From IMG/VR virus record IMGVR_UViG_3300045988_115474: a stretch of DNA of 64,000 bases; one strand, 5' to 3'. The stretch comes from a virus. This document shows, piece by piece, positions 1 through 64,000 of this stretch; within the stretch, counting starts at the first letter, position 1, and each line of letters starts with the position of its first letter. Both the position numbers and the translations under genes were made by a program. The notes under the pieces are model-generated. The model was not told the origin of the DNA, ran no database searches, and saw nothing but the letters and a program-made list of their open reading frames with translations.

Positions 1-139
1 GAAGTCATTATCCATATTGTTGTTTTGAGAAGCATGAAAAATATTCAACTTTGCTTCTTCAACCTTTGCGAAAACACTCGTCATAAATTGAATTTTTTCT
101 GATTCAAGATAGTGAATGGCTATACATTTGCTTCCCATA
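1..139 (-). CDS. 5' part of a leftward-transcribed gene running off the left window edge (start codon at 139); the only clearly minus-strand gene, a possible divergent regulator
   Basis: Reverse complement of 1-139 reads ATG GGA AGC AAA TGT ATA GCC ... (MGSKCIAIHYLESEKIQFMTSVFAKVEEAKLNIFHASQNNNMDNDF...) with no stop to the edge. A GAAAGGAAG RBS sits 7 nt upstream of the ATG on the minus strand. Confidence 0.4.
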
Positions 140-318
140 GCAAGGACTTCCTTTCAAATTATGATGTCTTTATTCTAGCAGAACCGAATACTCACGTCAA
201 CAAACACCTTATGACCTAAAACTCATAGGGTGTTATTTTTATGCCCTAAAATGAATATTTATGCAAATGATATGCAAAATATGCAAGTCAGAAACACAAT
301 AAAAGAGGAGTTTTAACT

Positions 319-486
319 ATGTATAACATCAACAATAGCTTTACTTACAGCGATCTTTTCCCGGCAAAGGCAGCAAAGAAGGTCTTTGACGCTGGCGATT
401 TCACCAACGATGAATTCAGCTTTGCCTTCTTTAGTGGTAAGTGGTATTACCGTCAGAATGGAATTAACCGTTGGTTTGAGCTGTAA
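319..486 (+). CDS. hypothetical protein (55 aa)
   Basis: ATG 319 preceded by AAAAGAGGAG RBS; 56 codons to TAA 484-486. Preferred over the overlapping minus ORF 313-501 because all neighbours are + strand. Confidence 0.45.
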   Translation: MYNINNSFTYSDLFPAKAAKKVFDAGDFTNDEFSFAFFSGKWYYRQNGINRWFEL

Positions 487-605
487 GCGATAGAACCTCA
501 CTTTTATGCCGTGCGATTAGCGGTCACGGGGAAGATAGTATACCGCTACCAGCCCAATAGGGTGCGCAATAGCGTTGTGAATCAATCGTAAGAAAGGATG
601 ATTCC

Positions 606-743
606 ATGGCAATTTTAGCAATCGAAAGCGCATTGGATGTTGCAATCATGTTTAATGATACGGATATGATTGCAATTTATCAGGAAGCCCTGGCAGAAGC
701 CGGTGTTGAATATGTCAGCACCGCAAAATGCTGGATGGAATAA
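606..743 (+). CDS. hypothetical small protein (45 aa)
   Basis: ATG 606 after AAGAAAGGATG RBS-like stretch; codon count verified to TAA 741-743. Confidence 0.35.
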   Translation: MAILAIESALDVAIMFNDTDMIAIYQEALAEAGVEYVSTAKCWME

Positions 744-759
744 GAGAGGAGAATGTAAA

Positions 760-864
760 ATGGCTTGGTATTTCTGGATGGTTAAGTGGGTTCCGCTCAT
801 TGTGATTGTGCTTTGTGCGCTTGGTACGGCATACATGATTTACTCTATGTTTTCGGAGGTATAA
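760..864 (+). CDS. hypothetical small hydrophobic peptide (34 aa, one predicted TM segment)
   Basis: ATG 760 after AGAGAGGAGAATG; hydrophobic sequence MAWYFWMVKWVPLIVIVLCALGTAYMIY; same stop as the ORF-track 670-864 frame. Confidence 0.35.
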   Translation: MAWYFWMVKWVPLIVIVLCALGTAYMIYSMFSEV

Positions 865-891
865 CCTGATAAGAATTTTGAGTAAAGGAGA

Positions 892-1086
892 ATGAAAAGC
901 ATGAAGAAGATCGTTGTTTTCAACCACTTTGGTAGATGGAAAATGACCACTTACGAGAATTACAGCGCATACATCATGGATGAGCGCAAGTGCTGCAACC
1001 TCATTGTGGCAGATGCAAAAGAAGCTGTGGAGTGTGTAAAAATGTACTATCCTGATGCTGAAATCATCGTAAAAGATATGTTTTAA
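892..1086 (+). CDS. hypothetical protein
   Basis: ORF-track ORF with GTAAAGGAGAATG RBS; co-oriented and tightly packed. Confidence 0.5.
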   Translation: MKSMKKIVVFNHFGRWKMTTYENYSAYIMDERKCCNLIVADAKEAVECVKMYYPDAEIIVKDMF

Positions 1087-1098
1087 TGAGGATTTGAT

Positions 1099-1356
1099 AT
1101 GACCGCAAGAGAATATTGCAAGAGCCATCCTGTAACTGCTTATGATAGCAGCTACGGCAGATGTGGTGGTTTCCAGATTCATGGCGATATCGAATACGGC
1201 ATTGACGATTATCTCTATGGTATGTCTGGTGTGTTGTGTGATGATGAGAAGTATTTTCACTATCATCACCTGAAAATCATCTATGCACCGTCTGGCAGAG
1301 CATACGTCAAGTGTTTCGGTAAACGAATCTATCTTGATGAGTGCATGAGAGTGTAA
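1099..1356 (+). CDS. hypothetical protein
   Basis: ORF-track ORF; AATGAGGATTTGATATG RBS. Confidence 0.5.
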   Translation: MTAREYCKSHPVTAYDSSYGRCGGFQIHGDIEYGIDDYLYGMSGVLCDDEKYFHYHHLKIIYAPSGRAYVKCFGKRIYLDECMRV

Positions 1357-1369
1357 AGGAGAACACAAG

Positions 1370-1510
1370 ATGAAAAAAGGTCAATGGTTCATGAATGAGG
1401 AAACCGGTGTTATCACTAACATTCACCGGGAAGCTGTCGAGTGGTATCGGCAGGGAATTGATGTTTCTATCTGGATCAATGGCGTGGTTGTTTGCCGTTG
1501 GGGTCACTAA
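1370..1510 (+). CDS. hypothetical small protein (46 aa)
   Basis: ATG 1370 after AAAGGAGAACACAAG; 47 codons verified to TAA 1508-1510. Confidence 0.4.
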   Translation: MKKGQWFMNEETGVITNIHREAVEWYRQGIDVSIWINGVVVCRWGH

Positions 1511-1521
1511 GAAAGGAGAAA

Positions 1522-1851
1522 ATGAAAATGAGAGCAAGTGTTGAAGTGTATGAGGATAATGCAGGCGGCATTTATGCGGCAGTCTTTGGTCAAGAAGGAC
1601 TGAAAAATGTTCTTTCTGGTTTTGAATATGGTGGGCTATCTACATCAGCATTTTATGATGCTGCTATGTATGACTTTTACGATGCTGACGAGTACAACCC
1701 CTCAGAGCATAACGGAACAACTCTTGACGAAGAATATGCTTCGCTTGAGAGTTGTAACATGATTGCAGAATTTTACAGCGATCGTATTGTGAATCTGTAT
1801 CCGGCAGACATGGGTTTTGCCGGAATGAAGCTGTTTGGTTTGAAAGATTGA
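1522..1851 (+). CDS. hypothetical protein
   Basis: In frame with ORF-track 1492-1851; start refined to ATG 1522 (MKMRAS...) directly after GAAAGGAGAAA. Confidence 0.5.
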   Translation: MKMRASVEVYEDNAGGIYAAVFGQEGLKNVLSGFEYGGLSTSAFYDAAMYDFYDADEYNPSEHNGTTLDEEYASLESCNMIAEFYSDRIVNLYPADMGFAGMKLFGLKD

Positions 1852-1867
1852 AAAGGAGATACATAAA

Positions 1868-2227
1868 ATGAAACTTACTCAGAACAAGCTGTCCGTCATC
1901 CTGGCCACCGTTGTGGCTGGTGTTTCCATTCTGGCAAACTGTACGACTGCTAATGCAGCAGAACCTGTAAAAACTCGCTTAGAGAACCGTTATATCCTCG
2001 CTGGTCGTGTGGATGAAATCGAAGTATTTCGCAACGGAATCAAGACGATCCATGTTGTTGATGAGAACGGCGAGGAATGGTTGTATTCTTACGCAAGTAT
2101 GGAAGAAACCCCGACCGATAATCAGAATGTCACAATGATTATGAACAACAACGGAACAGACACCATCTATGATGACACCATTGAAGATGTTCTGTGGGTA
2201 CGGCCTGATGAAGTGGATGTTGATTGA
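1868..2227 (+). CDS. predicted secreted protein (N-terminal signal peptide)
   Basis: MKLTQNKLSVILATVVAGVSILANCTTANA has an n-h-c signal architecture with an AxA cleavage motif; AAAGGAGATACATAAAATG RBS. Confidence 0.5.
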   Translation: MKLTQNKLSVILATVVAGVSILANCTTANAAEPVKTRLENRYILAGRVDEIEVFRNGIKTIHVVDENGEEWLYSYASMEETPTDNQNVTMIMNNNGTDTIYDDTIEDVLWVRPDEVDVD

Positions 2228-2304
2228 CATTCACAAAACAGTCACAAATAAACAACGCATCAACGTATTAAAATGTAACGTTAATAAAATCTACATTTTA
2301 GTGC

Positions 2305-2333
2305 TTGACAAAATTACAAGTATCCTGTATTAT
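2305..2333 (+). promoter_or_regulatory. sigma-70/SigA-type promoter (TTGACA-17-TATTAT) containing the conserved GTATCCTGTAT element
   Basis: TTGACA 2305-2310, 17-nt spacer, TATTAT 2328-2333; lies in the 190-bp gap upstream of the 2422 gene. Confidence 0.65.
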
Positions 2334-2377
2334 GTAGCTAAGAAGGACGGTCCGTTAGAGGACTTTTATTTTTACCA

Positions 2378-2400
2378 TTAAGCTATATAACACAGGATAC
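2378..2400 (+). promoter_or_regulatory. conserved phage element, B orientation (TAGCTATATAACACAGGATAC), just upstream of an RBS
   Basis: Reverse complement of the element inside the 2305-2333 promoter; the same 21-mer recurs at about 10 intergenic sites. Confidence 0.5.
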
Positions 2401-2421
2401 ACAAGAAAAGGAGAATCAAAC

Positions 2422-2751
2422 ATGAAACGCACAAAATCTATGGTTTATCGTGAGACTTACGAAAGTGAAGATCTCTATATCACTACCATCAATGACGGCG
2501 ATTTGTATCGTCAGATGATTTTCCCATTTATTGACAAGCTGAAAAAGAAGTACAAGGCGGGGAAGTACGACAAAGAAAAAGCAATTGATTATTATTTCCA
2601 GATTGCAACGGAAGAAGCAAAGAGGTATCACAAGAAGTTTGGCAGTGCCGGAATTGAATTCAATCGTGTGTTTGATGTTCAGTGTCGTTTCACTGTAGCT
2701 GCGGACATGGAATTATATTACTTTGAAAATGATGTTTCTCGTGAGGAGTGA
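2422..2751 (+). CDS. hypothetical protein
   Basis: ORF-track ORF; AAAAGGAGAATCAAACATG RBS. Confidence 0.55.
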   Translation: MKRTKSMVYRETYESEDLYITTINDGDLYRQMIFPFIDKLKKKYKAGKYDKEKAIDYYFQIATEEAKRYHKKFGSAGIEFNRVFDVQCRFTVAADMELYYFENDVSREE

Positions 2752-2756
2752 TTTGT

Positions 2757-3008
2757 ATGAGTAAGAGTTTGATGCAGCGTTTGATTGATGCTGGTTATCC
2801 AAAAGAGGATATGGATCACCATAATAGTGATTTGTATGTTTACGTTACACCTTTGACCACAAAAATTATTTCTGAATGGTGTAATGAAAACAAATACACA
2901 ATGGATTGGCACTGCCCTAAATTCGTGGATCAGGTTACAGGAAGCGTGATGTATGACTGCGCTTTTCAATACGAGCCATACTGGTGTGAGATAGCAGGAA
3001 GAGTTTAA
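2757..3008 (+). CDS. hypothetical protein
   Basis: In frame with ORF-track 2748-3008; start refined to ATG 2757 after GTGAGGAGTG. Confidence 0.5.
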   Translation: MSKSLMQRLIDAGYPKEDMDHHNSDLYVYVTPLTTKIISEWCNENKYTMDWHCPKFVDQVTGSVMYDCAFQYEPYWCEIAGRV

Positions 3009-3034
3009 GACACGCCGATACATCAAAATTTTTG

Positions 3035-3060
3035 CTACATAACTACATAATATAGGATAC
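3035..3060 (+). promoter_or_regulatory. degenerate copy of the conserved element (CTACATAACTACATAATATAGGATAC) upstream of the 3077 gene
   Basis: Shares CTACATAAT..AGGATAC with the B-orientation copies; followed by AAAAGGAGAGAGTGATATG. Confidence 0.35.
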
Positions 3061-3076
3061 AAAAGGAGAGAGTGAT

Positions 3077-3811
3077 ATGAAAAAGGTCGTTAGTCCGTGT
3101 TTCTGCAAGGTCTACACCAGAAGCGGCAATGAAGCGACTGCGCGGGCATTCTGCGAAATCTGCTTTGAGGAGGGCAAACTCAGTATCCATGGCGTGATCG
3201 GCCCTCTGCGCAGCGGTAACTGCCGTGGCGGTGCTGGTCAGTGTGTTGATGCAATCCGTGAAGGCCGCCCCTGCGATGAATGGACTCAGGAAATGCTCGA
3301 CAAGTTCTGCTCCATCTGGGACGAGTGGCATTTGAACGATATGCGTCCGTACTGCAAGCACCAAAAGGAGCTTGGCTGGGATAAGCTGGCCGTCACTCCT
3401 GTCACTCTGTACCACTATCGGCTGAACAGCAAAACCCTCCGGCGGAAGAAATCCATTAAGAAAAGCTCGTGGAAGATGCTCTGCGATGGCATGACCGCAA
3501 CTCTTAGCGATGACCAGATCGAAGTTGCCAAACTGCCGTACAGTATCACGCTTCCGCATGAAATCTCCGGCGATGCGGCTCTGTACTATGAGCCGCAGAA
3601 ATCGCTCTATCCCGGAATGACCGGCGCGACCGAAACGAAGACCCTCGGCTGGCTATACCCCGATGAGCACCCCGATGGCATCCTCGGTAAGCCTTGCCCG
3701 GTCTGCGGCTACCAGTATGGCCACGCATGGCAGACCGAAGAAGTTCCGCAGGAAGTGATCGACTGGCTGTTTGCACTGCCTGACACACCTGTCAAGCCTG
3801 CGTGGGTGTGA
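3077..3811 (+). CDS. hypothetical Cys-rich protein with GC content clearly above its neighbours
   Basis: ORF-track ORF; strong RBS; N-terminus CFCKVYTRSGNEATARAFCEICFEEGK...CRGGAGQCVDAIREGRPCDEW; by-eye GC about 55% versus about 40% locally. Confidence 0.6.
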   Translation: MKKVVSPCFCKVYTRSGNEATARAFCEICFEEGKLSIHGVIGPLRSGNCRGGAGQCVDAIREGRPCDEWTQEMLDKFCSIWDEWHLNDMRPYCKHQKELGWDKLAVTPVTLYHYRLNSKTLRRKKSIKKSSWKMLCDGMTATLSDDQIEVAKLPYSITLPHEISGDAALYYEPQKSLYPGMTGATETKTLGWLYPDEHPDGILGKPCPVCGYQYGHAWQTEEVPQEVIDWLFALPDTPVKPAWV

Positions 3812-3845
3812 TTATAAGTTGTTGTTGTTGTAATGAGGTGAAAAG

Positions 3846-4085
3846 ATGATTATTGATTCAATTCTTGATCGCCGGAATGGCTATCCTTACAACGCTCACG
3901 AATTTTACAACGATATCAGAGATTATGAGCGTCTAGGTGTTGGTACGCACGGCGAAGATATTTCTATCGCGATGGACTACGGTGATAACCGTGATGTGCA
4001 GCGTGCGCTGTGTCAGTACATCCAGCGCAATGGATACCCGGCAGATATTGAGGACTACATAAGAAGTCAAGTCTGGGTGGTATAA
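3846..4085 (+). CDS. hypothetical protein
   Basis: ORF-track ORF; GAGGTGAAAAGATG RBS. Confidence 0.5.
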   Translation: MIIDSILDRRNGYPYNAHEFYNDIRDYERLGVGTHGEDISIAMDYGDNRDVQRALCQYIQRNGYPADIEDYIRSQVWVV

Positions 4086-4175
4086 GCAGCAGATGCTAGG
4101 TGATTAGCGGTACTAGGGCAGACATAACCGCTACCAGAATGCGAAAGCATAAAAATATAAAAAGGAGCGATTGAT

Positions 4176-4391
4176 ATGGAAACAATGTACGACCGCATCA
4201 AGCGAATGGATAAGCATGAGCTTGCTGAGTTTATCTATGTTGTTTATCAAGTTGGTGTTAAAGATGGTAAACAGAATCTTTGTGATTCTCCTATGGGATT
4301 TTTTGGTTGCTGTTACTTCCTTAATGATAACGTAAAAGTATGGATGCCGAATGATAAGCCTAAAGATTTTTGTGATGCTTGGAATATCTAA
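4176..4391 (+). CDS. hypothetical protein
   Basis: ORF-track ORF; AAAAGGAGCGATTGATATG RBS. Confidence 0.5.
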   Translation: METMYDRIKRMDKHELAEFIYVVYQVGVKDGKQNLCDSPMGFFGCCYFLNDNVKVWMPNDKPKDFCDAWNI

Positions 4392-4403
4392 ATATTAAAA
4401 GGA

Positions 4404-4703
4404 GTGTTTGACATGAAGAAGTTTAATTCGATCTTAAATAAAGGGTTCAATATGACTTTTGCAAATGGTATTACTGCAAGCGTCCAGTGGGGAGCTGGGA
4501 ATTATTGCGATAATCATTTTAGCAAAGACTTCTCTTTCTCAAAAGAAGCAAGTTCTAATACAGCAGAAGTGGCCGCATGGAATGAAAGCGGCGAATGGGT
4601 TACAAATAAGCTCTACGACACCTGGGATGATGTTGCTGGGTATCTTTCACCAAATGAAGTGTTACAGTTTTTGAATAACTGTGCGAATTACAAAACGGCT
4701 TAA
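4404..4703 (+). CDS. hypothetical protein
   Basis: ORF-track ORF; AAAAGGAGTGTTTGACATG RBS. Confidence 0.5.
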   Translation: MFDMKKFNSILNKGFNMTFANGITASVQWGAGNYCDNHFSKDFSFSKEASSNTAEVAAWNESGEWVTNKLYDTWDDVAGYLSPNEVLQFLNNCANYKTA

Positions 4704-4730
4704 AATCATGCTTTTATAGGAGATGAAAAT

Positions 4731-5033
4731 ATGAAAACTGTATACGTTATTGCCGTAAAGAATTTATTCTACTACAAAGGAAACACTCTTAATCGTTGGG
4801 AGTATGTTCAATTTGATGAGTATGGGTACACATTTTTTACTGAATCCGTTGATGGTGCGCGGCACTTTTATTCTGTTGATGAGGCTCAAAAATGGTTTGA
4901 TAAAATCGGCCATGAACTTATCTTTTACGGAAAATGTAAAGGTAAGTATGATTTAGAGTCTCTTTGTATTAAGAGCGTTGTTTTCCGAGACCCTATTGTA
5001 AATTTTGTAAGAGATTTGGATTTCAAAAACTGA
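4731..5033 (+). CDS. hypothetical protein
   Basis: ORF-track ORF; TAGGAGATGAAAATATG RBS. Confidence 0.5.
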   Translation: MKTVYVIAVKNLFYYKGNTLNRWEYVQFDEYGYTFFTESVDGARHFYSVDEAQKWFDKIGHELIFYGKCKGKYDLESLCIKSVVFRDPIVNFVRDLDFKN

Positions 5034-5069
5034 TAAAACAGATATTTTACAATGATTGAGGTGACAAAT

Positions 5070-5303
5070 ATGACTGAAAAAGATAAGCGTGTTTTGAAGT
5101 GCGCGATTGATAATTTGATTGCAAGAGAAAACAACTTGTGCGAAGGATTTTGCAAAAACAATCCCGCACATAGGGCAGAACGTGAGCGTGATAGGGATTT
5201 TATTATCATTGGTATTCGTAATGTTTTGTGTGAAGTTGAACGTCTTGAAGAACAAGAGAAAGAGATGCTGGAGAAAGCCAAACATGAAGTGGTTCAGTTT
5301 TGA
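5070..5303 (+). CDS. hypothetical protein
   Basis: In frame with ORF-track 5052-5303; start refined to ATG 5070 after the conserved GATTGAGGTGACAAAT initiation cassette. Confidence 0.5.
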   Translation: MTEKDKRVLKCAIDNLIARENNLCEGFCKNNPAHRAERERDRDFIIIGIRNVLCEVERLEEQEKEMLEKAKHEVVQF

Positions 5304-5317
5304 TTGAGGTGATAAAA

Positions 5318-5626
5318 ATGTATACTAGCGAAACTGTAAAACAGGTTAACGATTGGATGATTAACAGTATTTCCGATTGGATGGTCAAAAGTGGAACAAG
5401 AAGCACCACAGAAGGTAATTGGATTATTCATGTTTATGAAATCACTAGAAAATTCAATGTAACAAAAAACTGGATCACAGCATACCGTGATGAAATTATT
5501 GATGCTCTTTATAAGCACAATGCAGTTGCAGATGTGACTTATGGGTGGTCCCCTGATGGTGATGTGGAATGTTTCGATATTGATTTTTATTTGAGTTTTT
5601 GTCAGAACCTGAGCGATGAAGATTGA
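5318..5626 (+). CDS. hypothetical protein
   Basis: In frame with ORF-track 5300-5626; ATG 5318 after GATTGAGGTGATAAAA. Confidence 0.5.
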   Translation: MYTSETVKQVNDWMINSISDWMVKSGTRSTTEGNWIIHVYEITRKFNVTKNWITAYRDEIIDALYKHNAVADVTYGWSPDGDVECFDIDFYLSFCQNLSDED

Positions 5627-5682
5627 GGTGATAAAAATGGAATCTATGGTTACTTATAGCGTTTGTGGATGGTTAGATAAAC

Positions 5683-5913
5683 ATGGTTGGCCCACGTTTA
5701 GGAAAACTGGATACAAAACAAAAAAACGGCGCATTTCGTATGATGAAGCGGTTGATTGAAGATGGTTTCTATGAACGGGTGATTCTCAGAGAGAGGATTA
5801 TTTCGGATGAGCACCCTGATGTTTATATAAGTGGCGTGATTTATTCTTGGGATGATAAAAAAGGTTGGATTGTCTATGACGGAAAGGACGTGACAGAACA
5901 TGACCAACACTGA
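5683..5913 (+). CDS. hypothetical protein; may be the downstream half of a frameshifted gene initiating at ATG 5637
   Basis: The ORF-track ORF lacks its own strong RBS, whereas ATG 5637 has a perfect GATTGAGGTGATAAAA cassette in another frame. The two frames meet at an A7 run (5720-5726). Confidence 0.4.
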   Translation: MVGPRLGKLDTKQKNGAFRMMKRLIEDGFYERVILRERIISDEHPDVYISGVIYSWDDKKGWIVYDGKDVTEHDQH

Positions 5914-6085
5914 AAAGAATATCGTTCTCGCAGCTCTTTCTTTCTATCGGCGTAAGCTGATGGATCAGAGTGTTTCGTTCCTTAGAGCTGGTAATCACGA
6001 GGATGCAAAGCAGTCAACGATGGAAGCGGCCAACGTGAATGCGTTGGTGATTAAGTTTACAAGAGAAAAGGAGTTTGCAATATGA
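5900..6085 (+). CDS. hypothetical protein
   Basis: ORF-track ORF; its ATGA overlaps the upstream stop (translational coupling). Confidence 0.45.
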   Translation: MTNTEKNIVLAALSFYRRKLMDQSVSFLRAGNHEDAKQSTMEAANVNALVIKFTREKEFAI

Positions 6086-6315
6086 CCGATCCTTGCCGTT
6101 ACTGTGTGGCACCGGAGCGTTATCCTGGTTGTCATGACCATTGTGAAAAGCTGAAGGCTCATCGTGAAAGTGACGAGTATAAGAAGCTGTGTGAATACAA
6201 AGAAAAGTATTTCAGAAACAATATGCCGAAAAATACGGTAGCAATCTATTATGATATGCGTCGTAAGAAGCATAAAGGTTTACATATGATGGGCTATAAA
6301 GGAATGGGTGTTTAA
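6082..6315 (+). CDS. hypothetical Cys/His-rich small protein
   Basis: ORF-track ORF; AAAAGGAGTTTGCAATATG RBS; CRYCVAPERYPGCHDHCEK motif. Confidence 0.5.
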   Translation: MTDPCRYCVAPERYPGCHDHCEKLKAHRESDEYKKLCEYKEKYFRNNMPKNTVAIYYDMRRKKHKGLHMMGYKGMGV

Positions 6316-6586
6316 TGTGAAATATTGTATTTCTTGTGCAAATACTGGATGCCATTTTAATGGCGATAGAGGAATGGATATAAATCGTTGTCCTCAGTAC
6401 ATTGAAAACGACAAAGAATATAAGTGGGACGCTGGTTTATGCGCTGAAGATACGTGTGAAAGCACTGTCTTGCTTACTATGGCAGAAAAACGTGCTGTCG
6501 ATAAATTCATTTCCCAACTGCATCAGGAGGGATATTGCGGTTTCGTTTGGATTGATGACAAACCGATTGAATTTTATGGAGTGTGA
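6308..6586 (+). CDS. hypothetical Cys-rich protein
   Basis: ORF-track ORF overlapping the upstream stop; contains CISCANTGCHFNGD. Confidence 0.45.
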   Translation: MFNVKYCISCANTGCHFNGDRGMDINRCPQYIENDKEYKWDAGLCAEDTCESTVLLTMAEKRAVDKFISQLHQEGYCGFVWIDDKPIEFYGV

Positions 6587-6590
6587 TAAA

Positions 6591-6812
6591 ATGTGGGATT
6601 TAGTTGAAAATGAATATTCTAAAAAATATAGAATTGGGTGCGCAACCTTTTTTCGTGACAAACAATTAAAAACAGCAATGGTTATGTATAAATATAATGG
6701 CCGTAGCATTATGTTTTGCTATTCCGAGTACGATAATAAGATTCTATCTGACGGTGATAAAGACGAAATTGAGATGACAATCAAAAAGAAACTCAACTTT
6801 TGGAAGGATTAA
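6591..6812 (+). CDS. hypothetical protein, MWDL-family paralog 1
   Basis: In frame with ORF-track 6402-6812; ATG 6591 after GGAGTGTGATAAA; starts MWDLVENEYSKKYRIG. Confidence 0.5.
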   Translation: MWDLVENEYSKKYRIGCATFFRDKQLKTAMVMYKYNGRSIMFCYSEYDNKILSDGDKDEIEMTIKKKLNFWKD

Positions 6813-6814
6813 CT

Positions 6815-7051
6815 ATGTGGGATTTAATGGGTAACAATTATTCAGAAGTATACGGTATTGGATATGCTTTACTGAATGGAATTTCAGCTGGGTTTTATGT
6901 GAGTGTCATGTACAAGGATCTTGGAGATGAAATTTACTTCTATTATCTTGACAATGCTCCTTACGGAAAACTTGATGATAGTACCAAAAATAAAATTGAG
7001 GATATTATCCGTGATGACCTTAACAAGCGTCATATCTTTGGGGAGGACTGA
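6815..7051 (+). CDS. hypothetical protein, MWDL-family paralog 2
   Basis: In frame with ORF-track 6800-7051; ATG 6815 after TGGAAGGATTAACT; starts MWDLMGNNYSEVYGIG. Confidence 0.5.
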   Translation: MWDLMGNNYSEVYGIGYALLNGISAGFYVSVMYKDLGDEIYFYYLDNAPYGKLDDSTKNKIEDIIRDDLNKRHIFGED

Positions 7052-7053
7052 TT

Positions 7054-7302
7054 ATGTGGGATTTAAGAGAAGTTCATGCACTGCACGATGGTGATGGCTG
7101 GGTTTGGAATGAATCTTTCCATCACAAGAATGTGTTCGTAGAAGAGAATGAAGATCCAAAAGAAATCTTTTGGCAGGAATGTCAGCTGTTCTTCCTTCAG
7201 GATTATTTGAACAAGTGTGAGATTGTGGATGACAGTAATATTCTGGAACTTCAGCTGAAAGATTCCGGTGAATCAGTTCTCGCTATGATGATTGCAGAGT
7301 AA
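7054..7302 (+). CDS. hypothetical protein, MWDL-family paralog 3
   Basis: ORF-track ORF; GGGGAGGACTGATTATG; starts MWDLREVH. Confidence 0.5.
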   Translation: MWDLREVHALHDGDGWVWNESFHHKNVFVEENEDPKEIFWQECQLFFLQDYLNKCEIVDDSNILELQLKDSGESVLAMMIAE

Positions 7303-7320
7303 GAGTAAAGGAGAATGAAT

Positions 7321-7581
7321 ATGTTGCTTTTTAATGACGTTCTGGACGACTGTGCAGTAATTGTTAAGGATGATAATGGCAACAGTAGAGTTATTTCTGG
7401 CAGTGTTGATTCCATGCTTTATGACTGGTGGCACGAATGTAATTATGTGGCAAGTAATGACTCTTTGGTTGTTTATGCAGCTTGTTTTGGAGTGGAAGTG
7501 AAATGCAAAACATTCGGAGAGTATATGGAAATGATTGATAGAATTGCTGGAAGTTGCGACGGAATGGAAAGAGGAGAATGA
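7321..7581 (+). CDS. hypothetical protein; paralog of the 10647-10892 gene
   Basis: In frame with ORF-track 7315-7581; ATG 7321 after AAAGGAGAATGAAT. The C-terminus VKCKTFGEYMEMIDRIAGSCDG matches KMKCKTFKELMDMLEKIVADCC of the 10647 gene. Confidence 0.5.
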   Translation: MLLFNDVLDDCAVIVKDDNGNSRVISGSVDSMLYDWWHECNYVASNDSLVVYAACFGVEVKCKTFGEYMEMIDRIAGSCDGMERGE

Positions 7582-7584
7582 ATC

Positions 7585-7857
7585 ATGACACGGTTTTATC
7601 TTAATGCGGGTGCTCTTGGCCGTTGGATGCACCAGAATAAAGCACAATATACTGGTGCTTATGTTGAAGGTGTTTTGGTCGATAGCTTTGTTGTTGAAAC
7701 AAAGCGTGGTGTTGCAGCCATTTACGAACACGCTCTGAATGAGTGGACAAGCAACTATTATGTTGAGTTTACCGATTATAAGAAAGGCTTTAAGAATGGC
7801 GAGGTCGATAAGATTTGGTCTGATTGGTACGCTTTCGAAGAAAAGGAAAGTGCATAA
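7585..7857 (+). CDS. hypothetical protein
   Basis: ORF-track ORF; AGAGGAGAATGAATCATG RBS. Confidence 0.5.
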   Translation: MTRFYLNAGALGRWMHQNKAQYTGAYVEGVLVDSFVVETKRGVAAIYEHALNEWTSNYYVEFTDYKKGFKNGEVDKIWSDWYAFEEKESA

Positions 7858-7870
7858 GAGGTGAGTAAAT

Positions 7871-8128
7871 ATGGATAAAGATAAAAAGATTTTTGAAATT
7901 GATACGGCAATCGGAAAGCTAGTTATTCGTGAAAATTGGGACCCTGACTATCCTGGTGTGAGCGTTTATTTTAAGCGACCAGATGGGGCAGAGATTAACA
8001 TATCTGATACGGAAGTTGATAACGAAACAGGCGATGTAAATGTTTTTGTATGGGATGACCCTAACAACGAGGATTATTCAGAAATGACAACGATTAGCAG
8101 AGAAGAACTTCTTAATGAAGAAGATTGA
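7871..8128 (+). CDS. hypothetical acidic protein; paralog of the 11603-11848 gene
   Basis: ORF-track ORF. FEIDTAIGKLVIRENWDPDYPGVSVYFKRPDGAEINIS aligns with FEIDTPIGKIVAEGFAEPYPEIVIYLKRNDGETINLS of the 11603 gene. Confidence 0.5.
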   Translation: MDKDKKIFEIDTAIGKLVIRENWDPDYPGVSVYFKRPDGAEINISDTEVDNETGDVNVFVWDDPNNEDYSEMTTISREELLNEED

Positions 8129-8147
8129 TAAAAGGGAGATTTTAGAT

Positions 8148-9047
8148 ATGTTATATTGCTACGACAATGAAACTATAAAGTGGGAGAATGATGGTGTAAA
8201 TTACTGCTTGCATATTTGGGCAGATAATGATGGAGAGTGCAATCCTCGTGATTATGGGCATGATTCTATTATGGCTTGTTTTCATAAAAGATACTCTCTT
8301 GGTGATGATATTGGTTTTAGTGACCCTAAATATTTTTGGAATGATCTTGTTTGGAAGTATTGCAGTGACGAAGAGGTTCTTGATGCACTAGTGAATAAAA
8401 AACTTTTCGATACATGTGCAATCCAATATCATGACAGCGATGATGATAATGATTATTGGGCGATTTGTACTAACGATTCTGAGTCAAATGATTGGATTCC
8501 TAACAAAGATGAATACCGATGGATAAATCTGTTTTATGATGATCTTGTTCAGTACTCCAGAGAAGAGTTTTCTATTCGTGACTGTATGATGTTGCTTGAA
8601 AAAAGAGCAGTTTGGCTTCCTCTTTGGACTTACGAACATAGCGGAATCACAATGAGTTGCGGGGTACGCAAATATCCTTATAACGATATGTTTGATTCGA
8701 GTTATGTAGGATGGATTGTTACTATTCTTTCTGACTTTAACGAAAAGAATAAAGCAATTGCTGAAAAAAATATGGAACTTGAAGTTGAGGCGTATAACAA
8801 CTATCTGACTGGTGAAGTGTATGGGTATACGCTTTATGAACAGGATGGTTTTGTAGAAGATGATGTCGAAGAAAGCGCCGAACCTAATTGGACTGAAATC
8901 GATTCTTGTGGTGGTTTTCTTGGAGATGACCCTGTTCAAAATGGTATAGCCTACAATGCGGGCAATGGTTTAGAAGAAGCTATTAAAAACAACAAATACG
9001 AACAAGGCGAAGCAAAAAAGGTTGTTACAACTAGCTGGCGCTTTTGA
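8148..9047 (+). CDS. hypothetical acidic protein (about 300 aa)
   Basis: In frame with ORF-track 8115-9047; start refined to ATG 8148 after AAAGGGAGATTTTAGAT. Confidence 0.55.
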   Translation: MLYCYDNETIKWENDGVNYCLHIWADNDGECNPRDYGHDSIMACFHKRYSLGDDIGFSDPKYFWNDLVWKYCSDEEVLDALVNKKLFDTCAIQYHDSDDDNDYWAICTNDSESNDWIPNKDEYRWINLFYDDLVQYSREEFSIRDCMMLLEKRAVWLPLWTYEHSGITMSCGVRKYPYNDMFDSSYVGWIVTILSDFNEKNKAIAEKNMELEVEAYNNYLTGEVYGYTLYEQDGFVEDDVEESAEPNWTEIDSCGGFLGDDPVQNGIAYNAGNGLEEAIKNNKYEQGEAKKVVTTSWRF

Positions 9048-9075
9048 TAAATGTTGAATTTTAGGAGGAAGTATT

Positions 9076-9306
9076 ATGAAACGTTCTGTTTATCTCGAAG
9101 GGGAATACCTCGAATTTAATCCTCAGAGTGATTTAATCAAGTCTATGCGACAGCGGAAGATTATTCCTGATAATGTTCCAGACAATGAGATTTATATGAC
9201 CATCTGGGGCGCTGGCAGTTGGCAGATTCATTGGTATAAAGGTGAGGTATTATACACTTATAATCCCTGGACTGCGCTTATTACAGAAAAGGAGAACAAA
9301 AAATGA
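9076..9306 (+). CDS. hypothetical protein
   Basis: ORF-track ORF; TTTTAGGAGGAAGTATTATG RBS. Confidence 0.5.
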   Translation: MKRSVYLEGEYLEFNPQSDLIKSMRQRKIIPDNVPDNEIYMTIWGAGSWQIHWYKGEVLYTYNPWTALITEKENKK

Positions 9307-9533
9307 AAAATATGTGGGCAGTCTGCGATGTTGAAATAGACGGAAAATATTATGCTTATCCAATAAGGATTTCCGTAATGGATAATCTATTAAGCAAATT
9401 AGCCATTAAGGGTATTAAGGCTGCAAATCTCTGTGAGAGCAAAAAGAGGGCAAAAGAGGTTGCGGATATGTGGAATGAGTGCCATAAGACAAATAAACAA
9501 TATATGTTCACGACAGATGATCCAACGTTTTGA
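9303..9533 (+). CDS. hypothetical protein
   Basis: ORF-track ORF; ATGA overlap with upstream stop; GAAAAGGAGAACAAAAAATG. Confidence 0.5.
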   Translation: MKNMWAVCDVEIDGKYYAYPIRISVMDNLLSKLAIKGIKAANLCESKKRAKEVADMWNECHKTNKQYMFTTDDPTF

Positions 9534-9546
9534 AAGGGAAAATGAT

Positions 9547-9783
9547 ATGTGGTGTGTTATTGAATGTGGTTCCGAAGGTGAGATTTTTGAGCCTGAATTT
9601 TTCAAAACCAAAACGGAAGCAATAAAATACATTATGGACGATTCGGAAGAATGTTATGCAATGTATTCTGATTTTCCTGACGTCCAAACTGATTATGATG
9701 ACAATGAATTTGAGGCACAAGTTTGGACAGATAAATTCAGTTTCAAATGGAAAGCATTTGATGTTTCTGGTAAGTTAATGTAA
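9547..9783 (+). CDS. hypothetical acidic protein
   Basis: In frame with ORF-track 9433-9783; ATG 9547 after GAAAGGGAAAATGAT. Confidence 0.45.
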   Translation: MWCVIECGSEGEIFEPEFFKTKTEAIKYIMDDSEECYAMYSDFPDVQTDYDDNEFEAQVWTDKFSFKWKAFDVSGKLM

Positions 9784-9797
9784 AAGGAGAGTTCTAT

Positions 9798-9992
9798 TTG
9801 TATTACCATCTTGAATATTCTGTCAGACACTTTATGTACGGCGATACATACAGAGGGCATGAAATCTATCCCACAAAAGAGTTGCGTGATGCAGAGCTTG
9901 ACTGGATGAAAACGTATTACAGTAAGCCGACAGAGCTTATCTATGCAACGTATGAAACCGAAACGCTTAGTGAAGATAAGATAATAATATGA
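9798..9992 (+). CDS. hypothetical protein (TTG start)
   Basis: ORF-track ORF; TTG 9798 sits 5 nt after AAAGGAGAG. Confidence 0.4.
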   Translation: MYYHLEYSVRHFMYGDTYRGHEIYPTKELRDAELDWMKTYYSKPTELIYATYETETLSEDKIII

Positions 9993-10004
9993 AGGGAAAT
10001 AGAT

Positions 10005-10109
10005 ATGAGTGATTTGAAATATAGCTGGAAATACGGGGAAAACGAACATCAAAAATATTACGATGTTTATATTGGAAAAGATTATCTTTGTGTCTGGCAA
10101 AACAAATGA
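10005..10109 (+). CDS. hypothetical small protein (34 aa)
   Basis: ATG 10005 after GAAGGGAAATAGAT; 35 codons verified to TGA 10107-10109. Confidence 0.35.
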   Translation: MSDLKYSWKYGENEHQKYYDVYIGKDYLCVWQNK

Positions 10110-10124
10110 GAACCTGATATTTGG

Positions 10125-10319
10125 ATGGGAATGTCCCGTGATAAAATGATTCATAACAAAACAAAGAATAATAAATATCGTCGCAAAGAAAAACTTCCTT
10201 TGAATACACATTGGAGCGAACTGCGATGTGACACTATTCTTTGTAGTATTGATCCTGTTTATATGATGAAGAAAGTTGAGTATTGTTATCGTCATAATAT
10301 TGATGAGATTTCAGAATGA
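10125..10319 (+). CDS. hypothetical basic protein
   Basis: ORF-track ORF; weak RBS. Confidence 0.4.
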   Translation: MGMSRDKMIHNKTKNNKYRRKEKLPLNTHWSELRCDTILCSIDPVYMMKKVEYCYRHNIDEISE

Positions 10320-10330
10320 GGAGAATGAAT

Positions 10331-10627
10331 ATGACGGCACGAGAGATTGCAAAAGATTTTATCAAAACTATGAATCCATCTAGGTGGGCTGGTGTTGGTC
10401 AGAAACCTGATAACTTCGACACCAGAATTAAAACGTATATTGTTGATGGTTTTAATGAATATAAGCTTAATGTTTCATATGATAAAAAAGATAAGCTTGG
10501 TTACGTTGTTATGTTTGAAATAAGATGGATAGACAGTGGAGAGCGGATTTACCTTTATGATATTCGAAGAATCAATTCTGAAGATGCAATCGAACACTCA
10601 ATCGATTCTCTTTTTAGTTGTTTTTAA
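10331..10627 (+). CDS. hypothetical protein
   Basis: In frame with ORF-track 10316-10627; ATG 10331 after GAGGAGAATGAAT (same cassette as at 7321 and 7585). Confidence 0.5.
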   Translation: MTAREIAKDFIKTMNPSRWAGVGQKPDNFDTRIKTYIVDGFNEYKLNVSYDKKDKLGYVVMFEIRWIDSGERIYLYDIRRINSEDAIEHSIDSLFSCF

Positions 10628-10646
10628 TAGAATCGAGGTTTTAAAA

Positions 10647-10892
10647 ATGTGGACTTTTACTAGGTTTTATCTTCGGGAAAGTTGTATTTTGCTTGTTGAT
10701 GAGGACGGAGAAAAGAGTGCAATCACAACAAGTGCATATGACTTAATAAGAATGTACAATAACGGCGAGAGTGAATGTCCTAGTGATAACGCAAAGGTTA
10801 TTTATTGCTTGATTTTTAATGTAAAAATGAAATGTAAAACGTTCAAAGAACTTATGGATATGCTTGAGAAAATTGTAGCTGATTGTTGTTGA
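10647..10892 (+). CDS. hypothetical protein; paralog of the 7321-7581 gene
   Basis: In frame with ORF-track 10536-10892; ATG 10647; shared C-terminal CKTF...M..C motif. Confidence 0.45.
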   Translation: MWTFTRFYLRESCILLVDEDGEKSAITTSAYDLIRMYNNGESECPSDNAKVIYCLIFNVKMKCKTFKELMDMLEKIVADCC

Positions 10893-10903
10893 GGTTTTAG
10901 AAA

Positions 10904-11107
10904 ATGGAACGAACTATGAATGATAAACTTATGGAAGCGGCACAAGTTCTTATTGAAAATGGAATGAGTGCAGATGATGCGTATGTTGCTTTGCAGGCGC
11001 AGTGTTATATCCTTTTGGATATTGAAATCGACGATTATCTCACAGATGAAGATTATAAAGAACTCGAAGATTTTGAAAAGAAACTGAGTGAGACAGAGGA
11101 GAAATGA
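10904..11107 (+). CDS. hypothetical acidic protein
   Basis: ORF-track ORF; GAGGTTTTAGAAAATG. Confidence 0.45.
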   Translation: MERTMNDKLMEAAQVLIENGMSADDAYVALQAQCYILLDIEIDDYLTDEDYKELEDFEKKLSETEEK

Positions 11108-11109
11108 TT

Positions 11110-11316
11110 ATGAACATCAATGAGATTCGTTACTTTGAACGCAAAATGACCGACAGCGCATTTAACGATGCTGTGAAGTACGATCCAGCGATTGCAGTTC
11201 GTGCAAAGCGAGCATGGGTTATGAAGATACAAGGGCTGATTTCGTTCCGGGAGTACATTTCTTGCTTGCAAGATATTACCGGCAACGCACGAATCTTTTG
11301 GAAGTATCAGTTTTGA
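11110..11316 (+). CDS. hypothetical protein
   Basis: In frame with ORF-track 11104-11316; ATG 11110 sits 8 nt after GAGGAGAA. Confidence 0.45.
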   Translation: MNINEIRYFERKMTDSAFNDAVKYDPAIAVRAKRAWVMKIQGLISFREYISCLQDITGNARIFWKYQF

Positions 11317-11326
11317 GGTGACGATT

Positions 11327-11572
11327 ATGTATATGCTTTTGGATATTTTTATGCAGAAAAAAGATATTCCTAGTGTCATTAACAAGCAAACGTTTGATAC
11401 TTTTGAAGAAGCGAAAAATGATGCAATAAATCAAGCTGAAGCAGAGTTCCAGCATTATTATCAAGTAATGTATGGTGGACCTGGAAATGAACCGGAAATC
11501 ACAGAGCTTAGTGATAGCATATATATCTCTTCGCCTAAAGAAAGCGAATGGTGGACGATTATTGAAGTTTGA
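11327..11572 (+). CDS. hypothetical protein
   Basis: In frame with ORF-track 11318-11572; ATG 11327 after TTGAGGTGACGATT. Confidence 0.45.
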   Translation: MYMLLDIFMQKKDIPSVINKQTFDTFEEAKNDAINQAEAEFQHYYQVMYGGPGNEPEITELSDSIYISSPKESEWWTIIEV

Positions 11573-11602
11573 TAAAACAGTTCTTTTAGGAGGCAAATCA
11601 AT

Positions 11603-11848
11603 ATGAATGAAAAGCAATTTGAAATCGATACACCCATCGGGAAGATTGTTGCAGAGGGTTTTGCAGAGCCATATCCTGAGATTGTGATTTACCTTAAGAG
11701 AAATGATGGCGAAACAATCAACCTGTCTAGTATCAATTATGACAGTAGTGGTGATATTGAAAATTATCTTTGGATGGATGTACTCAGTGATGAGTATACA
11801 GACCATAAGAGCTGGCCGCTTGAAGAATTGACCGCAGATTTTTCTTAA
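11603..11848 (+). CDS. hypothetical acidic protein; paralog of the 7871-8128 gene
   Basis: ORF-track ORF; TTTTAGGAGGCAAATCAATATG RBS. Confidence 0.5.
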   Translation: MNEKQFEIDTPIGKIVAEGFAEPYPEIVIYLKRNDGETINLSSINYDSSGDIENYLWMDVLSDEYTDHKSWPLEELTADFS

Positions 11849-11871
11849 CAAACATAAAGGAGTAAAACAAA

Positions 11872-13176
11872 ATGACTACTAACAATTCTATGACCGTAAT
11901 AACATCTAAGCCTTTTGGTGCACTGAATGTGGATGTGTACGAGGATAATAAGCACCAGTATTACATGACCCGTGAACAGATTGGGCGAGCACTGGAATGT
12001 AAAGAACCTCGGAAGTACATTGCGAAGATTCATGAGCGTAATGCAGACCGTCTTGACCCGTTGAGCTCGGTCGTCAATTTGACGACTGAGGTCGGAAATT
12101 ATACGCAAGAACGTCAAACATATATGTACAGTTTGCGTGGCGTGATGGAAATCTGCCGCCTTTCTCGTCAGCCGAAAGCAGATGCGTTTATGGATTTCTG
12201 CTGGGACATCATGGAATCCTTGATGCGTGGTGACACCGTTCTAGCTACGCCTCAGATGGATGCTGCACTGAGTAAAGAGTTCATTGATGTTAGACTTCAC
12301 GCCTTGTTTGATAGTGTGAAGAACCTTCAGAGTGAACTTGATTCCACTCGCAAGGAGCTCGGTGACCAGATTGAGGAAGCGCGTGCTACCAGTAATGAGG
12401 CACTGAATGTGATTAGTAGCGTATCTCAGTGCGTCCATCAAATCAAGGACAAGCAGATGGATAACGCGATTCGTGCTAAGAGCTACACTCCTCGCAATGT
12501 GTTTAAGGATGAAATGAGTGACTGGCGTAAAGATTTGTATAGCAAGATTGGTGTGATTGCAAATACCAAAGGTTACACGAATAAAGAAACGCTTCACAAG
12601 ATTTATGAATATTTAAATCGTAATTATGGTTTCGTTTTGGAAGATGCTCGTGCAAAGTATATTAAGAGAACGAATCGTAGTGGGAAAATCTCTACGATTG
12701 ACATTATTGAAGATGATACTACTTGGAAATCAGTTATGGGTTCTGTCGTTGCAGATATGTATGCAGCATCTATTGAGCGTCTGCACCAGAATCAGAATGA
12801 GCTTCGTCCTGCTTTGAAGGCCATTGAAACAATTCCTGAAGTAAATGCGAATGATGCTCCCGTGGTTGAGGTGGAAGCCAAGGAAGTTGTTAATGAGAAG
12901 CCTAAGAAGCAGAGTGAGACAGCATTAAAACTGGTTCCAGTTGTTGAACCTCTGGCAAAGAAAATTGGAGACAATACAATTCATTATCATAAGACTTACC
13001 GTATGATTTATGACCAGATTGGTTATACAAAGATGGAAAGTATGTTGAAGGCATACAAACGTGCTCATGGCTGTATGCCTAAACCGAAAACTAAGGTTTT
13101 CCTGGAAAGTGATAATGCTATGCGAATGTTTAAAAAGGCTGTGAAGCAGCTGATGAAAGAGCAGGAGAAGAAGTAA
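11872..13176 (+). CDS. phage antirepressor-like protein (N-terminal Bro-N / ORF6N-type domain)
   Basis: The N-terminal 120 aa (FGALNVDVYEDNKHQYYMTREQIGRALECKEPRKYIAKIHERNADRLD...YSLRGVMEICRLSRQPKADAFMDFCWDIMESL) follow the Bro-N pattern; AAAGGAGTAAAACAAAATG RBS. Confidence 0.55.
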   Translation: MTTNNSMTVITSKPFGALNVDVYEDNKHQYYMTREQIGRALECKEPRKYIAKIHERNADRLDPLSSVVNLTTEVGNYTQERQTYMYSLRGVMEICRLSRQPKADAFMDFCWDIMESLMRGDTVLATPQMDAALSKEFIDVRLHALFDSVKNLQSELDSTRKELGDQIEEARATSNEALNVISSVSQCVHQIKDKQMDNAIRAKSYTPRNVFKDEMSDWRKDLYSKIGVIANTKGYTNKETLHKIYEYLNRNYGFVLEDARAKYIKRTNRSGKISTIDIIEDDTTWKSVMGSVVADMYAASIERLHQNQNELRPALKAIETIPEVNANDAPVVEVEAKEVVNEKPKKQSETALKLVPVVEPLAKKIGDNTIHYHKTYRMIYDQIGYTKMESMLKAYKRAHGCMPKPKTKVFLESDNAMRMFKKAVKQLMKEQEKK

Positions 13177-13797
13177 ATGTATGTGATATCAAATGGTCAT
13201 AACTACATTATGAAACGAAAGGGAGGTCGAATCTGTGCTACCTGTGATATCAATCTGGCATTGAAGTTTGAATCTAAGGGATTGGCAATTTGTGAAATCA
13301 ACAAACTTCCAGCCGGGTATAAGAACGGGCACTACGCACCGAAGTCTATGGACGAAGCCACCGTTGCAGGCAAGAGTCCGAATATAGCAGCTCCGGCTGA
13401 TAAGCCGAATACATACGCATTTCAGATGGAAGATTCCGAATGGCTTGCAAAACTTAAAAAGGATTTGGTTATTACGGATAGGACTATGTGCAATCTGAAT
13501 GAAATGTATTCAAAAGTGTATGGTGACCTGACTGCTGCAGGCGACGAGATTGATGATCTGGAACACGCTATTGAGTTCAAGACTGTAAACGCAGCGCAAG
13601 GTTATCAGCTTATGGCAGAACTTAAAAGGGCTCGCCGGAAGCGTAGGGAAGCTAAGGACGCAAAGTTTTTGCTTGAAATCATTATGAATGAAGAAGATAA
13701 GGGCTGGGTATATGGTAGGTTGGAAACTGCTATTGAACAACTTGGCAATCGTAAGTTTACTCCGAAGATTCGTAACGATTTGTTTGAAAAGAACTGA
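13177..13797 (+). CDS. hypothetical protein
   Basis: ORF-track ORF; its ATG overlaps the upstream stop (TAAATG). Confidence 0.5.
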   Translation: MYVISNGHNYIMKRKGGRICATCDINLALKFESKGLAICEINKLPAGYKNGHYAPKSMDEATVAGKSPNIAAPADKPNTYAFQMEDSEWLAKLKKDLVITDRTMCNLNEMYSKVYGDLTAAGDEIDDLEHAIEFKTVNAAQGYQLMAELKRARRKRREAKDAKFLLEIIMNEEDKGWVYGRLETAIEQLGNRKFTPKIRNDLFEKN

Positions 13798-13807
13798 GGT
13801 ACATATT

Positions 13808-14056
13808 ATGAGAATTTATGTTTTACATGACTGTTATGAAGAAACGGAATTCTATGCAGAGGCAAATGTAATTGAGGTTTCTTCTGACGAAAAGAAGCTA
13901 TATGAATTGATGAAGCTGGCTTATATGGAATGCAAAGAGAGCCATCCAGATGCAAGTGAAGAGTCCTATATTGATAGTTTTAGCGCTCTGGTAACAGAAG
14001 AGAGTGAAGGCTATTATTACAAGCATCAGTGGATGATTGATGAATTTGAGGTATAA
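13808..14056 (+). CDS. hypothetical acidic protein
   Basis: In frame with ORF-track 13688-14056; ATG 13808 after TGAGGTACATATT. Confidence 0.45.
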   Translation: MRIYVLHDCYEETEFYAEANVIEVSSDEKKLYELMKLAYMECKESHPDASEESYIDSFSALVTEESEGYYYKHQWMIDEFEV

Positions 14057-14059
14057 GGT

Positions 14060-14284
14060 ATGATGGTGTATGGAGATATAACGTGTAATCGCTGTGGTAT
14101 TACATGGTATGGACCAAAATGTGGCAGACTTTATTGTGATAAATGTCGTAAAATTATTAGAAACGAGGCATCTATTAGGTGTAAAAATAAAAAGAAGCAT
14201 AAGCCAACATTTGTTGAGATCACAAGATTAGCTGATGCAGAAGGATTGTCATATGGGAAATATTGTTTGAAATACGGAATCTAA
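14060..14284 (+). CDS. hypothetical zinc-ribbon protein
   Basis: CNRCG...CGRLYCDKC pairs of CxxC; ORF-track ORF. Confidence 0.45.
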   Translation: MMVYGDITCNRCGITWYGPKCGRLYCDKCRKIIRNEASIRCKNKKKHKPTFVEITRLADAEGLSYGKYCLKYGI

Positions 14285-14299
14285 AAGGAGATATAGTAT

Positions 14300-15178
14300 A
14301 TGGGAGCATTAGCACAGGAAGAGTATGAATCGAATTTTATAAGTATTGACGAATATTTAGATGAAGATGTTAATCAAGAAACAACTCAATATTCTAAAGG
14401 AAAAAATTACAACATCACTCGATATTCTGTGGCACGAAATGGTGAAGTTGAACCGATTCGTGACGTAAAAGATATTCAGGCTATTTCTGAATATTTCTAT
14501 AATAAAAAGAAGTATAGAGATTGGTGCTTGTTTAATCTTGGTATTGCCACAGGATTTCGTGCGAGTGACCTTCTTCGATTTAGAGTTGAAGATGTATCGC
14601 ACCTGGTTGATGGAAAACTTGTTGTTAATGAAACAGTCAAGGTTCGCTTTAAGGAGAAAAAGACAGGAAAATATCGCGATGTTGTAATTGGGCAGAACAC
14701 AATGCAGATTATAGCTGAATATATTCGGCTAACGAGGCCGTCGTATCATTCGTGGCTTTTCCCATCTCAGAAAGGAAGTAGCAAAAATTCATTAAGAACG
14801 AATGGGGGTATTTCTTCTTGGAAAGTTGGAGGGGGAAAATCAAATGCAGTGAAAGTTGTAAAATATGAAGCTGATCCAAAGAAGAAAGGTGACCCGATTG
14901 ATGTTGATACGTTTGGACAGATTATGAGAAAAGCTCAAAAAGACTTAGGGCTTTCTTATAAACTTGGGACGCATAGTTGTCGAAAGACTTTTGGTTATCA
15001 ATTCATGATGAATCATAAAGATGACCAGATGGCACTTGCGTGGTTGCAACATAGCCTGAATCACAGTAATCAGGCTATTACGCTTCACTACATTGGATTA
15101 AATGCAGACGTTGATAGAGAATATTATTCTAACATCGACTATGGCGTTGATTGTCATTGTTCAATTGTAGCAATGTGA
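14300..15178 (+). CDS. tyrosine site-specific recombinase (integrase / XerC-D family)
   Basis: Catalytic signature in canonical order and spacing: box I R (GIATGFRASDLLRFR), HxxR (GTHSCRKTFGYQ), a second H (WLQHSLNHSN), and Y (AITLHYIG) about 33 aa after HxxR. AAAAGGAGATATAGTATATG RBS. Confidence 0.7.
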   Translation: MGALAQEEYESNFISIDEYLDEDVNQETTQYSKGKNYNITRYSVARNGEVEPIRDVKDIQAISEYFYNKKKYRDWCLFNLGIATGFRASDLLRFRVEDVSHLVDGKLVVNETVKVRFKEKKTGKYRDVVIGQNTMQIIAEYIRLTRPSYHSWLFPSQKGSSKNSLRTNGGISSWKVGGGKSNAVKVVKYEADPKKKGDPIDVDTFGQIMRKAQKDLGLSYKLGTHSCRKTFGYQFMMNHKDDQMALAWLQHSLNHSNQAITLHYIGLNADVDREYYSNIDYGVDCHCSIVAM

Positions 15179-15183
15179 GGTGT

Positions 15184-15873
15184 ATGATGGCTGATACTTA
15201 TATTAAAATTTGGGATACTTATGAGAGCTACTTTGAACCCCTTAGTGCTGCTGAGGTGGGGCGTTTGGTACTGGCGATGATGAAATATAAATCGTCTGGA
15301 ACAGAGCCTGAACTCAACGGAAATGAGCGGTATGTGTGGCCTGCTATCAAGAGAGATTTAATTAAAGACGCCGAGTACATCGAAGGTAAGCGCATTTCTG
15401 GAAAGGCTGGCGGCGAAAGCAAGCGTAAGCAAAGCAAAGCAAACGCAAGCAAGAGCAAGCTAGAAAAAGAAAAAGAAAAAGAGAAAGAAAAAGAGAAGAT
15501 ATCGTCTTCGTCTAATGATGAGACGACAACGACGAAACCTGTCGAGGATGTTTTTCGAGAGAACATCGGGAAGCTTGGTACTACTGGGCAGAAAGCTTTG
15601 GCAGAATATGTTGAGCGCATGGGCGACGAACTTGTACTTGCTGTGATTGGTAAGTGTTCTGATCTCGGCGGTAGCACATGGGCTTATGTGCGAAAAGCTC
15701 TGGACGAAGCAGAGTCTCTTGGCTGTAAGACTGTTGATGATTACCGCCGAGTGCGTCCGATAGGGAGTGGTCGTAATCTTAGAGTGAGTAGGGACACTCA
15801 ATGTGGAACCGATTGGCTAAAAAACGCAGCTTTGGATAAAAGTCTTCGCAGAATGAAAATGATAAAAGAGTGA
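15184..15873 (+). CDS. DnaD-domain-like replication initiation / organiser protein with a (KE)n low-complexity linker
   Basis: In frame with ORF-track 15151-15873 (start at the MMADTY ATG). The C-terminal LAVIGKCSDLGGSTWAYVRKALDEAESLGCKTVDDYRRV resembles a DnaD/DnaB_2 C-terminal domain; linker KEKEKEKEKEKEK. Confidence 0.45.
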   Translation: MMADTYIKIWDTYESYFEPLSAAEVGRLVLAMMKYKSSGTEPELNGNERYVWPAIKRDLIKDAEYIEGKRISGKAGGESKRKQSKANASKSKLEKEKEKEKEKEKISSSSNDETTTTKPVEDVFRENIGKLGTTGQKALAEYVERMGDELVLAVIGKCSDLGGSTWAYVRKALDEAESLGCKTVDDYRRVRPIGSGRNLRVSRDTQCGTDWLKNAALDKSLRRMKMIKE

Positions 15874-15891
15874 TTTTAGGAGCGTGATTAT

Positions 15892-16077
15892 GTGAATGAA
15901 GATATCGTTTTGCGAGGCGATGAAGCAAAGCAGTTTGTGTATAATCTGCATCATCCCAATGTTGCTAAAATAGTGGAAGAGAATAGACGACGGGATAAGG
16001 CACTTGATGAAGTGAACTATCAGGAAACAGATGATGGTTTTACGTTTGACATTGATAAAAGTAAATTGGAGGTTTAA
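15892..16077 (+). CDS. hypothetical protein (GTG start)
   Basis: ORF-track ORF; TTTTAGGAGCGTGATTATGTG context. Confidence 0.4.
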   Translation: MNEDIVLRGDEAKQFVYNLHHPNVAKIVEENRRRDKALDEVNYQETDDGFTFDIDKSKLEV

Positions 16078-16080
16078 ACT

Positions 16081-16482
16081 ATGGGACTGTTACTTGGCTT
16101 GGGTTTGCTTGGAGCGGCATTTGGCATTGATGCAGCAAAGCAAGCACCGTTTGATAGAGCGTATCGTCATCTGGAAAATGAGTGGGGAACTTGTACATCG
16201 CAAGAGAGTAAGCGATGTGATGCTCTGAAATATGCCGTACAGAACGGTTTGTGCTTCGAGAATGAAAAAAAGCCTGTGATTGAGTGGCAGAAGCTGAGGG
16301 ATCTTCAGTGGAAATATCAGGTGGCTGGTATTTCTTGGCCGAGAGAATCCGCGATTCGAGATGTGTGTCGTCTAGCAGCTCGTGACCGTGGTTTTGAATA
16401 CAAAGGATATCTGCGAAACACATTGACGTTTGGTTATATCACTGATCCGAAAAATATTTGCAAACTTGGCATCGTAGATTGA
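16081..16482 (+). CDS. hypothetical protein
   Basis: ORF-track ORF; GGAGGTTTAAACTATG RBS. Confidence 0.5.
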   Translation: MGLLLGLGLLGAAFGIDAAKQAPFDRAYRHLENEWGTCTSQESKRCDALKYAVQNGLCFENEKKPVIEWQKLRDLQWKYQVAGISWPRESAIRDVCRLAARDRGFEYKGYLRNTLTFGYITDPKNICKLGIVD

Positions 16483-16496
16483 GAGGAGATTTGAAA

Positions 16497-16811
16497 ATGA
16501 ATAACGTTCGTAGAAAAGCTATTAAGCAGACCATTGACCGTTTTGATTCCATCCGTAAGAAGCTGGACGAGCTTGTGTCTGAGGTAGAAAGTGTAAAATC
16601 CGATGTTGAGGATATCCAGTGGGAAGAAGAAGATTATCGTGACAATATACCTGAGAACCTGCAGGGTAGTGAGCGATATGATAAAGCAGATAATGCTTGC
16701 ACGAATTTTTCTGATGCTGTAGATGCTCTGGATGATATGATTAGTGCTATGGGTGATGTGACTAGTGCTATGGGTGATGTGACTACCTCTCTGGAGGAAG
16801 CGATGGAATGA
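16497..16811 (+). CDS. hypothetical acidic protein with duplicated SAMGDVT motif
   Basis: In frame with ORF-track 16458-16811; ATG 16497 after GAGAGGAGATTTGAAA; internal repeat ISAMGDVTSAMGDVTTS. Confidence 0.5.
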   Translation: MNNVRRKAIKQTIDRFDSIRKKLDELVSEVESVKSDVEDIQWEEEDYRDNIPENLQGSERYDKADNACTNFSDAVDALDDMISAMGDVTSAMGDVTTSLEEAME

Positions 16812-16996
16812 TTGAGACTGCAAACCCATTGAGGAGAAACGCATGGGCTGTGTTCTTGTACAGAGGCAGACAAATTTATTCGTATCTTTTGCGTAATAGC
16901 AATCTTGGGGACAAGGAACGTATGGTAGAGTTGCTGGCACGAAGGTACATGACAGAGCCTGAGAATATTGTTGTAGATATTGAATTTAGAGATTGA
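16808..16996 (+). CDS. hypothetical protein
   Basis: ORF-track ORF; ATGA overlap with upstream stop. Confidence 0.45.
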   Translation: MIETANPLRRNAWAVFLYRGRQIYSYLLRNSNLGDKERMVELLARRYMTEPENIVVDIEFRD

Positions 16997-17007
16997 GGTG
17001 ATAGAGA

Positions 17008-17082
17008 ATGACCGCGTTTGTAATGTTTGCTTTTAATGTGGTACTTATAATAGCAGCGAATAGTAATCCATTTGCATTTTGA
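17008..17082 (+). CDS. hypothetical hydrophobic mini-ORF (24 aa)
   Basis: ATG 17008 after the conserved GATTGAGGTGATAGAGA cassette; MTAFVMFAFNVVLIIAANSNPFAF. Confidence 0.25.
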   Translation: MTAFVMFAFNVVLIIAANSNPFAF

Positions 17083-17097
17083 TTGAGAGGTGTGGAT

Positions 17098-17286
17098 ATG
17101 AGTATGTAGCAAGAAGAGTATAATTTGACTGATGAAGAACTTAAACAGTTGCTTTATGATATTCGACATCCGAGTATGGAAGCTGCTATACGTCTTGAAA
17201 AGATGTACAAAACATATTTATCGAATGTAGATGCTGAATATGATGGTGAATCAGAAGTGGTTGATTTTAAAGACTTGGATATTTGA
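17098..17286 (+). CDS. hypothetical protein whose best RBS-supported start (ATG 17098) is followed three codons later by an in-frame TAG (17107-17109); TTG 17125 is an alternative start
   Basis: GAGAGGTGTGGATATG AGT ATG TAG CAA GAA ...; the frame is then open to TGA 17284-17286. Confidence 0.3.
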
Positions 17287-17300
17287 CTGGAGTTGCAAAT

Positions 17301-17558
17301 ATGAATATTCTGAATTTTAATGGAAATGAAAATCAAAAAGGTAGAGATGGTAACGTTGTTATCAAATTAAATTATCAAGAACTGTTTAAGCTGAATAATA
17401 TTTTGTATCATGCTCAAAAAGGTGGTGAGATAAAGGACGCAGTAGACTTTGATATGCGAAGGAATTTCTACATGGCACTCAATTTGGTTCAATACGGAAG
17501 ACTTGATCTAATTTCTCTTGAAGCTATGTTAAAGCTTTATGAAAACAATAAAACCTAA
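17301..17558 (+). CDS. hypothetical protein
   Basis: In frame with ORF-track 17283-17558; ATG 17301 after CTGGAGTTGCAAAT. Confidence 0.45.
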   Translation: MNILNFNGNENQKGRDGNVVIKLNYQELFKLNNILYHAQKGGEIKDAVDFDMRRNFYMALNLVQYGRLDLISLEAMLKLYENNKT

Positions 17559-17579
17559 ATTCTTTGGAGGGAAAACTAA

Positions 17580-18065
17580 ATGATTGTTACTATGTATCGA
17601 AGAAAATGGAAATTTTCGGTGATGAGTGCAGAAGATGCAGAAGACTTTATCCGACAGCCACATTTTGAACGGATTCGATTTATCTCAATCACTGAAGCTA
17701 ATGGTCATCATATTGATTTCCATAAGTGTGAGGGTAATATTACTTTTCTGCCGTTAAAGTTTGATGATTGCACTACTGATTTAGAAGGTACATGTATTAC
17801 GGATGTTCAAGCTAGGAATATTGTGAAATTTGTCTTGGATAACCACGAAGCAGATAAGACCAATTGGTTCTGTGTGAATTGTGCTGCTGGCGTATCGAGA
17901 TCCGCAGCGGTGTGCGCTGCCATCATGAGAATTCTGTGTAATGACGATATGCCGGTGTTCACAAACAGCTACTTCTGCCCGAATATGACGGTGTACAGAG
18001 AGGTGTTGAATGCCTGGATTAACCGTCTGTCTGATGAAAATGGAAGTATTTCAACTGAGATATGA
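17580..18065 (+). CDS. Cys-based protein phosphatase-like protein (dual-specificity / PTP CX5R signature)
   Basis: VNCAAGVSRSAAVCAAI matches the C-x5-R-[ST] P-loop of PTP/DSP enzymes; GGAGGGAAAACTAAATG RBS. Confidence 0.5.
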   Translation: MIVTMYRRKWKFSVMSAEDAEDFIRQPHFERIRFISITEANGHHIDFHKCEGNITFLPLKFDDCTTDLEGTCITDVQARNIVKFVLDNHEADKTNWFCVNCAAGVSRSAAVCAAIMRILCNDDMPVFTNSYFCPNMTVYREVLNAWINRLSDENGSISTEI

Positions 18066-18203
18066 AATACTGTGGATGCAATGAACAAAGATTGATAGAA
18101 TCCGGGTTCTTATGAAAATGTTGGAAATTACTTGACTATGATTGGTTGTGCTGTTAAACTTTGCATAACCACAGAATGCGCAAGCATGGAATGAGGTGGA
18201 CTT

Positions 18204-18503
18204 ATGAATTTACAAGGACTTGAAAATAAAAAATGGGACTTTAATAAACAAGAGGAACTAGCTATCTCTTGGCTATTAAAACATGGCTTTGAGGTGAAAT
18301 TGAAAAAACAGTATACATCAAAGGATATTTATACGGTAACAAAAGATGGTATTTTAGATGAATTTATCTTTCCGAATAACCAGAAGAACATGAACGTTCG
18401 GGCTTTTATGGAAAGATATGAGAAAAATTTTGAAACAAAGAAAGAACTCATAAAATTAAGAGCAGAGGCATCGGCTAATGGTTTGATTAAAGAACGTAGT
18501 TGA
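18204..18503 (+). CDS. hypothetical protein
   Basis: ORF-track ORF; ATGAGGTGGACTTATG RBS. Confidence 0.5.
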   Translation: MNLQGLENKKWDFNKQEELAISWLLKHGFEVKLKKQYTSKDIYTVTKDGILDEFIFPNNQKNMNVRAFMERYEKNFETKKELIKLRAEASANGLIKERS

Positions 18504-18536
18504 TGTGATAAAAGTTAAGTTTTAGGAGAGTTTCAT

Positions 18537-18785
18537 ATGATTGCTACAGAGTTAATTAAGATTCTGGAAAAGCTACCAAGTGATGTTTTTATCGAAACGG
18601 ATAGCGGCTGGGAATGTGATGCAACAGAGGTGAATGCTGCTTATTATAGCAGTCAAAAAAATGTTTTGGTTTTAACATGGAAACCACAAGGAAACTATAA
18701 ATATTACGAGGAATCTCCAAAATGGGAGTGCGTGTTCTGTGATGTAGACAGTCATTCTCCGGTAGTGCTGCATTCTGATTTTTGA
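18537..18785 (+). CDS. hypothetical protein
   Basis: ORF-track ORF; TTTTAGGAGAGTTTCATATG. Confidence 0.5.
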   Translation: MIATELIKILEKLPSDVFIETDSGWECDATEVNAAYYSSQKNVLVLTWKPQGNYKYYEESPKWECVFCDVDSHSPVVLHSDF

Positions 18786-18813
18786 TAGAAGCTGAGTTCT
18801 AGGAGGGTTTTAT

Positions 18814-19062
18814 ATGCTGATATTTGAAAAGAATCTGTTTTATGACTGCACCAAAAAGGAGCTCGAAAAGATTTCAGAGGCCATCAAAGAAGACCAAAGC
18901 AATGGAGTGCTCACTTTTGGAATGGAGGCTATGAAAGTTCAGATTGAGCGAATCCGAGAACATTTCAGTGTTCCGGGGAAAGCATTTGATCGTGTATCTG
19001 CTTACAATCTTGCTAAAGAAGAATTATACGATGAAATTGCCGAACGATATTTTCAAATCTGA
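18814..19062 (+). CDS. hypothetical protein
   Basis: ORF-track ORF; TTCTAGGAGGGTTTTATATG. Confidence 0.5.
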   Translation: MLIFEKNLFYDCTKKELEKISEAIKEDQSNGVLTFGMEAMKVQIERIREHFSVPGKAFDRVSAYNLAKEELYDEIAERYFQI

Positions 19063-19088
19063 TAAAAACTAGGATTTGGGAGGACTAT

Positions 19089-19250
19089 ATGCAAGTTGGA
19101 GATAGAGTTTACGCTGAAGATTGGTGCGAAGGCATTATCGATGAAATCGACGGAGATACTGCCATTGTTGAGTTTACTACTTTTTGCGGAGGTGGCAGGC
19201 TCTCATTTTTATTGAAAGAACTTCAGTTAATCGAGTCTGATAAAAACTAA
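19089..19250 (+). CDS. hypothetical small protein (53 aa)
   Basis: ATG 19089 after TGATAAAAACTAGGATTTGGGAGGACTAT; 54 codons verified. Confidence 0.4.
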   Translation: MQVGDRVYAEDWCEGIIDEIDGDTAIVEFTTFCGGGRLSFLLKELQLIESDKN

Positions 19251-19269
19251 GATTTAGAAGGAGATAATA

Positions 19270-19422
19270 ATGGGCGTATTAGTAGACCGGGAAACGGCAA
19301 AGAAAGTCGAAAGAATCTTTGAACATCCAAACGAAATCTACTCTGTATATCTCAAATCGTCTGACGAAGCAGTCTGGCTCCAAGGAAAAGTTGAACTATA
19401 CAAATATTTAAGAAGCTTGTAA
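19270..19422 (+). CDS. hypothetical small protein (50 aa)
   Basis: ATG 19270 after TGATAAAAACTAAGATTTAGAAGGAGATAATA; 51 codons verified. Confidence 0.4.
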   Translation: MGVLVDRETAKKVERIFEHPNEIYSVYLKSSDEAVWLQGKVELYKYLRSL

Positions 19423-19449
19423 AACCAAGTTCTACGGAGGAGATACATT

Positions 19450-19647
19450 ATGAAAAAGTTCGTTGCTCTTTTTGAAGGTTGGAATGATAAACACGATCAT
19501 GAATGTATGTGCTATGTTATTGATGTGGATGATGACTTTGAAAGCATTTTGAGTGTTGAAGAACAGGCAGAGAGGATGGCTCGAAATGAATATCCTCATC
19601 TGAAAAGTTTTGAGACGCTTTACATCAAAGAACTGCTTAACAGATAA
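19450..19647 (+). CDS. hypothetical protein
   Basis: ORF-track ORF; CTACGGAGGAGATACATTATG. Confidence 0.5.
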   Translation: MKKFVALFEGWNDKHDHECMCYVIDVDDDFESILSVEEQAERMARNEYPHLKSFETLYIKELLNR

Positions 19648-19673
19648 AACTAATCTTTTAGGGAGACGATAAT

Positions 19674-19985
19674 ATGAAGAGAAGAGTTATAAAGGAAGTT
19701 AAATTTAGAGAGGTAAAGCGGTATATCGACAATAATCTTGGGCCAACTGAGTTCTTAGCTCTGTGTTATGACTTGTATGATTTTGAGCATGGAGTGAATA
19801 ATAAGCCGAATGGTCCATTCAATAAGACTCTGGATGTTCTTGGAATGTGGGATGAAACAGATTCTGTGGCCGCAGCAATCATGGACTCTGCGCACAAGAT
19901 GTTTGGAAAAATGGTGTTTATGCTGCTGGAAGACAATGTGACGGAATATCTGGATTATGATGCGGATTGTCTGCACCGTGATTGA
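19674..19985 (+). CDS. hypothetical protein
   Basis: ORF-track ORF; TTTTAGGGAGACGATAATATG. Confidence 0.5.
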   Translation: MKRRVIKEVKFREVKRYIDNNLGPTEFLALCYDLYDFEHGVNNKPNGPFNKTLDVLGMWDETDSVAAAIMDSAHKMFGKMVFMLLEDNVTEYLDYDADCLHRD

Positions 19986-20012
19986 TAAAACCAATATTTT
20001 AGGAGTGATATT

Positions 20013-20192
20013 ATGAAAACTTTTGATGTTTTAAAAGCTGGACAGACTATTGTGGCCGAAGACGGGGACGCAATGAAAGTTATTGATTATGATTTTTATG
20101 GGACAGGGCAGAAAATCATGTGCTTCATGTCGGATCATTGTGTGTATCCATCAACTGAGTTTAATGCAGGCGATTGGGAAATTGAAAGCTGA
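20013..20192 (+). CDS. hypothetical small protein (59 aa)
   Basis: ATG 20013 after TGATAAAACCAATATTTTAGGAGTGATATT; 60 codons verified. Confidence 0.4.
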   Translation: MKTFDVLKAGQTIVAEDGDAMKVIDYDFYGTGQKIMCFMSDHCVYPSTEFNAGDWEIES

Positions 20193-20219
20193 GAGGAGGT
20201 TTTATTTATTACTAATAAG

Positions 20220-20834
20220 TTGTTAATAAATCGTGAGCAAAGTGTTGCTATTGTATGTATAATGTGCTTGCTGGCAGGAAACCTAGTAGCGAAAACGTTA
20301 CCAAATGTTGGAACTGAAAGCGCGTATAGATATTATAAAGGTCAATTTACTTCAAATGTTGCACAAGCAACAAAAGAGGATGAGAATGACGAGCCTGTGA
20401 TCTTCGTAAAGGAAATCGTTGAGACGCGAGTTGTGAATTTCAGCCAGGGTAAACATGAACTCACAGATGACGAGCGTGCTCTTGCTGAACAGATTGTTGC
20501 TTGTGAAGCAGGTGCTGACAGCCTGGAAGGCCAGATGGCCGTAGCTCAATGCCTTTATAATTCTGCTGTGCTTGATGGCTTAACCATCCAACAGGTCTTC
20601 AAGAAGTATGGGTACAGTACCTTATATAATAGGAAGGTGACGGCAGAGAACGAACTGGCCGTGTCTATGGTGTTTGATTATGGCGCTAAAATTTCAGACA
20701 AGCCAATCCAATGGTTTGTGACCCCGGCAGCTGCTCCTAGCAGTTGGCACGAGCAAGGGGCAACGTTCGCGGGTAAATTTGGCGCACATAGGTTCTATTA
20801 TAATGCGAAGTTGGTTGTGGATGATGCCGAGTGA
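20220..20834 (+). CDS. SleB-type cell-wall hydrolase (Hydrolase_2 family) with an N-terminal hydrophobic segment; putative lysin
   Basis: ERALAEQIVACEAGADSLEGQMAVAQCLYNSAV matches the conserved core of SleB/CwlJ-type lytic enzymes. N-terminal VAIVCIMCLLAGNLVA is a TM or signal segment. Start ambiguous between TTG 20220 and ATG 20262. Confidence 0.5.
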   Translation: MLINREQSVAIVCIMCLLAGNLVAKTLPNVGTESAYRYYKGQFTSNVAQATKEDENDEPVIFVKEIVETRVVNFSQGKHELTDDERALAEQIVACEAGADSLEGQMAVAQCLYNSAVLDGLTIQQVFKKYGYSTLYNRKVTAENELAVSMVFDYGAKISDKPIQWFVTPAAAPSSWHEQGATFAGKFGAHRFYYNAKLVVDDAE

Positions 20835-20888
20835 ATGGTATCATCTAAAATTTTAAGCTCTTACAACAACAAAAAGATGTATAATATA

Positions 20889-20916
20889 TTGACTAAAACA
20901 AAATGGTGTGTATAAT
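20889..20916 (+). promoter_or_regulatory. sigma-70-type promoter (TTGACT-16-TATAAT)
   Basis: TTGACT 20889-20894 and TATAAT 20911-20916 in the gap upstream of ATG 20959. Confidence 0.5.
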
Positions 20917-20958
20917 ATATCTTGAAAGTTGTTTGTGCGAGCGGAAGGCGGTATTTCG

Positions 20959-21285
20959 ATGAGTGAAAAAAAGGTTTTAGGAGTTATACAGGCCGAGAGT
21001 TTTCTGAAATACATAAGAAAAAAGCGAGTGTGGGTCTGCTTTGCTTACAATGGTGTGGATGTTCACATGGTCTGCAAAAAGATGAACGACATTGGTGTAG
21101 AGACGCATGGGATTGTCAAAGGTATTGGTTTTTTTGGAAACGAAAGTCATGTTGAGTTGCGGAAAGAATGCCATGAAGTAAGGATGGTGGAGCTTAGGCC
21201 GGGCACTAAGGAAAAAGCCTACGAGATGATCTTCGATGATGCCAGTGTTTTTGTGTCAGAGAATCCTGAGTTGTACGGGCACTAA
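20959..21285 (+). CDS. hypothetical protein (109 aa), moron-like, with its own promoter
   Basis: In frame with ORF-track 20929-21285; ATG 20959 after GCGGAAGGCGGTATTTCG. Confidence 0.5.
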   Translation: MSEKKVLGVIQAESFLKYIRKKRVWVCFAYNGVDVHMVCKKMNDIGVETHGIVKGIGFFGNESHVELRKECHEVRMVELRPGTKEKAYEMIFDDASVFVSENPELYGH

Positions 21286-21304
21286 AAATATTTTCAAAAA
21301 CCTC

Positions 21305-21333
21305 TTGACTTCTGTGATGGTATCCTGTATAAT
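21305..21333 (+). promoter_or_regulatory. consensus promoter TTGACT-17-TATAAT containing the conserved GTATCCTGTATAATGTAGCTA element
   Basis: TTGACT 21305-21310, TATAAT 21328-21333; directly upstream of the MazF-like gene. Confidence 0.65.
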
Positions 21334-21376
21334 GTAGCTATGGAACGGAGCTACACCATCATAGAGGAGAAAGACT

Positions 21377-21796
21377 ATGGATAACAATATTGACCCGAAG
21401 GTCGGAGAGGTTTGGTTGGTTGATCTATCCAATGCGACAGGTCATCAGCAGCGCGGTATTCGACCGTTTGTTGTGACAAGCAACAATAAGCGTAACCTCT
21501 TCAGCCCAACAATCAAGGGGAATCCGTTATCTTCAAGAATATACAAGCGTTCTCCGGTTCATGTTCTACTCTCAAAGGAAGACTGTGATTTCCTAGAGGT
21601 TGACAGTATTGTTCTTTGTGAAGAGACTGATACCCTTAATAAAGGACAGTTCATCAAGAGACTTGGTGTCTTGTCGGAGCGTCAAATGAATATGATCGCA
21701 ATGGCAAGATGCAAGGATGAACCGTTTTTGCTCGCAGCATTCCTGAGCGGCGTACAACATACTATGGATTTTCAGAATTTTGCCGCATTTGCTTGA
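21377..21796 (+). CDS. MazF/PemK/Kid-family endoribonuclease-like toxin with a ~25-aa C-terminal extension
   Basis: KVGEVWLVDLSNATGHQQRGIRPFVVTSNNKRN...SIVLCEETDTLNKGQFIKRLGVLSERQMNMIAMA follows the MazF/PemK pattern (GxxxxVDxxPxxGxExxGxRPxVV...TxDKxRL). Strong RBS AGAGGAGAAAGACTATG. Confidence 0.65.
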   Translation: MDNNIDPKVGEVWLVDLSNATGHQQRGIRPFVVTSNNKRNLFSPTIKGNPLSSRIYKRSPVHVLLSKEDCDFLEVDSIVLCEETDTLNKGQFIKRLGVLSERQMNMIAMARCKDEPFLLAAFLSGVQHTMDFQNFAAFA

Positions 21797-21849
21797 TTTT
21801 TTATAAGGTTTAATGGTACACTACATATAATAAGAAGGAGTGTGCCACT

Positions 21850-22776
21850 ATGCTTACTGAAGAAAAAATCAAAGCTTTTGCCGAAAAGTATTCTGATAGA
21901 AGCGGTGAGTTTGTTATATCGACACTTAACCATGTCATGGATTACGAGTCCGAGTGTGGGTATAAGTTGTTTGACTTTACAAAAGATGATTTTGTAAAGA
22001 TGTTTGCCAAATACAATTGGGTGAACTCAAGTCGGTCGTTCAGAAATGTAAAGTCAATAATCACTGGCTACATCAAGAGTGAAAACTGTACAAGCATGTA
22101 CGACTTGGCTGAATTCTCAGAGGATGATGTGAGCTCAGACGACATGTACGAGGACAAGTATTTTGCGTCAGTTGATGAGTTTGTTGACTTCTTAGATAAA
22201 TACGAAAAGGCATATCAGATTCGTATGAACGTGATTGCTGCACTGTACTGGATTGGCCTTACTTCTGAAGAGGTTTCTAATCTGACGATTAACGATGTCG
22301 ATTTTGAATCTCGTACCGTTCTGGACAAAACTGATGTTGACGCAAGATTGATGGAGATCATCAAGCAGTGCTATGAAATGGAACAGTATGATGCCCCAAA
22401 CAAGAAGGGTTATAGAACATTTTGTGTCATGAATGGTGATTACATCCTTCGCAAAACAGAGGATAGAACTGATGCAGACAGTGATTCAAGAATATCTATA
22501 AACACAATTCACAGCTATTTTGTGCGGTTGAATGACATCCTCGAAAAAAGATCCAATTCAAAGACTTTGGATCGAAGACATTTGGTCAGAAATGGTGAGT
22601 ACGTGAAGGTCTACGACTACTGTAAGAACAATCCAGAATTTAATCTTGCAGAACTTAGTTTCGGAAATGGTAAAGACCCCCTTGCGAACATTATCGGAAG
22701 AAAGTGTAGCAAAGTAGCCTATGTTAGTTTCCGGCAAGGATACAAAGGTTGGGTTGAATACTTCCACAAAAATTAA
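21850..22776 (+). CDS. hypothetical protein (308 aa)
   Basis: ORF-track ORF; TAAGAAGGAGTGTGCCACTATG RBS; followed by a strong terminator. Confidence 0.55.
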   Translation: MLTEEKIKAFAEKYSDRSGEFVISTLNHVMDYESECGYKLFDFTKDDFVKMFAKYNWVNSSRSFRNVKSIITGYIKSENCTSMYDLAEFSEDDVSSDDMYEDKYFASVDEFVDFLDKYEKAYQIRMNVIAALYWIGLTSEEVSNLTINDVDFESRTVLDKTDVDARLMEIIKQCYEMEQYDAPNKKGYRTFCVMNGDYILRKTEDRTDADSDSRISINTIHSYFVRLNDILEKRSNSKTLDRRHLVRNGEYVKVYDYCKNNPEFNLAELSFGNGKDPLANIIGRKCSKVAYVSFRQGYKGWVEYFHKN

Positions 22777-22781
22777 AGATA

Positions 22782-22803
22782 GGGGCTTCGGCCCCTTAAT
22801 TTT
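22782..22803 (+). terminator. rho-independent terminator
   Basis: GGGGC-TTCG-GCCCC hairpin followed by TTAATTTT. Confidence 0.75.
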
Positions 22804-22810
22804 AACACGT

Positions 22811-22831
22811 TAGCTATATAACACAGGATAC
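22811..22831 (+). promoter_or_regulatory. conserved element, B orientation (TAGCTATATAACACAGGATAC)
   Basis: Exact 21-mer shared with 2380-2400; 33 nt upstream of ATG 22864. Confidence 0.5.
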
Positions 22832-22863
22832 AGAAAATAGTATTTGAATGGAGAATGATAACA

Positions 22864-23445
22864 ATGTCTGATTTCAAGAAATTTCGTGCACTGCTGCAGG
22901 ACCACTTCAATGAGATGGTGAAGGGCGAAAACCCTCTGTTTATCACCGATGCAGACGAGGATGAACTGTACAATCTGTATCTCGACAGCTTCCCGGCTGG
23001 CACGAATGAGTTGTTCCGCAAGCGCCGTGAATATGATTGCTCCTGCTGCCGCCGTTTTGTAAAGAATATCGGTAAGCTGGTGGCGTTTGATGCAAATCAC
23101 AATCTAGTTTCTATTTGGGATTTTGATGCCAAGTCCGACAAGTATCAGCCAGTCGTTGATGCGCTGGCCGATTACGTGAAGAGCCGTACAATTGTGAATC
23201 CGTACTTCGTCAGCCGCAATATGATCGGTTCTGGCAATATGTTCGGCACTGAGATGAACTTCGAGTACGACGAAAACCATAAAGATGTACGCACTTGGGA
23301 TCATTTCGCAGTCAAGATTCCGCAGCGTTTCATTATCAGCGGAGATGACCAGCTGTCCGGCGTTGGGTTCTCTGAGACGAAACATGATTCCTTTGTTGTC
23401 AAGGTTCAGGGCGCTACTGAGCGGGTTATGAAAGTTGTTGTTTAA
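22864..23445 (+). CDS. hypothetical protein
   Basis: In frame with ORF-track 22855-23445; ATG 22864 sits 9 nt after TGGAGAA. Confidence 0.5.
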   Translation: MSDFKKFRALLQDHFNEMVKGENPLFITDADEDELYNLYLDSFPAGTNELFRKRREYDCSCCRRFVKNIGKLVAFDANHNLVSIWDFDAKSDKYQPVVDALADYVKSRTIVNPYFVSRNMIGSGNMFGTEMNFEYDENHKDVRTWDHFAVKIPQRFIISGDDQLSGVGFSETKHDSFVVKVQGATERVMKVVV

Positions 23446-23459
23446 GAGGAGAAATTATT

Positions 23460-23843
23460 ATGGAAAAGAATCTGTTTGAAATTGCAACCCGTAATCGCTA
23501 TCGCTTCAACTATAAGGGTATTATGACTGTTGAAGATCTGTGGGATCTGAGTGTCGAGGCACTAGATGCGATTTTTAAGACCCTGAATCGTCAGAAGAAG
23601 ACCGCAGACGAAGACTCCTTGCTGGCTGTTAAGAGTGCCGAAGATACCGAACTGGCAAACAAGATTGAGCTGGTCAAGTATATCGTGTCTGTCAAGCTGG
23701 CTGAATCTGAGGCTCGTGTGGATGCAGCCGAGAAGAAGGCGCAGCGCGATAAGATTATGAAGATTGTGGCAAAGAAGAAGGACAAGGAGCTGGAAGATAT
23801 GGACGTAGACCAGCTGATGAAGAAGCTGGAAGAGTTGAACTAA
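23460..23843 (+). CDS. hypothetical protein with Lys/Glu-rich helical C-terminus
   Basis: ORF-track ORF; AGAGGAGAAATTATTATG RBS. Confidence 0.5.
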   Translation: MEKNLFEIATRNRYRFNYKGIMTVEDLWDLSVEALDAIFKTLNRQKKTADEDSLLAVKSAEDTELANKIELVKYIVSVKLAESEARVDAAEKKAQRDKIMKIVAKKKDKELEDMDVDQLMKKLEELN

Positions 23844-23914
23844 AATAGACATTTTTATAAAGAATTGGAAATGAATAAATAACGATAATGCGTTAAGTAA
23901 AAGGGGAGAAAACA

Positions 23915-26125
23915 ATGAGAACTTTGCTTCTTTTCCGTGGAGCACCCGGATGCGGGAAATCCACCTATATTAAAGAGCATGATCTGGAAAAGTATACGCT
24001 TAGTGCCGATACGATTCGCCTTATGTGTCAGGGTGGTCAGGAAACCCCAGCTGGCACAATGGAAATCTCTCCTCAGAACGATGATGTTGTCTGGGATATG
24101 CTCTTTAAACTGTTGGAGGTTCGGATGTCTCACGGTGAATTTACCGTGATTGATGCAACGAATTCCAAGACGGTCGAAATGAATCGTTATAAGAATCTTG
24201 CAAAACAGTATCGTTATCGGATGTATGTTATTAACATGACGGACCTTCCGATCGAGGAATGCAAACGAAGAAACGCTCAGAGAGAATGGCTGAAGCGAGT
24301 TCCTGAAGCGGCTATTGATAAGATGTACGCTCGGTTTGCTACTCAAAAAGTTCCTTCTGGCGTGACAGTTCTTCCTTCTACTACGGATGTGATGTCCGAT
24401 TTGAACTACTGTCCGAATGACTTCAACCAGTGGAAGAAGATTCATGTCATCGGTGATGTTCATGGCTGTTATACTTGTTTAAGTGAATACCTTGGTGAGA
24501 TGAAGGACGACGAACTTTATATCTTCGTTGGTGATTATCTCGATCGTGGCATTGAAAACGTTGAGGTATTCAAGTTCTTGTGTGATGTTGTAAATAACAA
24601 CCGCAAGAATGTGATCCTTTTGGAAGGGAATCACGAGCGTTGGCTGAACAAGTGGGGGCATGATGAACCGGTTCAGAGTGAAGAGTTTGCAAACTACACT
24701 CGTCCGCAGCTCTTTAAAGCCGGTATTGACAAGAACACTGCTCGTAAGATCTATTCCAGAGTTGGCCAATGTGCCTACTTTGAGTATGATGGGAAGCAGT
24801 ATTTCGTGAGCCACGGTGGTTTGAGTTATCTGCCTTATTTTCTTCCTTTTGTATCTGCTGACCAGATGATTAAAGGTGTGGGTCGCTATCCTGATATGCT
24901 AACCGTGGCTGAGTCTTGGGAAAAATCGATGCCGGATAGCTACATTCAGATCTTCGGTCATCGAAATGTGCAGGATGTTCCTATTGATATGGGGCATCGG
25001 TGTTACAACCTCGAAGGAAAAATCGAGTTTGGTGGATATCTCCGTTGCGTGGAACTTGAACACGGTCAGTCAATCAAATGTGTAGAAACAAAGAACGATG
25101 TGTTCCGAAAAGAGGAGCCAAAGACTGAAACTGCCGTTGAAATGAAAACTGAGTTCGATAACGCAGAACTTGTCAGTAAGATGCGTCAAAGCAAATATGT
25201 GTTTGAGAAGCGATTCGGAGATATTTCTTCTTTCAACTTCTCTCGTGAAGCATTTTATAAGAAGCACTGGGATGAGGTTTCTACCAAAGCAAGGGGATTG
25301 TTCATTAACACAAAGACGAATAAGATTGTAGCTCGAAGCTATGATAAGTTCTTTGCGGTCGATGAGCGGAATGAAACGAGAATTGGAAACCTACAGAACA
25401 CTTTGAAGTTCCCGGTGACTGCATATCTGAAGGAAAACGGATTTCTTGGCATTGTCTCATATGATGCAGAACAGGATGGTCTGTTCATTGCAAGTAAATC
25501 CACTCCTGAAGGGCCTTTTGCAGATATGTTCCGAAAGATTCTCATGGATACGACTTCTGATGAAGACCGTAAGAATCTGAAGGAAGTTGCAAAAGAGAAT
25601 GGTTCCATCATTTTTGAGGTGATTGATCCTATAAATGATGCTCATATCATCGAATACAAGAAACCGCACATTGTTTTGCTGGATATTGTTGCGAATGATA
25701 TGAACTTCAGTGTGATGGATTACGATGATCTGAAGCGTGTTGCTGAAAAGTGTCATTTGCAGATTAAGGAGAAGGTTAAGATCTTTGAGTGCTGGAGTGA
25801 ATTCTATCCTTGGTATGAAGAAGTCATGAATGAGAATTATCTGTACCATGGCATCGAGCATATTGAAGGCTTTGTTTTGAGAGATAACAACAATTTTATG
25901 TTTAAGCTGAAGCTTCCTTATTATAAGCACTGGAAGTTCTTGCGTGGTGTTATGCAGAGCGTTCAGAAGCGTGGCTATTATGAAAATACCGCAAAGTTGT
26001 TTACTGCTGAGGATAACCTGTTCTATGGTTGGATGCGTGAGCAACGAGAGAAAGATCAGGAATCTTTCTGCAAGAAGGGTATTATTCAGTTACGGAATGA
26101 ATTCTATGAGAATCGGCACGAATAA
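23915..26125 (+). CDS. polynucleotide kinase / phosphatase / ligase (bacterial Pnkp-like RNA end-healing and sealing enzyme)
   Basis: N-terminus: P-loop kinase FRGAPGCGKST. Middle: calcineurin-like phosphoesterase motifs HVIGDVHGC, GDYLDRG and GNHER. C-terminus: nucleotidyltransferase/ligase-like motifs KENGFLG (motif I, K-x-N-G), EGFVLRD (IV) and FKLKLP (V). RBS AAAAGGGGAGAAAACAATG. Confidence 0.75.
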   Translation: MRTLLLFRGAPGCGKSTYIKEHDLEKYTLSADTIRLMCQGGQETPAGTMEISPQNDDVVWDMLFKLLEVRMSHGEFTVIDATNSKTVEMNRYKNLAKQYRYRMYVINMTDLPIEECKRRNAQREWLKRVPEAAIDKMYARFATQKVPSGVTVLPSTTDVMSDLNYCPNDFNQWKKIHVIGDVHGCYTCLSEYLGEMKDDELYIFVGDYLDRGIENVEVFKFLCDVVNNNRKNVILLEGNHERWLNKWGHDEPVQSEEFANYTRPQLFKAGIDKNTARKIYSRVGQCAYFEYDGKQYFVSHGGLSYLPYFLPFVSADQMIKGVGRYPDMLTVAESWEKSMPDSYIQIFGHRNVQDVPIDMGHRCYNLEGKIEFGGYLRCVELEHGQSIKCVETKNDVFRKEEPKTETAVEMKTEFDNAELVSKMRQSKYVFEKRFGDISSFNFSREAFYKKHWDEVSTKARGLFINTKTNKIVARSYDKFFAVDERNETRIGNLQNTLKFPVTAYLKENGFLGIVSYDAEQDGLFIASKSTPEGPFADMFRKILMDTTSDEDRKNLKEVAKENGSIIFEVIDPINDAHIIEYKKPHIVLLDIVANDMNFSVMDYDDLKRVAEKCHLQIKEKVKIFECWSEFYPWYEEVMNENYLYHGIEHIEGFVLRDNNNFMFKLKLPYYKHWKFLRGVMQSVQKRGYYENTAKLFTAEDNLFYGWMREQREKDQESFCKKGIIQLRNEFYENRHE

Positions 26126-26190
26126 CTAAGATATTTTCTTCCTCCGAAATGCCCTGCGCGGGGCTGACAGCCGGGAAAGACCGGCGATAT

Positions 26191-26266
26191 GGCCCTATGG
26201 CGGAATTAGGCATACGCAACAAGCTCAAACCTTGTAAAATTCTCAGTTCAAATCTGAGTAGGGCTA
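26191..26266 (+). tRNA. tRNA with anticodon CAA in a class I (short variable arm) fold; isotype unclear (Leu-like anticodon without a long arm)
   Basis: Manual fold: acceptor GGCCCTA/TAGGGCT (G1-U72), D arm GCGG..ACGC, anticodon stem ACAAG/CTTGT, loop CTCAAAC, T arm CTCAG-TTCAAAT-CTGAG, A73 and encoded CCA. Confidence 0.5.
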
Positions 26267-26348
26267 CCAACCCATTTGCAGATGGGTAAGTGCTAGAATA
26301 TTGGCAAATTGGAAAGACGGTTGACTGCTGGACAGACAGCTTTGATAT

Positions 26349-26431
26349 GCTACCGTGGTGGAATGGCAGACACCGGAGACTTAAAATCTCCTGTCGGCAA
26401 CGACGTGCCCGTTCAAGTCGGGTCGGTAGCA
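26349..26431 (+). tRNA. tRNA-Leu (anticodon TAA), class II
   Basis: Acceptor GCTACCG/CGGTAGC, anticodon stem GGAGA/TCTCC with loop CTTAAAA, 15-nt variable arm with GTCG/CGAC stem, T arm GCCCG-TTCAAGT-CGGGT, A73. Confidence 0.75.
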
Positions 26432-26438
26432 CTAATAT

Positions 26439-26511
26439 CCGGGTGTAGCTCAGTTGGAAGAGCGCCTGCTTTGGGAGCAGGAGGCCGCAGGATCATGACC
26501 TGTCACTCGGA
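26439..26511 (+). tRNA. tRNA-Pro (anticodon TGG)
   Basis: C1-G72 acceptor (CCGGGTG/CACTCGG), D arm GCTC-AGTTGGAA-GAGC, anticodon stem CCTGC/GCAGG with loop TTTGGGA, T arm GCAGG-ATCATGA-CCTGT (A54/U58 variant), A73 and CCA. Confidence 0.65.
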
Positions 26512-26602
26512 CCAGCCCGAAAGGGTATGTAGAATTTTTCATTCACATTATTCCCAGCCCTCTGGAAACAGAGCAGTGTGGCATAGCAAGCTGGGTAGAT
26601 TA

Positions 26603-26674
26603 CGAGGATTAGCCAAGCGGATAAGGCAGTGGAATTTGACTCCACGACCGCAGGTTCGATTCCTGCACACTCGA
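26603..26674 (+). tRNA. tRNA-Gln-like (anticodon TTG) with two acceptor-stem mismatches
   Basis: D arm GCCAAGCGGATAAGGC, anticodon stem GTGGA/TCCAC with loop ATTTGAC, T arm GCAGG-TTCGATT-CCTGC. Acceptor CGAGGAT/ACACTCG pairs at only 5 of 7 positions. Confidence 0.5.
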
Positions 26675-26681
26675 TTTATAT

Positions 26682-26763
26682 GCGGGTATGGTGTAACTGG
26701 CAGCCACGCGGATTTTAGGTGTCCGTGCCGAAAGGCGTGAGGGATCGTGCCCCTCTACCCGTA
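26682..26763 (+). tRNA. tRNA-Leu (anticodon TAG), class II
   Basis: Acceptor GCGGGTA/TACCCGT, anticodon stem CGGAT/GTCCG with loop TTTAGGT, 13-nt variable arm (GCC-GAAA-GGC), T arm GAGGG-ATCGTGC-CCCTC, A73 and CCA. Confidence 0.7.
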
Positions 26764-26869
26764 CCACGGTCATAGAATGGTTGCGTACCGTTTGTTGATC
26801 TCCTTTGGCCACTATTATTCCCAGCTCGCTCGTAAGAGTGCAGTAGTGCTTTGTAAACTGGGTGATTGT

Positions 26870-26941
26870 GCAGTTATTGTGTAGTTGGTAAGCACGCTTG
26901 CTGATGAAGTAAGAGGACGAGTTCAAAACTCATTGACTGCA
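26870..26941 (+). tRNA. tRNA-like element (possible degenerate tRNA or pseudogene)
   Basis: Acceptor GCAGTTA/TGACTGC pairs fully and the D arm is good (GTGT..GCAC), but the anticodon loop TGATGAA lacks U33, the T stem has a mismatch and the variable region is 3 nt. Confidence 0.3.
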
Positions 26942-27144
26942 AAATATGAAATCAGTTGTTCTAGCTCGTTCGTGGATTGGCCGTACATTGGCGACCGGAA
27001 AGACGTCATACCGGTAAAGGACGTCAAGCCAGACAAGAAGAGAAATAAGGTGTAAGCCGACTAGCTATCGGATAAATACTCTTCGGTTCGCCAGAAAACT
27101 AGAATGTAAAACGAATGGTTGGCTGTTTCTGATTTCATTTATAT

Positions 27145-27217
27145 GCGACTGTAGTTCAATTGGCAGAGCGTCAGATTTCCAATCTGAATGTTGCGGGATC
27201 GTGCCCCGTCAGTCGCT
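27145..27217 (+). tRNA. tRNA-Gly (anticodon TCC)
   Basis: Perfect acceptor GCGACTG/CAGTCGC, D arm GTTC..GAGC, anticodon stem TCAGA/TCTGA with loop TTTCCAA, T arm GCGGG-ATCGTGC-CCCGT, U73 and CCA. Confidence 0.75.
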
Positions 27218-27351
27218 CCACACGCAGCCCCTTACGCTGCACCGGTTGCTCAGAGCCGAAAGAAACCTATATGTTACGACATGGTTGCCAAGAGTGATCA
27301 TATTGGAACGCGACGTAGCTTGGATAGTGAGAATTAAATTCTGAGGTATAC

Positions 27352-27420
27352 TGCTGGATAGCTTAATGGTAAAAGCGCTCGGAAACGCCGAGAGATAAGG
27401 TTCAATTCCTTCACTGGCAT
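27352..27420 (+). tRNA. degenerate tRNA-like element (anticodon loop of only 5 nt)
   Basis: Acceptor TGCTGGA/ACTGGCA (6 of 7 pairs including G-U), D arm GCTT-AATGGTAA-AAGC, T arm TAAGG-TTCAATT-CCTTC; the anticodon arm CTCGG-AAACG-CCGAG is too short to be functional. Confidence 0.25.
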
Positions 27421-27447
27421 CACGCCGATGAAAGTCGGCGTTTGCAT

Positions 27448-27521
27448 GGGATAGTAGCTCAGTTGGTCAGAGCTGGCGGCTCATAACCGCTTGGTCGCGA
27501 GTTCAAATCTTGCCTGTCCCA
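27448..27521 (+). tRNA. tRNA-Met (anticodon CAT), elongator or Ile2-like (G1-C72 paired, so not an initiator)
   Basis: Acceptor GGGATAG/CTGTCCC, D arm GCTC-AGTTGGTCA-GAGC, anticodon stem GGCGG/CCGCT with loop CTCATAA, T arm GCGAG-TTCAAAT-CTTGC, A73 and CCA. Confidence 0.8.
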
Positions 27522-27627
27522 CCAGCCCGATAGGGCATACATAAAATCTGCTAGAACTTTTGTTTTATAAGCGAATTTATAATATGACGTTAATACGTCT
27601 ATTATTTTTCGCTCATTTTTAAAGTTT

Positions 27628-27648
27628 TAGCTATATAATACAGGATAC
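27628..27648 (+). promoter_or_regulatory. conserved element, B orientation (TAGCTATATAATACAGGATAC), immediately upstream of the RBS of the methyltransferase operon
   Basis: 20 of 21 identity with the other copies; followed by AAAAGGAGG. Confidence 0.5.
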
Positions 27649-27723
27649 TAAAAGGAGGAATGTGTAATCTTACGAGTTTTAATTGCCTGTGAAGAATCAC
27701 AGGAAGTTTGTAAAGCATTTCGA

Positions 27724-28368
27724 TTGCTTGGTCATGAAGCGTATTCTTGCGATATTCAACCTCCGTCCGGTGGTCACCCAGAGTGGCATATTTTGGGTAA
27801 CGCACTGGCAGCTCTACAGGGTGGGCAGATAGTCACAATGGACGGCACACAACACTATGTTAAGCAGTGGGATCTATTGATTGCACATCCTCCGTGTACA
27901 TATTTATCAAACGCTGGCGCACGATGGTTATGGGCTGGACACAAATTGAATCAAGAACGGTATCAACGAGGATTGGAAGCTAAGGAATTTTTTATGGCGT
28001 TTTATAACGCACCGATCAAACACATTTGTGTTGAAAATCCAATTCCGAGTGCTGTTTATGAAATGCCAAAACCATCGCAGATGATTCAGCCATATGAATT
28101 TTATGGTAAGGACCACCCATGGACAAAGAAGACCTGTTTATGGCTGAAAGGTCTTCCTAATCTGGTTCCGGTTGAAGCGGTTGAACCGAAGGGTCCGTAT
28201 TGTCCTTGTGGAACTTCGGCCAATAAAGGCAATGTAAGAAATCGTGGCGCAGCCAAACGTGGTGAGGATGCGAAAAATAGAGCCAAGACTTTTCATGGCG
28301 TTGCTCGTGCCTTTGCAGAACAGTTCTCGGCTTACATCGAAAGTGAGGGCGAAAATGCCAGAAAATAA
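27724..28368 (+). CDS. C5-cytosine-methyltransferase-like protein (PC and ENV motifs); N-terminal boundary unresolved, with the reading frame open upstream to 27652 but no canonical start
   Basis: Motif IV-like LIAHPPCTYLSNAG and motif VI-like ICVENPIP. The upstream in-frame RVLIACEESQEVCKAF resembles a motif I strand but lacks FxGxGG. The nearest ATG (27660) is in another frame with 1-nt SD spacing. Confidence 0.45.
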   Translation: MLGHEAYSCDIQPPSGGHPEWHILGNALAALQGGQIVTMDGTQHYVKQWDLLIAHPPCTYLSNAGARWLWAGHKLNQERYQRGLEAKEFFMAFYNAPIKHICVENPIPSAVYEMPKPSQMIQPYEFYGKDHPWTKKTCLWLKGLPNLVPVEAVEPKGPYCPCGTSANKGNVRNRGAAKRGEDAKNRAKTFHGVARAFAEQFSAYIESEGENARK

Positions 28369-28891
28369 GGGTTATCTTACGGCAGACCGTTCATCTAATG
28401 GAGATGAGCGATACACGCCACGGTACGCAGTAACTCCGTTGCTTGAGTTCATCCCCCCATCGAGCCAAGTAGTGATTTGGTGTCCATTTGATAAGGATTG
28501 GTCTGAATTCGCAAAAGTATTTCGAGAAGCGGGATATCAAGTAGAGTGCAGCCACATTGATAATGGGCAAGATTTCTTTACATATGAACCTGAGTGCTGG
28601 GACATTATGATTTCAAATCCGCCGTTTAGTAAGAAAGATAGGGTGCTCCGCAGAGCGTATGAGCTTGGAAAACCATTTGCTTTATTACTTCCGGCAAACA
28701 GTATCCAAGGCAAGACGAGATTTGAAATCTTCAATAACGATGTTCAAATGCTCTGCTTTGACTCAAGAATCGGATTTATGGATGACAAGCATAAGGACAA
28801 GCCCGTCGAGGGAGTGTCATTTGGCAGTGCGTATTTCTGCCGAGACTTCTTACCAAGCAAGTTGGAGTTACGAAAACTTATAAAAGGCTAA
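28355..28891 (+). CDS. DNA N6-adenine methyltransferase-like (phage Dam, PF05869-like)
   Basis: In frame with ORF-track 28244-28891; ATG 28355 after GAGGGCGAAA. Contains ERYTPRYAV (W/Y-TP N-terminal motif) and catalytic NPPFS. Confidence 0.55.
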   Translation: MPENKGYLTADRSSNGDERYTPRYAVTPLLEFIPPSSQVVIWCPFDKDWSEFAKVFREAGYQVECSHIDNGQDFFTYEPECWDIMISNPPFSKKDRVLRRAYELGKPFALLLPANSIQGKTRFEIFNNDVQMLCFDSRIGFMDDKHKDKPVEGVSFGSAYFCRDFLPSKLELRKLIKG

Positions 28892-28911
28892 TTCAAATAA
28901 GAGGTGACCTG

Positions 28912-29118
28912 ATGAACAGCAAAATCTCAATCAATGCAACCATTGACCACGGTTCTTTGAGCCTTCCGGCTGGCCCTATTTTCCAGAAGGAAAAGAATAC
29001 ATATCTTTGTCCGTTTTGTGTGACGAAGTTGGAAAAGTTCGAGTGTGAGTGTTCTGATTGCCATCGTAAGATGGATTGGAGCAGGTTTACTGAAAAGAAG
29101 GAGGAGATGTTTAGTTGA
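28912..29118 (+). CDS. hypothetical zinc-ribbon protein
   Basis: CPFCVTK...CECSDCHRK; ATGA overlap with the upstream gene. Confidence 0.45.
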   Translation: MNSKISINATIDHGSLSLPAGPIFQKEKNTYLCPFCVTKLEKFECECSDCHRKMDWSRFTEKKEEMFS

Positions 29119-29393
29119 ATATAGATTTCTTCCAACGGCGCAAGACACAGCTTGAGGATACGCTTCTTTTGAAAAATCAAGCGGTCGATATGCTTGATTA
29201 TCTAAAGACGCATCGCATCAACAACGACCAGTATTGTGCCATTCGAGATTACATTGAAGAAGCTGCGAAGATTCTGGAGAGTGACCTCGAATACGCAAAC
29301 AACAAGTTGCAGTCCGCATTCAGACCTAAGTATGGTCGGAACAGTAGACTGACTCGTGCTCAATCTAAGATGTTCTGTGATAGAGAATATTAA
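29115..29393 (+). CDS. hypothetical protein
   Basis: ORF-track ORF; GAAGGAGGAGATGTTTAGTTGAATATAG context with overlap coupling. Confidence 0.4.
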   Translation: MNIDFFQRRKTQLEDTLLLKNQAVDMLDYLKTHRINNDQYCAIRDYIEEAAKILESDLEYANNKLQSAFRPKYGRNSRLTRAQSKMFCDREY

Positions 29394-29411
29394 AAATGGG
29401 GTGATGCCGAT

Positions 29412-29630
29412 ATGGTGATAAGTAAACATGTTTGTAACTGGTGTGGTAAGGAATATTCCAAGAATCCTTGTGGAGATACAATCTCTATGTATCACGAATT
29501 TGGTTATGAAAGCCCGACATGGGATGGTGCGAAGCTACAGTTCTCTTTGTGTCAGGAGTGCTCAGATAAGTTTGCAGGAGTGCTCCGAGCGATGTTTACA
29601 TACGATCCTATTGAAGATTCTCAGTGTTAA
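29412..29630 (+). CDS. hypothetical zinc-ribbon protein
   Basis: CNWCGKEYSKNPCGD...CQECSDKF. Confidence 0.45.
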   Translation: MVISKHVCNWCGKEYSKNPCGDTISMYHEFGYESPTWDGAKLQFSLCQECSDKFAGVLRAMFTYDPIEDSQC

Positions 29631-29776
29631 CGACCCGGAGGGTTGTTAAATATAAGCCATCAATAAGCCAGACGGAGGACAATACATAGAATGAATAGTG
29701 CATGAATTGATTTAAGACAGCAGAAAGAAACATAAGTGATTATCAATGAAACAAAATTACATAAAGGAGACTTGAT

Positions 29777-30877
29777 ATGGCAGATATAATTTTTAATCTT
29801 CCTCAGACCCGTGGCTCTTTTGAGATGGCTGGTAAGGTCACCGGCACTCAGCGTAGCAACTTCTATAATGAGAAGGAGACAAAGAGTGGTGCTATGCGTC
29901 GTGTCCTGAGCTTTGGCGTTCAGACTTCTAACGAAAACACTTTTTATATTGATCTGGCTGGTATGCCTCGCGACAAGGTTTACTTCTTCCGCCGTGCCGA
30001 TAAGGACAAGGGCATTGAGAAGGACAAGAAGGAAGTCGCTTGGAAGGATCGTCTGACTTATGTTGCACCGGAAGGCTATGACATGATTGGCGTTAAGGTT
30101 GGTGTTACCAAAAAGACGAATGAGTCCGGTAAGCTTGTCAACGATAACAAGACTCTGACCAACTTCGATGCAACCAAGGAGATTTCTGAGAACCTGCATG
30201 ACGGCGATAACGTGTATGTTCGTGGTAACATCGAGTACAGCACTTACAATGGTAAGCACCAGATTCGCTTTGTTCCTACTCAGGTGTCGCTGAGTTCTAA
30301 GGAAATCGACTTCGACGCAGAGGGTTTTGAGGAACTGGCTCTGTTCACTCAGACCATTGTGTACACTGGTTGCCGCAAGAGCGATGAGGATGATGAAGTA
30401 GTTGTTGATGCCAAGATTGTGAACTACAACACCATCGAAGATGCCGAGTTCTTTATTGACTATAAGGCAAACGCTCAGAATAAGGTTCTGGCAGACTCTA
30501 TTCGTAAGCGTCTGAAGCCTTATACCAGTTTTGAGTGCTTTGGCCCTATCGTTAATCAGCAGAAGGTTGAGGAAGTTGAGACCGAGAATATCTGGGGTGG
30601 TCCCAACAAGATGAAGCGCCAGAGCACTCCGGCGGTTCGCAAGCTGTATATTGAAGGTGTTAACCCTGATTCCTTTGATCCGAACCCAGGCGAGAAGGAT
30701 GCGGAGCCCACTTACACTGAGGACAATATCTCCGAGGCACGGGCAAAGATTGCTGCCAATGCTCAGGCAAAGAAGGACTTCGATGGCAAGGCTGCTGAGA
30801 ATGATACCTCTTGGTGGGGTGGTTCTAATAAGTCTACTGTAACTTCTGAAGATGAGGAAGATATCAACTGGGGCTAA
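29777..30877 (+). CDS. putative single-stranded DNA-binding protein (phage SSB-like, acidic C-terminal tail)
   Basis: Sits immediately upstream of a RecA-like (Sak4-type) ATPase, the typical ssb-sak4 arrangement; acidic C-terminus TSEDEEDINWG; strong RBS AAAGGAGACTTGATATG. No direct motif proof. Confidence 0.4.
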   Translation: MADIIFNLPQTRGSFEMAGKVTGTQRSNFYNEKETKSGAMRRVLSFGVQTSNENTFYIDLAGMPRDKVYFFRRADKDKGIEKDKKEVAWKDRLTYVAPEGYDMIGVKVGVTKKTNESGKLVNDNKTLTNFDATKEISENLHDGDNVYVRGNIEYSTYNGKHQIRFVPTQVSLSSKEIDFDAEGFEELALFTQTIVYTGCRKSDEDDEVVVDAKIVNYNTIEDAEFFIDYKANAQNKVLADSIRKRLKPYTSFECFGPIVNQQKVEEVETENIWGGPNKMKRQSTPAVRKLYIEGVNPDSFDPNPGEKDAEPTYTEDNISEARAKIAANAQAKKDFDGKAAENDTSWWGGSNKSTVTSEDEEDINWG

Positions 30878-30892
30878 AATTTTTTAGTCTTA

Positions 30893-30911
30893 GATGTGTA
30901 ATACAGGATAC
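30893..30911 (+). promoter_or_regulatory. partial copy of the conserved element (GTGTAATACAGGATAC)
   Basis: Shares TAATACAGGATAC with the B-orientation copies; 37 nt upstream of ATG 30948. Confidence 0.35.
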
Positions 30912-30947
30912 CAATAAAAGAAAAGATTTAGAGAGGAATTTACATAT

Positions 30948-32108
30948 ATGGCTATTGTTTGTGATGCATCTGCTATTCGTAAGAAGCTTCGTATGCTTGT
31001 GTATGGCGAGCAGGGAACTGGTAAGTCTCGATTTGCTATGCAGTTCTGCTACATGAAGACTCCTGAAGGTCGTCCGTTCCGTGTTCTGTATCTGGATACT
31101 GAGTCTGGTTCTATCGACGATTATCGTGAGGAACTGATGGATAATGGGCTCGACCCGATGAATCTCCGTATTGTTTACACTCAGTCTCTCGCAGAGGTAC
31201 AGGATTTCATCCATACCGTTGCTGACAATGAGGACTTCGAGGATGAGGATGGTAATGTTTGGCTGGATGCTGACGGTAAGCCTTTCCGTGCTGACGCTAT
31301 TGTTGTTGATTCCGCAACCATCCTTAATCTGACTACGAAACAGGGTTTGACTAATTTCTCGCAGAAGCGTGCAAAAGTTAAGGCTGCAGCACAGGGTCTG
31401 ACCGGTGATGAGAAGTCGGTGAAGATCGAGGGTGCTGGTATGGAGTTGAAGGATTATCAGCAGCTGAACTTTAAGGGTCAGTCCCTGATCCTGGATTTGA
31501 ATGCAACTGGCGTGAGCTACATCGTCATTTGCCGTGAGAAGGATGAGACTGAAACCAAGCTGGTGAATGGTTCTTCTGTGAGCGTTTCTACTGGCCGCAA
31601 GATTCCTGATGGCTTCAAGGGTCAGGAGTACAATGTCGGTACTGAGTTCCGTATGTATCATCCCAGCGACGATAAGTCTATCAACTTTGCTTACTTTGAT
31701 AAGGATCGTACCGGTGTTCATAATGGCGGTGAGGTTGTAGAAGATTTGACTCTGCTTGAGTATCAGGAATATCTCGACCGTTCCGCAAAGAATCGTGAGG
31801 TCATTATCAAGAATGGTCTGAACGATGCAGTTAAGACCGAGATGAAGCTTCGTGCTCGTGAACTTGGTCTTGATGACAATGATATCAGTGATGATACTCC
31901 TGCAGAGAACACCTCCGAATCCAAGGAGCCTTCTCTGGATGACATTAAGGCAAAGCTGAATGATCTGATTGCTTCCGCTTCTCCTGTGAAGAAGAGTGCA
32001 GCGCAGAAGGCAGTTAAGGCGGCTGGCCTGTCTACCGCATTCCGTTCCATGACTGACATCGAGGAACTGAAGAAGGTTGCCGCAATCATGGAGAAGGAAC
32101 TGGCTTAA
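30948..32108 (+). CDS. RecA-superfamily ATPase (Sak4-type recombinase candidate)
   Basis: Walker A VYGEQGTGKSRFAMQ near the N-terminus, followed by a hydrophobic strand plus Asp (Walker B-like) AIVVDSATIL. Size and position next to an SSB-like gene fit a Sak4-type recombinase. Confidence 0.5.
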   Translation: MAIVCDASAIRKKLRMLVYGEQGTGKSRFAMQFCYMKTPEGRPFRVLYLDTESGSIDDYREELMDNGLDPMNLRIVYTQSLAEVQDFIHTVADNEDFEDEDGNVWLDADGKPFRADAIVVDSATILNLTTKQGLTNFSQKRAKVKAAAQGLTGDEKSVKIEGAGMELKDYQQLNFKGQSLILDLNATGVSYIVICREKDETETKLVNGSSVSVSTGRKIPDGFKGQEYNVGTEFRMYHPSDDKSINFAYFDKDRTGVHNGGEVVEDLTLLEYQEYLDRSAKNREVIIKNGLNDAVKTEMKLRARELGLDDNDISDDTPAENTSESKEPSLDDIKAKLNDLIASASPVKKSAAQKAVKAAGLSTAFRSMTDIEELKKVAAIMEKELA

Positions 32109-32800
32109 TGGAACTAACCCGTAAATGCAAGATTTGCGGGAAGAACATTTTCATCGAGCGAGACCGTAGCACGTTTTTCTACGACAAGACTGGTTTTTAC
32201 CATAAGGATTGTTTTGTAGAAAAAAAGAAAAATCAAAAACGCCCTTGGACAGATGACCTGCTAAGGGCATTTTTTGACAAAGTGAAAGACACTACGGACA
32301 AAAAGGTCGATGATCTTCTTTCCAAAAAGAGAGAGCAAGACCACAATCGTGAGCTTGCACGTATCAAACAGGAAGAGAAAAAGATTCTTTTCGACCATAT
32401 TCGAGATATATACGCCCCGGCGGTTGTTCCGGGTAGCTTCTACTCGAAACTTACGCAGTTGATCTCCGGCAATTATTACAAATATAGAGGTTCTATTCCT
32501 CCGCTAGAACTTTACGATATGTGGGTTCTAGCGAAGCCCCGACTAGATAAGATAATTGCCGAGAAAGAAGCAAAGGGTTGTGATATGAGTCAGAGATGGA
32601 ATTACGACTTGGCTGTTTTGTTATCTCAATATCCTAGTTATCTCGAACGGAAAGAAAGACTAGCTTCGATTCGCAGTGAAAGCGAAGACAAAACGAAGGA
32701 AAATCTGACTGAAACGGTACTGAAACGGATGAGAACAGCACCGAAACAGAGTAAAAACGAGAATGAAATTGATATAAATGCAATTCTCGATGAGATATAA
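32108..32800 (+). CDS. hypothetical protein with N-terminal zinc-finger-like CxxC...HxxC
   Basis: CKICGKN...YHKDCF; ATG overlaps the upstream stop (TAATG). Confidence 0.5.
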   Translation: MELTRKCKICGKNIFIERDRSTFFYDKTGFYHKDCFVEKKKNQKRPWTDDLLRAFFDKVKDTTDKKVDDLLSKKREQDHNRELARIKQEEKKILFDHIRDIYAPAVVPGSFYSKLTQLISGNYYKYRGSIPPLELYDMWVLAKPRLDKIIAEKEAKGCDMSQRWNYDLAVLLSQYPSYLERKERLASIRSESEDKTKENLTETVLKRMRTAPKQSKNENEIDINAILDEI

Positions 32801-32817
32801 AAGAGGGAGGTGGATGA

Positions 32818-34341
32818 GTGGAACTCATTTCAAATATCCCGAACGAAATTCTATTTGTCGGCGCAATTTACAAGCATCCTGATTATTTGGTCGAGTATGG
32901 GCATTATGTCAAGAGCAAGTACGATTTTGCCGATGAAGCAACAAAATTTTTCTACGATGCAGCGTTGATTATTTATGAAACTCGAACTCAAGAATTTAAT
33001 AAAACGTCTGTTTTAACGTTTATGGCTGAAGACGAGTCCAGATTATCCCAATACAAGCGGCTGAAGGGCTGGTCAACCATCGAATACTACATGAGTCTTG
33101 CGAATGACGATGATATCAAGGGATATTTCAATATCCTGAAGAAATATTCGCTACTTCGTGAGTATCAGAGAAACGGATTTAACATTGAAGGAATCTTGAA
33201 GCATCGACAGTTTGAAATATTTGGTGCTCAGGACATTTACAAATTGATTCGCGGCAAGGCCGACAAGATCAATACGGTTATCATTACAAACGATGATGCT
33301 GAGATCTTAAATAATGGTCTGCTGCCAATGGTCAATGAACGTCTGAGCGTTCCTGATATGGGCTTGCCGTTCCAGTATCCTATCATGAATGATTTGTTCC
33401 GAGGATTGAAGTTGGGTACTGTGATGTTTAATGGTATGCCATCTAACGCTGGAAAGACTAGATATATGATGGCGATTGTTGCCTACGTCACATTGGTTCA
33501 AAAGCAAAAAGCTCTTCTGCTTCTGAACGAGATGGATCTTGAGTCCGTCCGGTATTGCTTACTGGTCACCGCCATCAATAATCCTGAGTTTCAAGAGCTG
33601 CATGGTCATCGTTTCCATAAGGATGAGCGAGAGATCACTCTTGGAATGTACCGGGATGCAAATGGAAACTTCATATTCCGAAAGCAAAACGAAGACGGAG
33701 AATACATAGAAAGCATTGATGAGTTTACCGCCCGTGTCTACGAGGAAAGCGAAGAGTACCGCAATGTGCTTGATGTTTGCCAGTGGATTGAGAGCGAATC
33801 ACAAGGATTGATTGTCGCAAAAGATGTTTCTGCTGATTATAGTGATAAGTCTCTGCGATTTGAAATCCAGAAGGCAGCTCTCACTCAGGGAGTTAAGTAT
33901 GTGTTCTATGATACTTTAAAGAACGATATTGCATCTATTGGCGAATGGGCAGCGTTCAAGGTCACGGCCACCGAGCTTGAAGAGATTGCGAAAAATCTAA
34001 AGATCTTTATCTACGGTAGTATCCAGTTGGCTGAAAATGCCCATGAGTATCTTCCTGATGAGCTGAATTCAAACAACATTGCTGAGTCAAAAATGATTAA
34101 GCATGTTGCTTGGACGATGGTGTTATTCAAGGAGATTCCAAAAGATAAGTTCGCGAAGTATCAGTATATCTCTCATGACCCTGAGTGGGGCGGTGACTGT
34201 GCCCATCGGTTGAATCCAGATAAACGGTATTACGTCGGAAACATCGATAAGAATCGTTTTGGCGAAAAGAAGAAAATAATGTTTGAAGTGAATTTGAACC
34301 AGAATGTCTGGAAAGAGGTCGGTATCTGCACCAGAAAGTAA
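32818..34341 (+). CDS. replicative DNA helicase (SF4, DnaB-like)
   Basis: Walker A FNGMPSNAGKTRYMMAIVAYV and a downstream Walker-B-like VKYVFYDTLK in a ~500-aa protein located immediately upstream of the primase; GAGGGAGGTGGATGAGTG context. Confidence 0.55.
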   Translation: MELISNIPNEILFVGAIYKHPDYLVEYGHYVKSKYDFADEATKFFYDAALIIYETRTQEFNKTSVLTFMAEDESRLSQYKRLKGWSTIEYYMSLANDDDIKGYFNILKKYSLLREYQRNGFNIEGILKHRQFEIFGAQDIYKLIRGKADKINTVIITNDDAEILNNGLLPMVNERLSVPDMGLPFQYPIMNDLFRGLKLGTVMFNGMPSNAGKTRYMMAIVAYVTLVQKQKALLLLNEMDLESVRYCLLVTAINNPEFQELHGHRFHKDEREITLGMYRDANGNFIFRKQNEDGEYIESIDEFTARVYEESEEYRNVLDVCQWIESESQGLIVAKDVSADYSDKSLRFEIQKAALTQGVKYVFYDTLKNDIASIGEWAAFKVTATELEEIAKNLKIFIYGSIQLAENAHEYLPDELNSNNIAESKMIKHVAWTMVLFKEIPKDKFAKYQYISHDPEWGGDCAHRLNPDKRYYVGNIDKNRFGEKKKIMFEVNLNQNVWKEVGICTRK

Positions 34342-34350
34342 GGAGGTGTC

Positions 34351-34665
34351 TTGATGGATTGCCACTACATAAAAGTTACAGAAGGCACTTTTAAACAAGA
34401 TAAAGAAACTATTCTCAGAAATTTAAAACGACAAGCAACAGATGAGAAGTGTAACAATACTGTTGTGACTGACATTTGCTGCGATGATGGTTCGTGTTGG
34501 GAAGGTAAGGTTGCATGGCTGACTGGTGAGTATGTTTCGCTCAAGAGTTTTTATCCTGATGACCCAGAGGGGCATGTGATTATCCCACTGAATAGAATTC
34601 AGTATGTCTGTTTAATGAGATCCATTGAGACGTGTATTGACGAGTGGGAATCTAAAGTATGGTAA
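34351..34665 (+). CDS. hypothetical protein
   Basis: ORF-track ORF; AAGGAGGTGTCTTGATG RBS. Confidence 0.5.
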   Translation: MMDCHYIKVTEGTFKQDKETILRNLKRQATDEKCNNTVVTDICCDDGSCWEGKVAWLTGEYVSLKSFYPDDPEGHVIIPLNRIQYVCLMRSIETCIDEWESKVW

Positions 34666-35681
34666 ATATCGCAGATCTGAAAAATTACATTCTTGAAGAA
34701 CAGCAGATTGAACCGATTCTGGAGGAGCTTGGTTGTCATCATATCAGTCACAAGACTGGTTATTACCAGTGTGCAAATCCAGATGGTGACAATAGAACGG
34801 CACTCTGTATCTACGAGAATGAAAATCTTACTGCGGTAGATTACACACGAGACATTGCCAATGGAAAGACCAGTTATGATTTGATTTCTGTCGTCCAGTT
34901 TTTTCTGGAACTGTCTTTCCCAAAAGCTATTAAGCAAATCTGTGAATGGGTTGGCCTTGACTACTATCACAATTTCGAGGAAGACCTTCCTAAAAGTATG
35001 TTGATTCTAAAAGAGCTCATCGCAATGCAAAACGAAGGTGAAGAACACGAGGATGACCGTCCGATAGTCCCCATCTCTGAAGCTATCCTCGGTTATTATA
35101 AACCTCATGTGAACCAGATTTTTGCTGACGATGGGATATCTTATGAGACACAGCAGGAGTTTGAGATTGGCTTTGATGAACTGACAAATAGAATCACGAT
35201 TCCAATCAGAGATGAAATTGGTACTCTGGTTGGTGTAAAGGGAAGATACTTTGGCAAGCCGCCTGAAGGCGAGATAAAGTACAAGTATATTGAACCGTGT
35301 GCCAGAAACCGCATTCTATATGGTCTGTTTAAGACAGAGCCGTACATTAAGAATGAAGGTCTGGTATATGTTGGTGAAGCTGAAAAGTCTGTCATGCAGA
35401 TGTGGAACATGGATGTCTGCAACTGTGTGGCGACTGGAGGTAAGAAGGTTTCACAGAATCAAATTGAAATTTTGACACGTCTTTGCGTTAATATTTGTTT
35501 CGTCTTTGATAAAGACGTTCAGCTTAGTGAGCTTATGGTTCTCGCCAATCGATTTGTCGATGGCGTAAGTGTGTATGCTGTAGTAGATGATAAAGGGATT
35601 CTGGATGAAAAGGAAGCCCCGACTGATAATCCTGAAAAATTTAAGGCATTGATTGAGAACTGTGTTAGGAGAATCAAATGA
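34659..35681 (+). CDS. DNA primase (DnaG-like: zinc-binding domain plus TOPRIM)
   Basis: Zn-finger-like CHHISHKTGYYQCANPDG...ALC, and TOPRIM motifs VYVGEAEKSV (catalytic E) and CFVFDKDVQ (DxD). Confidence 0.7.
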   Translation: MVNIADLKNYILEEQQIEPILEELGCHHISHKTGYYQCANPDGDNRTALCIYENENLTAVDYTRDIANGKTSYDLISVVQFFLELSFPKAIKQICEWVGLDYYHNFEEDLPKSMLILKELIAMQNEGEEHEDDRPIVPISEAILGYYKPHVNQIFADDGISYETQQEFEIGFDELTNRITIPIRDEIGTLVGVKGRYFGKPPEGEIKYKYIEPCARNRILYGLFKTEPYIKNEGLVYVGEAEKSVMQMWNMDVCNCVATGGKKVSQNQIEILTRLCVNICFVFDKDVQLSELMVLANRFVDGVSVYAVVDDKGILDEKEAPTDNPEKFKALIENCVRRIK

Positions 35682-37423
35682 ATGTAAAACTCTGGAAGGG
35701 GAGTAGGAACGACCTATCAGACCCGATTGGAACGATTATGGAGAACAGAGGGGTTGAGGATTATAAGACATACATGAATCTGGATGATTCTTGCTTAAAT
35801 TCTCCGTGGATGCTGGACAATATCGAGTATGCCGTCATGATGTTGAATAAACACCTTTGGAAAAAGTCTACAATCTCTATCCTTGTAGACTGTGATGTGG
35901 ATGGTTTCACAAGTGCTTCAATGATGTTTCAGTATTTGAAGGCGATTGGTTATTTTGGAAAAATCAATGTTCTGCATCATAGTGGTAAAGAACATGGACT
36001 CTCTAAAGAAATCGAAGTTCCACCTGAAACCACTCTGCTGATTATTCCTGATGCTGGTAGTAACGATGTTGAGCAATGTAAGGAACTTCGTGATAAGGGT
36101 ATCGATATTCTGATTCTTGACCATCACATCTGCGACAGAGAGAATCCTTACGCAGTAATCGTCAACAATCAGAATGGTACATATCCTAACAAGGAACTTT
36201 CTGGCGCTGGCGTGGTGTATAAATTCCTTCAGGCTGTTGATGAGGATAATTGGACTAATGTTGCAGACCGATATCTTGATTTGGTGGCTGTGGGAAACAT
36301 CGGTGATGTCATGGATATGCACTCGCATGAGACAAAGCGCCTTTGCACGAAAGGTCTGGCACGAATTGTAAATCCGATGATTTGTGCGTTGATTGAGGCA
36401 AACAGTTTCAATATCAAGGGTGACCCGACCATCAATGATGTTCAGTTCTACATCGTTCCGATGATGAACGCACTGATTCGTGTTGGTTCATCTGAGCAAA
36501 AGAAGCGGATGTTCCGTGCAATGGTCGGTGAGGAACAAACGTTCCAGTACACTCCGACTCGTGGCAAGAATGCTGGCGTTACGATTGATGAGACTCTGGC
36601 GCAGCATGTGGCTCGCGAGTGCTCCTCTTGTAAGTATCAGCAGAATAAAATCAAAGACAAGGCTGTTGGAGAGCTCCAGAACTGGATTTCTAAATATGGA
36701 GCTGATAGAAGTAAGATTCTATTCTGTAATTCCACTGGCATTCTGGACAGTAATCTAACTGGTGTTGTGGCAATTAAGTTGGCTGAAATGTATGCGAAAC
36801 CGTGCGTGCTACTCCGAGAGATGGCTTGTTCTGAAGAAGAACCGGACGAGAATCACGAGTATTTTGGTGGTTCGATGAGAAATCCTGATGGCTCTCCGAT
36901 TGAAAGCCTAAAGGAATTCTTGATGAGCACAGGAGATTTTGAATCGGTTCTTGGTCACGACAATGCTGCTGGTGTGAAAATCAAGAAAGAAAACGTGCCA
37001 AAGGCTATTGCAGACTGTGATGAGCTGCTTAAAGATGTCACGATGAGCAAGGCAATCGTGGTTGACTTTGATTTTGATTACAATAAATTGAACGTTGCAT
37101 TGCCGAAAACGATGTACGAGATGCACAAGGTCTGGGCGCAGGGTATTTCTGAGCCGTATTTCTACATTAGAAACATTCCGCTTGTTCATAGTGGATGTGC
37201 TCCGATGGGCAAGAACGGCAATATGTGGAAGTATTCTGATGAAGAAAAAGGCATTGATTTTGTGTGCTTTGCGGATAATGACCGGATGCTTGGTTGGATC
37301 AATAATGATTTCTATGGTGGTCAGGAAGAGAAATACGTCAATGCGGTATGCCGGTTGTCTTTGAATCAGTATGGAAATAAGGTGACTCCGCAAGCACAGA
37401 TTATTGATTTTGAGGTGATTTGA
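35678..37423 (+). CDS. DHH-family phosphoesterase (RecJ-like ssDNA exonuclease candidate)
   Basis: DHH motifs ILVDCDVDGFTS (motif I), IIPDAG and ILILDHHI (motif III), plus a Gly-rich DHHA1-like region. Confidence 0.6.
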   Translation: MNVKLWKGSRNDLSDPIGTIMENRGVEDYKTYMNLDDSCLNSPWMLDNIEYAVMMLNKHLWKKSTISILVDCDVDGFTSASMMFQYLKAIGYFGKINVLHHSGKEHGLSKEIEVPPETTLLIIPDAGSNDVEQCKELRDKGIDILILDHHICDRENPYAVIVNNQNGTYPNKELSGAGVVYKFLQAVDEDNWTNVADRYLDLVAVGNIGDVMDMHSHETKRLCTKGLARIVNPMICALIEANSFNIKGDPTINDVQFYIVPMMNALIRVGSSEQKKRMFRAMVGEEQTFQYTPTRGKNAGVTIDETLAQHVARECSSCKYQQNKIKDKAVGELQNWISKYGADRSKILFCNSTGILDSNLTGVVAIKLAEMYAKPCVLLREMACSEEEPDENHEYFGGSMRNPDGSPIESLKEFLMSTGDFESVLGHDNAAGVKIKKENVPKAIADCDELLKDVTMSKAIVVDFDFDYNKLNVALPKTMYEMHKVWAQGISEPYFYIRNIPLVHSGCAPMGKNGNMWKYSDEEKGIDFVCFADNDRMLGWINNDFYGGQEEKYVNAVCRLSLNQYGNKVTPQAQIIDFEVI

Positions 37424-37424
37424 T

Positions 37425-37766
37425 ATGGGAAATTGGAAACGTGCTATCGCCATCGACTTTGATGGAACTCTCTGTGAGAATAATTATCCTGATATTGGTG
37501 AGCCAAACTGGAATGTCATTTATCAAGCAATTCAGGAACAGAAGCACGGTGCTGGTCTGATTCTCTGGACTTGCCGTGAAGGAAAGCTTTTGTATGATGC
37601 AATGGAGGCTTGCTTTGATTGGGGTATTCAGTTTGATGCAATCAATGAGAGTCTTCCTGAGTGGAAAGAGCATTTTGGTACTGCTCCTAGAAAGGTTGGA
37701 GCTAATGAATATTGGGATGATAAGGCCAGAACTGTAAAGAATGGAGAGTTGGTTGACAATGACTAA
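37425..37766 (+). CDS. small HAD-like phosphatase (putative nucleotidase)
   Basis: HAD motif I AIAIDFDGTL at the N-terminus; ATG overlaps the upstream stop. Confidence 0.4.
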   Translation: MGNWKRAIAIDFDGTLCENNYPDIGEPNWNVIYQAIQEQKHGAGLILWTCREGKLLYDAMEACFDWGIQFDAINESLPEWKEHFGTAPRKVGANEYWDDKARTVKNGELVDND

Positions 37767-38064
37767 TGCGAATAATCACGATTTATCATTAAATCTATTG
37801 GATGGTGCATATCAATCACTCGCGAATGCTCTTAAAAACTTGGAATTGCTTCGAGAAGGAACTGTGTTTAATCAGGTTTTGAATGATGGTGCTCATATTA
37901 TTGAACCGGATGAATTGACTCATATTCTTGATAAATTTGCAGAGCAGCATCCAGATTGGGAGATTTGTATCGAAACTGACCACGGATCGGTTAGTGAGAA
38001 ATTTAAGATGGATCATGTTTTCTATGAAGGTATGGGAGATATGATTGTTCTTGATTTTGAATGA
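37759..38064 (+). CDS. hypothetical protein
   Basis: In frame with ORF-track 37741-38064; ATG 37759 sits 10 nt after GGAGAG. Confidence 0.45.
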   Translation: MTNANNHDLSLNLLDGAYQSLANALKNLELLREGTVFNQVLNDGAHIIEPDELTHILDKFAEQHPDWEICIETDHGSVSEKFKMDHVFYEGMGDMIVLDFE

Positions 38065-38067
38065 AAA

Positions 38068-38316
38068 ATGGAAAAACGACGATATAGATATTACAAAATT
38101 GATTACCGTACATATAATTATACGCTCAAGAAATATCACAACTTACACAGAGAAATCTACGCTGAAAATGCAAGAGATGCAGTTAAAATGCTAAAAAGCA
38201 AAGAGTGTAATCGTGAGTTTGAGATTGTTAAAGTCTGGTTTGTTGATATTTTTGGTGATAGAAACGATAGATTTTATCCACGAACTTATGTGATTGACAA
38301 AGAAGATTATGAGTGA
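38068..38316 (+). CDS. hypothetical basic protein
   Basis: ORF-track ORF. Confidence 0.45.
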   Translation: MEKRRYRYYKIDYRTYNYTLKKYHNLHREIYAENARDAVKMLKSKECNREFEIVKVWFVDIFGDRNDRFYPRTYVIDKEDYE

Positions 38317-38328
38317 GGTGAGGACGCA

Positions 38329-39093
38329 ATGGCGGTATACATCACGGGTGATATTCATGGTGATTTTAATCGGTTTTTAGAATTAGAGAAATTCTGTCGT
38401 GAACACAATCTTGGGGAGAACGACTGGATCATATGTCTTGGCGATGTCGGGTTAAACTACTACGGCAAGGATGACCCTCGTGAATGGAGTATCAAGACTA
38501 TCGCCGCAGATATTCCTGCGAATCTGTTTTGTATTCATGGCAACCACGAGCGCCGCCTGTCTCGTAAGGATGGTTATAGGACAAAGGAAATCAGTGAAGA
38601 TATTTGTGGTAAGGTGTGGTATGACTCACATTATCCCAATCAGTATTTCGCTATTGATGGTGAGGTTTATCAGATTCTTTCCGGTACAGAAATGTTAGAT
38701 TGTCTTGTTTGCGGCGGAGCCTATTCTGTGGATAAGTATTATCGGTTGGAGTGGGGATATAATTGGTGGCCGGATGAGCAGCCGAGTGAGAAGACTAAGA
38801 AAAAGATATGGAATATTACACATGACCCTCAAATCGATGATATTGATGTTATGCTCACGCATACCTGTCCATTCCGGTTCATTCCAACTGAATTGTTCAT
38901 CGGTGGTATTGATCAAAACACAATAGACCAGTCAACTGAAATATTCTTTGATAATATATACGAATGCTATCCTAACGATCGTAAACCATTCTGGTACTTC
39001 GGCCATTTTCATGGCAACAAGTATACCGATGACTATGTGATGCTTTTCGACGATATTATTAAGTTTGGAGATAAGGTGAAGAGTGATGAGTGA
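38329..39093 (+). CDS. calcineurin-like metallophosphoesterase
   Basis: ITGDIHGD, LGDVG and IHGNHE motifs; GAGGTGAGGACGCAATG RBS. Confidence 0.7.
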   Translation: MAVYITGDIHGDFNRFLELEKFCREHNLGENDWIICLGDVGLNYYGKDDPREWSIKTIAADIPANLFCIHGNHERRLSRKDGYRTKEISEDICGKVWYDSHYPNQYFAIDGEVYQILSGTEMLDCLVCGGAYSVDKYYRLEWGYNWWPDEQPSEKTKKKIWNITHDPQIDDIDVMLTHTCPFRFIPTELFIGGIDQNTIDQSTEIFFDNIYECYPNDRKPFWYFGHFHGNKYTDDYVMLFDDIIKFGDKVKSDE

Positions 39094-39328
39094 GTATCAT
39101 GTGAGCTGTGGTATGTTTGGTATTTACGCAGGAACTGTTAAAAAGAATGGAACCGAGTGGAAAGATAAAACTCGTGTCACAGATGAAGCTATCGAGGCAG
39201 TTCGTGATTGGCTTCTTTCTGAAGCTCAGTTCAACAATAGAACTTTTGGTGGATACACATGGACAACAAAGGACGGTAAGACTGTAACTTTGAGAGTGTC
39301 CATCGAAGATAAGGAGCAGACAGAATGA
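39083..39328 (+). CDS. hypothetical protein
   Basis: ORF-track ORF overlapping the upstream stop. Confidence 0.45.
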   Translation: MMSEYHVSCGMFGIYAGTVKKNGTEWKDKTRVTDEAIEAVRDWLLSEAQFNNRTFGGYTWTTKDGKTVTLRVSIEDKEQTE

Positions 39329-39648
39329 TTAAAGATAAAAATTTACGAGTGCTTGATTATATTGACGGCAAGGAAATCCTCATTCAGATGGGTGAGGAAG
39401 GTTCTGAGCTGTCGAAAGCTGCGATAAAGTTTTATCGCGCAATCGATATGAAGAACCCAACGCCTGTAAGCATTAACGAGGCTTATGAAAACCTCGTAGA
39501 AGAATTCGGTGATGTACTGAATTGTATCTACGCATATTTTGATGATGACGCGGAAAAAATTTGGAGTTTTACTGTAGAGGCAGACAAGATTGCTGATGAA
39601 AAGCGCAAGCGCTGGATTAAGCGCCTGAAGGAACGAGATCAGGTTTAA
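39325..39648 (+). CDS. MazG-like nucleotide pyrophosphohydrolase (all-alpha NTP-PPase fold)
   Basis: EEGSELSKAA...EAYENLVEEFGDVLNCI matches the MazG/HisE-type metal-binding E-x2-E ... E-x2-D helix pair. Confidence 0.45.
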   Translation: MIKDKNLRVLDYIDGKEILIQMGEEGSELSKAAIKFYRAIDMKNPTPVSINEAYENLVEEFGDVLNCIYAYFDDDAEKIWSFTVEADKIADEKRKRWIKRLKERDQV

Positions 39649-39665
39649 TAGCGGAAGGAGAATAG

Positions 39666-42600
39666 ATGTCAGATAATTTTGTAAATCTTCATGTACATAC
39701 AGCGCAGGGTTCGTTACTTGACTCTATTCTTACCGTCAAGGAACTTGTAGACTTTGCCAAAGAGAATGGTCAGAAGGCTATTGCTGTTACGGATCATGGC
39801 AAGATGCACTCTTTCGTTGACCAAGTTAAGGCTTGCAAAGCAGAAGGTATTAAGCCTATCATCGGCTGTGAAGTCTATGAAGTAGATAATCAGGCAGAGA
39901 AAGCCGATACAAAAGACTATAAGCAACCTCGTTACCATCTTGTTTTACTAGCAAAAAACGAGACCGGTTTAAAAAATCTATTTAAGATCGTTTCAAATGC
40001 TTGCGTTGATGGTATGTATAAAAAGCCTCGAACTTCTTTGAATATTATTGAACAGAATGAGTGGGGTAAAGGTATCATCTGTCTTACAGCCTGTCAAGTT
40101 GGTCGAATGAGTAGATTACTTGTTGATGGCAACGAGACTGAAGCATGGCAGCTATGGAATAGACTAAAATGGCTTTTTGACGATGTATTCATGGAAGTAC
40201 AGTCACATGATACGCCAGATCAAGCTGAGGCCAATGCAAAAATTGCGGCGTTTATTAGGAAATACGACTTGCCGTATACCATTACGACCGATGCTCACAT
40301 GCTTTCTAAAGAAGATATTGATGCACACTCTGTCTTTGTTGAGATTGGAGAAGGCCGAGAAGTTGGTGAAAACTACGTTGACTGCTATCTTCAGACTGAA
40401 AACGATGTTTTGAGAACGCTATCAAAGCAGTTTGATGAGGACTTTATCAAAAAAGGCTGTGAGATGTCTGTGAAAATCGCAGACGTGATTGATGATATCG
40501 ATATCGGTCTTGGACAGCCGAACCAGATGCCAGAAGTAAAAATTGAGGGAAAATTTGATTCTCATTTTGATTATCTTCGGCACCTTGTATATGCCACTTT
40601 TAATAAAAAATTCGGGTGGATGAGTGAAGTGGAACAGCAAACCCGGCGGAATCGTATTGAGATGGAACTGGATGTTTTGAAGTATGTTGATTATATTGAC
40701 TATTTCATTATGCTGTATATGCTTTGCGAAAAGGCTGATGAACGCAAAATTCCTCGTGGGTACTCTCGTGGTTCTGGCGCAAATTGTCTTTGCCTTTTTA
40801 TGGAGAATGTTACTCAGATTGACTCTGTTCGTTGGGATCTTGACTTCTCTCGCTTTGCAAACAAAGGTAGAAGGAGCCTGGCCGACTTCGACTTCGATGT
40901 CTCTAAACGTCGTCGAAAGGAACTTATTGCTATTGCAGAAGAACTTTTCGGCAAAGAAAATGTTGCTCCTATCGCTACGTTTAACTCTTTGTCTACAAAA
41001 GTTGCCATCAAAGATATTGGCAAAGTTCTGAACGAAGATCCAGAAAGCCCGTATTATATGCAGATTCCGTATGAATTACGTAATGAGGTCGCCAAGTTAA
41101 TTCCGACTGTAAAAACGCTGGATGACCTTGGCGAAGAAGTTGAAAAGGAAGTTCTACTAAAGGATATCCTCGGAAAGAGCGAACAGCTTTCTAATGTATA
41201 TGACAAGTTTCCTCTATGGTTCAAATACGTTATGCGTCTTGAGGGTCTGCCTAAGAGTATGGGTCGCCATGCTGCCGGTACATTGATTACGCCCAAGCCT
41301 GTCATTGAATATTGTCCTCTTTGTATGGACAGAGAAGGCAATCAGATGTGCCAACTTGAGATGCACAATGCCATGGATGATTTGTCGCTGGTCAAGATGG
41401 ACTTCCTTGGTCTTGAGAATCTGGACATTATTGACGATACGTTAAAGATGGCTGGATTAACATGGGAAGATGTCGATATCAACCATCTTGATCTAAGTGA
41501 TAAGGCTGTCTATGATACCGTCTACAAGTCGGGTAACACAATTGGCATTTTCCAGATGGAATCTGCAGAAGCACGAAAGATGTGTGTTGAAGCAAAGTGC
41601 GATAATGCTGAGGATATCATTGTTGTGAACGCAGCGAATCGTCCTGGTACTAAGGACAGCTTCCCGACGTATTGCTCCAATAAACTTCATCCAGAGACTA
41701 TCAAACTACTCCATCCTGACATCAAACAGCTTTTTGCTAAGACGCAATACATTCTTCTTTATCAGGAACAGGCACTAGCGGTATTCCGCTATGCAGGATT
41801 CCCTGAAACTGAGGTTGACAATGCTCGTCGTGCTATCGGCAAAAAAAAGAAAGATGTTATGGCATCCTTGGAAGTTCAGTTCCGAGATGGTCTTCACAAG
41901 AAAGGATGGAATGATTACCAGATTTCTGAGATGTGGGCACTAATCTTGAAGCAGGCTTCTTATTCCTTCAACCGGGGCCACGCAGTTGCTTATGGGCTTC
42001 TTTCTTACCTGACAGCATACCTGAAGACTCATTATACTGAGTATTTCATGGCTGCGTGTATGATTACTAAAGAAGATGATTCTGGCAAAATGGGTGTGTT
42101 CATCAATGAATGTGACCGTCTACATATTCGGGTCCTTCCTCCAAGTGTTAACAGGTCTGATATGGAATTTAAGGCCGATGCGGAAAAGCACACAATCCTG
42201 TTTGGTTTGAAAGCCATTAAGGGAATGGGCGAGAGTGTCGCATCAGGAGTGATTGCAGACCGTCCATATTCTGGATTGGCAGACTTTGTTCAGAGAGCAA
42301 ACGGTGGCAAGATTGGAACTTCAAACGTTGTCAAGTTGATTAAGGCTGGTGCTATCCCGACAAAAGACAAGAGAAAAATCTTAATCACTTTTGCAAATAT
42401 GGTTTTTGAGAACGAGTATAAAGAGAAGGATTTTCATGAGATGGCATCCCTTCCAAAAATCTCTGTTCTTAAAGACGAATATGGTATTGACACAAATTAT
42501 ATTAAAGATAAGCCTACTAGACTTGCTTTATATAATAAGGCAAGAAGGGTGCGCTGGGAGGCAGATGCAGAGAACCGCAAGAAGGAAAAAGACAAAAAGC

Positions 42601-43010
42601 GGAATGCCTTTATGCAGGCGTTTGCTGAAAAGTATATGCAAGACGAGCACATGTGGGAATTTGAAACTCTTTCAATGTTCTTGACTAGTAATCCCATTAA
42701 GGATGCTTGCACCTATATTGATGCTGGCCTTGATACTGTAGAGGATGGCGGTAAGGCAACTGCTATTTGTGTCATCGTAGATATCCAAAAAAAGAAGGAT
42801 AAACGTGGCAACCAGTTTGCGTACTTACATGTTTACACGACAGGTGGTATTGTCGAAATGATTTGTTGGGCATCTCAGTATGCACGATATTCAAGTCTGA
42901 TTTCAAAGGGTAGCGATCTTGCAATCCTTTGCAAGAGAAAAGAAAATTCGTACATTGTTGAGAAGATGAAGCCCTACAAGCAGTGGCTGCGTGATAGAGA
43001 GATAAAGTAA
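39666..43010 (+). CDS. dnaE: DNA polymerase III alpha subunit (DnaE-type, with PHP domain)
   Basis: 1114 aa; N-terminal PHP motif FVNLHVHTAQGSLLDS...AVTDHG; length and layout typical of DnaE; AGCGGAAGGAGAATAGATG RBS. Confidence 0.8.
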   Translation: MSDNFVNLHVHTAQGSLLDSILTVKELVDFAKENGQKAIAVTDHGKMHSFVDQVKACKAEGIKPIIGCEVYEVDNQAEKADTKDYKQPRYHLVLLAKNETGLKNLFKIVSNACVDGMYKKPRTSLNIIEQNEWGKGIICLTACQVGRMSRLLVDGNETEAWQLWNRLKWLFDDVFMEVQSHDTPDQAEANAKIAAFIRKYDLPYTITTDAHMLSKEDIDAHSVFVEIGEGREVGENYVDCYLQTENDVLRTLSKQFDEDFIKKGCEMSVKIADVIDDIDIGLGQPNQMPEVKIEGKFDSHFDYLRHLVYATFNKKFGWMSEVEQQTRRNRIEMELDVLKYVDYIDYFIMLYMLCEKADERKIPRGYSRGSGANCLCLFMENVTQIDSVRWDLDFSRFANKGRRSLADFDFDVSKRRRKELIAIAEELFGKENVAPIATFNSLSTKVAIKDIGKVLNEDPESPYYMQIPYELRNEVAKLIPTVKTLDDLGEEVEKEVLLKDILGKSEQLSNVYDKFPLWFKYVMRLEGLPKSMGRHAAGTLITPKPVIEYCPLCMDREGNQMCQLEMHNAMDDLSLVKMDFLGLENLDIIDDTLKMAGLTWEDVDINHLDLSDKAVYDTVYKSGNTIGIFQMESAEARKMCVEAKCDNAEDIIVVNAANRPGTKDSFPTYCSNKLHPETIKLLHPDIKQLFAKTQYILLYQEQALAVFRYAGFPETEVDNARRAIGKKKKDVMASLEVQFRDGLHKKGWNDYQISEMWALILKQASYSFNRGHAVAYGLLSYLTAYLKTHYTEYFMAACMITKEDDSGKMGVFINECDRLHIRVLPPSVNRSDMEFKADAEKHTILFGLKAIKGMGESVASGVIADRPYSGLADFVQRANGGKIGTSNVVKLIKAGAIPTKDKRKILITFANMVFENEYKEKDFHEMASLPKISVLKDEYGIDTNYIKDKPTRLALYNKARRVRWEADAENRKKEKDKKRNAFMQAFAEKYMQDEHMWEFETLSMFLTSNPIKDACTYIDAGLDTVEDGGKATAICVIVDIQKKKDKRGNQFAYLHVYTTGGIVEMICWASQYARYSSLISKGSDLAILCKRKENSYIVEKMKPYKQWLRDREIK

Positions 43011-43240
43011 TGAATGGTGTTTTATATACTATTGACGGAGAGGTTATTTGTGAGCTTCCTATGTTTAAAATTGATTGGTACAAAGATAAAACTGTAATTA
43101 AGATACATTGTACAAATTGTTGCGTCGTTAGAAAAGTTCAGAAGTGGAAGTTTGACCGCGCAGAACAATGCGAGCGTACCACAAAATGGTTTTATTGCAG
43201 AGTGTGCGGAGGACTGACAGAATTTAGATTAGGTGCATAA
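43010..43240 (+). CDS. hypothetical zinc-ribbon protein
   Basis: CTNCC...CRVCGG; TAATG overlap with dnaE. Confidence 0.45.
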   Translation: MNGVLYTIDGEVICELPMFKIDWYKDKTVIKIHCTNCCVVRKVQKWKFDRAEQCERTTKWFYCRVCGGLTEFRLGA

Positions 43241-43255
43241 TAAGAGGGTTATAAA

Positions 43256-45586
43256 GTGGCAGATAAGAAATTTAATGAAAATATGATCCGTTGTTACATC
43301 AGGATAAAACGAGTCTTTTATCCGAAAGATGGGAAGGAGGTGGAGCCCGGCGGCTTCGCCACTTTCTCTGCCGAGGTGGTAAAAGTCAAGCAGGGGAATC
43401 CTGTTATGAGTCGATACAGTGACCTCCGGCTAAAAGGCAACGTTCCTAGCCTTGATATGAATAAAACTTATTCGTTCTGTGGTGAATATGTTCACCATGA
43501 AAAGTTTGGTGATCAGTATAAAATCGTCTATATGAACGAGTTCCAAGAGATTACTGACCCAGAAGAACAGAAAAGCTTTCTCCATTTTATCTTGACAGAA
43601 CATCAGTTCGAGATGCTTTACGAAGCATTTGATAATCCGTATGAGATCATCAAGAACGGTGATATCAAGTCTCTTTGCACTGTTAGTGGAATTACGGAAG
43701 GTCGAGCCCAGAAAATTATCGATGCCTTTGAAAATAACATTGATAATAGCGAAGCATACACGAAGCTGATTGAGTATGGCTTAACTCCTAGTGCTATCGG
43801 AAAACTTGTTCATCAATATCACGGCGCAGACACTCTGGTGAGAAAGATTGAAGAGAACCCTTATGTTTTGATTGACGATGTATATGGTATCGGTTGGAAG
43901 AAGGCTGACGCTCTTGCTTTGAATATGGGATTGAAGCCAAACTCTCAGTTCCGAATTGAAGCTTACGTCATGCATTTTCTTGCTGACCGTGCCGAAGAAG
44001 GCAATTCTATCATCCCGGCAAACCAGACAATCAATAGCTGTATCAAGGAACTTGAATTGGATGAGGGAGACCAAGAGGTCATCAAGAGAGCACTTTTTCA
44101 TCTGCATGATGTACGTGAAACACTTTGGTGGAGCGATGACCGTCAGGAATTTGCTTTAACTAGAGTGTGGAATCTGGAAGATAGTATTGCGAAGGAAATC
44201 AAGCGTCTGGCGGATGCTCCTGTTGAGCCGATTGGTCGAAATATAGATGCAGCAATCAATGAGGCCGAAAATGCGCTTGGCATCGAGTATACCGAAGAGC
44301 AGAGAGATGCCATTAAAAAGGTATGCTCTAGTAACGTCTGTATCCTAACAGGCTACGGAGGAACCGGTAAAAGTACCGTTGTCGCTGGTGTCCTAAAGGT
44401 TCTTCGTGGTAAGTCGTTTGCCCAGACTGCACTCTCTGGTCGTGCTGCTGCTCGTATGCAGGAGATTACTGGTCAGGACGGCAAGACAATTCACCGCCTT
44501 CTTGGTTACGACATTGAGAATGGTGATTTTGCCCATAACAAAAACAATCCTTTAGAAGAGGATATCATCATTCTGGATGAAACCTCTATGGTTGGTGCTA
44601 AATTATTTTACGATTTGATTCAAGCAATCGAAACTGGTAAGCGATTTATCATGATTGGTGATGACGGCCAGCTTGAGAGTATTGGTATGTGCAACATCTT
44701 CAAGGATATGCTCGCCTCCAAAGTTGTTCCGGTTGCTCGCTTGACGAAGATTCACCGTCAGGCTGCTAAGTCAGCGATTGTCACAGAGAGCATCAAGGTT
44801 CGTAATGCCACGCAATTGGTTCCTTACGGTTGGGCTGGTAATGAGATTCGTGGTGAGCTGCGTGATTTGGAGCTAGATATCTACAAGGATGCAGGCGAGT
44901 CGTTTAACCACATCATCAATCAATACCGTACCTTATATAATAAGGTAGGGAATGACAGCGCAAAGATTCAGATTGTACTTCCGCAGAAGCTCCGTGGTAG
45001 TATTTGCACCTACGAGGTGAATAACGCTATTCAGGAAATTGTGAATCCGAGTCGTGGTCAGACCGAAGCGAAGATCTCCATCTATGGTGATGGCAAGGAT
45101 AGAGTGTACACTCTGCGCGAGGGCGATCAGGTCATTATCAACAAGAATAACTATGAACTTCATACATACAATCTCAAGACAAAGAAAAAAGAAGAGAAGT
45201 GTCCGGTGTTTAACGGCAACCGTGGCATCATTCGAAAGATCGAAAATAGTTTTATTCTGGTTGACTTTGACCAATGGGGCACAATCTTCATTCCTCATTA
45301 TTTTGGTGGGAACAACATCTGGGCAACACTTGAACTCGCTTATGCTTTGAGTTGTCATAAACTGCAAGGTAGCGAAGCTCCGTATGTGATTGTCGGCATG
45401 GATAACTCTGCATACTTGATGTTGACGAGAGAATGGCTCTATACGGCCATTACTCGTGCCAAGAAGTATTGTGTGATTTGCGCTGAAACTCATGCACTTG
45501 ACCGAGCGGTAAAGACTTCGAGAGTTCCATACAAGCGGACGTTCCTGAAGGAATTTTTACGGAAAGAATTTTCAGAAAAGCATTGA
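43256..45586 (+). CDS. RecD-like (RecD2/SF1B) ATP-dependent DNA helicase
   Basis: Walker A ILTGYGGTGKST, motif Ia KTIHRLLGY, Walker B IIILDETSMV, motif III IMIGDDGQLESIG, C-terminal SH3-like region; GTG start after TAAGAGGGTTATAAA. Confidence 0.8.
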   Translation: MADKKFNENMIRCYIRIKRVFYPKDGKEVEPGGFATFSAEVVKVKQGNPVMSRYSDLRLKGNVPSLDMNKTYSFCGEYVHHEKFGDQYKIVYMNEFQEITDPEEQKSFLHFILTEHQFEMLYEAFDNPYEIIKNGDIKSLCTVSGITEGRAQKIIDAFENNIDNSEAYTKLIEYGLTPSAIGKLVHQYHGADTLVRKIEENPYVLIDDVYGIGWKKADALALNMGLKPNSQFRIEAYVMHFLADRAEEGNSIIPANQTINSCIKELELDEGDQEVIKRALFHLHDVRETLWWSDDRQEFALTRVWNLEDSIAKEIKRLADAPVEPIGRNIDAAINEAENALGIEYTEEQRDAIKKVCSSNVCILTGYGGTGKSTVVAGVLKVLRGKSFAQTALSGRAAARMQEITGQDGKTIHRLLGYDIENGDFAHNKNNPLEEDIIILDETSMVGAKLFYDLIQAIETGKRFIMIGDDGQLESIGMCNIFKDMLASKVVPVARLTKIHRQAAKSAIVTESIKVRNATQLVPYGWAGNEIRGELRDLELDIYKDAGESFNHIINQYRTLYNKVGNDSAKIQIVLPQKLRGSICTYEVNNAIQEIVNPSRGQTEAKISIYGDGKDRVYTLREGDQVIINKNNYELHTYNLKTKKKEEKCPVFNGNRGIIRKIENSFILVDFDQWGTIFIPHYFGGNNIWATLELAYALSCHKLQGSEAPYVIVGMDNSAYLMLTREWLYTAITRAKKYCVICAETHALDRAVKTSRVPYKRTFLKEFLRKEFSEKH

Positions 45587-45611
45587 CAATTATATTGGTA
45601 TCCTGTATAAT
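45583..45611 (+). promoter_or_regulatory. consensus promoter TTGACA-17-TATAAT with embedded GTATCCTGTATAATATAGCTA element
   Basis: TTGACA 45583-45588 and TATAAT 45606-45611; overlaps the last codons of the RecD-like gene. Confidence 0.65.
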
Positions 45612-45657
45612 ATAGCTATAAAAAGTCTCCATCTCGGAGGCTTAAAATTCTCTCTTT

Positions 45658-45677
45658 AACTACATAATACAGGATAC
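45658..45677 (+). promoter_or_regulatory. conserved element, B orientation (AACTACATAATACAGGATAC)
   Basis: Second of three element copies within 180 bp. Confidence 0.45.
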
Positions 45678-45680
45678 GAG

Positions 45681-45717
45681 AAAGAAATGGCTTGCTCGTA
45701 ATGGCAAGCCTTTCTTT
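45681..45717 (+). terminator. rho-independent (possibly bidirectional) terminator
   Basis: AAAGAAA-T-GGCTTGC [TCGTAATG] GCAAGCC-TTTCTTT: a ~14-bp stem flanked by an A-tract and a T-tract. Confidence 0.7.
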
Positions 45718-45726
45718 ATTCATTAT

Positions 45727-45746
45727 AACTATATAACACAGGATGC
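45727..45746 (+). promoter_or_regulatory. conserved element, B orientation variant (AACTATATAACACAGGATGC), directly upstream of the ligase RBS
   Basis: Followed by GCAAGGAGGCTTTATG. Confidence 0.45.
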
Positions 45747-45759
45747 GCAAGGAGGCTTT

Positions 45760-47091
45760 ATGACAGATAAAGAGCTTATAGGTAAGCTCGATGCGATGGT
45801 AAAGGCATTGCAGAGCACGAAGAAAAAGACAGATAAGACCCGCATTTTGCTGGATGAACGAAAGGATTTTGGGGCTGAAGCTGACGAGTTGATGGCTTTC
45901 TTCCGATTCTTGCTTGATCCGGCAATCGTAACTGGACTGTCGGATGCAAAAATCAATAAACAGGTGAGTGCCAAACCTGAAATTGATATCCAGTATCTCA
46001 GTTGTGGATACCTTTATATTATGGGCGCTGGTCACAACACTGGTTCCGACACATCCATCGCAACAATCCAGAATTATTTACATAAAAATCCTGAGCACGA
46101 AGAGTTTCTAAAGCGGCTGTTTACCAAGAATTTGCCGATTGGTGTGGAAGCTGCTACCATCAATAAGGTGTATGGCGAGGAAATTATTCCTGTCTGGGAG
46201 GTTCAGCAGGGATATCCGATTGATAAGGTGAAGTTGAAACCCGGCATCTGGTTCAGTCTGAGCCAGAAGATGAACGGCAATAGGGGCACAATGTATCGTG
46301 GAGATTTAATTTCTCGTCAAGCGCAGAAGTTTGAAGGACTCGATCATATTAAGAATGATCTGCTCGCTCTATATGATGGAGGTGTGGAGAGGCGAGATTC
46401 TTTGGTGTTTGATGGCGAACTCATTTATAAGAACCCTGAAGGAATGTCGGACGGAGAGGCGTTTCGTTTCGGCACTGGCCTACTTAATTCTGACAGCAAG
46501 AACAAGACTGGAATTAAATTTGTGATTTTTGATGTAATTCCTGTTGTAGAGTTCGACTGTGGAAAGTGTGCTGTCCAGTATCAAACCCGCCGGAAATGGC
46601 TAAATTGTCTTCGTGCGGAGATTGCTCGTAAGAATCTTGAAAACATCGAAATTGTTCCAATGGTATACGAAGGTACTGACCAGAGTGTGATTCCGAAGTG
46701 GCTTGATTATGCTGTGGCACATGATTGGGAGGGTTTGATGTTGAACACCAATGTTCCTTATCAGCGTAAGCGTCATATCGGCTGTCTCAAAATTAAGCGT
46801 TTTTACACTGTTGACCTGCGAATCACCGCGATTGAAGAGGGTCAGAATCGTCTGGCTGGTACGATGGGCGCTCTGGTTGTGGACTACAAGGGCAACGAGC
46901 TTCGTGTCGGCTCTGGTTTTGATGATGCTACGAGAGCTGCTGTGTGGGCAAATCCTGATAATTACATCGGCAAGATCGTTGAATGTAAGTACAAAGAGGT
47001 CAGCTGTGATAAGAAAACTGGTGCGGAGTCCCTGCAGTTCCCGACCTTTGTGCGGTTCCGAAACGACAAGAACGAAGTGAGCTACGGCTAA
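45760..47091 (+). CDS. ATP-dependent DNA ligase
   Basis: Nucleotidyltransferase motifs I KMNGNRG (K-x-N-G variant), III LVFDGELIY, IV DWEGLMLN, V LKIKR, followed by an OB-like C-terminus. Confidence 0.8.
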   Translation: MTDKELIGKLDAMVKALQSTKKKTDKTRILLDERKDFGAEADELMAFFRFLLDPAIVTGLSDAKINKQVSAKPEIDIQYLSCGYLYIMGAGHNTGSDTSIATIQNYLHKNPEHEEFLKRLFTKNLPIGVEAATINKVYGEEIIPVWEVQQGYPIDKVKLKPGIWFSLSQKMNGNRGTMYRGDLISRQAQKFEGLDHIKNDLLALYDGGVERRDSLVFDGELIYKNPEGMSDGEAFRFGTGLLNSDSKNKTGIKFVIFDVIPVVEFDCGKCAVQYQTRRKWLNCLRAEIARKNLENIEIVPMVYEGTDQSVIPKWLDYAVAHDWEGLMLNTNVPYQRKRHIGCLKIKRFYTVDLRITAIEEGQNRLAGTMGALVVDYKGNELRVGSGFDDATRAAVWANPDNYIGKIVECKYKEVSCDKKTGAESLQFPTFVRFRNDKNEVSYG

Positions 47092-47101
47092 GGAGAAGAT
47101 T

Positions 47102-47485
47102 ATGAAAACTTATTATGCAGTAACCGAAGGCGAATACTCAGACTATCGGATTATTACTATTACTGAAGATAAAGAAAAAGCGGAAAGAATCGCTGCAGCC
47201 TACGACGGTGATGTCGAAGAGTACGAGGATTGTATTATAAATCCGATTGGGATCTGGAAGGTTTATCACTACGAAAAAAATGGAAACTGGCTCGTAATCC
47301 ATTCCAATAGAGATGTTGAAGATATTAAAGACAAAGAGTGGAAACCTGATTATTTTGATTCGGCTCCTTACGATAAGGGAATGGTGTGGACTATTTATGT
47401 GACCGCTGAGAATAGAGAACTTGCTCAGAAGATTGCTTATGATAAGTATGCTCAGTGGAAAGCTGAACGAGAGGGGCTGGCATGA
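47102..47485 (+). CDS. hypothetical protein
   Basis: ORF-track ORF; TAAGGAGAAGATTATG RBS. Confidence 0.5.
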   Translation: MKTYYAVTEGEYSDYRIITITEDKEKAERIAAAYDGDVEEYEDCIINPIGIWKVYHYEKNGNWLVIHSNRDVEDIKDKEWKPDYFDSAPYDKGMVWTIYVTAENRELAQKIAYDKYAQWKAEREGLA

Positions 47486-47754
47486 ATCTTTCTAAGAAGT
47501 CTATTAAACACATTCTTCGGATTCTGGATAACAAATGTGTCGAAGTTCCTACAAAGGCATCTGCTTATAGCAGTGGTGGACGTAGAATTTTAACTCGTGA
47601 TTTTGAGCCAAAGGTGTCACATGGCATGAATGGCTGGCAACGAATTGTCTATGTACCGTCCGAAGGATATTTTTACGGAATTTATAATGGGAAATCGGAA
47701 GAAGATTGGGATATTCCAGATATCTGGTCTCCTGCACAGTTTGCTGATTTGTGA
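47482..47754 (+). CDS. hypothetical protein
   Basis: ORF-track ORF; ATGA overlap. Confidence 0.45.
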   Translation: MNLSKKSIKHILRILDNKCVEVPTKASAYSSGGRRILTRDFEPKVSHGMNGWQRIVYVPSEGYFYGIYNGKSEEDWDIPDIWSPAQFADL

Positions 47755-47764
47755 GGTATTTAAA

Positions 47765-47986
47765 ATGCTACTTTTAACGCAAGGCGGGAATATTGTAAAC
47801 CTAGAACGTATGGCAACCATTGATACAATGGCACTTCAAATCTATGCAAGGCAGTGTATCAATGAACGTGGAATTATTCTTGGTAGTTATGATGACGAAG
47901 GAAGATGCTACGATATCATTTCTGAGATTTATGAGGAGTATTCAAAGGGAATGACTACGTACACGATGCCGAGGGATGGAGAATGA
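47765..47986 (+). CDS. hypothetical protein
   Basis: In frame with ORF-track 47630-47986; ATG 47765 after TGAGGTATTTAAA. Confidence 0.45.
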   Translation: MLLLTQGGNIVNLERMATIDTMALQIYARQCINERGIILGSYDDEGRCYDIISEIYEEYSKGMTTYTMPRDGE

Positions 47987-48222
47987 ACGACTTCCGCAAA
48001 CTAGCCATCCCAAAGAAAGAACGACTTGAAGTTCAACTTACGGATGACACAGAAGAACACAATATATTGTACATAATTACATCTCTAGCCACTATAAAAG
48101 GTGCTGAGATTTTTAAAAATTTTCGTTTGTATTCTGTAGGCTCCGCCGGGGAGCTCAACTTATTAGAGAAGCGAGACGGCGATCCCTACTTTGATAAGCT
48201 GAAAGGAACAGAATATGAGTAA
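47983..48222 (+). CDS. hypothetical protein
   Basis: ORF-track ORF; ATGA overlap. Confidence 0.45.
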   Translation: MNDFRKLAIPKKERLEVQLTDDTEEHNILYIITSLATIKGAEIFKNFRLYSVGSAGELNLLEKRDGDPYFDKLKGTEYE

Positions 48223-48562
48223 TTCGATGAATCGAGAAGACCGGCGCAGAGAGCAGCGTAAGGCACGAATCCTTGCCCGACGAATCAAGAAGGCCGGTGG
48301 CCCAGACTTTTTGGCTGGAATGCCAGTTGAAGAGTGGGAACCAAAGATTGGTGATGAGGTCACTATTAAGGTAAAGAGGATTCAGGGTAAGAAGGATTTC
48401 TTTAAGATGAGTCCGCAGTATCAGGACTTTATCAATAGCCTTGAGGATGGAAAACCTTATAAGATCACTAGCACCGGCATGAAGGGTCAGGTATACGGCA
48501 TCGACGCACATCCTTATTTCCAGATTTGGAAGGGTGATATGGAGCCCTATAAGGAGTCCTAA
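48215..48562 (+). CDS. hypothetical basic protein
   Basis: ORF-track ORF. Confidence 0.45.
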   Translation: MSNSMNREDRRREQRKARILARRIKKAGGPDFLAGMPVEEWEPKIGDEVTIKVKRIQGKKDFFKMSPQYQDFINSLEDGKPYKITSTGMKGQVYGIDAHPYFQIWKGDMEPYKES

Positions 48563-48813
48563 TGAGGATGTACTTCAGGACGGACTATTACAGTTATGTT
48601 GCTACAATAGATAGTTTTGTTCAACTTAAAAAGGGTAACGCATACGAAGTGCTCGCAGATTTGGATGAATATTACATTATTATGATGGATGGTATACCAC
48701 TTGAAAAAGAACTAGGCATTGTAGTTGTAATTCCAAAAGAAGACCTTGAAGATGATGTATATGTCGTGACTGGAAAGAGTGAAGAATTTGATGAAGGAGG
48801 TGGGGCGATATGA
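48562..48813 (+). CDS. hypothetical protein
   Basis: ORF-track ORF; TAATG overlap. Confidence 0.45.
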   Translation: MRMYFRTDYYSYVATIDSFVQLKKGNAYEVLADLDEYYIIMMDGIPLEKELGIVVVIPKEDLEDDVYVVTGKSEEFDEGGGAI

Positions 48814-49013
48814 TTGGTATTGACCATCGTGAGCAAGGTCGTAAGGAACGAGCCCTTGCAGAGTATTATAGAACCTTAGCTCGATATCCTGTCGAGTGTG
48901 GAGAGCCGATTACATATCAGTTGTCAGAAGAGCAACTTAAACAGGTTCTCTGTGGAGAGGTTACTGTTGATGAGTTGATTAAAAGAGGTGAGGTAAATGA
49001 GAGACAGGATTAA
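48810..49013 (+). CDS. hypothetical protein
   Basis: ORF-track ORF; ATGA overlap. Confidence 0.45.
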   Translation: MIGIDHREQGRKERALAEYYRTLARYPVECGEPITYQLSEEQLKQVLCGEVTVDELIKRGEVNERQD

Positions 49014-49015
49014 GA

Positions 49016-49162
49016 TGTGGATCGCTTTCGTTAAGATTTTTAAGGATTATCTTATTGCGGTCGGAATCATGATTGTGTTGTGGCTGCTGTCTTGCCTTAT
49101 CAAATATGGTATTTCAGTATCCAGTTTTCCAGATTGGTTTAAGTTTGCACTTCTAAAGTAAA
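49016..49162 (+). CDS. hypothetical small membrane protein (48 aa)
   Basis: ATG 49016; 49 codons verified; hydrophobic core IAVGIMIVLWLLSCLI. Confidence 0.3.
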
Positions 49163-49172
49163 GGAGGATTAA

Positions 49173-49397
49173 ATGGTAACCGATATTCTTAACAGAGAAA
49201 TTCATGTTGGCGACACAGTTCTTAGAGCTAGAACTCGAAAAGGTCGAGGAGTTCTTTGGAGTATTCATAAAGTTGTTGCCATTATGAACGTAATGATTAA
49301 AGTTCAAGATGGTCAGTACACTTTAAATGTCGCACCTAGAAATTGCATCGTAATTGGTGAGAACGACATTCCTGAAAACTGGCAGGACGAATATTAA
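49173..49397 (+). CDS. hypothetical protein
   Basis: ORF-track ORF; AAAGGAGGATTAAATG RBS. Confidence 0.5.
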   Translation: MVTDILNREIHVGDTVLRARTRKGRGVLWSIHKVVAIMNVMIKVQDGQYTLNVAPRNCIVIGENDIPENWQDEY

Positions 49398-49407
49398 GGA
49401 GAGTTGA

Positions 49408-50199
49408 ATGGTAGTTAAACTGATTACACATACTCCTGATCCTGAAAAGGTGGTAGCTGCCGCCGCAAAGTTGTGCTACTCCAATTCGAGTATTCAGGAT
49501 TTGATGAATGGACTGACCGATGAAAAGGTCGATGAGTTTCTGAATCGGCTTTCTAGCCTTGGCCACGCCAGTCCTACGGAGCATGTGACTTTTACTTTTG
49601 GGATTGAAGGTGTAAGCCGGGCTTTGCTTGCCCAGATTACCAGGCATCGCATTGCATCATTTAGTGTACAAAGTCAGCGCTATGTGCGAATGAATAATGC
49701 GGAAATCATCATTCCTGATGTTATCGACGATGATAGCGAAGCAAGAGAGGTATTTGAACAGGCAATTCAGACTGCTGAATACTCCTATAAGCACCTGTGC
49801 CAGATTCTTGAGGACAAGATTACTGAGGAGCTGATGATTGCTGATTCTCGTTTGACTGAGAAAAAGGCACGCGCAAAAGCATCCAAGATTGCAAACGAGA
49901 ATGCACGTTCTGTTCTTCCAAATGCTTGCTCTACAAAGATGATTGTTACAATGAACGCTCGTTCGTTGAATAATTTCTTTAACCTGCGTTGTTGTGAGCG
50001 AGCGCAGCCGGAAATCAGGGAACTTGCAACTGAGATGCTGAAGCTTGTCTATCCGATTGCTCCTCATCTGTTTAAGTGTGCTGGCCCCAACTGCTGTGGT
50101 AACGGTTGTACTGAGGGTATGATGTCTTGTGGTAAGTTCCACGAGATCCGTGATAAATACGACAAACTGAAACAGGAGGCATTAAATGCAAACACTTGA
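49408..50199 (+). CDS. thyX: flavin-dependent thymidylate synthase ThyX
   Basis: ThyX signature RHRxxSxxxxSQRY (ITRHRIASFSVQSQRY); 263 aa; TAAGGAGAGTTGAATG RBS. Confidence 0.8.
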   Translation: MVVKLITHTPDPEKVVAAAAKLCYSNSSIQDLMNGLTDEKVDEFLNRLSSLGHASPTEHVTFTFGIEGVSRALLAQITRHRIASFSVQSQRYVRMNNAEIIIPDVIDDDSEAREVFEQAIQTAEYSYKHLCQILEDKITEELMIADSRLTEKKARAKASKIANENARSVLPNACSTKMIVTMNARSLNNFFNLRCCERAQPEIRELATEMLKLVYPIAPHLFKCAGPNCCGNGCTEGMMSCGKFHEIRDKYDKLKQEALNANT

Positions 50200-50680
50200 C
50201 GAAATTAAGAAGAATGTCGAACACCCGTCCCATTACGGCGGTGCAGACAATCCCTACGAGGCCATCAAAGTACTGCGAGAGTGGCAACTGGACAAGGATG
50301 CTTATCTTTGGAATGTTGGTAAGTATCTGAGCCGGGCAGGGCACAAAGATGGTAATTCTCAGCTTCAAGATTTGACGAAGGCACGTTGGTATTTGGACTA
50401 TAAAATCCGACTTTTAGAGGAACAGCAGAAGATTACTGAAAGTGTCGTAGATACGCTAAAGAAGATTCATGATGAGGCCAATGATAAGCTGACTACGATG
50501 TCGGATTACGGAGATGTCTACATTCCTACTATTGGAAAGACAGTAAAAGAATGCGTTCAGTATGTTCTTCGTCATGCAAAGCCCGACTATACGGATGATT
50601 TGGTTTTCCGTCCAGAAATCCATACTCCAAACATCGAGACTGCCGTGGTTCCTGATTGTGCCGATGAGGTCAAGTTTTAA
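50186..50680 (+). CDS. DUF3310-like phage protein
   Basis: HPSHYGGADNPYEAIKV...NVGKYLSRAG...LTKARWYLDY follows the DUF3310 pattern (HY...IE..., KY..R.G.K, KA.wYL) seen in many phages. Confidence 0.5.
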   Translation: MQTLDEIKKNVEHPSHYGGADNPYEAIKVLREWQLDKDAYLWNVGKYLSRAGHKDGNSQLQDLTKARWYLDYKIRLLEEQQKITESVVDTLKKIHDEANDKLTTMSDYGDVYIPTIGKTVKECVQYVLRHAKPDYTDDLVFRPEIHTPNIETAVVPDCADEVKF

Positions 50681-50805
50681 GAGGTTTACATAAATGAGAA
50701 TGAGATACAACTGGGAAGAACCATTTGTGGCATTTGCCCTGTTTGTTGCAATGTTGATTTTTGGCTTTACTAAATTTGTTTTAAGATAATCAAGGAGAAA
50801 AATAC

Positions 50806-52329
50806 ATGAATATGATGTTTATTGCAATTCCTGTCGTTATTGTCCTTCTGGTCGCCTTTGCATTTACTTGCTACAAGAAGGCTCCTCCTACTCAGGCAAT
50901 CGTCGTGACAGGTTTTGGACTGTCTAAGCCGAAAGTTATCTGTGGCCGTGGCGTGTTCGTCCTTCCGATTATTCAGCGAGCTGACCGTCTGAATATGCGA
51001 CTGCTCAAGATTGATGTCAAGACTCCTGAAACCGGTGTCAAGACTAAAGAGGGTGTTTCTCTGTGGCTGGACTCTGTTGTTACTGTTCAGGTCTACTCTG
51101 AAAACTCTACTGTAACTGATGATGAGATTAAGAGCGCTGGTTGTGAGGATGCAAAGACTTATATTAGTGCTCGTCAGCAGGCTGCTATTTCCAACTTCCT
51201 TGGCATGAGTGAAGATGGCATTAACGAGAAGATTAACGATGTCCTTCAGGGCAATCTGCGAGAGATTGTTTCTGAGATGACTGTCAACGATATCCTGACC
51301 AATCGTAAACAGATGGCAATTTCTGTTGTTGAGAATGCTCGTCCTGATTTAGCAAAGATGGGTCTGGAAGTTGTTACTTTCAATGTTCAGGATATCAAGG
51401 ATGCTATTGATGCCCAGGGTCATAATCATGGTGTTATTGAGGCAATTGGTGTTCAGCAGGAAGAGCTGGTGAAGAAGCAGGCAGAGATTGCTAAGGCCGA
51501 AGCCGCTCGTGATATTGCTCGTGCTAAGGCAGATACTGCTCGTGAATCAAATGAAAAGGAAATCGAGTCCAAGACTGCTATTGCACAGCGCAACAATGAG
51601 TATCTTTTGACACAGGCTGCTCTGAAGGCAGAGGCTGATAAGGCAAATGCTGATGCAGAAGCTGCTGGTGAGATTCAAACGAATCTGCGTGATAAGGAAA
51701 TCAAGGAAGCTGAGGCTGACGCAGCTATTGCAAAGCAGAAGAAGATGGTTGAGTTGGCCGCTCAGGAAGCAGAAGTTCGTCAGCAGAAGCTGGATGCGGA
51801 GATTCGCAAGCAGGCAGATGCTGATCTGTATAAGCGTCAGAAAGAAGCTGAAGCAAAAAAGTACGAGGCAGAGCGTTTTGCAGAATCTGCGAAGTTTGCC
51901 AAGGAGCAAGAAGCCGAAGGTATTCGTATGGTTGGTATGGCCGAGGCAGATGCTATCAAGCAGAAAGGTCTTGCTGAGGCAGAAGCTATGCTGAAGAAAG
52001 CTGAGGCTTACAAGCAGTATAACGGTGCAGCCATGGGTGAGATGATTATCAAGATCCTGCCTAACATCGCAGAACAGATTGCAAAACCTCTGGCGTCTAT
52101 TGATAAGGTTTCTATCATTGGTAGCAATGCAAATGGTGTTTCTGAAATTTCCGCAAATGTCCCAGCAGTTATGGCACAGACCTTTGAAGCAGTCCATGAA
52201 GCAACTGGTATTGATATGAAGGAGATTGTCCGTGCCAATAGTTACGACGCAAAGGTCACAAAGAATGTGAATCTGGTGAGTGATTCTACTATTACATCCG
52301 ACAAGGGAGAGGCACAGGACGCAGAGTAA
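50806..52329 (+). CDS. flotillin / SPFH (band-7) domain membrane protein
   Basis: N-terminal TM helix (MNMMFIAIPVVIVLLVAFAFTCY) followed by an SPFH core (IVVTGFGLSKPKV...RLNMRLLKIDVK...) and a long Ala/Glu-rich coiled coil with EAEA/AEAEA repeats typical of flotillins; AAGGAGAAAAATACATG RBS. Confidence 0.75.
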   Translation: MNMMFIAIPVVIVLLVAFAFTCYKKAPPTQAIVVTGFGLSKPKVICGRGVFVLPIIQRADRLNMRLLKIDVKTPETGVKTKEGVSLWLDSVVTVQVYSENSTVTDDEIKSAGCEDAKTYISARQQAAISNFLGMSEDGINEKINDVLQGNLREIVSEMTVNDILTNRKQMAISVVENARPDLAKMGLEVVTFNVQDIKDAIDAQGHNHGVIEAIGVQQEELVKKQAEIAKAEAARDIARAKADTARESNEKEIESKTAIAQRNNEYLLTQAALKAEADKANADAEAAGEIQTNLRDKEIKEAEADAAIAKQKKMVELAAQEAEVRQQKLDAEIRKQADADLYKRQKEAEAKKYEAERFAESAKFAKEQEAEGIRMVGMAEADAIKQKGLAEAEAMLKKAEAYKQYNGAAMGEMIIKILPNIAEQIAKPLASIDKVSIIGSNANGVSEISANVPAVMAQTFEAVHEATGIDMKEIVRANSYDAKVTKNVNLVSDSTITSDKGEAQDAE

Positions 52330-52341
52330 AGGAGTGATTGC

Positions 52342-54537
52342 ATGGAATATGTGATTAAACGAGATGGAACGAAAGTTCCTTTTGACAAAAGTAAGATTGT
52401 AAATGCAATTGAGAAGGCGATGACGAATACGACTGGAGGAGTTGATTCTCGCGTGTCTAACGCTATTGCAGACTACATTGCCGACATCCCTGATACGATG
52501 TCTGTAGAGCAGATTCAGGATGTAGTTATTGACCAGTTGAAAAATAGCCCTCTTTCGGATGTGGCTGACGCTTATAGTCACTGGCGTATTCTTCGGCAGG
52601 AGATTCGTAAGAAGCAGCGAGCATATGGCGAAATTCTTTCCATCTGTGATGTAGATAATGAGAAGGTCAAGCAGGAGAACAGCAACAAAAATCCTGTTGT
52701 GAATAGTGTACAGCGTGACTATATGGCTGGCGAAGTCTCCAAAGATCTGAGCTTTAATCTGCTTCTTCCGAAAGATATTGTGGACACTCACTATGATGGT
52801 CGAATTCACTTCCACGATTCCGACTACTTTGCCCAGCACATGTTTAACTGCTCGTTAGTCAATCTGGAAGATATGCTGCAAAACGGCACTGTGATTTCTG
52901 GTACAGGAATCGACAAACCACATAGTTTCTCTACAGCGTGCAATATTGCAACCCAGATTATTGCACAGGTTGCTTCAAATCAGTATGGTGGTCAGAGTAT
53001 TACTCTATCTCATCTAGCTCCCTTCGTTGATGTCTCTCGAAAGAAGATTGCGAGTGAAGTCCATGAGGAGTTTTACGACATGATTCAAAACAATGAGATT
53101 GACAAGATGCCAAATCAGGAGACTATCAATCGAATTGTGGAGAAGCGTTTACATAAAGAAATCGTTGCAGGTGTTCAGACTATTCAGTATCAGGTTATTA
53201 CTTTGATGACCACCAACGGGCAGGCTCCTTTTATTACCATTTTTATGTACCTGGATGAAGTTCCTGAAGGCCAGACCCGTGATGACCTTGCAATTATCAT
53301 TGAAGAAGTCCTTCGTCAGCGCATTAAAGGCGTGAAGAATGAGACTGGTGCATGGATTACTCCGGCTTTCCCAAAGCTGATTTATGTGCTGGAAGAAGAC
53401 AACATTCGAGATAATTCTAAGTATTACTATCTGACTGAACTAGCAGCTAAATGTACGGCCAAGAGGTTTGTACCTGACTACATTTCTGAGAAGAAGATGT
53501 TGGAATACAAAGGTGCTTGCTACCCCTGTATGGGCTGCCGCAGCTTCCTGACTCCTGATCGAACCACCGAGAATATCTCTGGTGCAATGAATTGGGAGAA
53601 GGGCCACAAGTATTATGGTCGCTTTAATGCTGGTGTTGTCACCATAAATCTGGTAGATGTTGCTTGTAGCTCTAAGAAGGATATCTCTGAGTTTTGGAAA
53701 ATTTTTGATGAGCGTCTTGAACTGTGCCATCGAGCACTTCAGATTCGGTATAAGCGATTGATGGGTACGCCTTCTGATGTGAGTCCAATTCATTTTCAGC
53801 ATGGTGCAATCGCACGTTTGAAGAAGGGCGAGAAGATTGATAAATTGCTGTTTGACGGATATGCAACCATCAGTTTAGGTTACGCAGGGCTGTATGAATG
53901 TGTAAAGTACATGACTGGTAAGAGCCATACTGATGATGAAGCAAAACCTTTTGCTCTTGAGATTATGCAGCACATGAACGACAAGTGCAACGAGTGGAAA
54001 AAGGCCGAGAACATGGACTACTCCCTCTACGGCACCCCGCTGGAATCCACCACCTACAAGTTTGCCAAGTGCCTGCAAAAGCGGTTTGGCATCATTCCAG
54101 ATGTAACCGACCATGATTACATCACAAATAGCTATCATGTCGTGGTTCGTGAGCATATTGATGCATTCAAGAAGCTGAAGTTTGAGTCTGAGTTTCAGCA
54201 GTTGTCTCCCGGAGGAGCGATTTCTTATATTGAATGCCCGAACATGACCAACAACATCCCCGCTGTAATGAGTGTCATCAAATACATTTATGACACCATT
54301 ATTTATGCAGAGCTGAATATCAAGTCTGATTATTGTCAGGTTTGTGGCTATGATGGGGAAATCAAGATCGTTGAAGACAATGGCAAGCTTGTCTGGGAAT
54401 GCCCGAATTGTGGAAACCGTGACCAGAACAAGCTGAACGTTGCCCGCCGTACTTGCGGTTTTATTGGCACTCAGTTCTGGAATCAGGGACGCACCCAGGA
54501 GATTCGTGACCGAGTGGTTCATCTGAGCGACAACTAA
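52342..54537 (+). CDS. nrdD: anaerobic ribonucleoside-triphosphate reductase (class III RNR) NrdD
   Basis: 731 aa; N-terminal ATP-cone-like region; Zn ribbon CQVCGYDGE...CPNCG; C-terminal glycyl-radical motif RRTCGFIGTQ. Confidence 0.85.
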   Translation: MEYVIKRDGTKVPFDKSKIVNAIEKAMTNTTGGVDSRVSNAIADYIADIPDTMSVEQIQDVVIDQLKNSPLSDVADAYSHWRILRQEIRKKQRAYGEILSICDVDNEKVKQENSNKNPVVNSVQRDYMAGEVSKDLSFNLLLPKDIVDTHYDGRIHFHDSDYFAQHMFNCSLVNLEDMLQNGTVISGTGIDKPHSFSTACNIATQIIAQVASNQYGGQSITLSHLAPFVDVSRKKIASEVHEEFYDMIQNNEIDKMPNQETINRIVEKRLHKEIVAGVQTIQYQVITLMTTNGQAPFITIFMYLDEVPEGQTRDDLAIIIEEVLRQRIKGVKNETGAWITPAFPKLIYVLEEDNIRDNSKYYYLTELAAKCTAKRFVPDYISEKKMLEYKGACYPCMGCRSFLTPDRTTENISGAMNWEKGHKYYGRFNAGVVTINLVDVACSSKKDISEFWKIFDERLELCHRALQIRYKRLMGTPSDVSPIHFQHGAIARLKKGEKIDKLLFDGYATISLGYAGLYECVKYMTGKSHTDDEAKPFALEIMQHMNDKCNEWKKAENMDYSLYGTPLESTTYKFAKCLQKRFGIIPDVTDHDYITNSYHVVVREHIDAFKKLKFESEFQQLSPGGAISYIECPNMTNNIPAVMSVIKYIYDTIIYAELNIKSDYCQVCGYDGEIKIVEDNGKLVWECPNCGNRDQNKLNVARRTCGFIGTQFWNQGRTQEIRDRVVHLSDN

Positions 54538-54571
54538 ATAAAGTATAAGTGGTGGGTTGGTGGGATTACAT

Positions 54572-55045
54572 ATGGATAGACTTAGTAAGAAGTTGCAAGA
54601 AGAAAAGAAGAAAGAAACCAAGGTCACAAAATACTATCATTACAAGGATATACAAACACCTTATTGGTTTCTGTATCCGATTCTTATCATTATCTACTGG
54701 CTTGAGAGACTCTTTGTTGTCGCAGAGAGGCTCCGTCGCAAAAAGTTGAATAAATGGAGCGATAAGAGGACTGACCGTATCCTAAGATATGCGTTTCCAA
54801 AAGTGTGCAGCGTGTGTACTTTAGACAATAGTTTTTATCTTACTTGCCGTGATAATGCATATCTTCTTCACTGGTCGAAATGGAGTAGACCATGGGACTG
54901 GTATTATTGCGATTTACACAACCTTGAAATTCTAAATTATCTTGCGTGGAATTTTGAAATGCCCGGATATGTGAAAACAACAAAGGAAGAGGAGGATTAT
55001 CCAGATAGCTGGATTACGGTTATATTCAAAAAAGAGGAACTATAA
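54572..55045 (+). CDS. hypothetical membrane protein
   Basis: In frame with ORF-track 54557-55045; start at ATG 54572; TM segment YWFLYPILIIIYWL. Confidence 0.45.
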   Translation: MDRLSKKLQEEKKKETKVTKYYHYKDIQTPYWFLYPILIIIYWLERLFVVAERLRRKKLNKWSDKRTDRILRYAFPKVCSVCTLDNSFYLTCRDNAYLLHWSKWSRPWDWYYCDLHNLEILNYLAWNFEMPGYVKTTKEEEDYPDSWITVIFKKEEL

Positions 55046-55066
55046 AATGAAAATTTTTGAAAGAAG

Positions 55067-55294
55067 GTGATTGGAATAGAAGCGTGGAAGAATTTCTTTA
55101 AGGCGCTTGGTTCTTTTCTGGGAATCGTTCTGATTCTGGCAGCTACATATTTTACCTCGTGGATTATCACGATTGGTATTATTTGGCTGATTTTTAAGCT
55201 GCTGAATATCACTTTTACCGTTAAAGTGGCGACAGGCATCTGGCTGGCTCTAGTTTTTCTGGAACGATTCATTAAGGGTAGCCGAGGTAAGTAA
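55067..55294 (+). CDS. hypothetical membrane protein (two predicted TM segments)
   Basis: ORF-track ORF; hydrophobic segments LGSFLGIVLILAATYF and IITIGIIWLIF. Confidence 0.45.
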   Translation: MIGIEAWKNFFKALGSFLGIVLILAATYFTSWIITIGIIWLIFKLLNITFTVKVATGIWLALVFLERFIKGSRGK

Positions 55295-55474
55295 ATAAAC
55301 AAGCAGGGTGGGTGTGGTGGCATGAAAACATGGATGTGGAACGTATACGTCAGTTGATTCTCGAAATTATTCGAGTCATACAACAAGCGAACAATATTAG
55401 TCAAAATGAAATGGAAGATATTATTTCTGATGTTGAGTTTGATTTTTATAACGGTCGATAAAGAAAGGAGTCTT

Positions 55475-55651
55475 ATGGATTATTGGTCTGTTGAAGTAAT
55501 GTACTACGATGATGGGAATCAGGCATTCAATACATATATGGTAAAGGCACAGGATCAAAATGATGCTATGAACAAGGCGCATCATCGCTTTGAAAAGGCT
55601 CATCCTAACATGAGCTGTATGATTCAGAGCATTGAAAAGGCAGGTGGCTGA
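55475..55651 (+). CDS. hypothetical protein
   Basis: In frame with ORF-track 55406-55651; ATG 55475 after AAAGAAAGGAGTCTT. Confidence 0.45.
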   Translation: MDYWSVEVMYYDDGNQAFNTYMVKAQDQNDAMNKAHHRFEKAHPNMSCMIQSIEKAGG

Positions 55652-55652
55652 G

Positions 55653-55994
55653 ATGGACTTCAAATGTAAGTGTGGCAGTGAATCCTTCTTTATCCAGAGT
55701 AAAGGTAGCCAGATTGGTCTGTATTGCTCTGCTTGTGGTAAGTGGCAGAAATGGCTCACCAAGAATGAAGTGAAACAGTTTGAGTACGAGACGAATATGT
55801 TGGATTCGAAAGAAAACAATCCTGATGATGATTTTTATGAAAAATTCGCCTTAACTCCATGGGGCTGCCTACACTGTGCTTTTAGAGATTTTGGACTAGG
55901 TCTTCCTGAAATACATGGTAAGATGGCTGATGCCATTATGGAAGATTTCTTCGAGACTATGGAAAGGGCTGATATTATTGAGAAGAAGGAGTAA
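55653..55994 (+). CDS. hypothetical zinc-ribbon protein
   Basis: In frame with ORF-track 55632-55994; ATG 55653 after AGGTGGCTGAG; CKCGSE...CSACGKW. Confidence 0.45.
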   Translation: MDFKCKCGSESFFIQSKGSQIGLYCSACGKWQKWLTKNEVKQFEYETNMLDSKENNPDDDFYEKFALTPWGCLHCAFRDFGLGLPEIHGKMADAIMEDFFETMERADIIEKKE

Positions 55995-55996
55995 AG

Positions 55997-56149
55997 ATGA
56001 TTAAGTTCTTGAAACGTCTACTCCGTTGGTTCCTTCCAGAATGCAGTAGATGTGGCGGTGTTATGCTTTACGATAACACTCATAGCTGGCATGATAAATG
56101 GCACTTTGTATGTGATACATGTGGTAGAGAAAAGTGGGGTACATTATGA
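55997..56149 (+). CDS. hypothetical zinc-ribbon mini-protein (50 aa)
   Basis: ATG 55997 after AGAAGGAGTAAAG; CSRCGG...CDTCGRE; 51 codons verified. Confidence 0.35.
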   Translation: MIKFLKRLLRWFLPECSRCGGVMLYDNTHSWHDKWHFVCDTCGREKWGTL

Positions 56150-56415
56150 ATGTTGAATCAAAATGTTACTTCGATATTGACCCCATATTTAACCCATCAT
56201 ATAAGGAAGTGCTTATTATTGAAACCGATAACTGGGCGTCTTGTGAGATTGTAAACGAAAATACTCATTATGAAGTGGAGAGCACAATAAGATACGAATG
56301 CTGCAATAATGAGCGGCTTGAAATAAAACATCTTGAGGCAAAGAAGATAAATGGAATTCCGTTGAAGAATCTTTGGATGGAAATGTATTCCAGAGAAGAA
56401 TGGAGACTGTTATGA
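56146..56415 (+). CDS. hypothetical protein
   Basis: In frame with ORF-track 56134-56415; ATGA overlap with the upstream gene. Confidence 0.45.
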   Translation: MNVESKCYFDIDPIFNPSYKEVLIIETDNWASCEIVNENTHYEVESTIRYECCNNERLEIKHLEAKKINGIPLKNLWMEMYSREEWRLL

Positions 56416-56633
56416 ATTATGGCCAAACCTGTGTATACGGTGTAAGTCTATCATACATTATGGCTAACGGAGAACGCAATTTCTCATATTATGAGATCCC
56501 TGCTGACAGTGAGTATGAAGCAATCCAATATGTGCGCGGCCAATGGCACAGGGAGCATCTATTTGCTCCTTATGAGCCAGATGTAAGCGCTCGACTTTTG
56601 TACATTAACTATTGGAGCTATTTAAAGGCTTGA
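56412..56633 (+). CDS. hypothetical protein
   Basis: In frame with ORF-track 56373-56633; ATGA overlap. Confidence 0.45.
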   Translation: MNYGQTCVYGVSLSYIMANGERNFSYYEIPADSEYEAIQYVRGQWHREHLFAPYEPDVSARLLYINYWSYLKA

Positions 56634-56661
56634 TAAAAGTGCCGTTTTAGGAGGTGCCAAT

Positions 56662-57099
56662 ATGAAAAAGTGGACTAAAGACTTTCTTGAAGCTAATGGA
56701 TATGAGCTGAGAAACGCATACATTAAAAATGTATCTTTTGGAATAAAAGATTACGGATTTCTTTCTCTTGCACTCACTTTAGAAGGTGATGGATGGGGAG
56801 TAAATTACATAGGCCCTTCTATCGGTAGAAGATTCTACATCAATGGAGAGCTTATTAAAGATGGGAATGCCGCAAATTTTGAAGGTTACGAAGGCGGAGC
56901 TGAAGCTATCGTAAGAATTTTAGATGTTGTTGATTGTTCTGAACTTGAATCACTAAAAGGAAAATATATCCGTGCAGCTATCAAAAGAGGAGAGTCTGTG
57001 AAAATCATCGGTAACATCATCAAAGATCAGTGGTTTGATTATGGTTCGTTCTTCGATGACTATAAGACAAAACAGGAGTGTGATAGGGATGACTCTTGA
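56662..57099 (+). CDS. hypothetical protein
   Basis: ORF-track ORF; TTTTAGGAGGTGCCAATATG RBS. Confidence 0.5.
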   Translation: MKKWTKDFLEANGYELRNAYIKNVSFGIKDYGFLSLALTLEGDGWGVNYIGPSIGRRFYINGELIKDGNAANFEGYEGGAEAIVRILDVVDCSELESLKGKYIRAAIKRGESVKIIGNIIKDQWFDYGSFFDDYKTKQECDRDDS

Positions 57100-57427
57100 G
57101 CAAGCAATCGAGATTCTTGACCCAAAAAATCCCTATTACGAAGATTCATATACAGTCCACCGTGCTCGTTACATGGGAATGGAAGCACTTAAAATTCGAA
57201 TGCCTAAAAAGGTTAAAAATGCACCATTATGTGAAATGGTCTTATGTCCAAGTTGTGGATATAGTTATCTATACAAGAAACTTGAAAAACTAAAACCTCC
57301 GTTTGATAATTTTTGTCCAGAATGCGGGCAAGCGTTGGATTGGAGTAGTCTTAACTGGCCGGACGATAAGTACGAATACGAAAAACTGCTCAACAAGATT
57401 AAGAAAAACAAGGATTGTAGCAAATAA
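57089..57427 (+). CDS. hypothetical zinc-ribbon protein
   Basis: In frame with ORF-track 57035-57427; ATG 57089; CPSCGY...CPECGQ. Confidence 0.45.
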   Translation: MTLEQAIEILDPKNPYYEDSYTVHRARYMGMEALKIRMPKKVKNAPLCEMVLCPSCGYSYLYKKLEKLKPPFDNFCPECGQALDWSSLNWPDDKYEYEKLLNKIKKNKDCSK

Positions 57428-57457
57428 AATTCCGCTTTTATTAGAAAGGAAAAGACT

Positions 57458-57682
57458 ATGATTGATATTTCCAACTGGCGTACTGTTGCCGATAATCCAC
57501 CCGATAGAGTCCCACTGCTTTGCTATTGTGACGCAGATGATAGCGTGTTCCTTGGATTTGCTATTCATCCGTATTTGTCTCTTGATAGAACAGTGAGCCT
57601 TGTAAACTGGTACAAGCAGACTGGTTTACATGAGTGGCAGCGTGCAGAGCACATCGTAACGAGATGGAAGGAAGTGGCGTAA
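57458..57682 (+). CDS. hypothetical protein
   Basis: ORF-track ORF; AGAAAGGAAAAGACTATG RBS. Confidence 0.45.
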   Translation: MIDISNWRTVADNPPDRVPLLCYCDADDSVFLGFAIHPYLSLDRTVSLVNWYKQTGLHEWQRAEHIVTRWKEVA

Positions 57683-57683
57683 A

Positions 57684-57890
57684 ATGCTTGTTAATATTTC
57701 TTGGCTGCTTGTTAAATCGTATATAATTTTGATTCTTGCAGCGACAATCATCCGTTCTGAGGAAATTCTATATGATTTTTTACGTAATACTGTAATGTAC
57801 GACATCAAGCTTAAATATGTAAAGTGGACTATCGTCGCGTTGAATATTTTTATCATCGTATGTGTGAGTCTATTGACGAAGGTGTTTTGA
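57684..57890 (+). CDS. hypothetical membrane protein
   Basis: ORF-track ORF; two hydrophobic segments. Confidence 0.4.
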   Translation: MLVNISWLLVKSYIILILAATIIRSEEILYDFLRNTVMYDIKLKYVKWTIVALNIFIIVCVSLLTKVF

Positions 57891-57891
57891 T

Positions 57892-58194
57892 ATGAGATTG
57901 ATTGACGCGGATAAATTCAAGAAAAATGCCATAAAGCGATTCCATTGCGATCCGTTAGTCACAGGTTGGAGTGATAACGATAGTGATAATCTAAGTTTTG
58001 TAATTGATGAAGAACCAACAGTAGATTCTAAAGACTTACGAGAGACTACCACTTTTGATTTTGCTGATTGCTGCGAAAACTCTGCATGGGTATGCGACAG
58101 ATGTGGTGGTGGCATTAAAGGATTTACGAGTCCTGAAGTTATGGGCTATAATTTTTGCCCGTACTGCGGAGCAGAGATTGAGGTGGGCAAGTGA
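57892..58194 (+). CDS. hypothetical zinc-ribbon protein
   Basis: CDRCGGG...CPYCGAE. Confidence 0.45.
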   Translation: MRLIDADKFKKNAIKRFHCDPLVTGWSDNDSDNLSFVIDEEPTVDSKDLRETTTFDFADCCENSAWVCDRCGGGIKGFTSPEVMGYNFCPYCGAEIEVGK

Positions 58195-58352
58195 GAACAC
58201 TAGAACAAGTAGATCGCGACATCGAGATTGCAAGATACGATATGCACGAACTCATGAGGATGCGTCAGCCAATTTCTATCGTCGGAGATGACTTAGTAGA
58301 TCTTTATGAAGAACGAAATGAAATCTTGAAATCGATGGGTAATACAAAATGA
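58191..58352 (+). CDS. hypothetical small protein (53 aa, GTG start)
   Basis: GTG 58191 after GAGGTGGGCAA; its stop overlaps the nrdG start. Confidence 0.3.
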   Translation: MRTLEQVDRDIEIARYDMHELMRMRQPISIVGDDLVDLYEERNEILKSMGNTK

Positions 58353-58879
58353 ACTACGCTAAAATCGTTCCATGTGATATAGCGAATGGCGAAGGGGTGC
58401 GCGTTACATTGTTCGTACAGGGTTGTGACCATCACTGTCCCAGCTGTCAAAATCCTACTACATGGGAACCGAATGGTGGTCAACCATTCACAAATGAAAC
58501 GCTTGATAAAATTGTAGATTTACTTCGACCTGATTATATTCAGGGGCTTACGCTTACTGGTGGAGATCCGTTGTTTCCGGAGAATAGAGAAGTTATTGAG
58601 AAAATCGTTCATCGTGTGTGGACTGAATTTCTAAACAAAAAAGACGTCTGGCTCTGGACTGGATATAAGTGGGAAGAGTTATGGAACCAAGATGGCCTTG
58701 TGGCTGACATTCTTGCGGATATAAATGTTCTTGTAGATGGCCCTTTTATCGAAGCAGAAAAAGATATTTCGCTTCCATATATGGGAAGTAAGAACCAACG
58801 AGTAATAGACATTAAATGGAGTCTTGGATATAAAAAACCAACCCTTTGGTGGACTCCAGAAGATAAGAAAGGAAAATAA
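58349..58879 (+). CDS. nrdG: anaerobic RNR activating enzyme NrdG (radical-SAM)
   Basis: CX3CX2C cluster in LFVQGCDHHCPSCQN near the N-terminus; size (176 aa) and context with nrdD. Confidence 0.75.
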   Translation: MNYAKIVPCDIANGEGVRVTLFVQGCDHHCPSCQNPTTWEPNGGQPFTNETLDKIVDLLRPDYIQGLTLTGGDPLFPENREVIEKIVHRVWTEFLNKKDVWLWTGYKWEELWNQDGLVADILADINVLVDGPFIEAEKDISLPYMGSKNQRVIDIKWSLGYKKPTLWWTPEDKKGK

Positions 58880-58880
58880 T

Positions 58881-59429
58881 ATGGATTTAGGAAACGTAGC
58901 TAAGTATTTTTATGGGCGTCACGGGGCCGTAGAGTCTGTCACTCCAGTTTATCGTCCAAACATCAAAATCAATAAGATGCACGATGACGCCCATTTGCCG
59001 ACTTATGGCTCAAAAAACGCTGCTTGTGCAGACTTGTACGCCTATATCGGTTTTGATGACGCAACGATGGTAAACAAGAACGGTGATCGCTGCATTATGA
59101 TTCAGCCGCATGAAACCGTCAAGGTACATACTGGTTTACGGATGGCTCCGCCGGAAGGTTGGTATGTCGCTATTTATGCTCGCAGCGGTTTAGCAACAAA
59201 GCAAGGTTTGGCTCCTGCAAACAAAACTGGCATTTGTGATCAGGATTACCGTGGAGAATATATTGTGGCACTACACAATCATTCCTATCTTCCTCAAATG
59301 ATTACTCATGGCGACCGCATTGCTCAAATGGCAGTTGTTCCGTTCTGGCAGGCTGATTTTGAAGAAGTTTCCGAATTGGAGGAAACTGAACGCGGCGCTG
59401 GCGGCTTTGGATCTACGGGTGTGAAGTAA
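58881..59429 (+). CDS. dut: dUTP diphosphatase (dUTPase)
   Basis: In frame with ORF-track 58824-59429; start refined to ATG 58881 after AAAGGAAAATAAT. Motifs AACADL, ARSG, GICDQDYRGE and C-terminal RGAGGFGSTG. Confidence 0.8.
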   Translation: MDLGNVAKYFYGRHGAVESVTPVYRPNIKINKMHDDAHLPTYGSKNAACADLYAYIGFDDATMVNKNGDRCIMIQPHETVKVHTGLRMAPPEGWYVAIYARSGLATKQGLAPANKTGICDQDYRGEYIVALHNHSYLPQMITHGDRIAQMAVVPFWQADFEEVSELEETERGAGGFGSTGVK

Positions 59430-59440
59430 TGGAGGAAATT

Positions 59441-59902
59441 ATGGGAAAAACAATTGATACATCAGAGCTTCTGTATCGAATGGGCAAGTATTCTGAAATC
59501 AATGTTGGAGAAGAAGGACACGATGCGTTTATGCACTTCATGCTTCTTCTGACTCGCACGATTGAGAAGATGCCAAATGCTGCGTTGACTCATAAAAGTC
59601 CGATTGATGACGAGATTATGGAAAATCAGTACAAGCTGGCGAACGCAATCTCGTTGGCAACTGGTCGCACCAGAAATGACGGCTGGTATCCCACTTGGAT
59701 TGGCATGACCATGAAGATTGTACGTCTGAGGGGCGGAGAATCCGCTGGCTTTCGGTACATCAAAGATAATGAAGGGCATGATTATTCGGGTGCAATGCAC
59801 ACGTCTTGTGTCACAGACTACTATATCTCTGATGACAAAAAGAACGTTATCATTCAGACCGAGAACACGATTTATAAGTTTGAAAAAGTAGAGGAGGACT
59901 AA
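59441..59902 (+). CDS. hypothetical protein
   Basis: In frame with ORF-track 59429-59902; ATG 59441 after GGAGGAAATT. Confidence 0.45.
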   Translation: MGKTIDTSELLYRMGKYSEINVGEEGHDAFMHFMLLLTRTIEKMPNAALTHKSPIDDEIMENQYKLANAISLATGRTRNDGWYPTWIGMTMKIVRLRGGESAGFRYIKDNEGHDYSGAMHTSCVTDYYISDDKKNVIIQTENTIYKFEKVEED

Positions 59903-59905
59903 ATT

Positions 59906-60211
59906 ATGGCTAAGTATTTTTATGTGTACGATAATGGCGAAGAGACTACCGAGTGCATCGTGAAGATGTTCAATGGTGATAACGGCGCTGTAGTAGAAAA
60001 AGTTCTGCCAAAGGATAAGGCAGAGGGTTTCTGTGAAGGTCTGATCCTTAATGACTTTAACCGCAGTGACGAACTCGCAAATGCCGACATGAAGGAGGTT
60101 ATCGCAAAAGCGGAGCTGGTCGAAAAGATGAATGCTTATCATCTGGCAAAAGATGCCTACAACGAGGCAAATCATGCGCTAAAGAGAATTAAAGAGAACC
60201 TTGGCCTGTAA
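59906..60211 (+). CDS. hypothetical protein
   Basis: ORF-track ORF; GAGGAGGACTAAATTATG RBS. Confidence 0.5.
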   Translation: MAKYFYVYDNGEETTECIVKMFNGDNGAVVEKVLPKDKAEGFCEGLILNDFNRSDELANADMKEVIAKAELVEKMNAYHLAKDAYNEANHALKRIKENLGL

Positions 60212-60234
60212 AAGGTAAATTTTACGGAGGATTT

Positions 60235-60438
60235 ATGGAAGGAAATAAAATCGGTTTCCTGCAAGCGACAGACGGAATTTACAACGTAGATATTGGCGTA
60301 ATAGTCTCAAACGGTTCTGTTGAACTTGCATATTATAGTGATGCTCCAGATATGGGATTGAGTTCTGCAACGCTTACAAAAGAGAAGACAAAAACTTTAA
60401 TTTTGTATTTGATATATGCACTTGAACAATTAGAGTAA
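60235..60438 (+). CDS. hypothetical protein
   Basis: ORF-track ORF; TTTTACGGAGGATTTATG. Confidence 0.45.
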   Translation: MEGNKIGFLQATDGIYNVDIGVIVSNGSVELAYYSDAPDMGLSSATLTKEKTKTLILYLIYALEQLE

Positions 60439-60472
60439 ATATGTTTTATGGGTGGGTGGGAGGAATAAATAT

Positions 60473-60718
60473 ATGAAACGGAATATCACAATAAATCAGA
60501 CTCAAATTTGTAATAGCGATAACTGTACTCAAATTGGAATCATTCACAACGATGAAGTATATACCATGCAAACGAGTTACCCGAAAAGAGAAGGCCCCAC
60601 AGAATTTACATGCAGTATGCCCGAACAGAAACATTATTTAAAAGATATTCTTTATAAGATTGTAGAATTATTAAATGGTCTTATTGGATGGATTTTAGAT
60701 GAGATTAGTGATGATTGA
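60473..60718 (+). CDS. hypothetical protein
   Basis: In frame with ORF-track 60452-60718; ATG 60473 after GGGAGGAATAAATAT. Confidence 0.45.
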   Translation: MKRNITINQTQICNSDNCTQIGIIHNDEVYTMQTSYPKREGPTEFTCSMPEQKHYLKDILYKIVELLNGLIGWILDEISDD

Positions 60719-60727
60719 GGTGTAAAG

Positions 60728-60958
60728 ATGCACAAGACTGATAGTTTGAAGAATCCAGTAATCGTATTCCATTGTAAGAACTGCGGTTGCACAACCAAAA
60801 TTCGAGTAGCTTCTTTTAAAAATCCTGATTTGAATATTCCTGAGAACAGTGTGATTGCGTGCTATAGATGCAGAGCGGAAGTTGCTGGGGCTGAGTTTAT
60901 TTCTTGGAAAGAAGCAACCAAAAATATCTTTACCGTGGAGGTGCCAGATGGCGATTAA
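60728..60958 (+). CDS. hypothetical zinc-ribbon protein
   Basis: CKNCGC...CYRC. Confidence 0.45.
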   Translation: MHKTDSLKNPVIVFHCKNCGCTTKIRVASFKNPDLNIPENSVIACYRCRAEVAGAEFISWKEATKNIFTVEVPDGD

Positions 60959-61166
60959 AATTATTCAACATAAGCAGACTCCAAAAGAACTTGCATATCA
61001 TTTTAAATGTGGGTGTGGTTGTGAATTTTGGTCTGATTCGGAAGGTGTTTTGGCTGCGAGGTCATTGAATGTGATTTTATTTTATCAAACACAATGTCCA
61101 GAATGCAGCAGTCGTGTAGAGAGCCATGATAAACCGGTTCTGCGAGAAGAAATTTTTGACGATTAA
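60948..61166 (+). CDS. hypothetical zinc-ribbon protein
   Basis: In frame with ORF-track 60855-61166; ATG 60948 after GGAGGTGCCAG; CGCGCE...CPECSS. Confidence 0.4.
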   Translation: MAIKIIQHKQTPKELAYHFKCGCGCEFWSDSEGVLAARSLNVILFYQTQCPECSSRVESHDKPVLREEIFDD

Positions 61167-61184
61167 AATGTATGTTTTAGAGAG

Positions 61185-61592
61185 GTGAGAAAAACGGAAC
61201 TCTGGGAACTAAATCTTCTGCATGATGGAGACACAGAACGAATATGTATGTCTTCTGACGAGCAAGCATTGTTTGAAATGGCAGTTGATAAGGCATTTAA
61301 TTTATTCGCAAAAATAAATGAGTGGCCTCTTAAACAAGAAAATTGTCATGCTTCCGTAAGTGTAAACGACAAGCTTCATTCTATTTTAGTGAAGATTAGC
61401 ACACAAGACGATAATACAGTTGAACTCTGGGAGTATAAATGGGAATGTATTTATAAAGAACCTCATGAAGACAAGTCTAGTGACACCTTACTTCAGAAAG
61501 TTGTTTCTCGTGTACGAGACATTCCAAAACTATTTTATGATTGGGCAGAGAATTTCTGCTGGAAAGCGAGAAAAAATGGCTATTTGCAGTAA
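61185..61592 (+). CDS. hypothetical protein (GTG start)
   Basis: ORF-track ORF; AGAGAGGTGAGAAAA context. Confidence 0.4.
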   Translation: MRKTELWELNLLHDGDTERICMSSDEQALFEMAVDKAFNLFAKINEWPLKQENCHASVSVNDKLHSILVKISTQDDNTVELWEYKWECIYKEPHEDKSSDTLLQKVVSRVRDIPKLFYDWAENFCWKARKNGYLQ

Positions 61593-61959
61593 ATGTCTAC
61601 ATAAAGAAGTATGCGCTTTTAGGAAGCAGCCGGGAGATTGTTGCACCGAATCTTGCGAAAACTTCCTTGGTTGGGTAAAGGTCGGTGATGAACGACCGAT
61701 TCCTTTAAAAGACAACGTTGTAATAAGTGATTACGGTTTGTCGTTTATTGGATATTACGATTACAATAAGAGAGATCGAGAATACTTTTGCGATGCAAAC
61801 ACGCTTGAAAAAATTTACGAATGCCCATCTTACTGGTTGAAAGGACTTGAATTGCATGAGCAAGAACGAATCGCAAACAAAGAATATGAACAACGATTGG
61901 TGGCTCGCAAAGAAGCGGAGAGCGTACTTCAAATTGTTTCTAATGCAGACGAGAGTTGA
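61576..61959 (+). CDS. hypothetical Cys-rich protein
   Basis: In frame with ORF-track 61420-61959; start at ATG 61576 (MAICSKCLHKEVCAF...). Confidence 0.4.
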   Translation: MAICSKCLHKEVCAFRKQPGDCCTESCENFLGWVKVGDERPIPLKDNVVISDYGLSFIGYYDYNKRDREYFCDANTLEKIYECPSYWLKGLELHEQERIANKEYEQRLVARKEAESVLQIVSNADES

Positions 61960-62001
61960 CTTTTTTGACGCAATTTGTAGAGTATGTGAGAAAATCGAAG
62001 G

Positions 62002-62412
62002 ATGGTGCAAGAGATGAAAGCTCATATTAGTGATTGTCAATACGGAAAGCCGACCGACGCAAAAGAGAATAAAAGAATGAGTATGAGTCATGGTATGTTT
62101 GGATATATTCCTGATCTCATTGGATTCAATCCATATGAGTGCAGCCCTCTGGATATTCTTATCAAAATGATTCCGTGGCATAATGCAGAGTATGATATGC
62201 CAGACTTATTTGGAGTATACGGTTACACAACATGTGGTATTGTTGAGGTTTGGAGATGGCTTCATAAGGATTCTATTTCAGACAAAGCAAGAAAAGATGG
62301 ATGTAAGCCCATTGAGGAAGCGTCCGAGCTCGAATTATGGAAAATGATCGCGCTTATGTCTATTTTCGATGACAGAATGCGAATCAAAGAACTTATGGAA
62401 CATAAAAAGTAA
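62002..62412 (+). CDS. hypothetical protein
   Basis: ORF-track ORF. Confidence 0.45.
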   Translation: MVQEMKAHISDCQYGKPTDAKENKRMSMSHGMFGYIPDLIGFNPYECSPLDILIKMIPWHNAEYDMPDLFGVYGYTTCGIVEVWRWLHKDSISDKARKDGCKPIEEASELELWKMIALMSIFDDRMRIKELMEHKK

Positions 62413-62485
62413 AATAAATAACGTATTATCGTTACAAAAACAAGTAAAAAATACGGTAAAACTAGACTTTTATGAGGTAGATTGA

Positions 62486-62947
62486 ATGGACGATAGATTT
62501 TCAATCGAAAAGAATCACTGGGAAATACAAAATCCAGAATGGGAAAGCTATTCTCATTTCATCTGCACTAAAGACCATTATTGGACTGGTGTACACGGTA
62601 TCAGCAACTATTTTCTTCAATATAAGAATTTTAGCAGAAGTAAACCAGTCGAACGATTTTCTGTAGAATGGCCGAACTTCGTAGAGCACATGTGGTTTAT
62701 CCATTGGCGTGGCCCATGGGATTATATTTTTGCTTCATATAAATTATCCGAGATCAAACGATTTTTAGAACTTGATATTGAAACCATTAAAAAGAACCAT
62801 TGGCCGGATGGCCGTTGCACTTGCTACAGTATTTATGACTACGTGACGAAAAAATGGTACTATTTTAAAATCGAAAATTTGGGAACATTTTATGGATGCA
62901 CGTGGCCGTTGGGTGATGATACGTGGGAGGTAATTAGTTGTGACTAA
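62486..62947 (+). CDS. hypothetical Trp-rich protein
   Basis: ORF-track ORF; TATGAGGTAGATTGAATG RBS. Confidence 0.5.
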   Translation: MDDRFSIEKNHWEIQNPEWESYSHFICTKDHYWTGVHGISNYFLQYKNFSRSKPVERFSVEWPNFVEHMWFIHWRGPWDYIFASYKLSEIKRFLELDIETIKKNHWPDGRCTCYSIYDYVTKKWYYFKIENLGTFYGCTWPLGDDTWEVISCD

Positions 62948-63428
62948 ACAAATAGGCTATTATAAATCCGACTGGTACATTATGGGCATTGATGGAAAAT
63001 ATAACAATGCCTGTATCTCGCATACAGAATCGCAGCTTCGATATACAGTTCCAAGGTCGCCAGAATGGACTATCAATGGATTGAGTTTTACTTACCTTAG
63101 AGAACATGGATTTGAAGATTATCCTGAACTCTATGGTATTGTATTCTATGATATGGAGTGGTGGCGACGAAAACGCTATCCGGGTGACTTTTATGTAGAG
63201 ATACCAATTTGCGATTTGTGTGAAGATGCCTTTCATTTAAAATGGCGTTGTAAGGAATTTCGTGTACATCGGTGGTCTAACTTGAGGAAAGAAACAAAGT
63301 GGGTGAAAGGTAGAAGTAACTACACTATTTGTGAGCTCGCCCATAAGTTGCCACACGAAGAATTTATAGAATATCTTAAAGACAACGGCATCTATATTGT
63401 AAACGAAGGTGGTGTTGAACTTGGATGA
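62940..63428 (+). CDS. hypothetical protein
   Basis: ORF-track ORF overlapping the upstream stop. Confidence 0.45.
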   Translation: MTKQIGYYKSDWYIMGIDGKYNNACISHTESQLRYTVPRSPEWTINGLSFTYLREHGFEDYPELYGIVFYDMEWWRRKRYPGDFYVEIPICDLCEDAFHLKWRCKEFRVHRWSNLRKETKWVKGRSNYTICELAHKLPHEEFIEYLKDNGIYIVNEGGVELG

Positions 63429-63867
63429 TAAAATTTGTTTTGTGAACTACCGACCATACCTTACAATAGTAGATTATGGAGATTGGACTCCAAGATGGAA
63501 AATCGCATATTGGATTGATATAGATGGATTTAAGCCTGGATTTAGAATCTCAAGGAACTTCATTCATCCATATCTAAATAACGTCACGCGCCCATGTTTA
63601 AACGTAGTAGCCTATGTCGATATGTGTGATCCATTCGTTAAAACACTTTTGTTGAGTTGTATGACAACAGATAAGTCAAATCTAATTCCGGGTGATTTAT
63701 ATCTTGTGTGGAGATGCCCCGGTAATTTTTCATGGCCGGACTGCGAGCCACATTTTACATTAAGAAAGTTCAATCAGAAATATTTATTCAAAGATGGCGA
63801 CGTGAAATGTTGGGTGAACATGAAAAATATCGATTGGAGCAAACAATGGCTCCTTCATCGTATTTGA
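63409..63867 (+). CDS. hypothetical protein (non-ATG start)
   Basis: ORF-track ORF overlapping the upstream stop; start uncertain (GTG/TTG). Confidence 0.4.
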   Translation: MVLNLDDKICFVNYRPYLTIVDYGDWTPRWKIAYWIDIDGFKPGFRISRNFIHPYLNNVTRPCLNVVAYVDMCDPFVKTLLLSCMTTDKSNLIPGDLYLVWRCPGNFSWPDCEPHFTLRKFNQKYLFKDGDVKCWVNMKNIDWSKQWLLHRI

Positions 63868-63958
63868 GGTAATAAATGAGTAAAAATAATAGCGATAATG
63901 CGTTAAATATAAGCGACAAATTTACAGTAGAATTAGGGTTTTATGAAGGAGGTTCACA

Positions 63959-64000
63959 ATGATTATTGATTGCAAATCTATTGCACAAGATATCAAAAAC
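63959..64000 (+). CDS. 5' end of a gene running off the right window edge
   Basis: ATG 63959 after GAAGGAGGTTCACA; preceded by the conserved CGATAATGCGTTAA element. Confidence 0.4.
   Translation, partial: MIIDCKSIAQDIKN

Follow-up and report, generated by a model that had tools for sequence, protein, structure and literature searches.

This locus raises the question of whether irregular tRNA genes in a phage genome are errors of folding or assembly, genes in decay, or variants of use to the phage. It lies in a 64,000 nt stretch of viral DNA (IMG/VR record IMGVR_UViG_3300045988_115474), here called the window, in which positions 26191–27524 are a phage tRNA cassette.

The tRNA cassette and its surroundings

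ARAGORN found eight tRNA-shaped genes in the cassette, and local searches returned eight matches of 32.3–65.7 bits to the Rfam tRNA model RF00005, which has a gathering score of 29 bits. The two sets differ, as the Rfam set includes two degenerate units, A and B, and lacks tRNA-Leu(UAG). That the array contains genuine tRNAs, as a preliminary description of this DNA had held, is borne out by ARAGORN and by the covariance model. Apart from the degenerate units, the genes are:

26191–26269, + strand: tRNA-Leu(CAA) with a class I body, CCA encoded (ARAGORN; Rfam, 52.2 bits)
26349–26432, + strand: tRNA-Leu(UAA), class II, with a normal T-loop, CCA not encoded (ARAGORN; Rfam, 47.7 bits)
26439–26514, + strand: tRNA-Pro(UGG), T-loop AUCAUGA, CCA encoded (ARAGORN; Rfam, 58.6 bits)
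26603–26674, + strand: tRNA-Gln(UUG), CCA not encoded (ARAGORN; Rfam, 48 bits)
26682–26766, + strand: tRNA-Leu(UAG), class II, T-loop AUCGUGC, CCA encoded (ARAGORN only)
27145–27220, + strand: tRNA-Gly(UCC), T-loop AUCGUGC, U73, CCA encoded (ARAGORN; Rfam, 59.8 bits)
27448–27524, + strand: tRNA with anticodon CAU, CCA encoded (ARAGORN, Met/Ile-CAU; Rfam, 65.7 bits)

A 7 nt anticodon loop with U33 is present in all seven and fails in both degenerate units. The tRNA-Leu(UAG) gave no Rfam match even when 97 nt were searched at E ≤ 10, and the anticodon stem of a sister allele is fully compensated. The CAU tRNA is probably a tRNA-Ile2 that reads AUA; in a few relatives, its slot is occupied by a homologous Ile-UAU allele. 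The cassette gives seven decoding functions: Leu UUR (two tRNAs), Leu CUR, Pro CCR, Gln CAR, Gly GGR and, probably, Ile AUA.

The array is on the + strand and is flanked by a replication module and a repair gene:

23915–26125, + strand: kinase, metallophosphatase and Rnl1-type RNA ligase fusion, a predicted tRNA-repair enzyme (Pfam and PDB matches)

The 736 aa fusion protein includes the Pfam domains AAA_33 (residues 4–142), Metallophos (175–353) and RNA_lig_T4_1 (458–670), and its PDB matches are a tRNA ligase, T4 Rnl1 and the kinase domain of C. thermocellum Pnkp. Judged by these domains, it carries all of the Pnkp/Rnl-type modules, with a predicted 5'-kinase, 2',3'-phosphatase and ATP-dependent RNA ligase. 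In phage T4, Pnk and Rnl1 repair tRNA-Lys that has been cut by PrrC, countering a host tRNA nuclease. Unlike in T4, the kinase, phosphatase and ligase of the window are fused in a single protein encoded directly beside the array, and the phosphatase is a metallophosphoesterase, like that of bacterial Pnkp. The repair gene is directly upstream of the array in all 81 loci compared, the window and 80 relatives (L001–L080), and the relatives' proteins share 90–98% amino acid identity with that of the window.

This phage family has genomes of roughly 110–170 kb and is found in the human gut. When the array was compared with cultured phages by megablast, only short tRNA-level matches and no relative were returned, and among genome contigs, too, no relative was detected when the ligase protein was used as the query. 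By DNA polymerase, the nearest cultured phage is Clostridium phage Amboise (47% identity). A scan for promoters and terminators within the array returned no convincing candidate. Four copies of the hexamer TAGAAT are present in 26294–27105 (+ strand), and it is not enriched across the window. A weak Rfam match to CRISPR-DR4 at 26320–26347 (E = 0.33) was taken as chance, as were minus-strand matches to Plastid-ycf2.

Exchanged T-loop pairs and a short tRNA-Leu

In three of the tRNAs, the T-loop consensus U54-U55-C56-R57-A58 is broken. A54 and U58 are found at 26492 and 26496 in tRNA-Pro(UGG), at 26744 and 26748 in tRNA-Leu(UAG) and at 27198 and 27202 in tRNA-Gly(UCC), with U55, C56, R57, the G53-C61 pair and G18-G19 retained. 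Comparison of 579 tRNAs from the window and the 80 related loci revealed 476 with U54/A58, 103 with A54/U58 and none with a single swap. As no single-swap tRNA was seen, chance is excluded, and the aligned sequences identify A54/U58 as a compensated exchange of the tertiary pair formed by positions 54 and 58. The preliminary description was right about the three T-loops and about their compensation, for which the covariation is perfect, and wrong to consider them unusual, as they are widespread in phage arrays.

According to reviews, U54 is universally conserved, with A54-A58 in eukaryotes as the sole listed exception. Such T-loops, with a purine-purine pair, occur in eukaryotic initiator tRNA-Met and tRNA-Ala(AGC) (PMC7566577, PMC7912444), and are said not to occur in bacteria or archaea. 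However, the eukaryotic form keeps A58, whereas the swap described here exchanges both partners and is found in phage and some bacterial tRNAs. In an in vivo selection, Zagryadskaya et al. (2003) reportedly recovered U54-A58, G54-A58 and G54-G58 but not A54-U58. G54/G58 was found four times in our phage sample.

The exchange was seen in four separate tRNA lineages that have different T-stems. The Pro slot holds an A54/U58 allele in 34 of 79 loci, and the slots with A54/U58 in the window hold alleles with normal T-loops in sister phages. In the Gly-UCC lineage, most of the variation is found at positions 57, 59 and 60 of the T-loop. A generic pattern scan found A54/U58 tRNAs in at least 120 unrelated viral contigs, from about 20 anticodon families. 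As 122 of 124 pattern matches in viral DNA fell in tRNAs, compared with 35 of 120 in cellular genomes, A54/U58 is enriched in phages and is not peculiar to the window. The density of these tRNAs is roughly 100-fold higher in viral than in cellular DNA, a difference estimated only approximately, from real versus random pattern hits. Examples include tRNA-His in Klebsiella phage FKP3, a cultured phage, and tRNA-His in Kiritimatiellae MAGs. Because cellular tRNAs have it too, a defence context is not needed for the swap to be tolerated. A role for A54/U58 tRNAs as redundant back-ups of normal copies was rejected (8.6% versus 8.1%, p = 0.78). In most cases no second tRNA in the array shares their anticodon, and we therefore regard them as decoders and not spares.

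The tRNA-Leu(CAA) has U33 at 26225, its anticodon at 26226–26228 and a 5 nt variable loop, AAAAU. It is without the long variable arm (>10 nt) of bacterial class II tRNA-Leu, which is present in Leu-UAA and Leu-UAG. It has a Leu-type 3 bp D-stem with G13/A22, an A15-U48 pair and A73, as well as U8, A14, G18, G19, U55 and C56; A73 and the tertiary core (U8-A14, G18-U55, G19-C56) are what bacterial LeuRS reads. In 55 of 77 relatives, the same slot holds a class II Leu-CAA of 82–90 nt. As it combines the Leu-type D-arm, A15-U48 and A73 with the slot of a class II Leu-CAA, this tRNA has very probably kept its leucine identity despite the loss of the long variable arm. In Aquifex, LeuRS needs A73 and the tertiary core, and deletion of the variable arm mainly reduces affinity (PMC2377443). 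The gene had been described as having a class I body and as not being a canonical class II tRNA-Leu, and both statements hold. Its apparent peculiarity does not, as short forms account for 54 of 126 Leu, none of 102 Ser and one of 51 Tyr tRNAs in phage arrays. Proteus phage Stubb (MH830339) has tRNA-Leu(UAA/UAG) of 77–78 nt with a 5 nt variable loop and A73, and the D-arm of its Leu-UAA, GGAAUAGGCAUACG, is nearly identical to that of Leu-CAA in the window, GGAAUUAGGCAUACG. Stubb differs in being a T5-like Proteus phage with normal T-loops; unlike in Stubb, the short Leu of the window family is one allele among class II alleles in the same slot.

An artefact, in which the odd T-loops and the short Leu would stem from mis-folding by eye, tool error or misassembly, is effectively refuted. 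The window is a metagenomic assembly, Leu-UAG was missed by Rfam, and there are singleton mismatches in the Gln gene and unit A. However, identical alleles are present in dozens of independent assemblies, alignment to the covariance model fixes the register, positions 54 and 58 covary without exception, and both features are shared by cultured phages. The tRNA-Gln(UUG) has two acceptor-stem mismatches in the window and none in the allele of relative L031; this, and a T-stem mismatch in unit A that is likewise missing in relatives, may point to assembly error or to constraint that has been relaxed.

The ordered anticodon set is preserved across the 80 related phages, with 15–24 alleles per slot. 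Median identity to the window alleles is 65–75% in the tRNA slots and 93% in the flanking ligase gene. In relatives only, the arrays carry inserted HNH, GIY-YIG and TnpB-like genes. Body variants are swapped slot by slot among related phages, probably with the help of homing endonucleases.

These patterns could also have arisen from codon supplementation and neutral drift, with scarce host tRNAs topped up and the variants neutral and shuffled by recombination, an explanation that is possible but that we doubt. The anticodon set is strictly kept while the tRNA bodies vary, every cassette tRNA reads codons ending in A or G, and homing endonucleases suffice for the mosaicism. The occurrence of A54/U58 in cellular lineages and the fact that such tRNAs are duplicated no more than normal ones also fit. 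Tolerance would come from weaker constraints on phage tRNAs, such as no need for m5U54 or m1A58. However, in 43 long ORFs of the window, most of the codons that the cassette would read are minor ones (UUA 10%, CUA 8%, AUA 8%, GGA 23%, CCA 21%). Nor would drift explain the roughly 100-fold difference between viral and cellular DNA, loss of the long arm in Leu but not in Ser or Tyr, or the constant linkage to an RNA-repair enzyme.

Degenerate units and structured spacers

The remainder of the array is made up of tRNA-like units and spacers:

26546–26602, + strand: structured leader copy 1, ending 7 nt before the Gln tRNA (shared fold, covariation)
26813–26869, + strand: structured leader copy 2, with a GUAA-capped hairpin, ending 7 nt before unit A (shared fold, covariation)
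26870–26941, + strand: tRNA-like unit A (Rfam, 36.0 bits; ARAGORN, 'His-AUG' at 26869–26942)
26942–27144, + strand: 203 nt spacer module with a 10 bp inverted repeat, 26946–26955 with 27129–27138 (fold z = –2.16)
27221–27351, + strand: 131 nt spacer (42 loci, 98–100% identity)
27352–27420, + strand: tRNA-like unit B (Rfam, 32.3 bits)

Leader copy 1 consists of a 7 bp outer helix (CCCAGCC/AGCUGGG) and a 5 bp hairpin with a GAAA cap. The two copies had been thought to be near-duplicate spacers of about 60 nt that represent a duplicated module, but at only about 76% identity they are relatives and not near-duplicates, and compensatory changes support the structure that they share. Across the family, 97.4% of cells are paired, double changes are found in 8 of 12 pairs, and the element is present in 78 of 81 loci. 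We conclude from this covariation that the leader is a conserved structured RNA family and not a recent duplication. When the leader was used for a pattern scan, most of the contigs returned belonged to this phage family, and so the scan gives no information on wider distribution. The 203 nt module has a different array position in many relatives, and the 131 nt spacer, the fold of which is unremarkable (z = –0.69), is gained or lost together with the Gly gene and unit B, as a single insertion/deletion cassette. Rfam searches with the spacers, the leader element and the 203 nt module matched no known family.

Unit A has intact acceptor and D arms, a C50xA64 mismatch in the T-stem, and A73 without CCA. 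Its anticodon loop, UGAUGAA (26902–26908), has G at position 33 (26903). It is found in 17 of the 81 loci with at least 96% identity, and other relatives have a 75 nt Gly-UCC gene in its slot. Unit B has good D and T arms and a weak acceptor stem, and its anticodon arm is a CUCGG/CCGAG stem around a 5 nt loop, AAACG (27383–27387). It is found in 40 of 81 loci, among which the T-stem covaries from A50-U64 to G50-C64. The defective anticodon arms that had been noted in both units are confirmed by the G33 and the 5 nt loop. Against the 29 bit threshold, the covariance model accepts both units, as it does the CAA tRNA. By their sequences, both units have the shape of a tRNA but would be unable to decode normally.

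It seems unlikely that the units are decoys that absorb anticodon nucleases, as opposed to by-products or decaying genes. The tRNA elbow is kept in both, with scores that exceed the Rfam threshold, a compensatory change preserves the T-stem of unit B, and an RNA-repair gene adjoins the locus. However, an anticodon nuclease reads the anticodon loop, which is precisely the abnormal part. In addition, each unit is absent from over half of the loci, the T-stem pair is broken in unit A of the window, and the copies, which are at least 93% alike, are too similar to reveal purifying selection. In phage T5, too, no role is known for the comparable tRNA-like stable RNAs or for a pseudo-tRNA. For the units and leaders, precursor processing or stable by-products would be the most likely explanation, and the leader elements may be structured 5' leaders freed by RNase P.

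The tRNA region of T5 (NC_005859, 28–41 kb) combines a tRNA cluster with HNH homing endonucleases, the pseudo-tRNA and other stable RNAs. Its RNA1, RNA2 and RNA3, annotated as 'tRNA-like stable RNAs with unknown functions', are the closest precedent for units A and B. This mix resembles the tRNAs, tRNA-like units and structured spacers of the window, and the endonuclease insertions of its relatives. T5 differs in that all of its ARAGORN-found tRNAs are U54/A58, its Leu-UAG is class II, and there are about 25 tRNAs rather than eight. No RNA-repair fusion gene is annotated within the 18 kb stretch of T5 examined, and T5 has no sequence similarity to the leader element. In T4, a small tRNA cluster is accompanied by two further stable RNAs and by the homing endonuclease segB. 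With tandem tRNAs on one strand and extra small RNAs, the window cassette is of the T4/T5 type, though endonucleases are found only in its relatives.

Possible evasion of tRNA-directed toxins

On sequence evidence, we give a probability of about 50% to the reading that this is a working phage cassette in which the odd features are not errors but recurrent body variants that dodge tRNA-directed toxins while charging and decoding are kept. Such variants would retain charging and ribosome function and change the surfaces that the toxins read. CbCash, a Schlafen-type nuclease, cleaves 5' of U55 and no longer does so when U54 or U55 alone is mutated; whether it targets phage tRNAs was posed as an open question (PMC13462974). 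A54 would eliminate the U54-U55 site that T-loop nucleases of this kind require. AbiEii probably favours class II tRNAs (bioRxiv 10.64898/2026.01.19.700257), and loss of the variable arm would take away the mark used by toxins with that preference. The phage tRNAs could then outlast an attack that knocks out the host's own copies. As only three of eight genes are A54/U58 and a broad nuclease would destroy other host tRNAs, escape would be useful only against a tRNA-selective enzyme.

Phage tRNAs are known to escape anticodon nucleases via changes in the anticodon loop or stem (PMC10264068, PMC11555353, PMC11464382). The changes in the window are instead at T-loop positions 54 and 58 and in the variable arm, and could plausibly evade tRNA toxins that are specific for the T-loop or for class II tRNAs. 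A full-text search counted the term 'T-loop' in neither of two of these papers (eLife 2023, PMC10264068; Nat Commun 2024, PMC11555353).

The toxin might instead be the phage's own. At 2 kb upstream of the repair gene, the window has a gene for a PemK_toxin domain protein (21377–21796, E = 1.4e-19), which is present in all 80 relatives with 94–100% identity. Some enzymes of the MazF family, MazF-mt9 among them, cut tRNAs specifically. A PemK/MazF-like endoribonuclease could cut a subset of host tRNAs or mRNAs during takeover, with the cassette supplying resistant substitutes and the ligase mending collateral damage. We consider this very unlikely. As every relative has the gene, no association with tRNA alleles can be drawn, a fixed nuclease would not push the allele diversity observed, and the gene may instead belong to a toxin-antitoxin or superinfection-exclusion system.

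Returning to evasion of tRNA-directed toxins, A54/U58 and the short tRNA-Leu may, we suggest tentatively, be general and so far undescribed counter-defence alleles of phages, invisible to T-loop nucleases (Schlafen/Cash-like, CdiA-like) and to class II-preferring toxins (AbiEii/MenT-like) and yet retaining the 54-58 pair and leucine identity. If so, an arms race would have left its genomic footprint in a hypervariable, slot-conserved cassette beside an RNA-repair enzyme.

The textbook near-universal U54 and A58 have a stable and strictly covarying alternative, common among the tRNAs of phages but rare among those of cells. A standard covariance model can overlook a real tRNA of this kind, as with Leu-UAG, and such genes may be under-counted when phage tRNAs are annotated or used to predict hosts. 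Sister phages with either T-loop type in a given slot are a natural test set for the question of escape from Schlafen nucleases raised in 2026.

A decoding set in conserved order beside an RNA-repair gene

The window carries a compact tRNA array at 26191-27524 on the + strand, in which ARAGORN found eight genes: Leu-CAA, Leu-UAA, Pro-UGG, Gln-UUG, Leu-UAG, a 'His-AUG' unit, Gly-UCC and a CAU tRNA. A local search with the Rfam tRNA model also returned eight hits, among them two degenerate tRNA-like units, here named unit A (the 'His-AUG' unit) and unit B.

Features of the array and its surroundings
21377-21796, +, PemK/MazF-like endoribonuclease gene (Pfam E = 1.4e-19)
23915-26125, +, P-loop kinase / metallophosphatase / Rnl1-type RNA ligase fusion, 736 aa, directly upstream of the array
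26492 and 26496, +, A54 and U58 of the Pro T-loop AUCAUGA (model alignment)
26744 and 26748, +, A54 and U58 of the Leu-UAG T-loop AUCGUGC (sequence)
26870-26941, +, unit A (Rfam 36.0 bits)
27198 and 27202, +, A54 and U58 of the Gly T-loop AUCGUGC (model alignment)
27352-27420, +, unit B (Rfam 32.3 bits)

As both units and the CAA tRNA (52.2 bits) exceed the Rfam tRNA threshold of 29 bits, covariance scoring does not reject the three atypical members flagged in the preliminary description. Leu-UAG (26682-26766), which combines a long arm with A54/U58, gave no Rfam tRNA hit, even at E ≤ 10 with a 97-nt query. It is detected by ARAGORN and has a full cloverleaf, and in a sister allele in related phages all five anticodon-stem pairs are replaced with pairing kept (CGGAU/GUCCG vs UCAGA/UCUGA). 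Covariance-model tools may overlook tRNAs of this kind.

Every gene in the window is on the + strand, and the G+C content is approximately 41%. The 736-aa fusion matches solved tRNA ligases, T4 Rnl1 and the C. thermocellum Pnkp kinase domain, and its architecture predicts a tRNA-repair enzyme. Many metagenome-assembly contigs of 130-170 kb, and one of 340 kb, encode an identical ligase protein. Approximately 2 kb upstream of the RNA-repair gene lies the PemK/MazF-like gene, for which no obvious antitoxin was identified and which is 94-100% identical in 80/80 related phages. Downstream of the array is a replication module (DnaE-type polymerase, helicases, primase, DNA ligase and anaerobic ribonucleotide reductase), the polymerase of which places Clostridium phage Amboise (47% identity) as the closest cultured phage. 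The first gene after the array, 27664-28368, has no Pfam match and is alignable over >500 nt in only 14/80 relatives. Thus, the variable region reaches past the tRNAs.

The relatives are 80 viral contigs recovered by a ligase search (90-98% protein identity). In all 80, the array starts approximately 60-120 nt past the ligase stop codon, and the common anticodon order is Leu-CAA, Leu-UAA, Pro-UGG, Gln-UUG, Leu-UAG, one or two Gly-UCC and CAU (occasionally UAU). Each slot is occupied by 15-24 distinct sequences, which in five of seven slots have a median identity of only 65-75% to the allele in the window, compared with 93% for the adjoining ligase gene. The array DNA is a mosaic, with blocks present, absent or moved. 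The array and the RNA-repair enzyme are linked, the decoding set is conserved, and its tRNA bodies have been exchanged slot by slot among relatives. Codon supplementation may be an alternative role, but most of the codons served are minor ones in the window's 43 long ORFs.

HNH, GIY-YIG and TnpB/IS605-OrfB-like genes lie between tRNAs in some relatives, and the window array has none. These endonuclease-type insertions (L079, 8760-9335; L028, 9218-9643; L052, 9799-10827; L050, 9773-10492) resemble the homing endonucleases of the phage T5 tRNA region. In phage T4, segB is a comparable homing endonuclease of the tRNA region.

The CAU tRNA (27448-27524) is probably a tRNA-Ile2 reading AUA rather than a tRNA-Met, as a homologous tRNA with anticodon UAU takes its place in the last slot of a few relatives (L023, L040). 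The window Gln gene (26603-26674) has two acceptor-stem mismatches that are absent from the sister allele in L031; these, and a mismatch in unit A, could reflect local decay or assembly error. Class II-like bodies, the reverse of a short Leu, were seen on normally class I tRNAs in relatives, namely Gln-UUG of 87-90 nt (L060, L022, L070) and CAU tRNAs of 81-92 nt (L004, L064), all with long variable arms.

Swapped T-loops and a short leucine tRNA

The A54/U58 T-loops previously noted in Pro, Leu-UAG and Gly are exactly as described in the sequence, with the register set by covariance-model alignment. Among 579 ARAGORN tRNAs from the window and its 80 relatives, 476 have U54/A58, 103 have A54/U58 and none has a single change. 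Retention of a 54-58 tertiary pair would give just this pattern, in keeping with the compensated pair proposed earlier. The swap occurs in four lineages with different T-stems (Pro, 34/79; Gly, 48/95; Leu-UAG, 18/78; Leu-UAA, 3/79), and in the Gly lineage nearly all common variation is at T-loop positions 57, 59 and 60.

The first tRNA does carry anticodon CAA (26226-26228, after U33) in a short-variable-arm body, its variable loop being AAAAU. Its D-arm, GCGG-AAUUAGGCAU-ACGC (three pairs plus G13/A22), A15-U48 and A73 are as in bacterial tRNA-Leu. The same slot holds a class II form of 82-90 nt in most relatives and the short form in 22/78 loci. In phage arrays, 54/126 Leu tRNAs are short, whereas the long arm is kept in Ser (0/102 short) and Tyr (1/51). 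Proteus phage Stubb has annotated tRNA-Leu genes of 77-78 nt, and the D-arm of its Leu-UAA is nearly identical to that of the window Leu-CAA. Aquifex LeuRS relies on A73 and the tertiary core, and variable-arm deletion chiefly reduces affinity (PMC2377443). On these grounds, the best reading of Leu-CAA is a leucine tRNA in a short form typical of phages.

Units A and B, leaders and small motifs

The defective anticodon arms were borne out: unit A has the loop UGAUGAA with G33, and unit B a 5-nt loop. Judged from these arms, normal decoding by either unit should be impossible. As unit A also lacks the G-1/C73 of histidine tRNA, the ARAGORN 'His' label is meaningless and was rejected. The good acceptor, D and T arms credited to both units hold in part. 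The acceptor and D arms of unit A are perfect, as is its T arm in relatives, but the window copy has a C50xA64 mismatch that is absent from the sister allele in L002. Unit B has kept its T-stem via an A-U to G-C change, but its acceptor stem is poor and its 5-nt loop variable. Unit A is present in 17 loci at ≥96% identity, and other relatives hold a 75-nt Gly-UCC gene in that slot. Unit B is in 40 loci, where the A54/U58 Gly gene, a 131-nt spacer and the unit itself make up one cassette. A 7-bp hairpin (approximately 27422-27441) follows unit B. As copies of each unit are too alike for selection to show, they may represent decay, processing signals or decoys. Their nearest precedent is the annotated tRNA-like stable RNAs and pseudo-tRNA of phage T5.

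The spacers described as near-duplicates, structured leaders at 26546-26602 (upstream of Gln) and 26813-26869 (upstream of unit A), are related but share only approximately 76% identity, and belong to a family found in 78/81 loci at 1-3 copies per locus. Copies mostly end approximately 7 nt before a tRNA 5' end, or approximately 35 nt before the 76-nt Gly gene. The fold comprises a 7-bp outer helix, a 5-bp hairpin with a GNRA tetraloop and a conserved 15-21-nt strand. Double compensatory changes occur in 8/12 pairs, and 97.4% of alignment cells are paired vs at most 43% with partners slid. The leader matches no Rfam family, and a pattern scan found it mainly in contigs of the same phage family. 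Our guess is that it is released by RNase P and aids precursor folding or stability.

The arms of a perfect 10-bp inverted repeat, 26946-26955 and 27129-27138, close a 203-nt module (26942-27144; fold z = -2.16). As the place of this module differs among relatives, being either that in the window or between Leu-CAA and Leu-UAA, its behaviour is that of a small element, mobile or structured. An 810-nt part of the array contains four copies of TAGAAT on the + strand (26294, 26530, 26773 and 27100), three of them 7-27 nt past a tRNA 3' end, and the related TAGAAC follows the last tRNA. It is not enriched window-wide, and could be a -10 element or processing signal. Small hairpins directly follow the encoded CCA of the Pro tRNA (26515-26526, GCCCGAAAGGGU) and the CAU tRNA (27525-27536, GCCCGAUAGGGC).

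A54/U58 tRNAs beyond this phage family

When a generic pattern (common D-arm, tRNA-length gap, then GGATCRTNNCC) was used to query a viral collection, matches were returned on at least 120 contigs from many environments. Of the viral matches listed, 122/124 lie inside ARAGORN tRNAs spanning approximately 20 anticodons (Ile-GAU, Asn, Asp, His, Lys, Thr, Met, Gly and others), with gaps confined to 25-27 nt. Their arrays include 184 A54/U58 tRNAs among 1505, as well as 15 with A54/A58 and four with G54/G58. In 185,579 cellular genomes, 35/120 of the matches listed are tRNAs, and the other 85 have the gap-length spread expected of chance. With chance matches per base as the yardstick, the density of tRNAs of this type among the matches listed is approximately 100-fold higher in viral DNA than in cellular DNA, a rough estimate because the viral side has just two chance hits. 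Among the cellular matches listed, the clearest case is tRNA-His(GUG) in several Kiritimatiellae and Verrucomicrobia MAGs (contigs L203, L222, L237, L238, L273, L279 and L286), where the stretch examined contains either no other tRNA or just one; tRNA-Lys(UUU) in CPR bacteria and tRNA-Thr(CGU) in Myxococcota are likewise A54/U58. Use of the swapped T-loop therefore seems to extend to some cellular lineages.

Among cultured phages, Klebsiella phage FKP3 (L323, PP895363) has an A54/U58 tRNA-His (T-loop AUCAUGC). This phage also has a tRNA-Phe bearing C54 (CUCGAUA), the two genes lying at 49-126 and 3990-4064. Within an array, an A54/U58 tRNA is mostly the only one with its anticodon, as often as a normal tRNA is, and such tRNAs therefore look like working decoders.

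A54/U58 and the short Leu are phage-enriched structural variants in which tertiary pairing and identity elements are preserved. Both would change features recognised by tRNA-directed toxins. The Schlafen-type nuclease CbCash cleaves 5' of U55, and a single U54 or U55 mutation abolishes cleavage; its authors leave the targeting of phage tRNAs as an open question, and human SLFN11 prefers type II tRNAs (PMC13462974). AbiEii probably favours class II tRNAs, and MenT3 is specific for tRNA-Ser (bioRxiv 10.64898/2026.01.19.700257). That the swap is limited to some tRNAs, and that cellular A54/U58 tRNAs exist, count against altered toxin recognition as the explanation. The observations in the preliminary description are confirmed, and its interpretation is partly supported.

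In the literature searched, U54 is termed universally conserved, the sole exception described being A54-A58 in eukaryotes, and full-text searches yielded no account of phage tRNAs with A54/U58. The window exemplifies a wider property of phage tRNAs that is apparently undescribed.

Follow-up and report, generated by a model that had tools for sequence, protein, structure and literature searches.

Putative operators of an MrpR/SroF-like repressor at the helicase-ligase junction of an SPbeta-like phage

Dispersed repressor sites in temperate phages

The MrpR/YopR/SroF protein of phage SPbeta is a monomeric repressor with an integrase fold; the long asymmetric box that it reads is found at about ten dispersed positions (PMC10516654; bioRxiv 10.1101/2025.11.27.690993). 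Regarding MrpR, ten ChAP-seq peaks lie at SPBRE sites, one of them at yopM (PMC10516654); SroF reads 24 of 26 bp, likewise at multiple scattered sites (bioRxiv 10.1101/2025.11.27.690993). Every SPbeta box that was located faces the downstream gene and lies beside a promoter. Copies were located next to the ribosome sites of yopM, yopV and yonX (copy 2), and two SPBRE copies 64 bp apart flank PyonX.

The C1 repressor of phage P1 recognizes a single asymmetric 17-bp operator sequence. Its copies are spread across the large genome of this temperate phage, point either way and frequently overlap promoters. Mycobacteriophage L5 gp71 is reportedly a monomeric helix-turn-helix repressor of asymmetric 13-bp 'stoperators', said to occur in many copies within short intergenic gaps, in one orientation relative to transcription and with one copy in the early promoter; a block of elongating polymerase has reportedly been proposed. 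At lambda PR'-tR' (6S RNA) a terminator closely follows a strong promoter, ahead of a long operon; a short abundant RNA is made by default, antitermination depends on Q, and a protein-binding element lies inside PR'.

The window (the whole 64-kb stretch of DNA analyzed here) is probably the early arm of a temperate phage of the SPbeta kind with a size of ~130 kb, and its AGGAGG ribosome sites and 41% GC point to a low-GC, Gram-positive-type host. Counterparts of YorF, YorG/Sak4, YorH, YorI, YorK and YorL share the gene order of SPbeta yorF-yorL. Relatives were found on contigs of 375-784 kb and are therefore taken to be integrated prophages, as is SPbeta. Arbitrium genes were not seen in the window.

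Layout and conservation of the junction

The region between the RecD2-like helicase and ligase genes (the hub) holds, in this order and within ~180 bp, a promoter, a small hairpin, box B1, a terminator, box B2 and the ligase RBS (Table 1). A sequence-only reading had described a perfect promoter overlapping the end of the helicase gene, two like-oriented element copies near 45658 and 45727, a long symmetric terminator between them and the second copy next to the ligase RBS; all parts were recovered at the positions assigned to them there, both element copies as exact pattern matches. All 80 IMG/VR relatives, which comprise 60 distinct sequences, keep the complete layout. In the intergenic region the major allele has a mean frequency of 0.945; third codon positions in the flanking genes give 0.90 and 0.815, and on this comparison the region is under purifying selection.

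Table 1. Features of the hub and related positions in the window
Feature	Position	Strand	Remarks
RecD2-like helicase gene	43256-45586	+	final gene of upstream replication operon
Predicted sigmaA/sigma70-type consensus promoter, TTGACA-17-TATAAT	45583-45611	+	12/12 match; invariant in relatives
-35 TTGACA; -10 TATAAT	45583-45588; 45606-45611	+	17-nt spacer
Box A, inverted copy GTATCCTGTATAATATAGCTAT	45598-45619	-	spans promoter spacer, -10 hexamer and predicted start
8-bp hairpin near transcript 5' end	45623-45643	+	-11.1 kcal/mol; between promoter and B1
Box B1, full TTAACTACATAATACAGGATACG	45656-45678	+	core AACTACATAATACAGGAT 45658-45675; exact pattern match
Predicted intrinsic terminator	45678-45720	+	A-tract, GC core GGCUUGC/GCAAGCC, U-tract UUUCUUUAUU
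Box B2, full ATAACTATATAACACAGGATGCG	45725-45747	+	core AACTATATAACACAGGAT 45727-45744; exact pattern match
Ligase RBS AAGGAGG and ATG start	45749-45762	+	
ATP-dependent DNA ligase gene	45760-47091	+	
Sister cassette	2305-2401	+	box-containing promoter 2305-2341; terminator hairpin and U-run 2347-2373; B box 2379-2401
B box	3039-3061	+	before gene 3077
Box-containing promoter TTGACT-17-TATAAT	21305-21341	+	ahead of MazF-like gene (21377-21796) and candidate repressor gene
MrpR/YopR/SroF-like integrase-fold protein, candidate repressor	21850-22776	+	23 kb upstream of hub
B box	22810-22832	+	directly after terminator 22781-22803 that ends repressor operon
B box	27627-27649	+	after tRNA array and terminator 27586-27609
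Diverged B box	30890-30912	+	before Sak4/YorG-like gene

The promoter combines both sigma70/sigmaA hexamers at a spacing within 17±1 nt and is the only 12/12 match in the 64-kb window; hexamers and spacing are invariant in the 60 distinct relatives. The -35 hexamer includes the stop codon of the helicase gene (TGA, 45584-45586), and the predicted transcription start is ~A45618. A TG directly adjoins the -10 hexamer; a canonical TGn extended -10 was ruled out, as no nucleotide intervenes.

The terminator stem AAAGAAA-U-GGCUUGC / GCAAGCC-UUUCUUU (7+7 pairs and one bulged U, -20.3 kcal/mol) is a GC-rich hairpin followed by a U-tract, the composition of an intrinsic terminator; in the relatives its GC core is invariant and the helix 91.6% paired. 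The hairpin near the 5' end is 99.6% paired in the relatives, with compensatory changes CG->UA in 5 sequences and UG->UA in 6, and is followed by the conserved tract UUAAAAUUCUCUCUUU. Its pyrimidine-rich loop varies among the relatives and is therefore not a specific protein-binding loop. Fold prediction, which had been proposed as a check of the leader RNA, returned both hairpins and an energy of the promoter-to-terminator segment below that of shuffled sequences (z = -2.9).

The repeated box and its candidate reader

The repeated element is a ~21-nt (21-23-nt) asymmetric, non-palindromic box, TAGCTA-N6-ACAGGATAC, unrelated to the A-tract-rich AAAAATATGTATATAA of SPbeta. The pattern has nine matches in the window versus 0.18 expected (a count reached in 0 of 100 shuffles), and the diverged copy at 30890-30912 is the tenth; all ten are intergenic, in the spaces left by the densely packed + strand genes. 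Unlike the boxes of SPbeta, three copies have the inverse orientation, and each is fused to a consensus promoter, whose -10 region it also supplies; these three promoters are among the four best of the window. One of the inverted copies is box A, a third copy in the hub that the sequence-only reading did not contain; the same fusion recurs at 2305-2341 and 21305-21341. The TAnnnT hexamer is always kept in box A.

The B boxes lie in fixed orientation 12-36 nt upstream of start codons, and four of the ~5 convincing + strand intergenic terminators have one within 5-30 nt downstream. A position 0-7 nt past T-runs or terminators is a further difference from SPbeta. The flanks of the B boxes are fixed in the relatives, whereas the central hexamer varies (CGTGAC, AGTAAC, TATGAC, AGTTAC). 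B boxes as host promoters were rejected, as this hexamer drifts and no -35 hexamer is found upstream of them.

Within the hub, B1 occupies ~+39 to +61 relative to the predicted start, and B2 (~+108) begins 5 nt past the U-tract and stops 2 nt ahead of the ligase RBS. The spacing between the two, with the terminator in between, is 69 bp, similar to the 64 bp of the PyonX pair, and the place of B2 beside the RBS resembles that of the SPBRE copies at ribosome sites. The sister cassette at 2305 precedes gene 2422, and 15 relatives conserve it, its hairpin showing compensatory changes; it has the same 36-37 nt between its boxes as the hub.

As in SPbeta and phi3T (SPBRE / Phi3TRE), whose integrase-fold repressor lacks key catalytic residues, one long asymmetric box (~15-26 bp) occurs in about ten intergenic copies in the early arm of a phage with an integrase-fold protein. 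ORF 21850-22776 is, by profile and fold comparison, a distant homologue of SPbeta MrpR/YopR/SroF. The window protein scores 20.7 bits against the Pfam profile MrpR_N_CB, below the cut-off of 27 bits, and the relative P0066 passes it at 27.7 bits; MrpR_C_cat, precomputed for relatives, is weak. In a Foldseek comparison with the PDB the six top matches were all SroF/MrpR/YopR (9rd5_H, E 7.9e-4), above XerA and Cre, the structure model being of low quality over the C-terminal half (pLDDT 62, TM-score ~0.26). The profile matches P0146, P0129 and P0091 also align to SPbeta YopR (BLASTP E 5e-21, 5e-9 and 3e-5, respectively), and the direct comparison of the window protein with YopR is weak (~16% identity, hhalign E 0.13). 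The relatedness is by the tyrosine-recombinase (CB + CAT) fold and is to be read with these pLDDT and hhalign values. Regarding catalytic residues, the first Arg is replaced (GLTSEE versus GLRISE of Tn1549 Int), the C-terminal Tyr is retained as in MrpR, and the His-x-x-Arg motif (H244, R247) is retained; the Lys and His/Trp-III positions align without reliability.

Unlike its SPbeta / phi3T counterpart, which sits in a six-gene sro operon, the candidate gene is co-transcribed with a MazF-like toxin gene. The box in the promoter of this operon suggests autoregulation and corresponds to the SPbeta peak at yopM. L103, a distant relative, encodes a clear MrpR_N_CB repressor, yet no repeated box was detectable there in 21 kb.

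Readings of the junction

The boxes are probably DNA binding sites of the MrpR/SroF-like repressor, and the hub a triple-operator early promoter beside an operon-end terminator; this identification of the anonymous element copies of the sequence-only reading is the better-supported one. The hub is most likely primarily a DNA-level, repressor-controlled junction, binding of the candidate protein to the box being presumed from the SPbeta family, and an asymmetric box of 21-23 nt would match a reader that, like SroF, acts as a monomer. If the SPbeta and phi3T proteins are a guide, the repressor would clamp DNA in monomeric form, and the box should therefore work in either orientation. In the lysogen, monomers would occupy box A, B1 and B2; at box A the repressor would prevent open-complex formation, and at B1 and B2 it would, together with the terminator that presumably closes the polymerase-helicase operon, stop polymerase arriving from upstream or escaping from the promoter. 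Polymerase being blocked, the ligase gene and the ~18 kb behind it would stay silent. Upon induction the promoter would fire from ~A45618, giving an RNA capped by the 5' hairpin; a fraction of the transcripts would stop at ~45718-45722 and leave a ~100-nt leader as a by-product, and the remainder would run on into the ligase gene, with the terminator trimming the output.

This repressor reading does not explain why a promoter is placed before a terminator at both the hub and 2305, and this geometry at the hub led the sequence-only reading to propose attenuation or antitermination, in which read-through into the ligase gene would be gated at the promoter-to-terminator segment, either by an alternative fold of the RNA or by some factor. 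The arrangement of strong promoter, terminator and gene at two conserved loci (45583 and 2305), the conserved promoter-proximal hairpin, the apparent need for terminator read-through to reach genes behind B boxes, and the precedent of lambda PR'-tR' with Q speak for such a cis-acting leader; as in lambda, a predicted binding element lies inside the promoter. Unlike lambda, however, the window has no identified Q-like gene or pause signal, its box recurs far from promoters, and the leaders at 45583 and 2305 are dissimilar, with only the box in common and no evidence of antitermination. No Rfam match above noise was obtained for the hub leader even at E<=10, no conserved pairing competing with the invariant GC core was found in the relatives, the sole mini-ORF (45688-45702) is without ATG in seven relatives and leaves no conserved leader ORF, and no antiterminator gene was recognized among ~40 window ORFs scanned; the hub thus shows neither antiterminator structure, leader peptide nor known RNA family. 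With the hairpin loop also varying freely, regulated attenuation is considered quite unlikely. The proposed short RNA stands insofar as the promoter-terminator anatomy implies that an RNA begun at the promoter meets the terminator after ~100 nt. Nothing supports the further step to a dedicated small RNA (45618 to ~45720) with a trans-acting function of its own, which is highly improbable: the geometry predicts it, and the region is selected and folds below shuffles, but the DNA boxes, the hairpin and the terminator account for all conserved parts, Rfam is silent, an unsystematic look found no target complementarity, and the sister cassette would yield an RNA of just ~30 nt without shared sequence.

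The repressor reading also leaves unaccounted for the lytic-phase transcription of genes that have a B box but no promoter in front of them. B boxes read as promoters by a polymerase or sigma factor of the phage's own (T7 class or SPbeta YonO style), with the box in host promoters as a switch, would account for that expression. Promoters of phage polymerases are classically laid out directly after terminators and shortly before start codons, and the B boxes, at ~21 nt, highly conserved and in fixed orientation, have this layout. The ~40 window ORFs scanned (64 kb of a ~130-kb genome) yielded no gene for an RNA polymerase or sigma factor, though, B1 would fire straight into the terminator, inverted copies would point against all genes, and a homologous repressor-and-box system already covers the pattern; the proposal is therefore judged improbable. 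Likewise unexplained is the complementary co-variation of box A and B1, which B2 lacks. Paired in read-through RNA, these boxes (and 2320-2341 with 2379-2401) could form a ~90-nt rod that RNase III-type processing or stabilization would use to uncouple operons. The read-through RNAs fold at -26.4 kcal/mol (z -5.1) and -33.4 kcal/mol (z -6.9), the box A-B1 stem is chosen by RNAalifold and is 98% paired in the 60 relatives, where 22 double-change cells were counted, a number that none of 500 shuffles reached, the inter-box spacing is identical at both loci, and on a tree from flanking sequence same-branch changes number 4 of ~10 and 4 of 6-9, versus ~0.8 and 0.4 expected and none for B2. Against this, opposite-orientation copies of one box are complementary by construction, the co-changes could stem from short recombination tracts or gene conversion, a fixed mismatch sits at the stem centre, the two co-varying pairs are mismatched in 7/63 and 6/63 sequences, and solitary boxes have no partner. 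The rod is very unlikely, and is compatible with an operator role rather than exclusive of it.

On the repressor reading, the window boxes resemble those of P1 C1 and L5 in function only, the P1 protein fold and the L5 protein being unrelated, and the roadblock role in the window is one that we infer. An extension, tentative and on balance unlikely, is that the hub and its 2305 sister form a three-layer, repressor-conditional insulator, undescribed for SPbeta-type phages. Its promoter-embedded box would block initiation; boxes 0-7 nt after U-tracts would act as stoperator-like roadblocks, making leaky terminators absolute only with repressor; and inverted boxes in read-through RNA would pair as the ~90-nt rod and be processed, uncoupling the operons. 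If this were true, loss of the repressor would open the series of closed junctions, and transcription would read through them as a single long unit.

Anatomy and conservation of the helicase-ligase junction

The promoter described in the sequence-only reading at the end of the RecD2-like helicase gene (43256-45586) was confirmed: TTGACA at 45583-45588, a 17-nt spacer and TATAAT at 45606-45611 form the sole 12/12 match in the 64-kb window, and the helicase stop codon lies inside the -35 hexamer. The two B boxes (B1 and B2, copies of the repeated element pointing with the genes), the terminator and the ribosome-binding site (RBS) of the ATP-dependent DNA ligase gene were likewise found as described. 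In addition, the promoter was found to contain a third, inverted copy of the element (box A, GTATCCTGTATAATATAGCTAT, 45598-45619). It is not a canonical extended -10 promoter, because the TG directly abuts the -10 hexamer.

Features of the junction and copies of the repeated element in the window
Feature	Position	Remarks
Hairpin, 8-bp	45623-45643	fold -11.1 kcal/mol; conserved pyrimidine tract downstream of it
Element copy B1	45656-45678	
Terminator	45678-45720	7+7 pairs, one bulged U, -20.3 kcal/mol, tail UUUCUUUAUU
Element copy B2	45725-45747	followed by AAGGAGG and the ATG of the ligase
ATP-dependent DNA ligase gene	45760-47091	
Inverted promoter copies (n=3)	2319-2341, 21319-21341, 45598-45619	
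B copies (n=7)	2379, 3039, 22810, 27627, 30890, 45656, 45725	direction as that of the genes

This layout was common to all 80 ligase relatives in IMG/VR (contigs of 80-150 kb; 60 distinct sequences), in which both promoter hexamers, the ACAGGAT cores, the GC core of the terminator and the RBS were invariant. The mean major-allele frequency was 0.945 in the intergenic region, whereas it was 0.90 and 0.815 at third codon positions of the flanking genes. The small hairpin was 99.6% paired in the relatives, with CG to UA changes in five sequences, and the terminator helix was 91.6% paired. Megablast with the region found nothing similar among GenBank phages, and a scan of species-representative genomes for the ligase yielded no relative. 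The nearest DnaE was that of Clostridium phage Amboise, which at only 47% identity is too distant for a comparison of non-coding DNA.

A mini-ORF of four codons (ATGGCTTGCTCGTAA, 45688-45702) inside the terminator hairpin is probably meaningless, because its ATG is lost in the relatives L026, L029, L034, L043, L044, L048 and L072. A pairing of 45622-45630 with the ligase RBS, suggested by single-sequence folding, was rejected because the same 5' segment makes the local hairpin with compensatory changes; variants on the RBS side (GGAGGT) were uninformative on this pairing. In most of the relatives L001-L080, the TAGCTA flank is partly repeated once more upstream of B2 (TTATTAGCTATAACTATATAAC, approximately 3960-3985), which suggests that this box has at some time undergone local duplication or slippage.

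The repeated element across the window

The element, TAGCTA-N6-ACAGGATAC, was matched nine times in the window with up to three mismatches (0.18 expected; no shuffle reached nine), and a tenth, diverged copy was located at 30890-30912. Aligned in one orientation, the ten copies gave TTAGCTAYATAAYACAGGATAC and fell into two classes. Each inverted copy makes up the spacer, -10 hexamer and start region of a TTGAC(A/T)-17-TAnnnT promoter, and the box-carrying promoters are three of the four best on the + strand. Every B copy is preceded at 0-7 nt by a T-rich run or by the U-tract of a terminator, and followed at 12-36 nt by a start codon. In the relatives, the flanks TAGCTA and ACAGGATAC of the B copies are fixed and the centre drifts (CGTGAC, AGTAAC, TATGAC, AGTTAC), whereas the promoter copies always keep TAnnnT. 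To judge from these sequences, the pattern suggests a box bound by a protein that recognises both flanks and tolerates changes in the centre; the centre would double as the -10 hexamer where the box sits inside a promoter.

The B boxes were rejected as sigmaA (host) promoters because they lack a -35 hexamer at 16-18 nt and their drifting centre is not kept as TAnnnT, and as MazF cleavage sites because UACAU occurs in only two of the seven. Two further repeated motifs were noted in the window. Three direct repeats (T/A)ATGCAA(A/G) at 250-290, between a terminator (203-234) and an RBS/ATG at ~319, may be a site for another regulator, and a gene-junction motif TGATAAAAG...TTTTAGGAG(G) (repeat families D3 and D4) links a stop codon with the next RBS at 8126, 9044, 11570, 15860, 18505, 19983, 23428 and 56630.

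A cassette of promoter box, hairpin with T-run and B box is present both at 2305 and at the helicase-ligase junction, with an inner spacing of 36-37 nt at both sites and differing spacer sequences. Read-through transcripts from upstream fold into rods by pairing of the inverted boxes, with energies of -26.4 kcal/mol (z -5.1) and -33.4 kcal/mol (z -6.9). Box A and B1 were 98% paired in the 60 relatives, with 22 double-change cells at two positions; on a flank-built tree, each of these paired positions showed four same-branch changes (~0.8 and ~0.4 expected), and B2 showed no such link. The complementarity may reflect a processing or stabilising RNA structure, gene conversion between the inverted copies or short recombination tracts.

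A candidate repressor of the MrpR/SroF family

In the Bacillus prophage SPbeta the master repressor is MrpR (also YopR or SroF), a protein with a tyrosine-recombinase fold but without recombinase activity; all ten of its ChAP-seq peaks fall on the SPbeta repeated element (SPBRE) in promoter regions between genes, that of its own operon among them (PMC10516654). ORF 21850-22776, the second gene downstream of the box-carrying promoter at 21305, encodes a 308-aa protein, whose match to the Pfam family MrpR_N_CB is below the cut-off (27 bits), whereas its relative P0066 scored 27.7 bits; the protein also matches a PHROG family annotated as integrase, and relatives carry a precomputed MrpR_C_cat domain. 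The AlphaFold model (pLDDT 62) is confident only at residues 1-177, and its six best PDB matches were DNA-bound phi3T SroF, the SroF-Sar complex, MrpR and three YopR structures, with XerA and Cre ranked below them. When 1.8 billion proteins were searched with a profile, 68 hits were obtained, among them P0146, P0129 and P0091, which match SPbeta YopR (BLASTP E 5e-21, 5e-9 and 3e-5). Of the catalytic residues of recombinases, the first arginine is replaced (GLTSEE); the C-terminal tyrosine is retained, as is also reported for MrpR. Direct similarity to YopR is weak (16% identity, hhalign E 0.13), and the family-level hhalign comparison was discarded as stand-alone evidence; the protein is therefore placed in the MrpR/SroF family by profile, fold and transitive evidence taken together.

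A single variant of the repressor gene already accounts for 445 contigs, and phage records from human faeces are among the nearest matches. Relatives of the gene were also found on contigs of 375-784 kb and are therefore regarded as integrated prophages. In 21 kb of L103, a distant phage with a clear MrpR-type repressor, k-mer and repeat tools detected no repeated box.

Several observations concern the surroundings of this gene. A MazF/PemK-like toxin gene (21377-21796) is co-transcribed with it, a pairing also seen in relatives and in L103; the arbitrium decision of SPbeta and phi3T is wired to the host MazEF system (PMC10769878). About 400 bp upstream of the repressor operon, a fourth near-consensus promoter without the 21-nt box (20889-20916, TTGACT-16-TATAAT) drives ORF 20929-21285, and this expression may not depend on the repressor. 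In L082 (12090-12566), L087 (12936-14225) and L103 (508-1620), insertions of HNH endonuclease and TnpB/Cas12f-like genes lie near the repressor gene, which marks the region as a mobile-gene hotspot. A second tyrosine-recombinase gene (14300-15178; Phage_integrase, E 1e-20) is present in the early arm; in SPbeta, too, an integrase-like gene (yopP) lies close to the repressor. Seven tRNA genes (26191-27521) directly follow a gene for a fused polynucleotide kinase-phosphatase/RNA ligase (23915-26125), and the whole looks like a tRNA repair-and-supply module. The adjacent, overlapping ORFs 27724-28368 and 28355-28891 both match DNA methyltransferase families; some relatives have a single 460-aa DNA_methylase gene in this neighbourhood, and the gene of the window may be split or frameshifted.

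Interpretation of the junction and comparison with SPbeta

From the arrangement at the junction, which itself stood, the sequence-only reading had proposed attenuation or antitermination, or a short regulatory RNA ending at the terminator. Two box promoters (2305, 45583) do fire into terminators ahead of the next gene, and this arrangement is conserved, as would suit a leader. However, Rfam searches at gathering and permissive thresholds gave only tRNAs and noise, no conserved structure competes with the terminator, neither the leader mini-ORF nor the loop of the hairpin is conserved, so that attenuation or antitermination is not supported; a dedicated small RNA from the promoter is without independent support. 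Promoters for a phage polymerase would fit the position of the B boxes, but no polymerase or sigma gene was found among ~40 ORFs, B1 would fire into the terminator and the inverted copies would be oriented opposite to all genes.

With somewhat better than even confidence, the junction is read here as a repressor-guarded boundary between two early operons. Whereas the features, their conservation and the homology of the protein are observed, we infer box binding by the protein, the start site, the terminator efficiency and the roadblock role as follows. In the lysogen, a monomer on the promoter box would span ~-21 to +1 and block open-complex formation, and monomers on B1 (~+39) and B2 (~+108), together with the terminator, would halt polymerases that arrive from the polymerase-helicase operon or that get past the promoter block. 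Upon induction, transcription from the promoter would start at ~A45618; some transcripts would end at ~45718-45722, giving a by-product of ~100 nt, and the remainder would continue into the ligase gene and the ~18 kb that follow, in which no further box or strong promoter was seen. Roadblock-assisted termination at the boxes has a low probability; its geometry is not obviously favourable, because a polymerase stalled ~14 bp before the box would sit at the first U of the tract. It is doubtful that the junction is a repressor-conditional insulator combining occlusion, roadblock-backed terminators and the RNA rod.

To our knowledge, integrase-fold monomeric "clamp" repressors have been studied so far only in Bacillus SPbeta and phi3T. 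The phi3T homologue nearly encircles DNA as a monomer, reads 24 bp of a 26-bp asymmetric box and is removed by a DNA-mimicking antirepressor (bioRxiv 10.1101/2025.11.27.690993). SPbeta and the window have a gene order in common (YorF-family, Sak4/YorG-like, YorI-like helicase, RecJ/YorK-like, DnaE/YorL-like). The SPBRE copies located in the SPbeta sequence face the downstream gene; those at yopM, yopV and the second yonX copy adjoin the ribosome site, and the yonX promoter (TTGATT-17-TATAAT) lies between two copies 64 bp apart. Both features recall the junction, where B2 adjoins the ligase RBS and B1 and B2 are spaced 69 bp apart. The window system differs in its new box sequence and, somewhat, in deployment, with boxes placed within the -10 region of promoters and immediately after terminators. 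On this comparison of sequences, the junction, which belongs to an uncultured phage lineage, is best classed among repression systems of the SPbeta MrpR/SroF-SPBRE type. A Ruminococcus gnavus phage paper citing the SPbeta repressor work was set aside, as it concerns unrelated 33-38-kb phages.

For annotation, this reading accounts for a dense cluster of signals without a new RNA regulator. It yields a well-defined and testable combination of putative operator (TAGCTA-N6-ACAGGATAC) and predicted repressor (ORF 21850-22776) from uncultured phages of a widespread lineage, and suggests that repression of this kind predates the arbitrium phages and extends beyond them.
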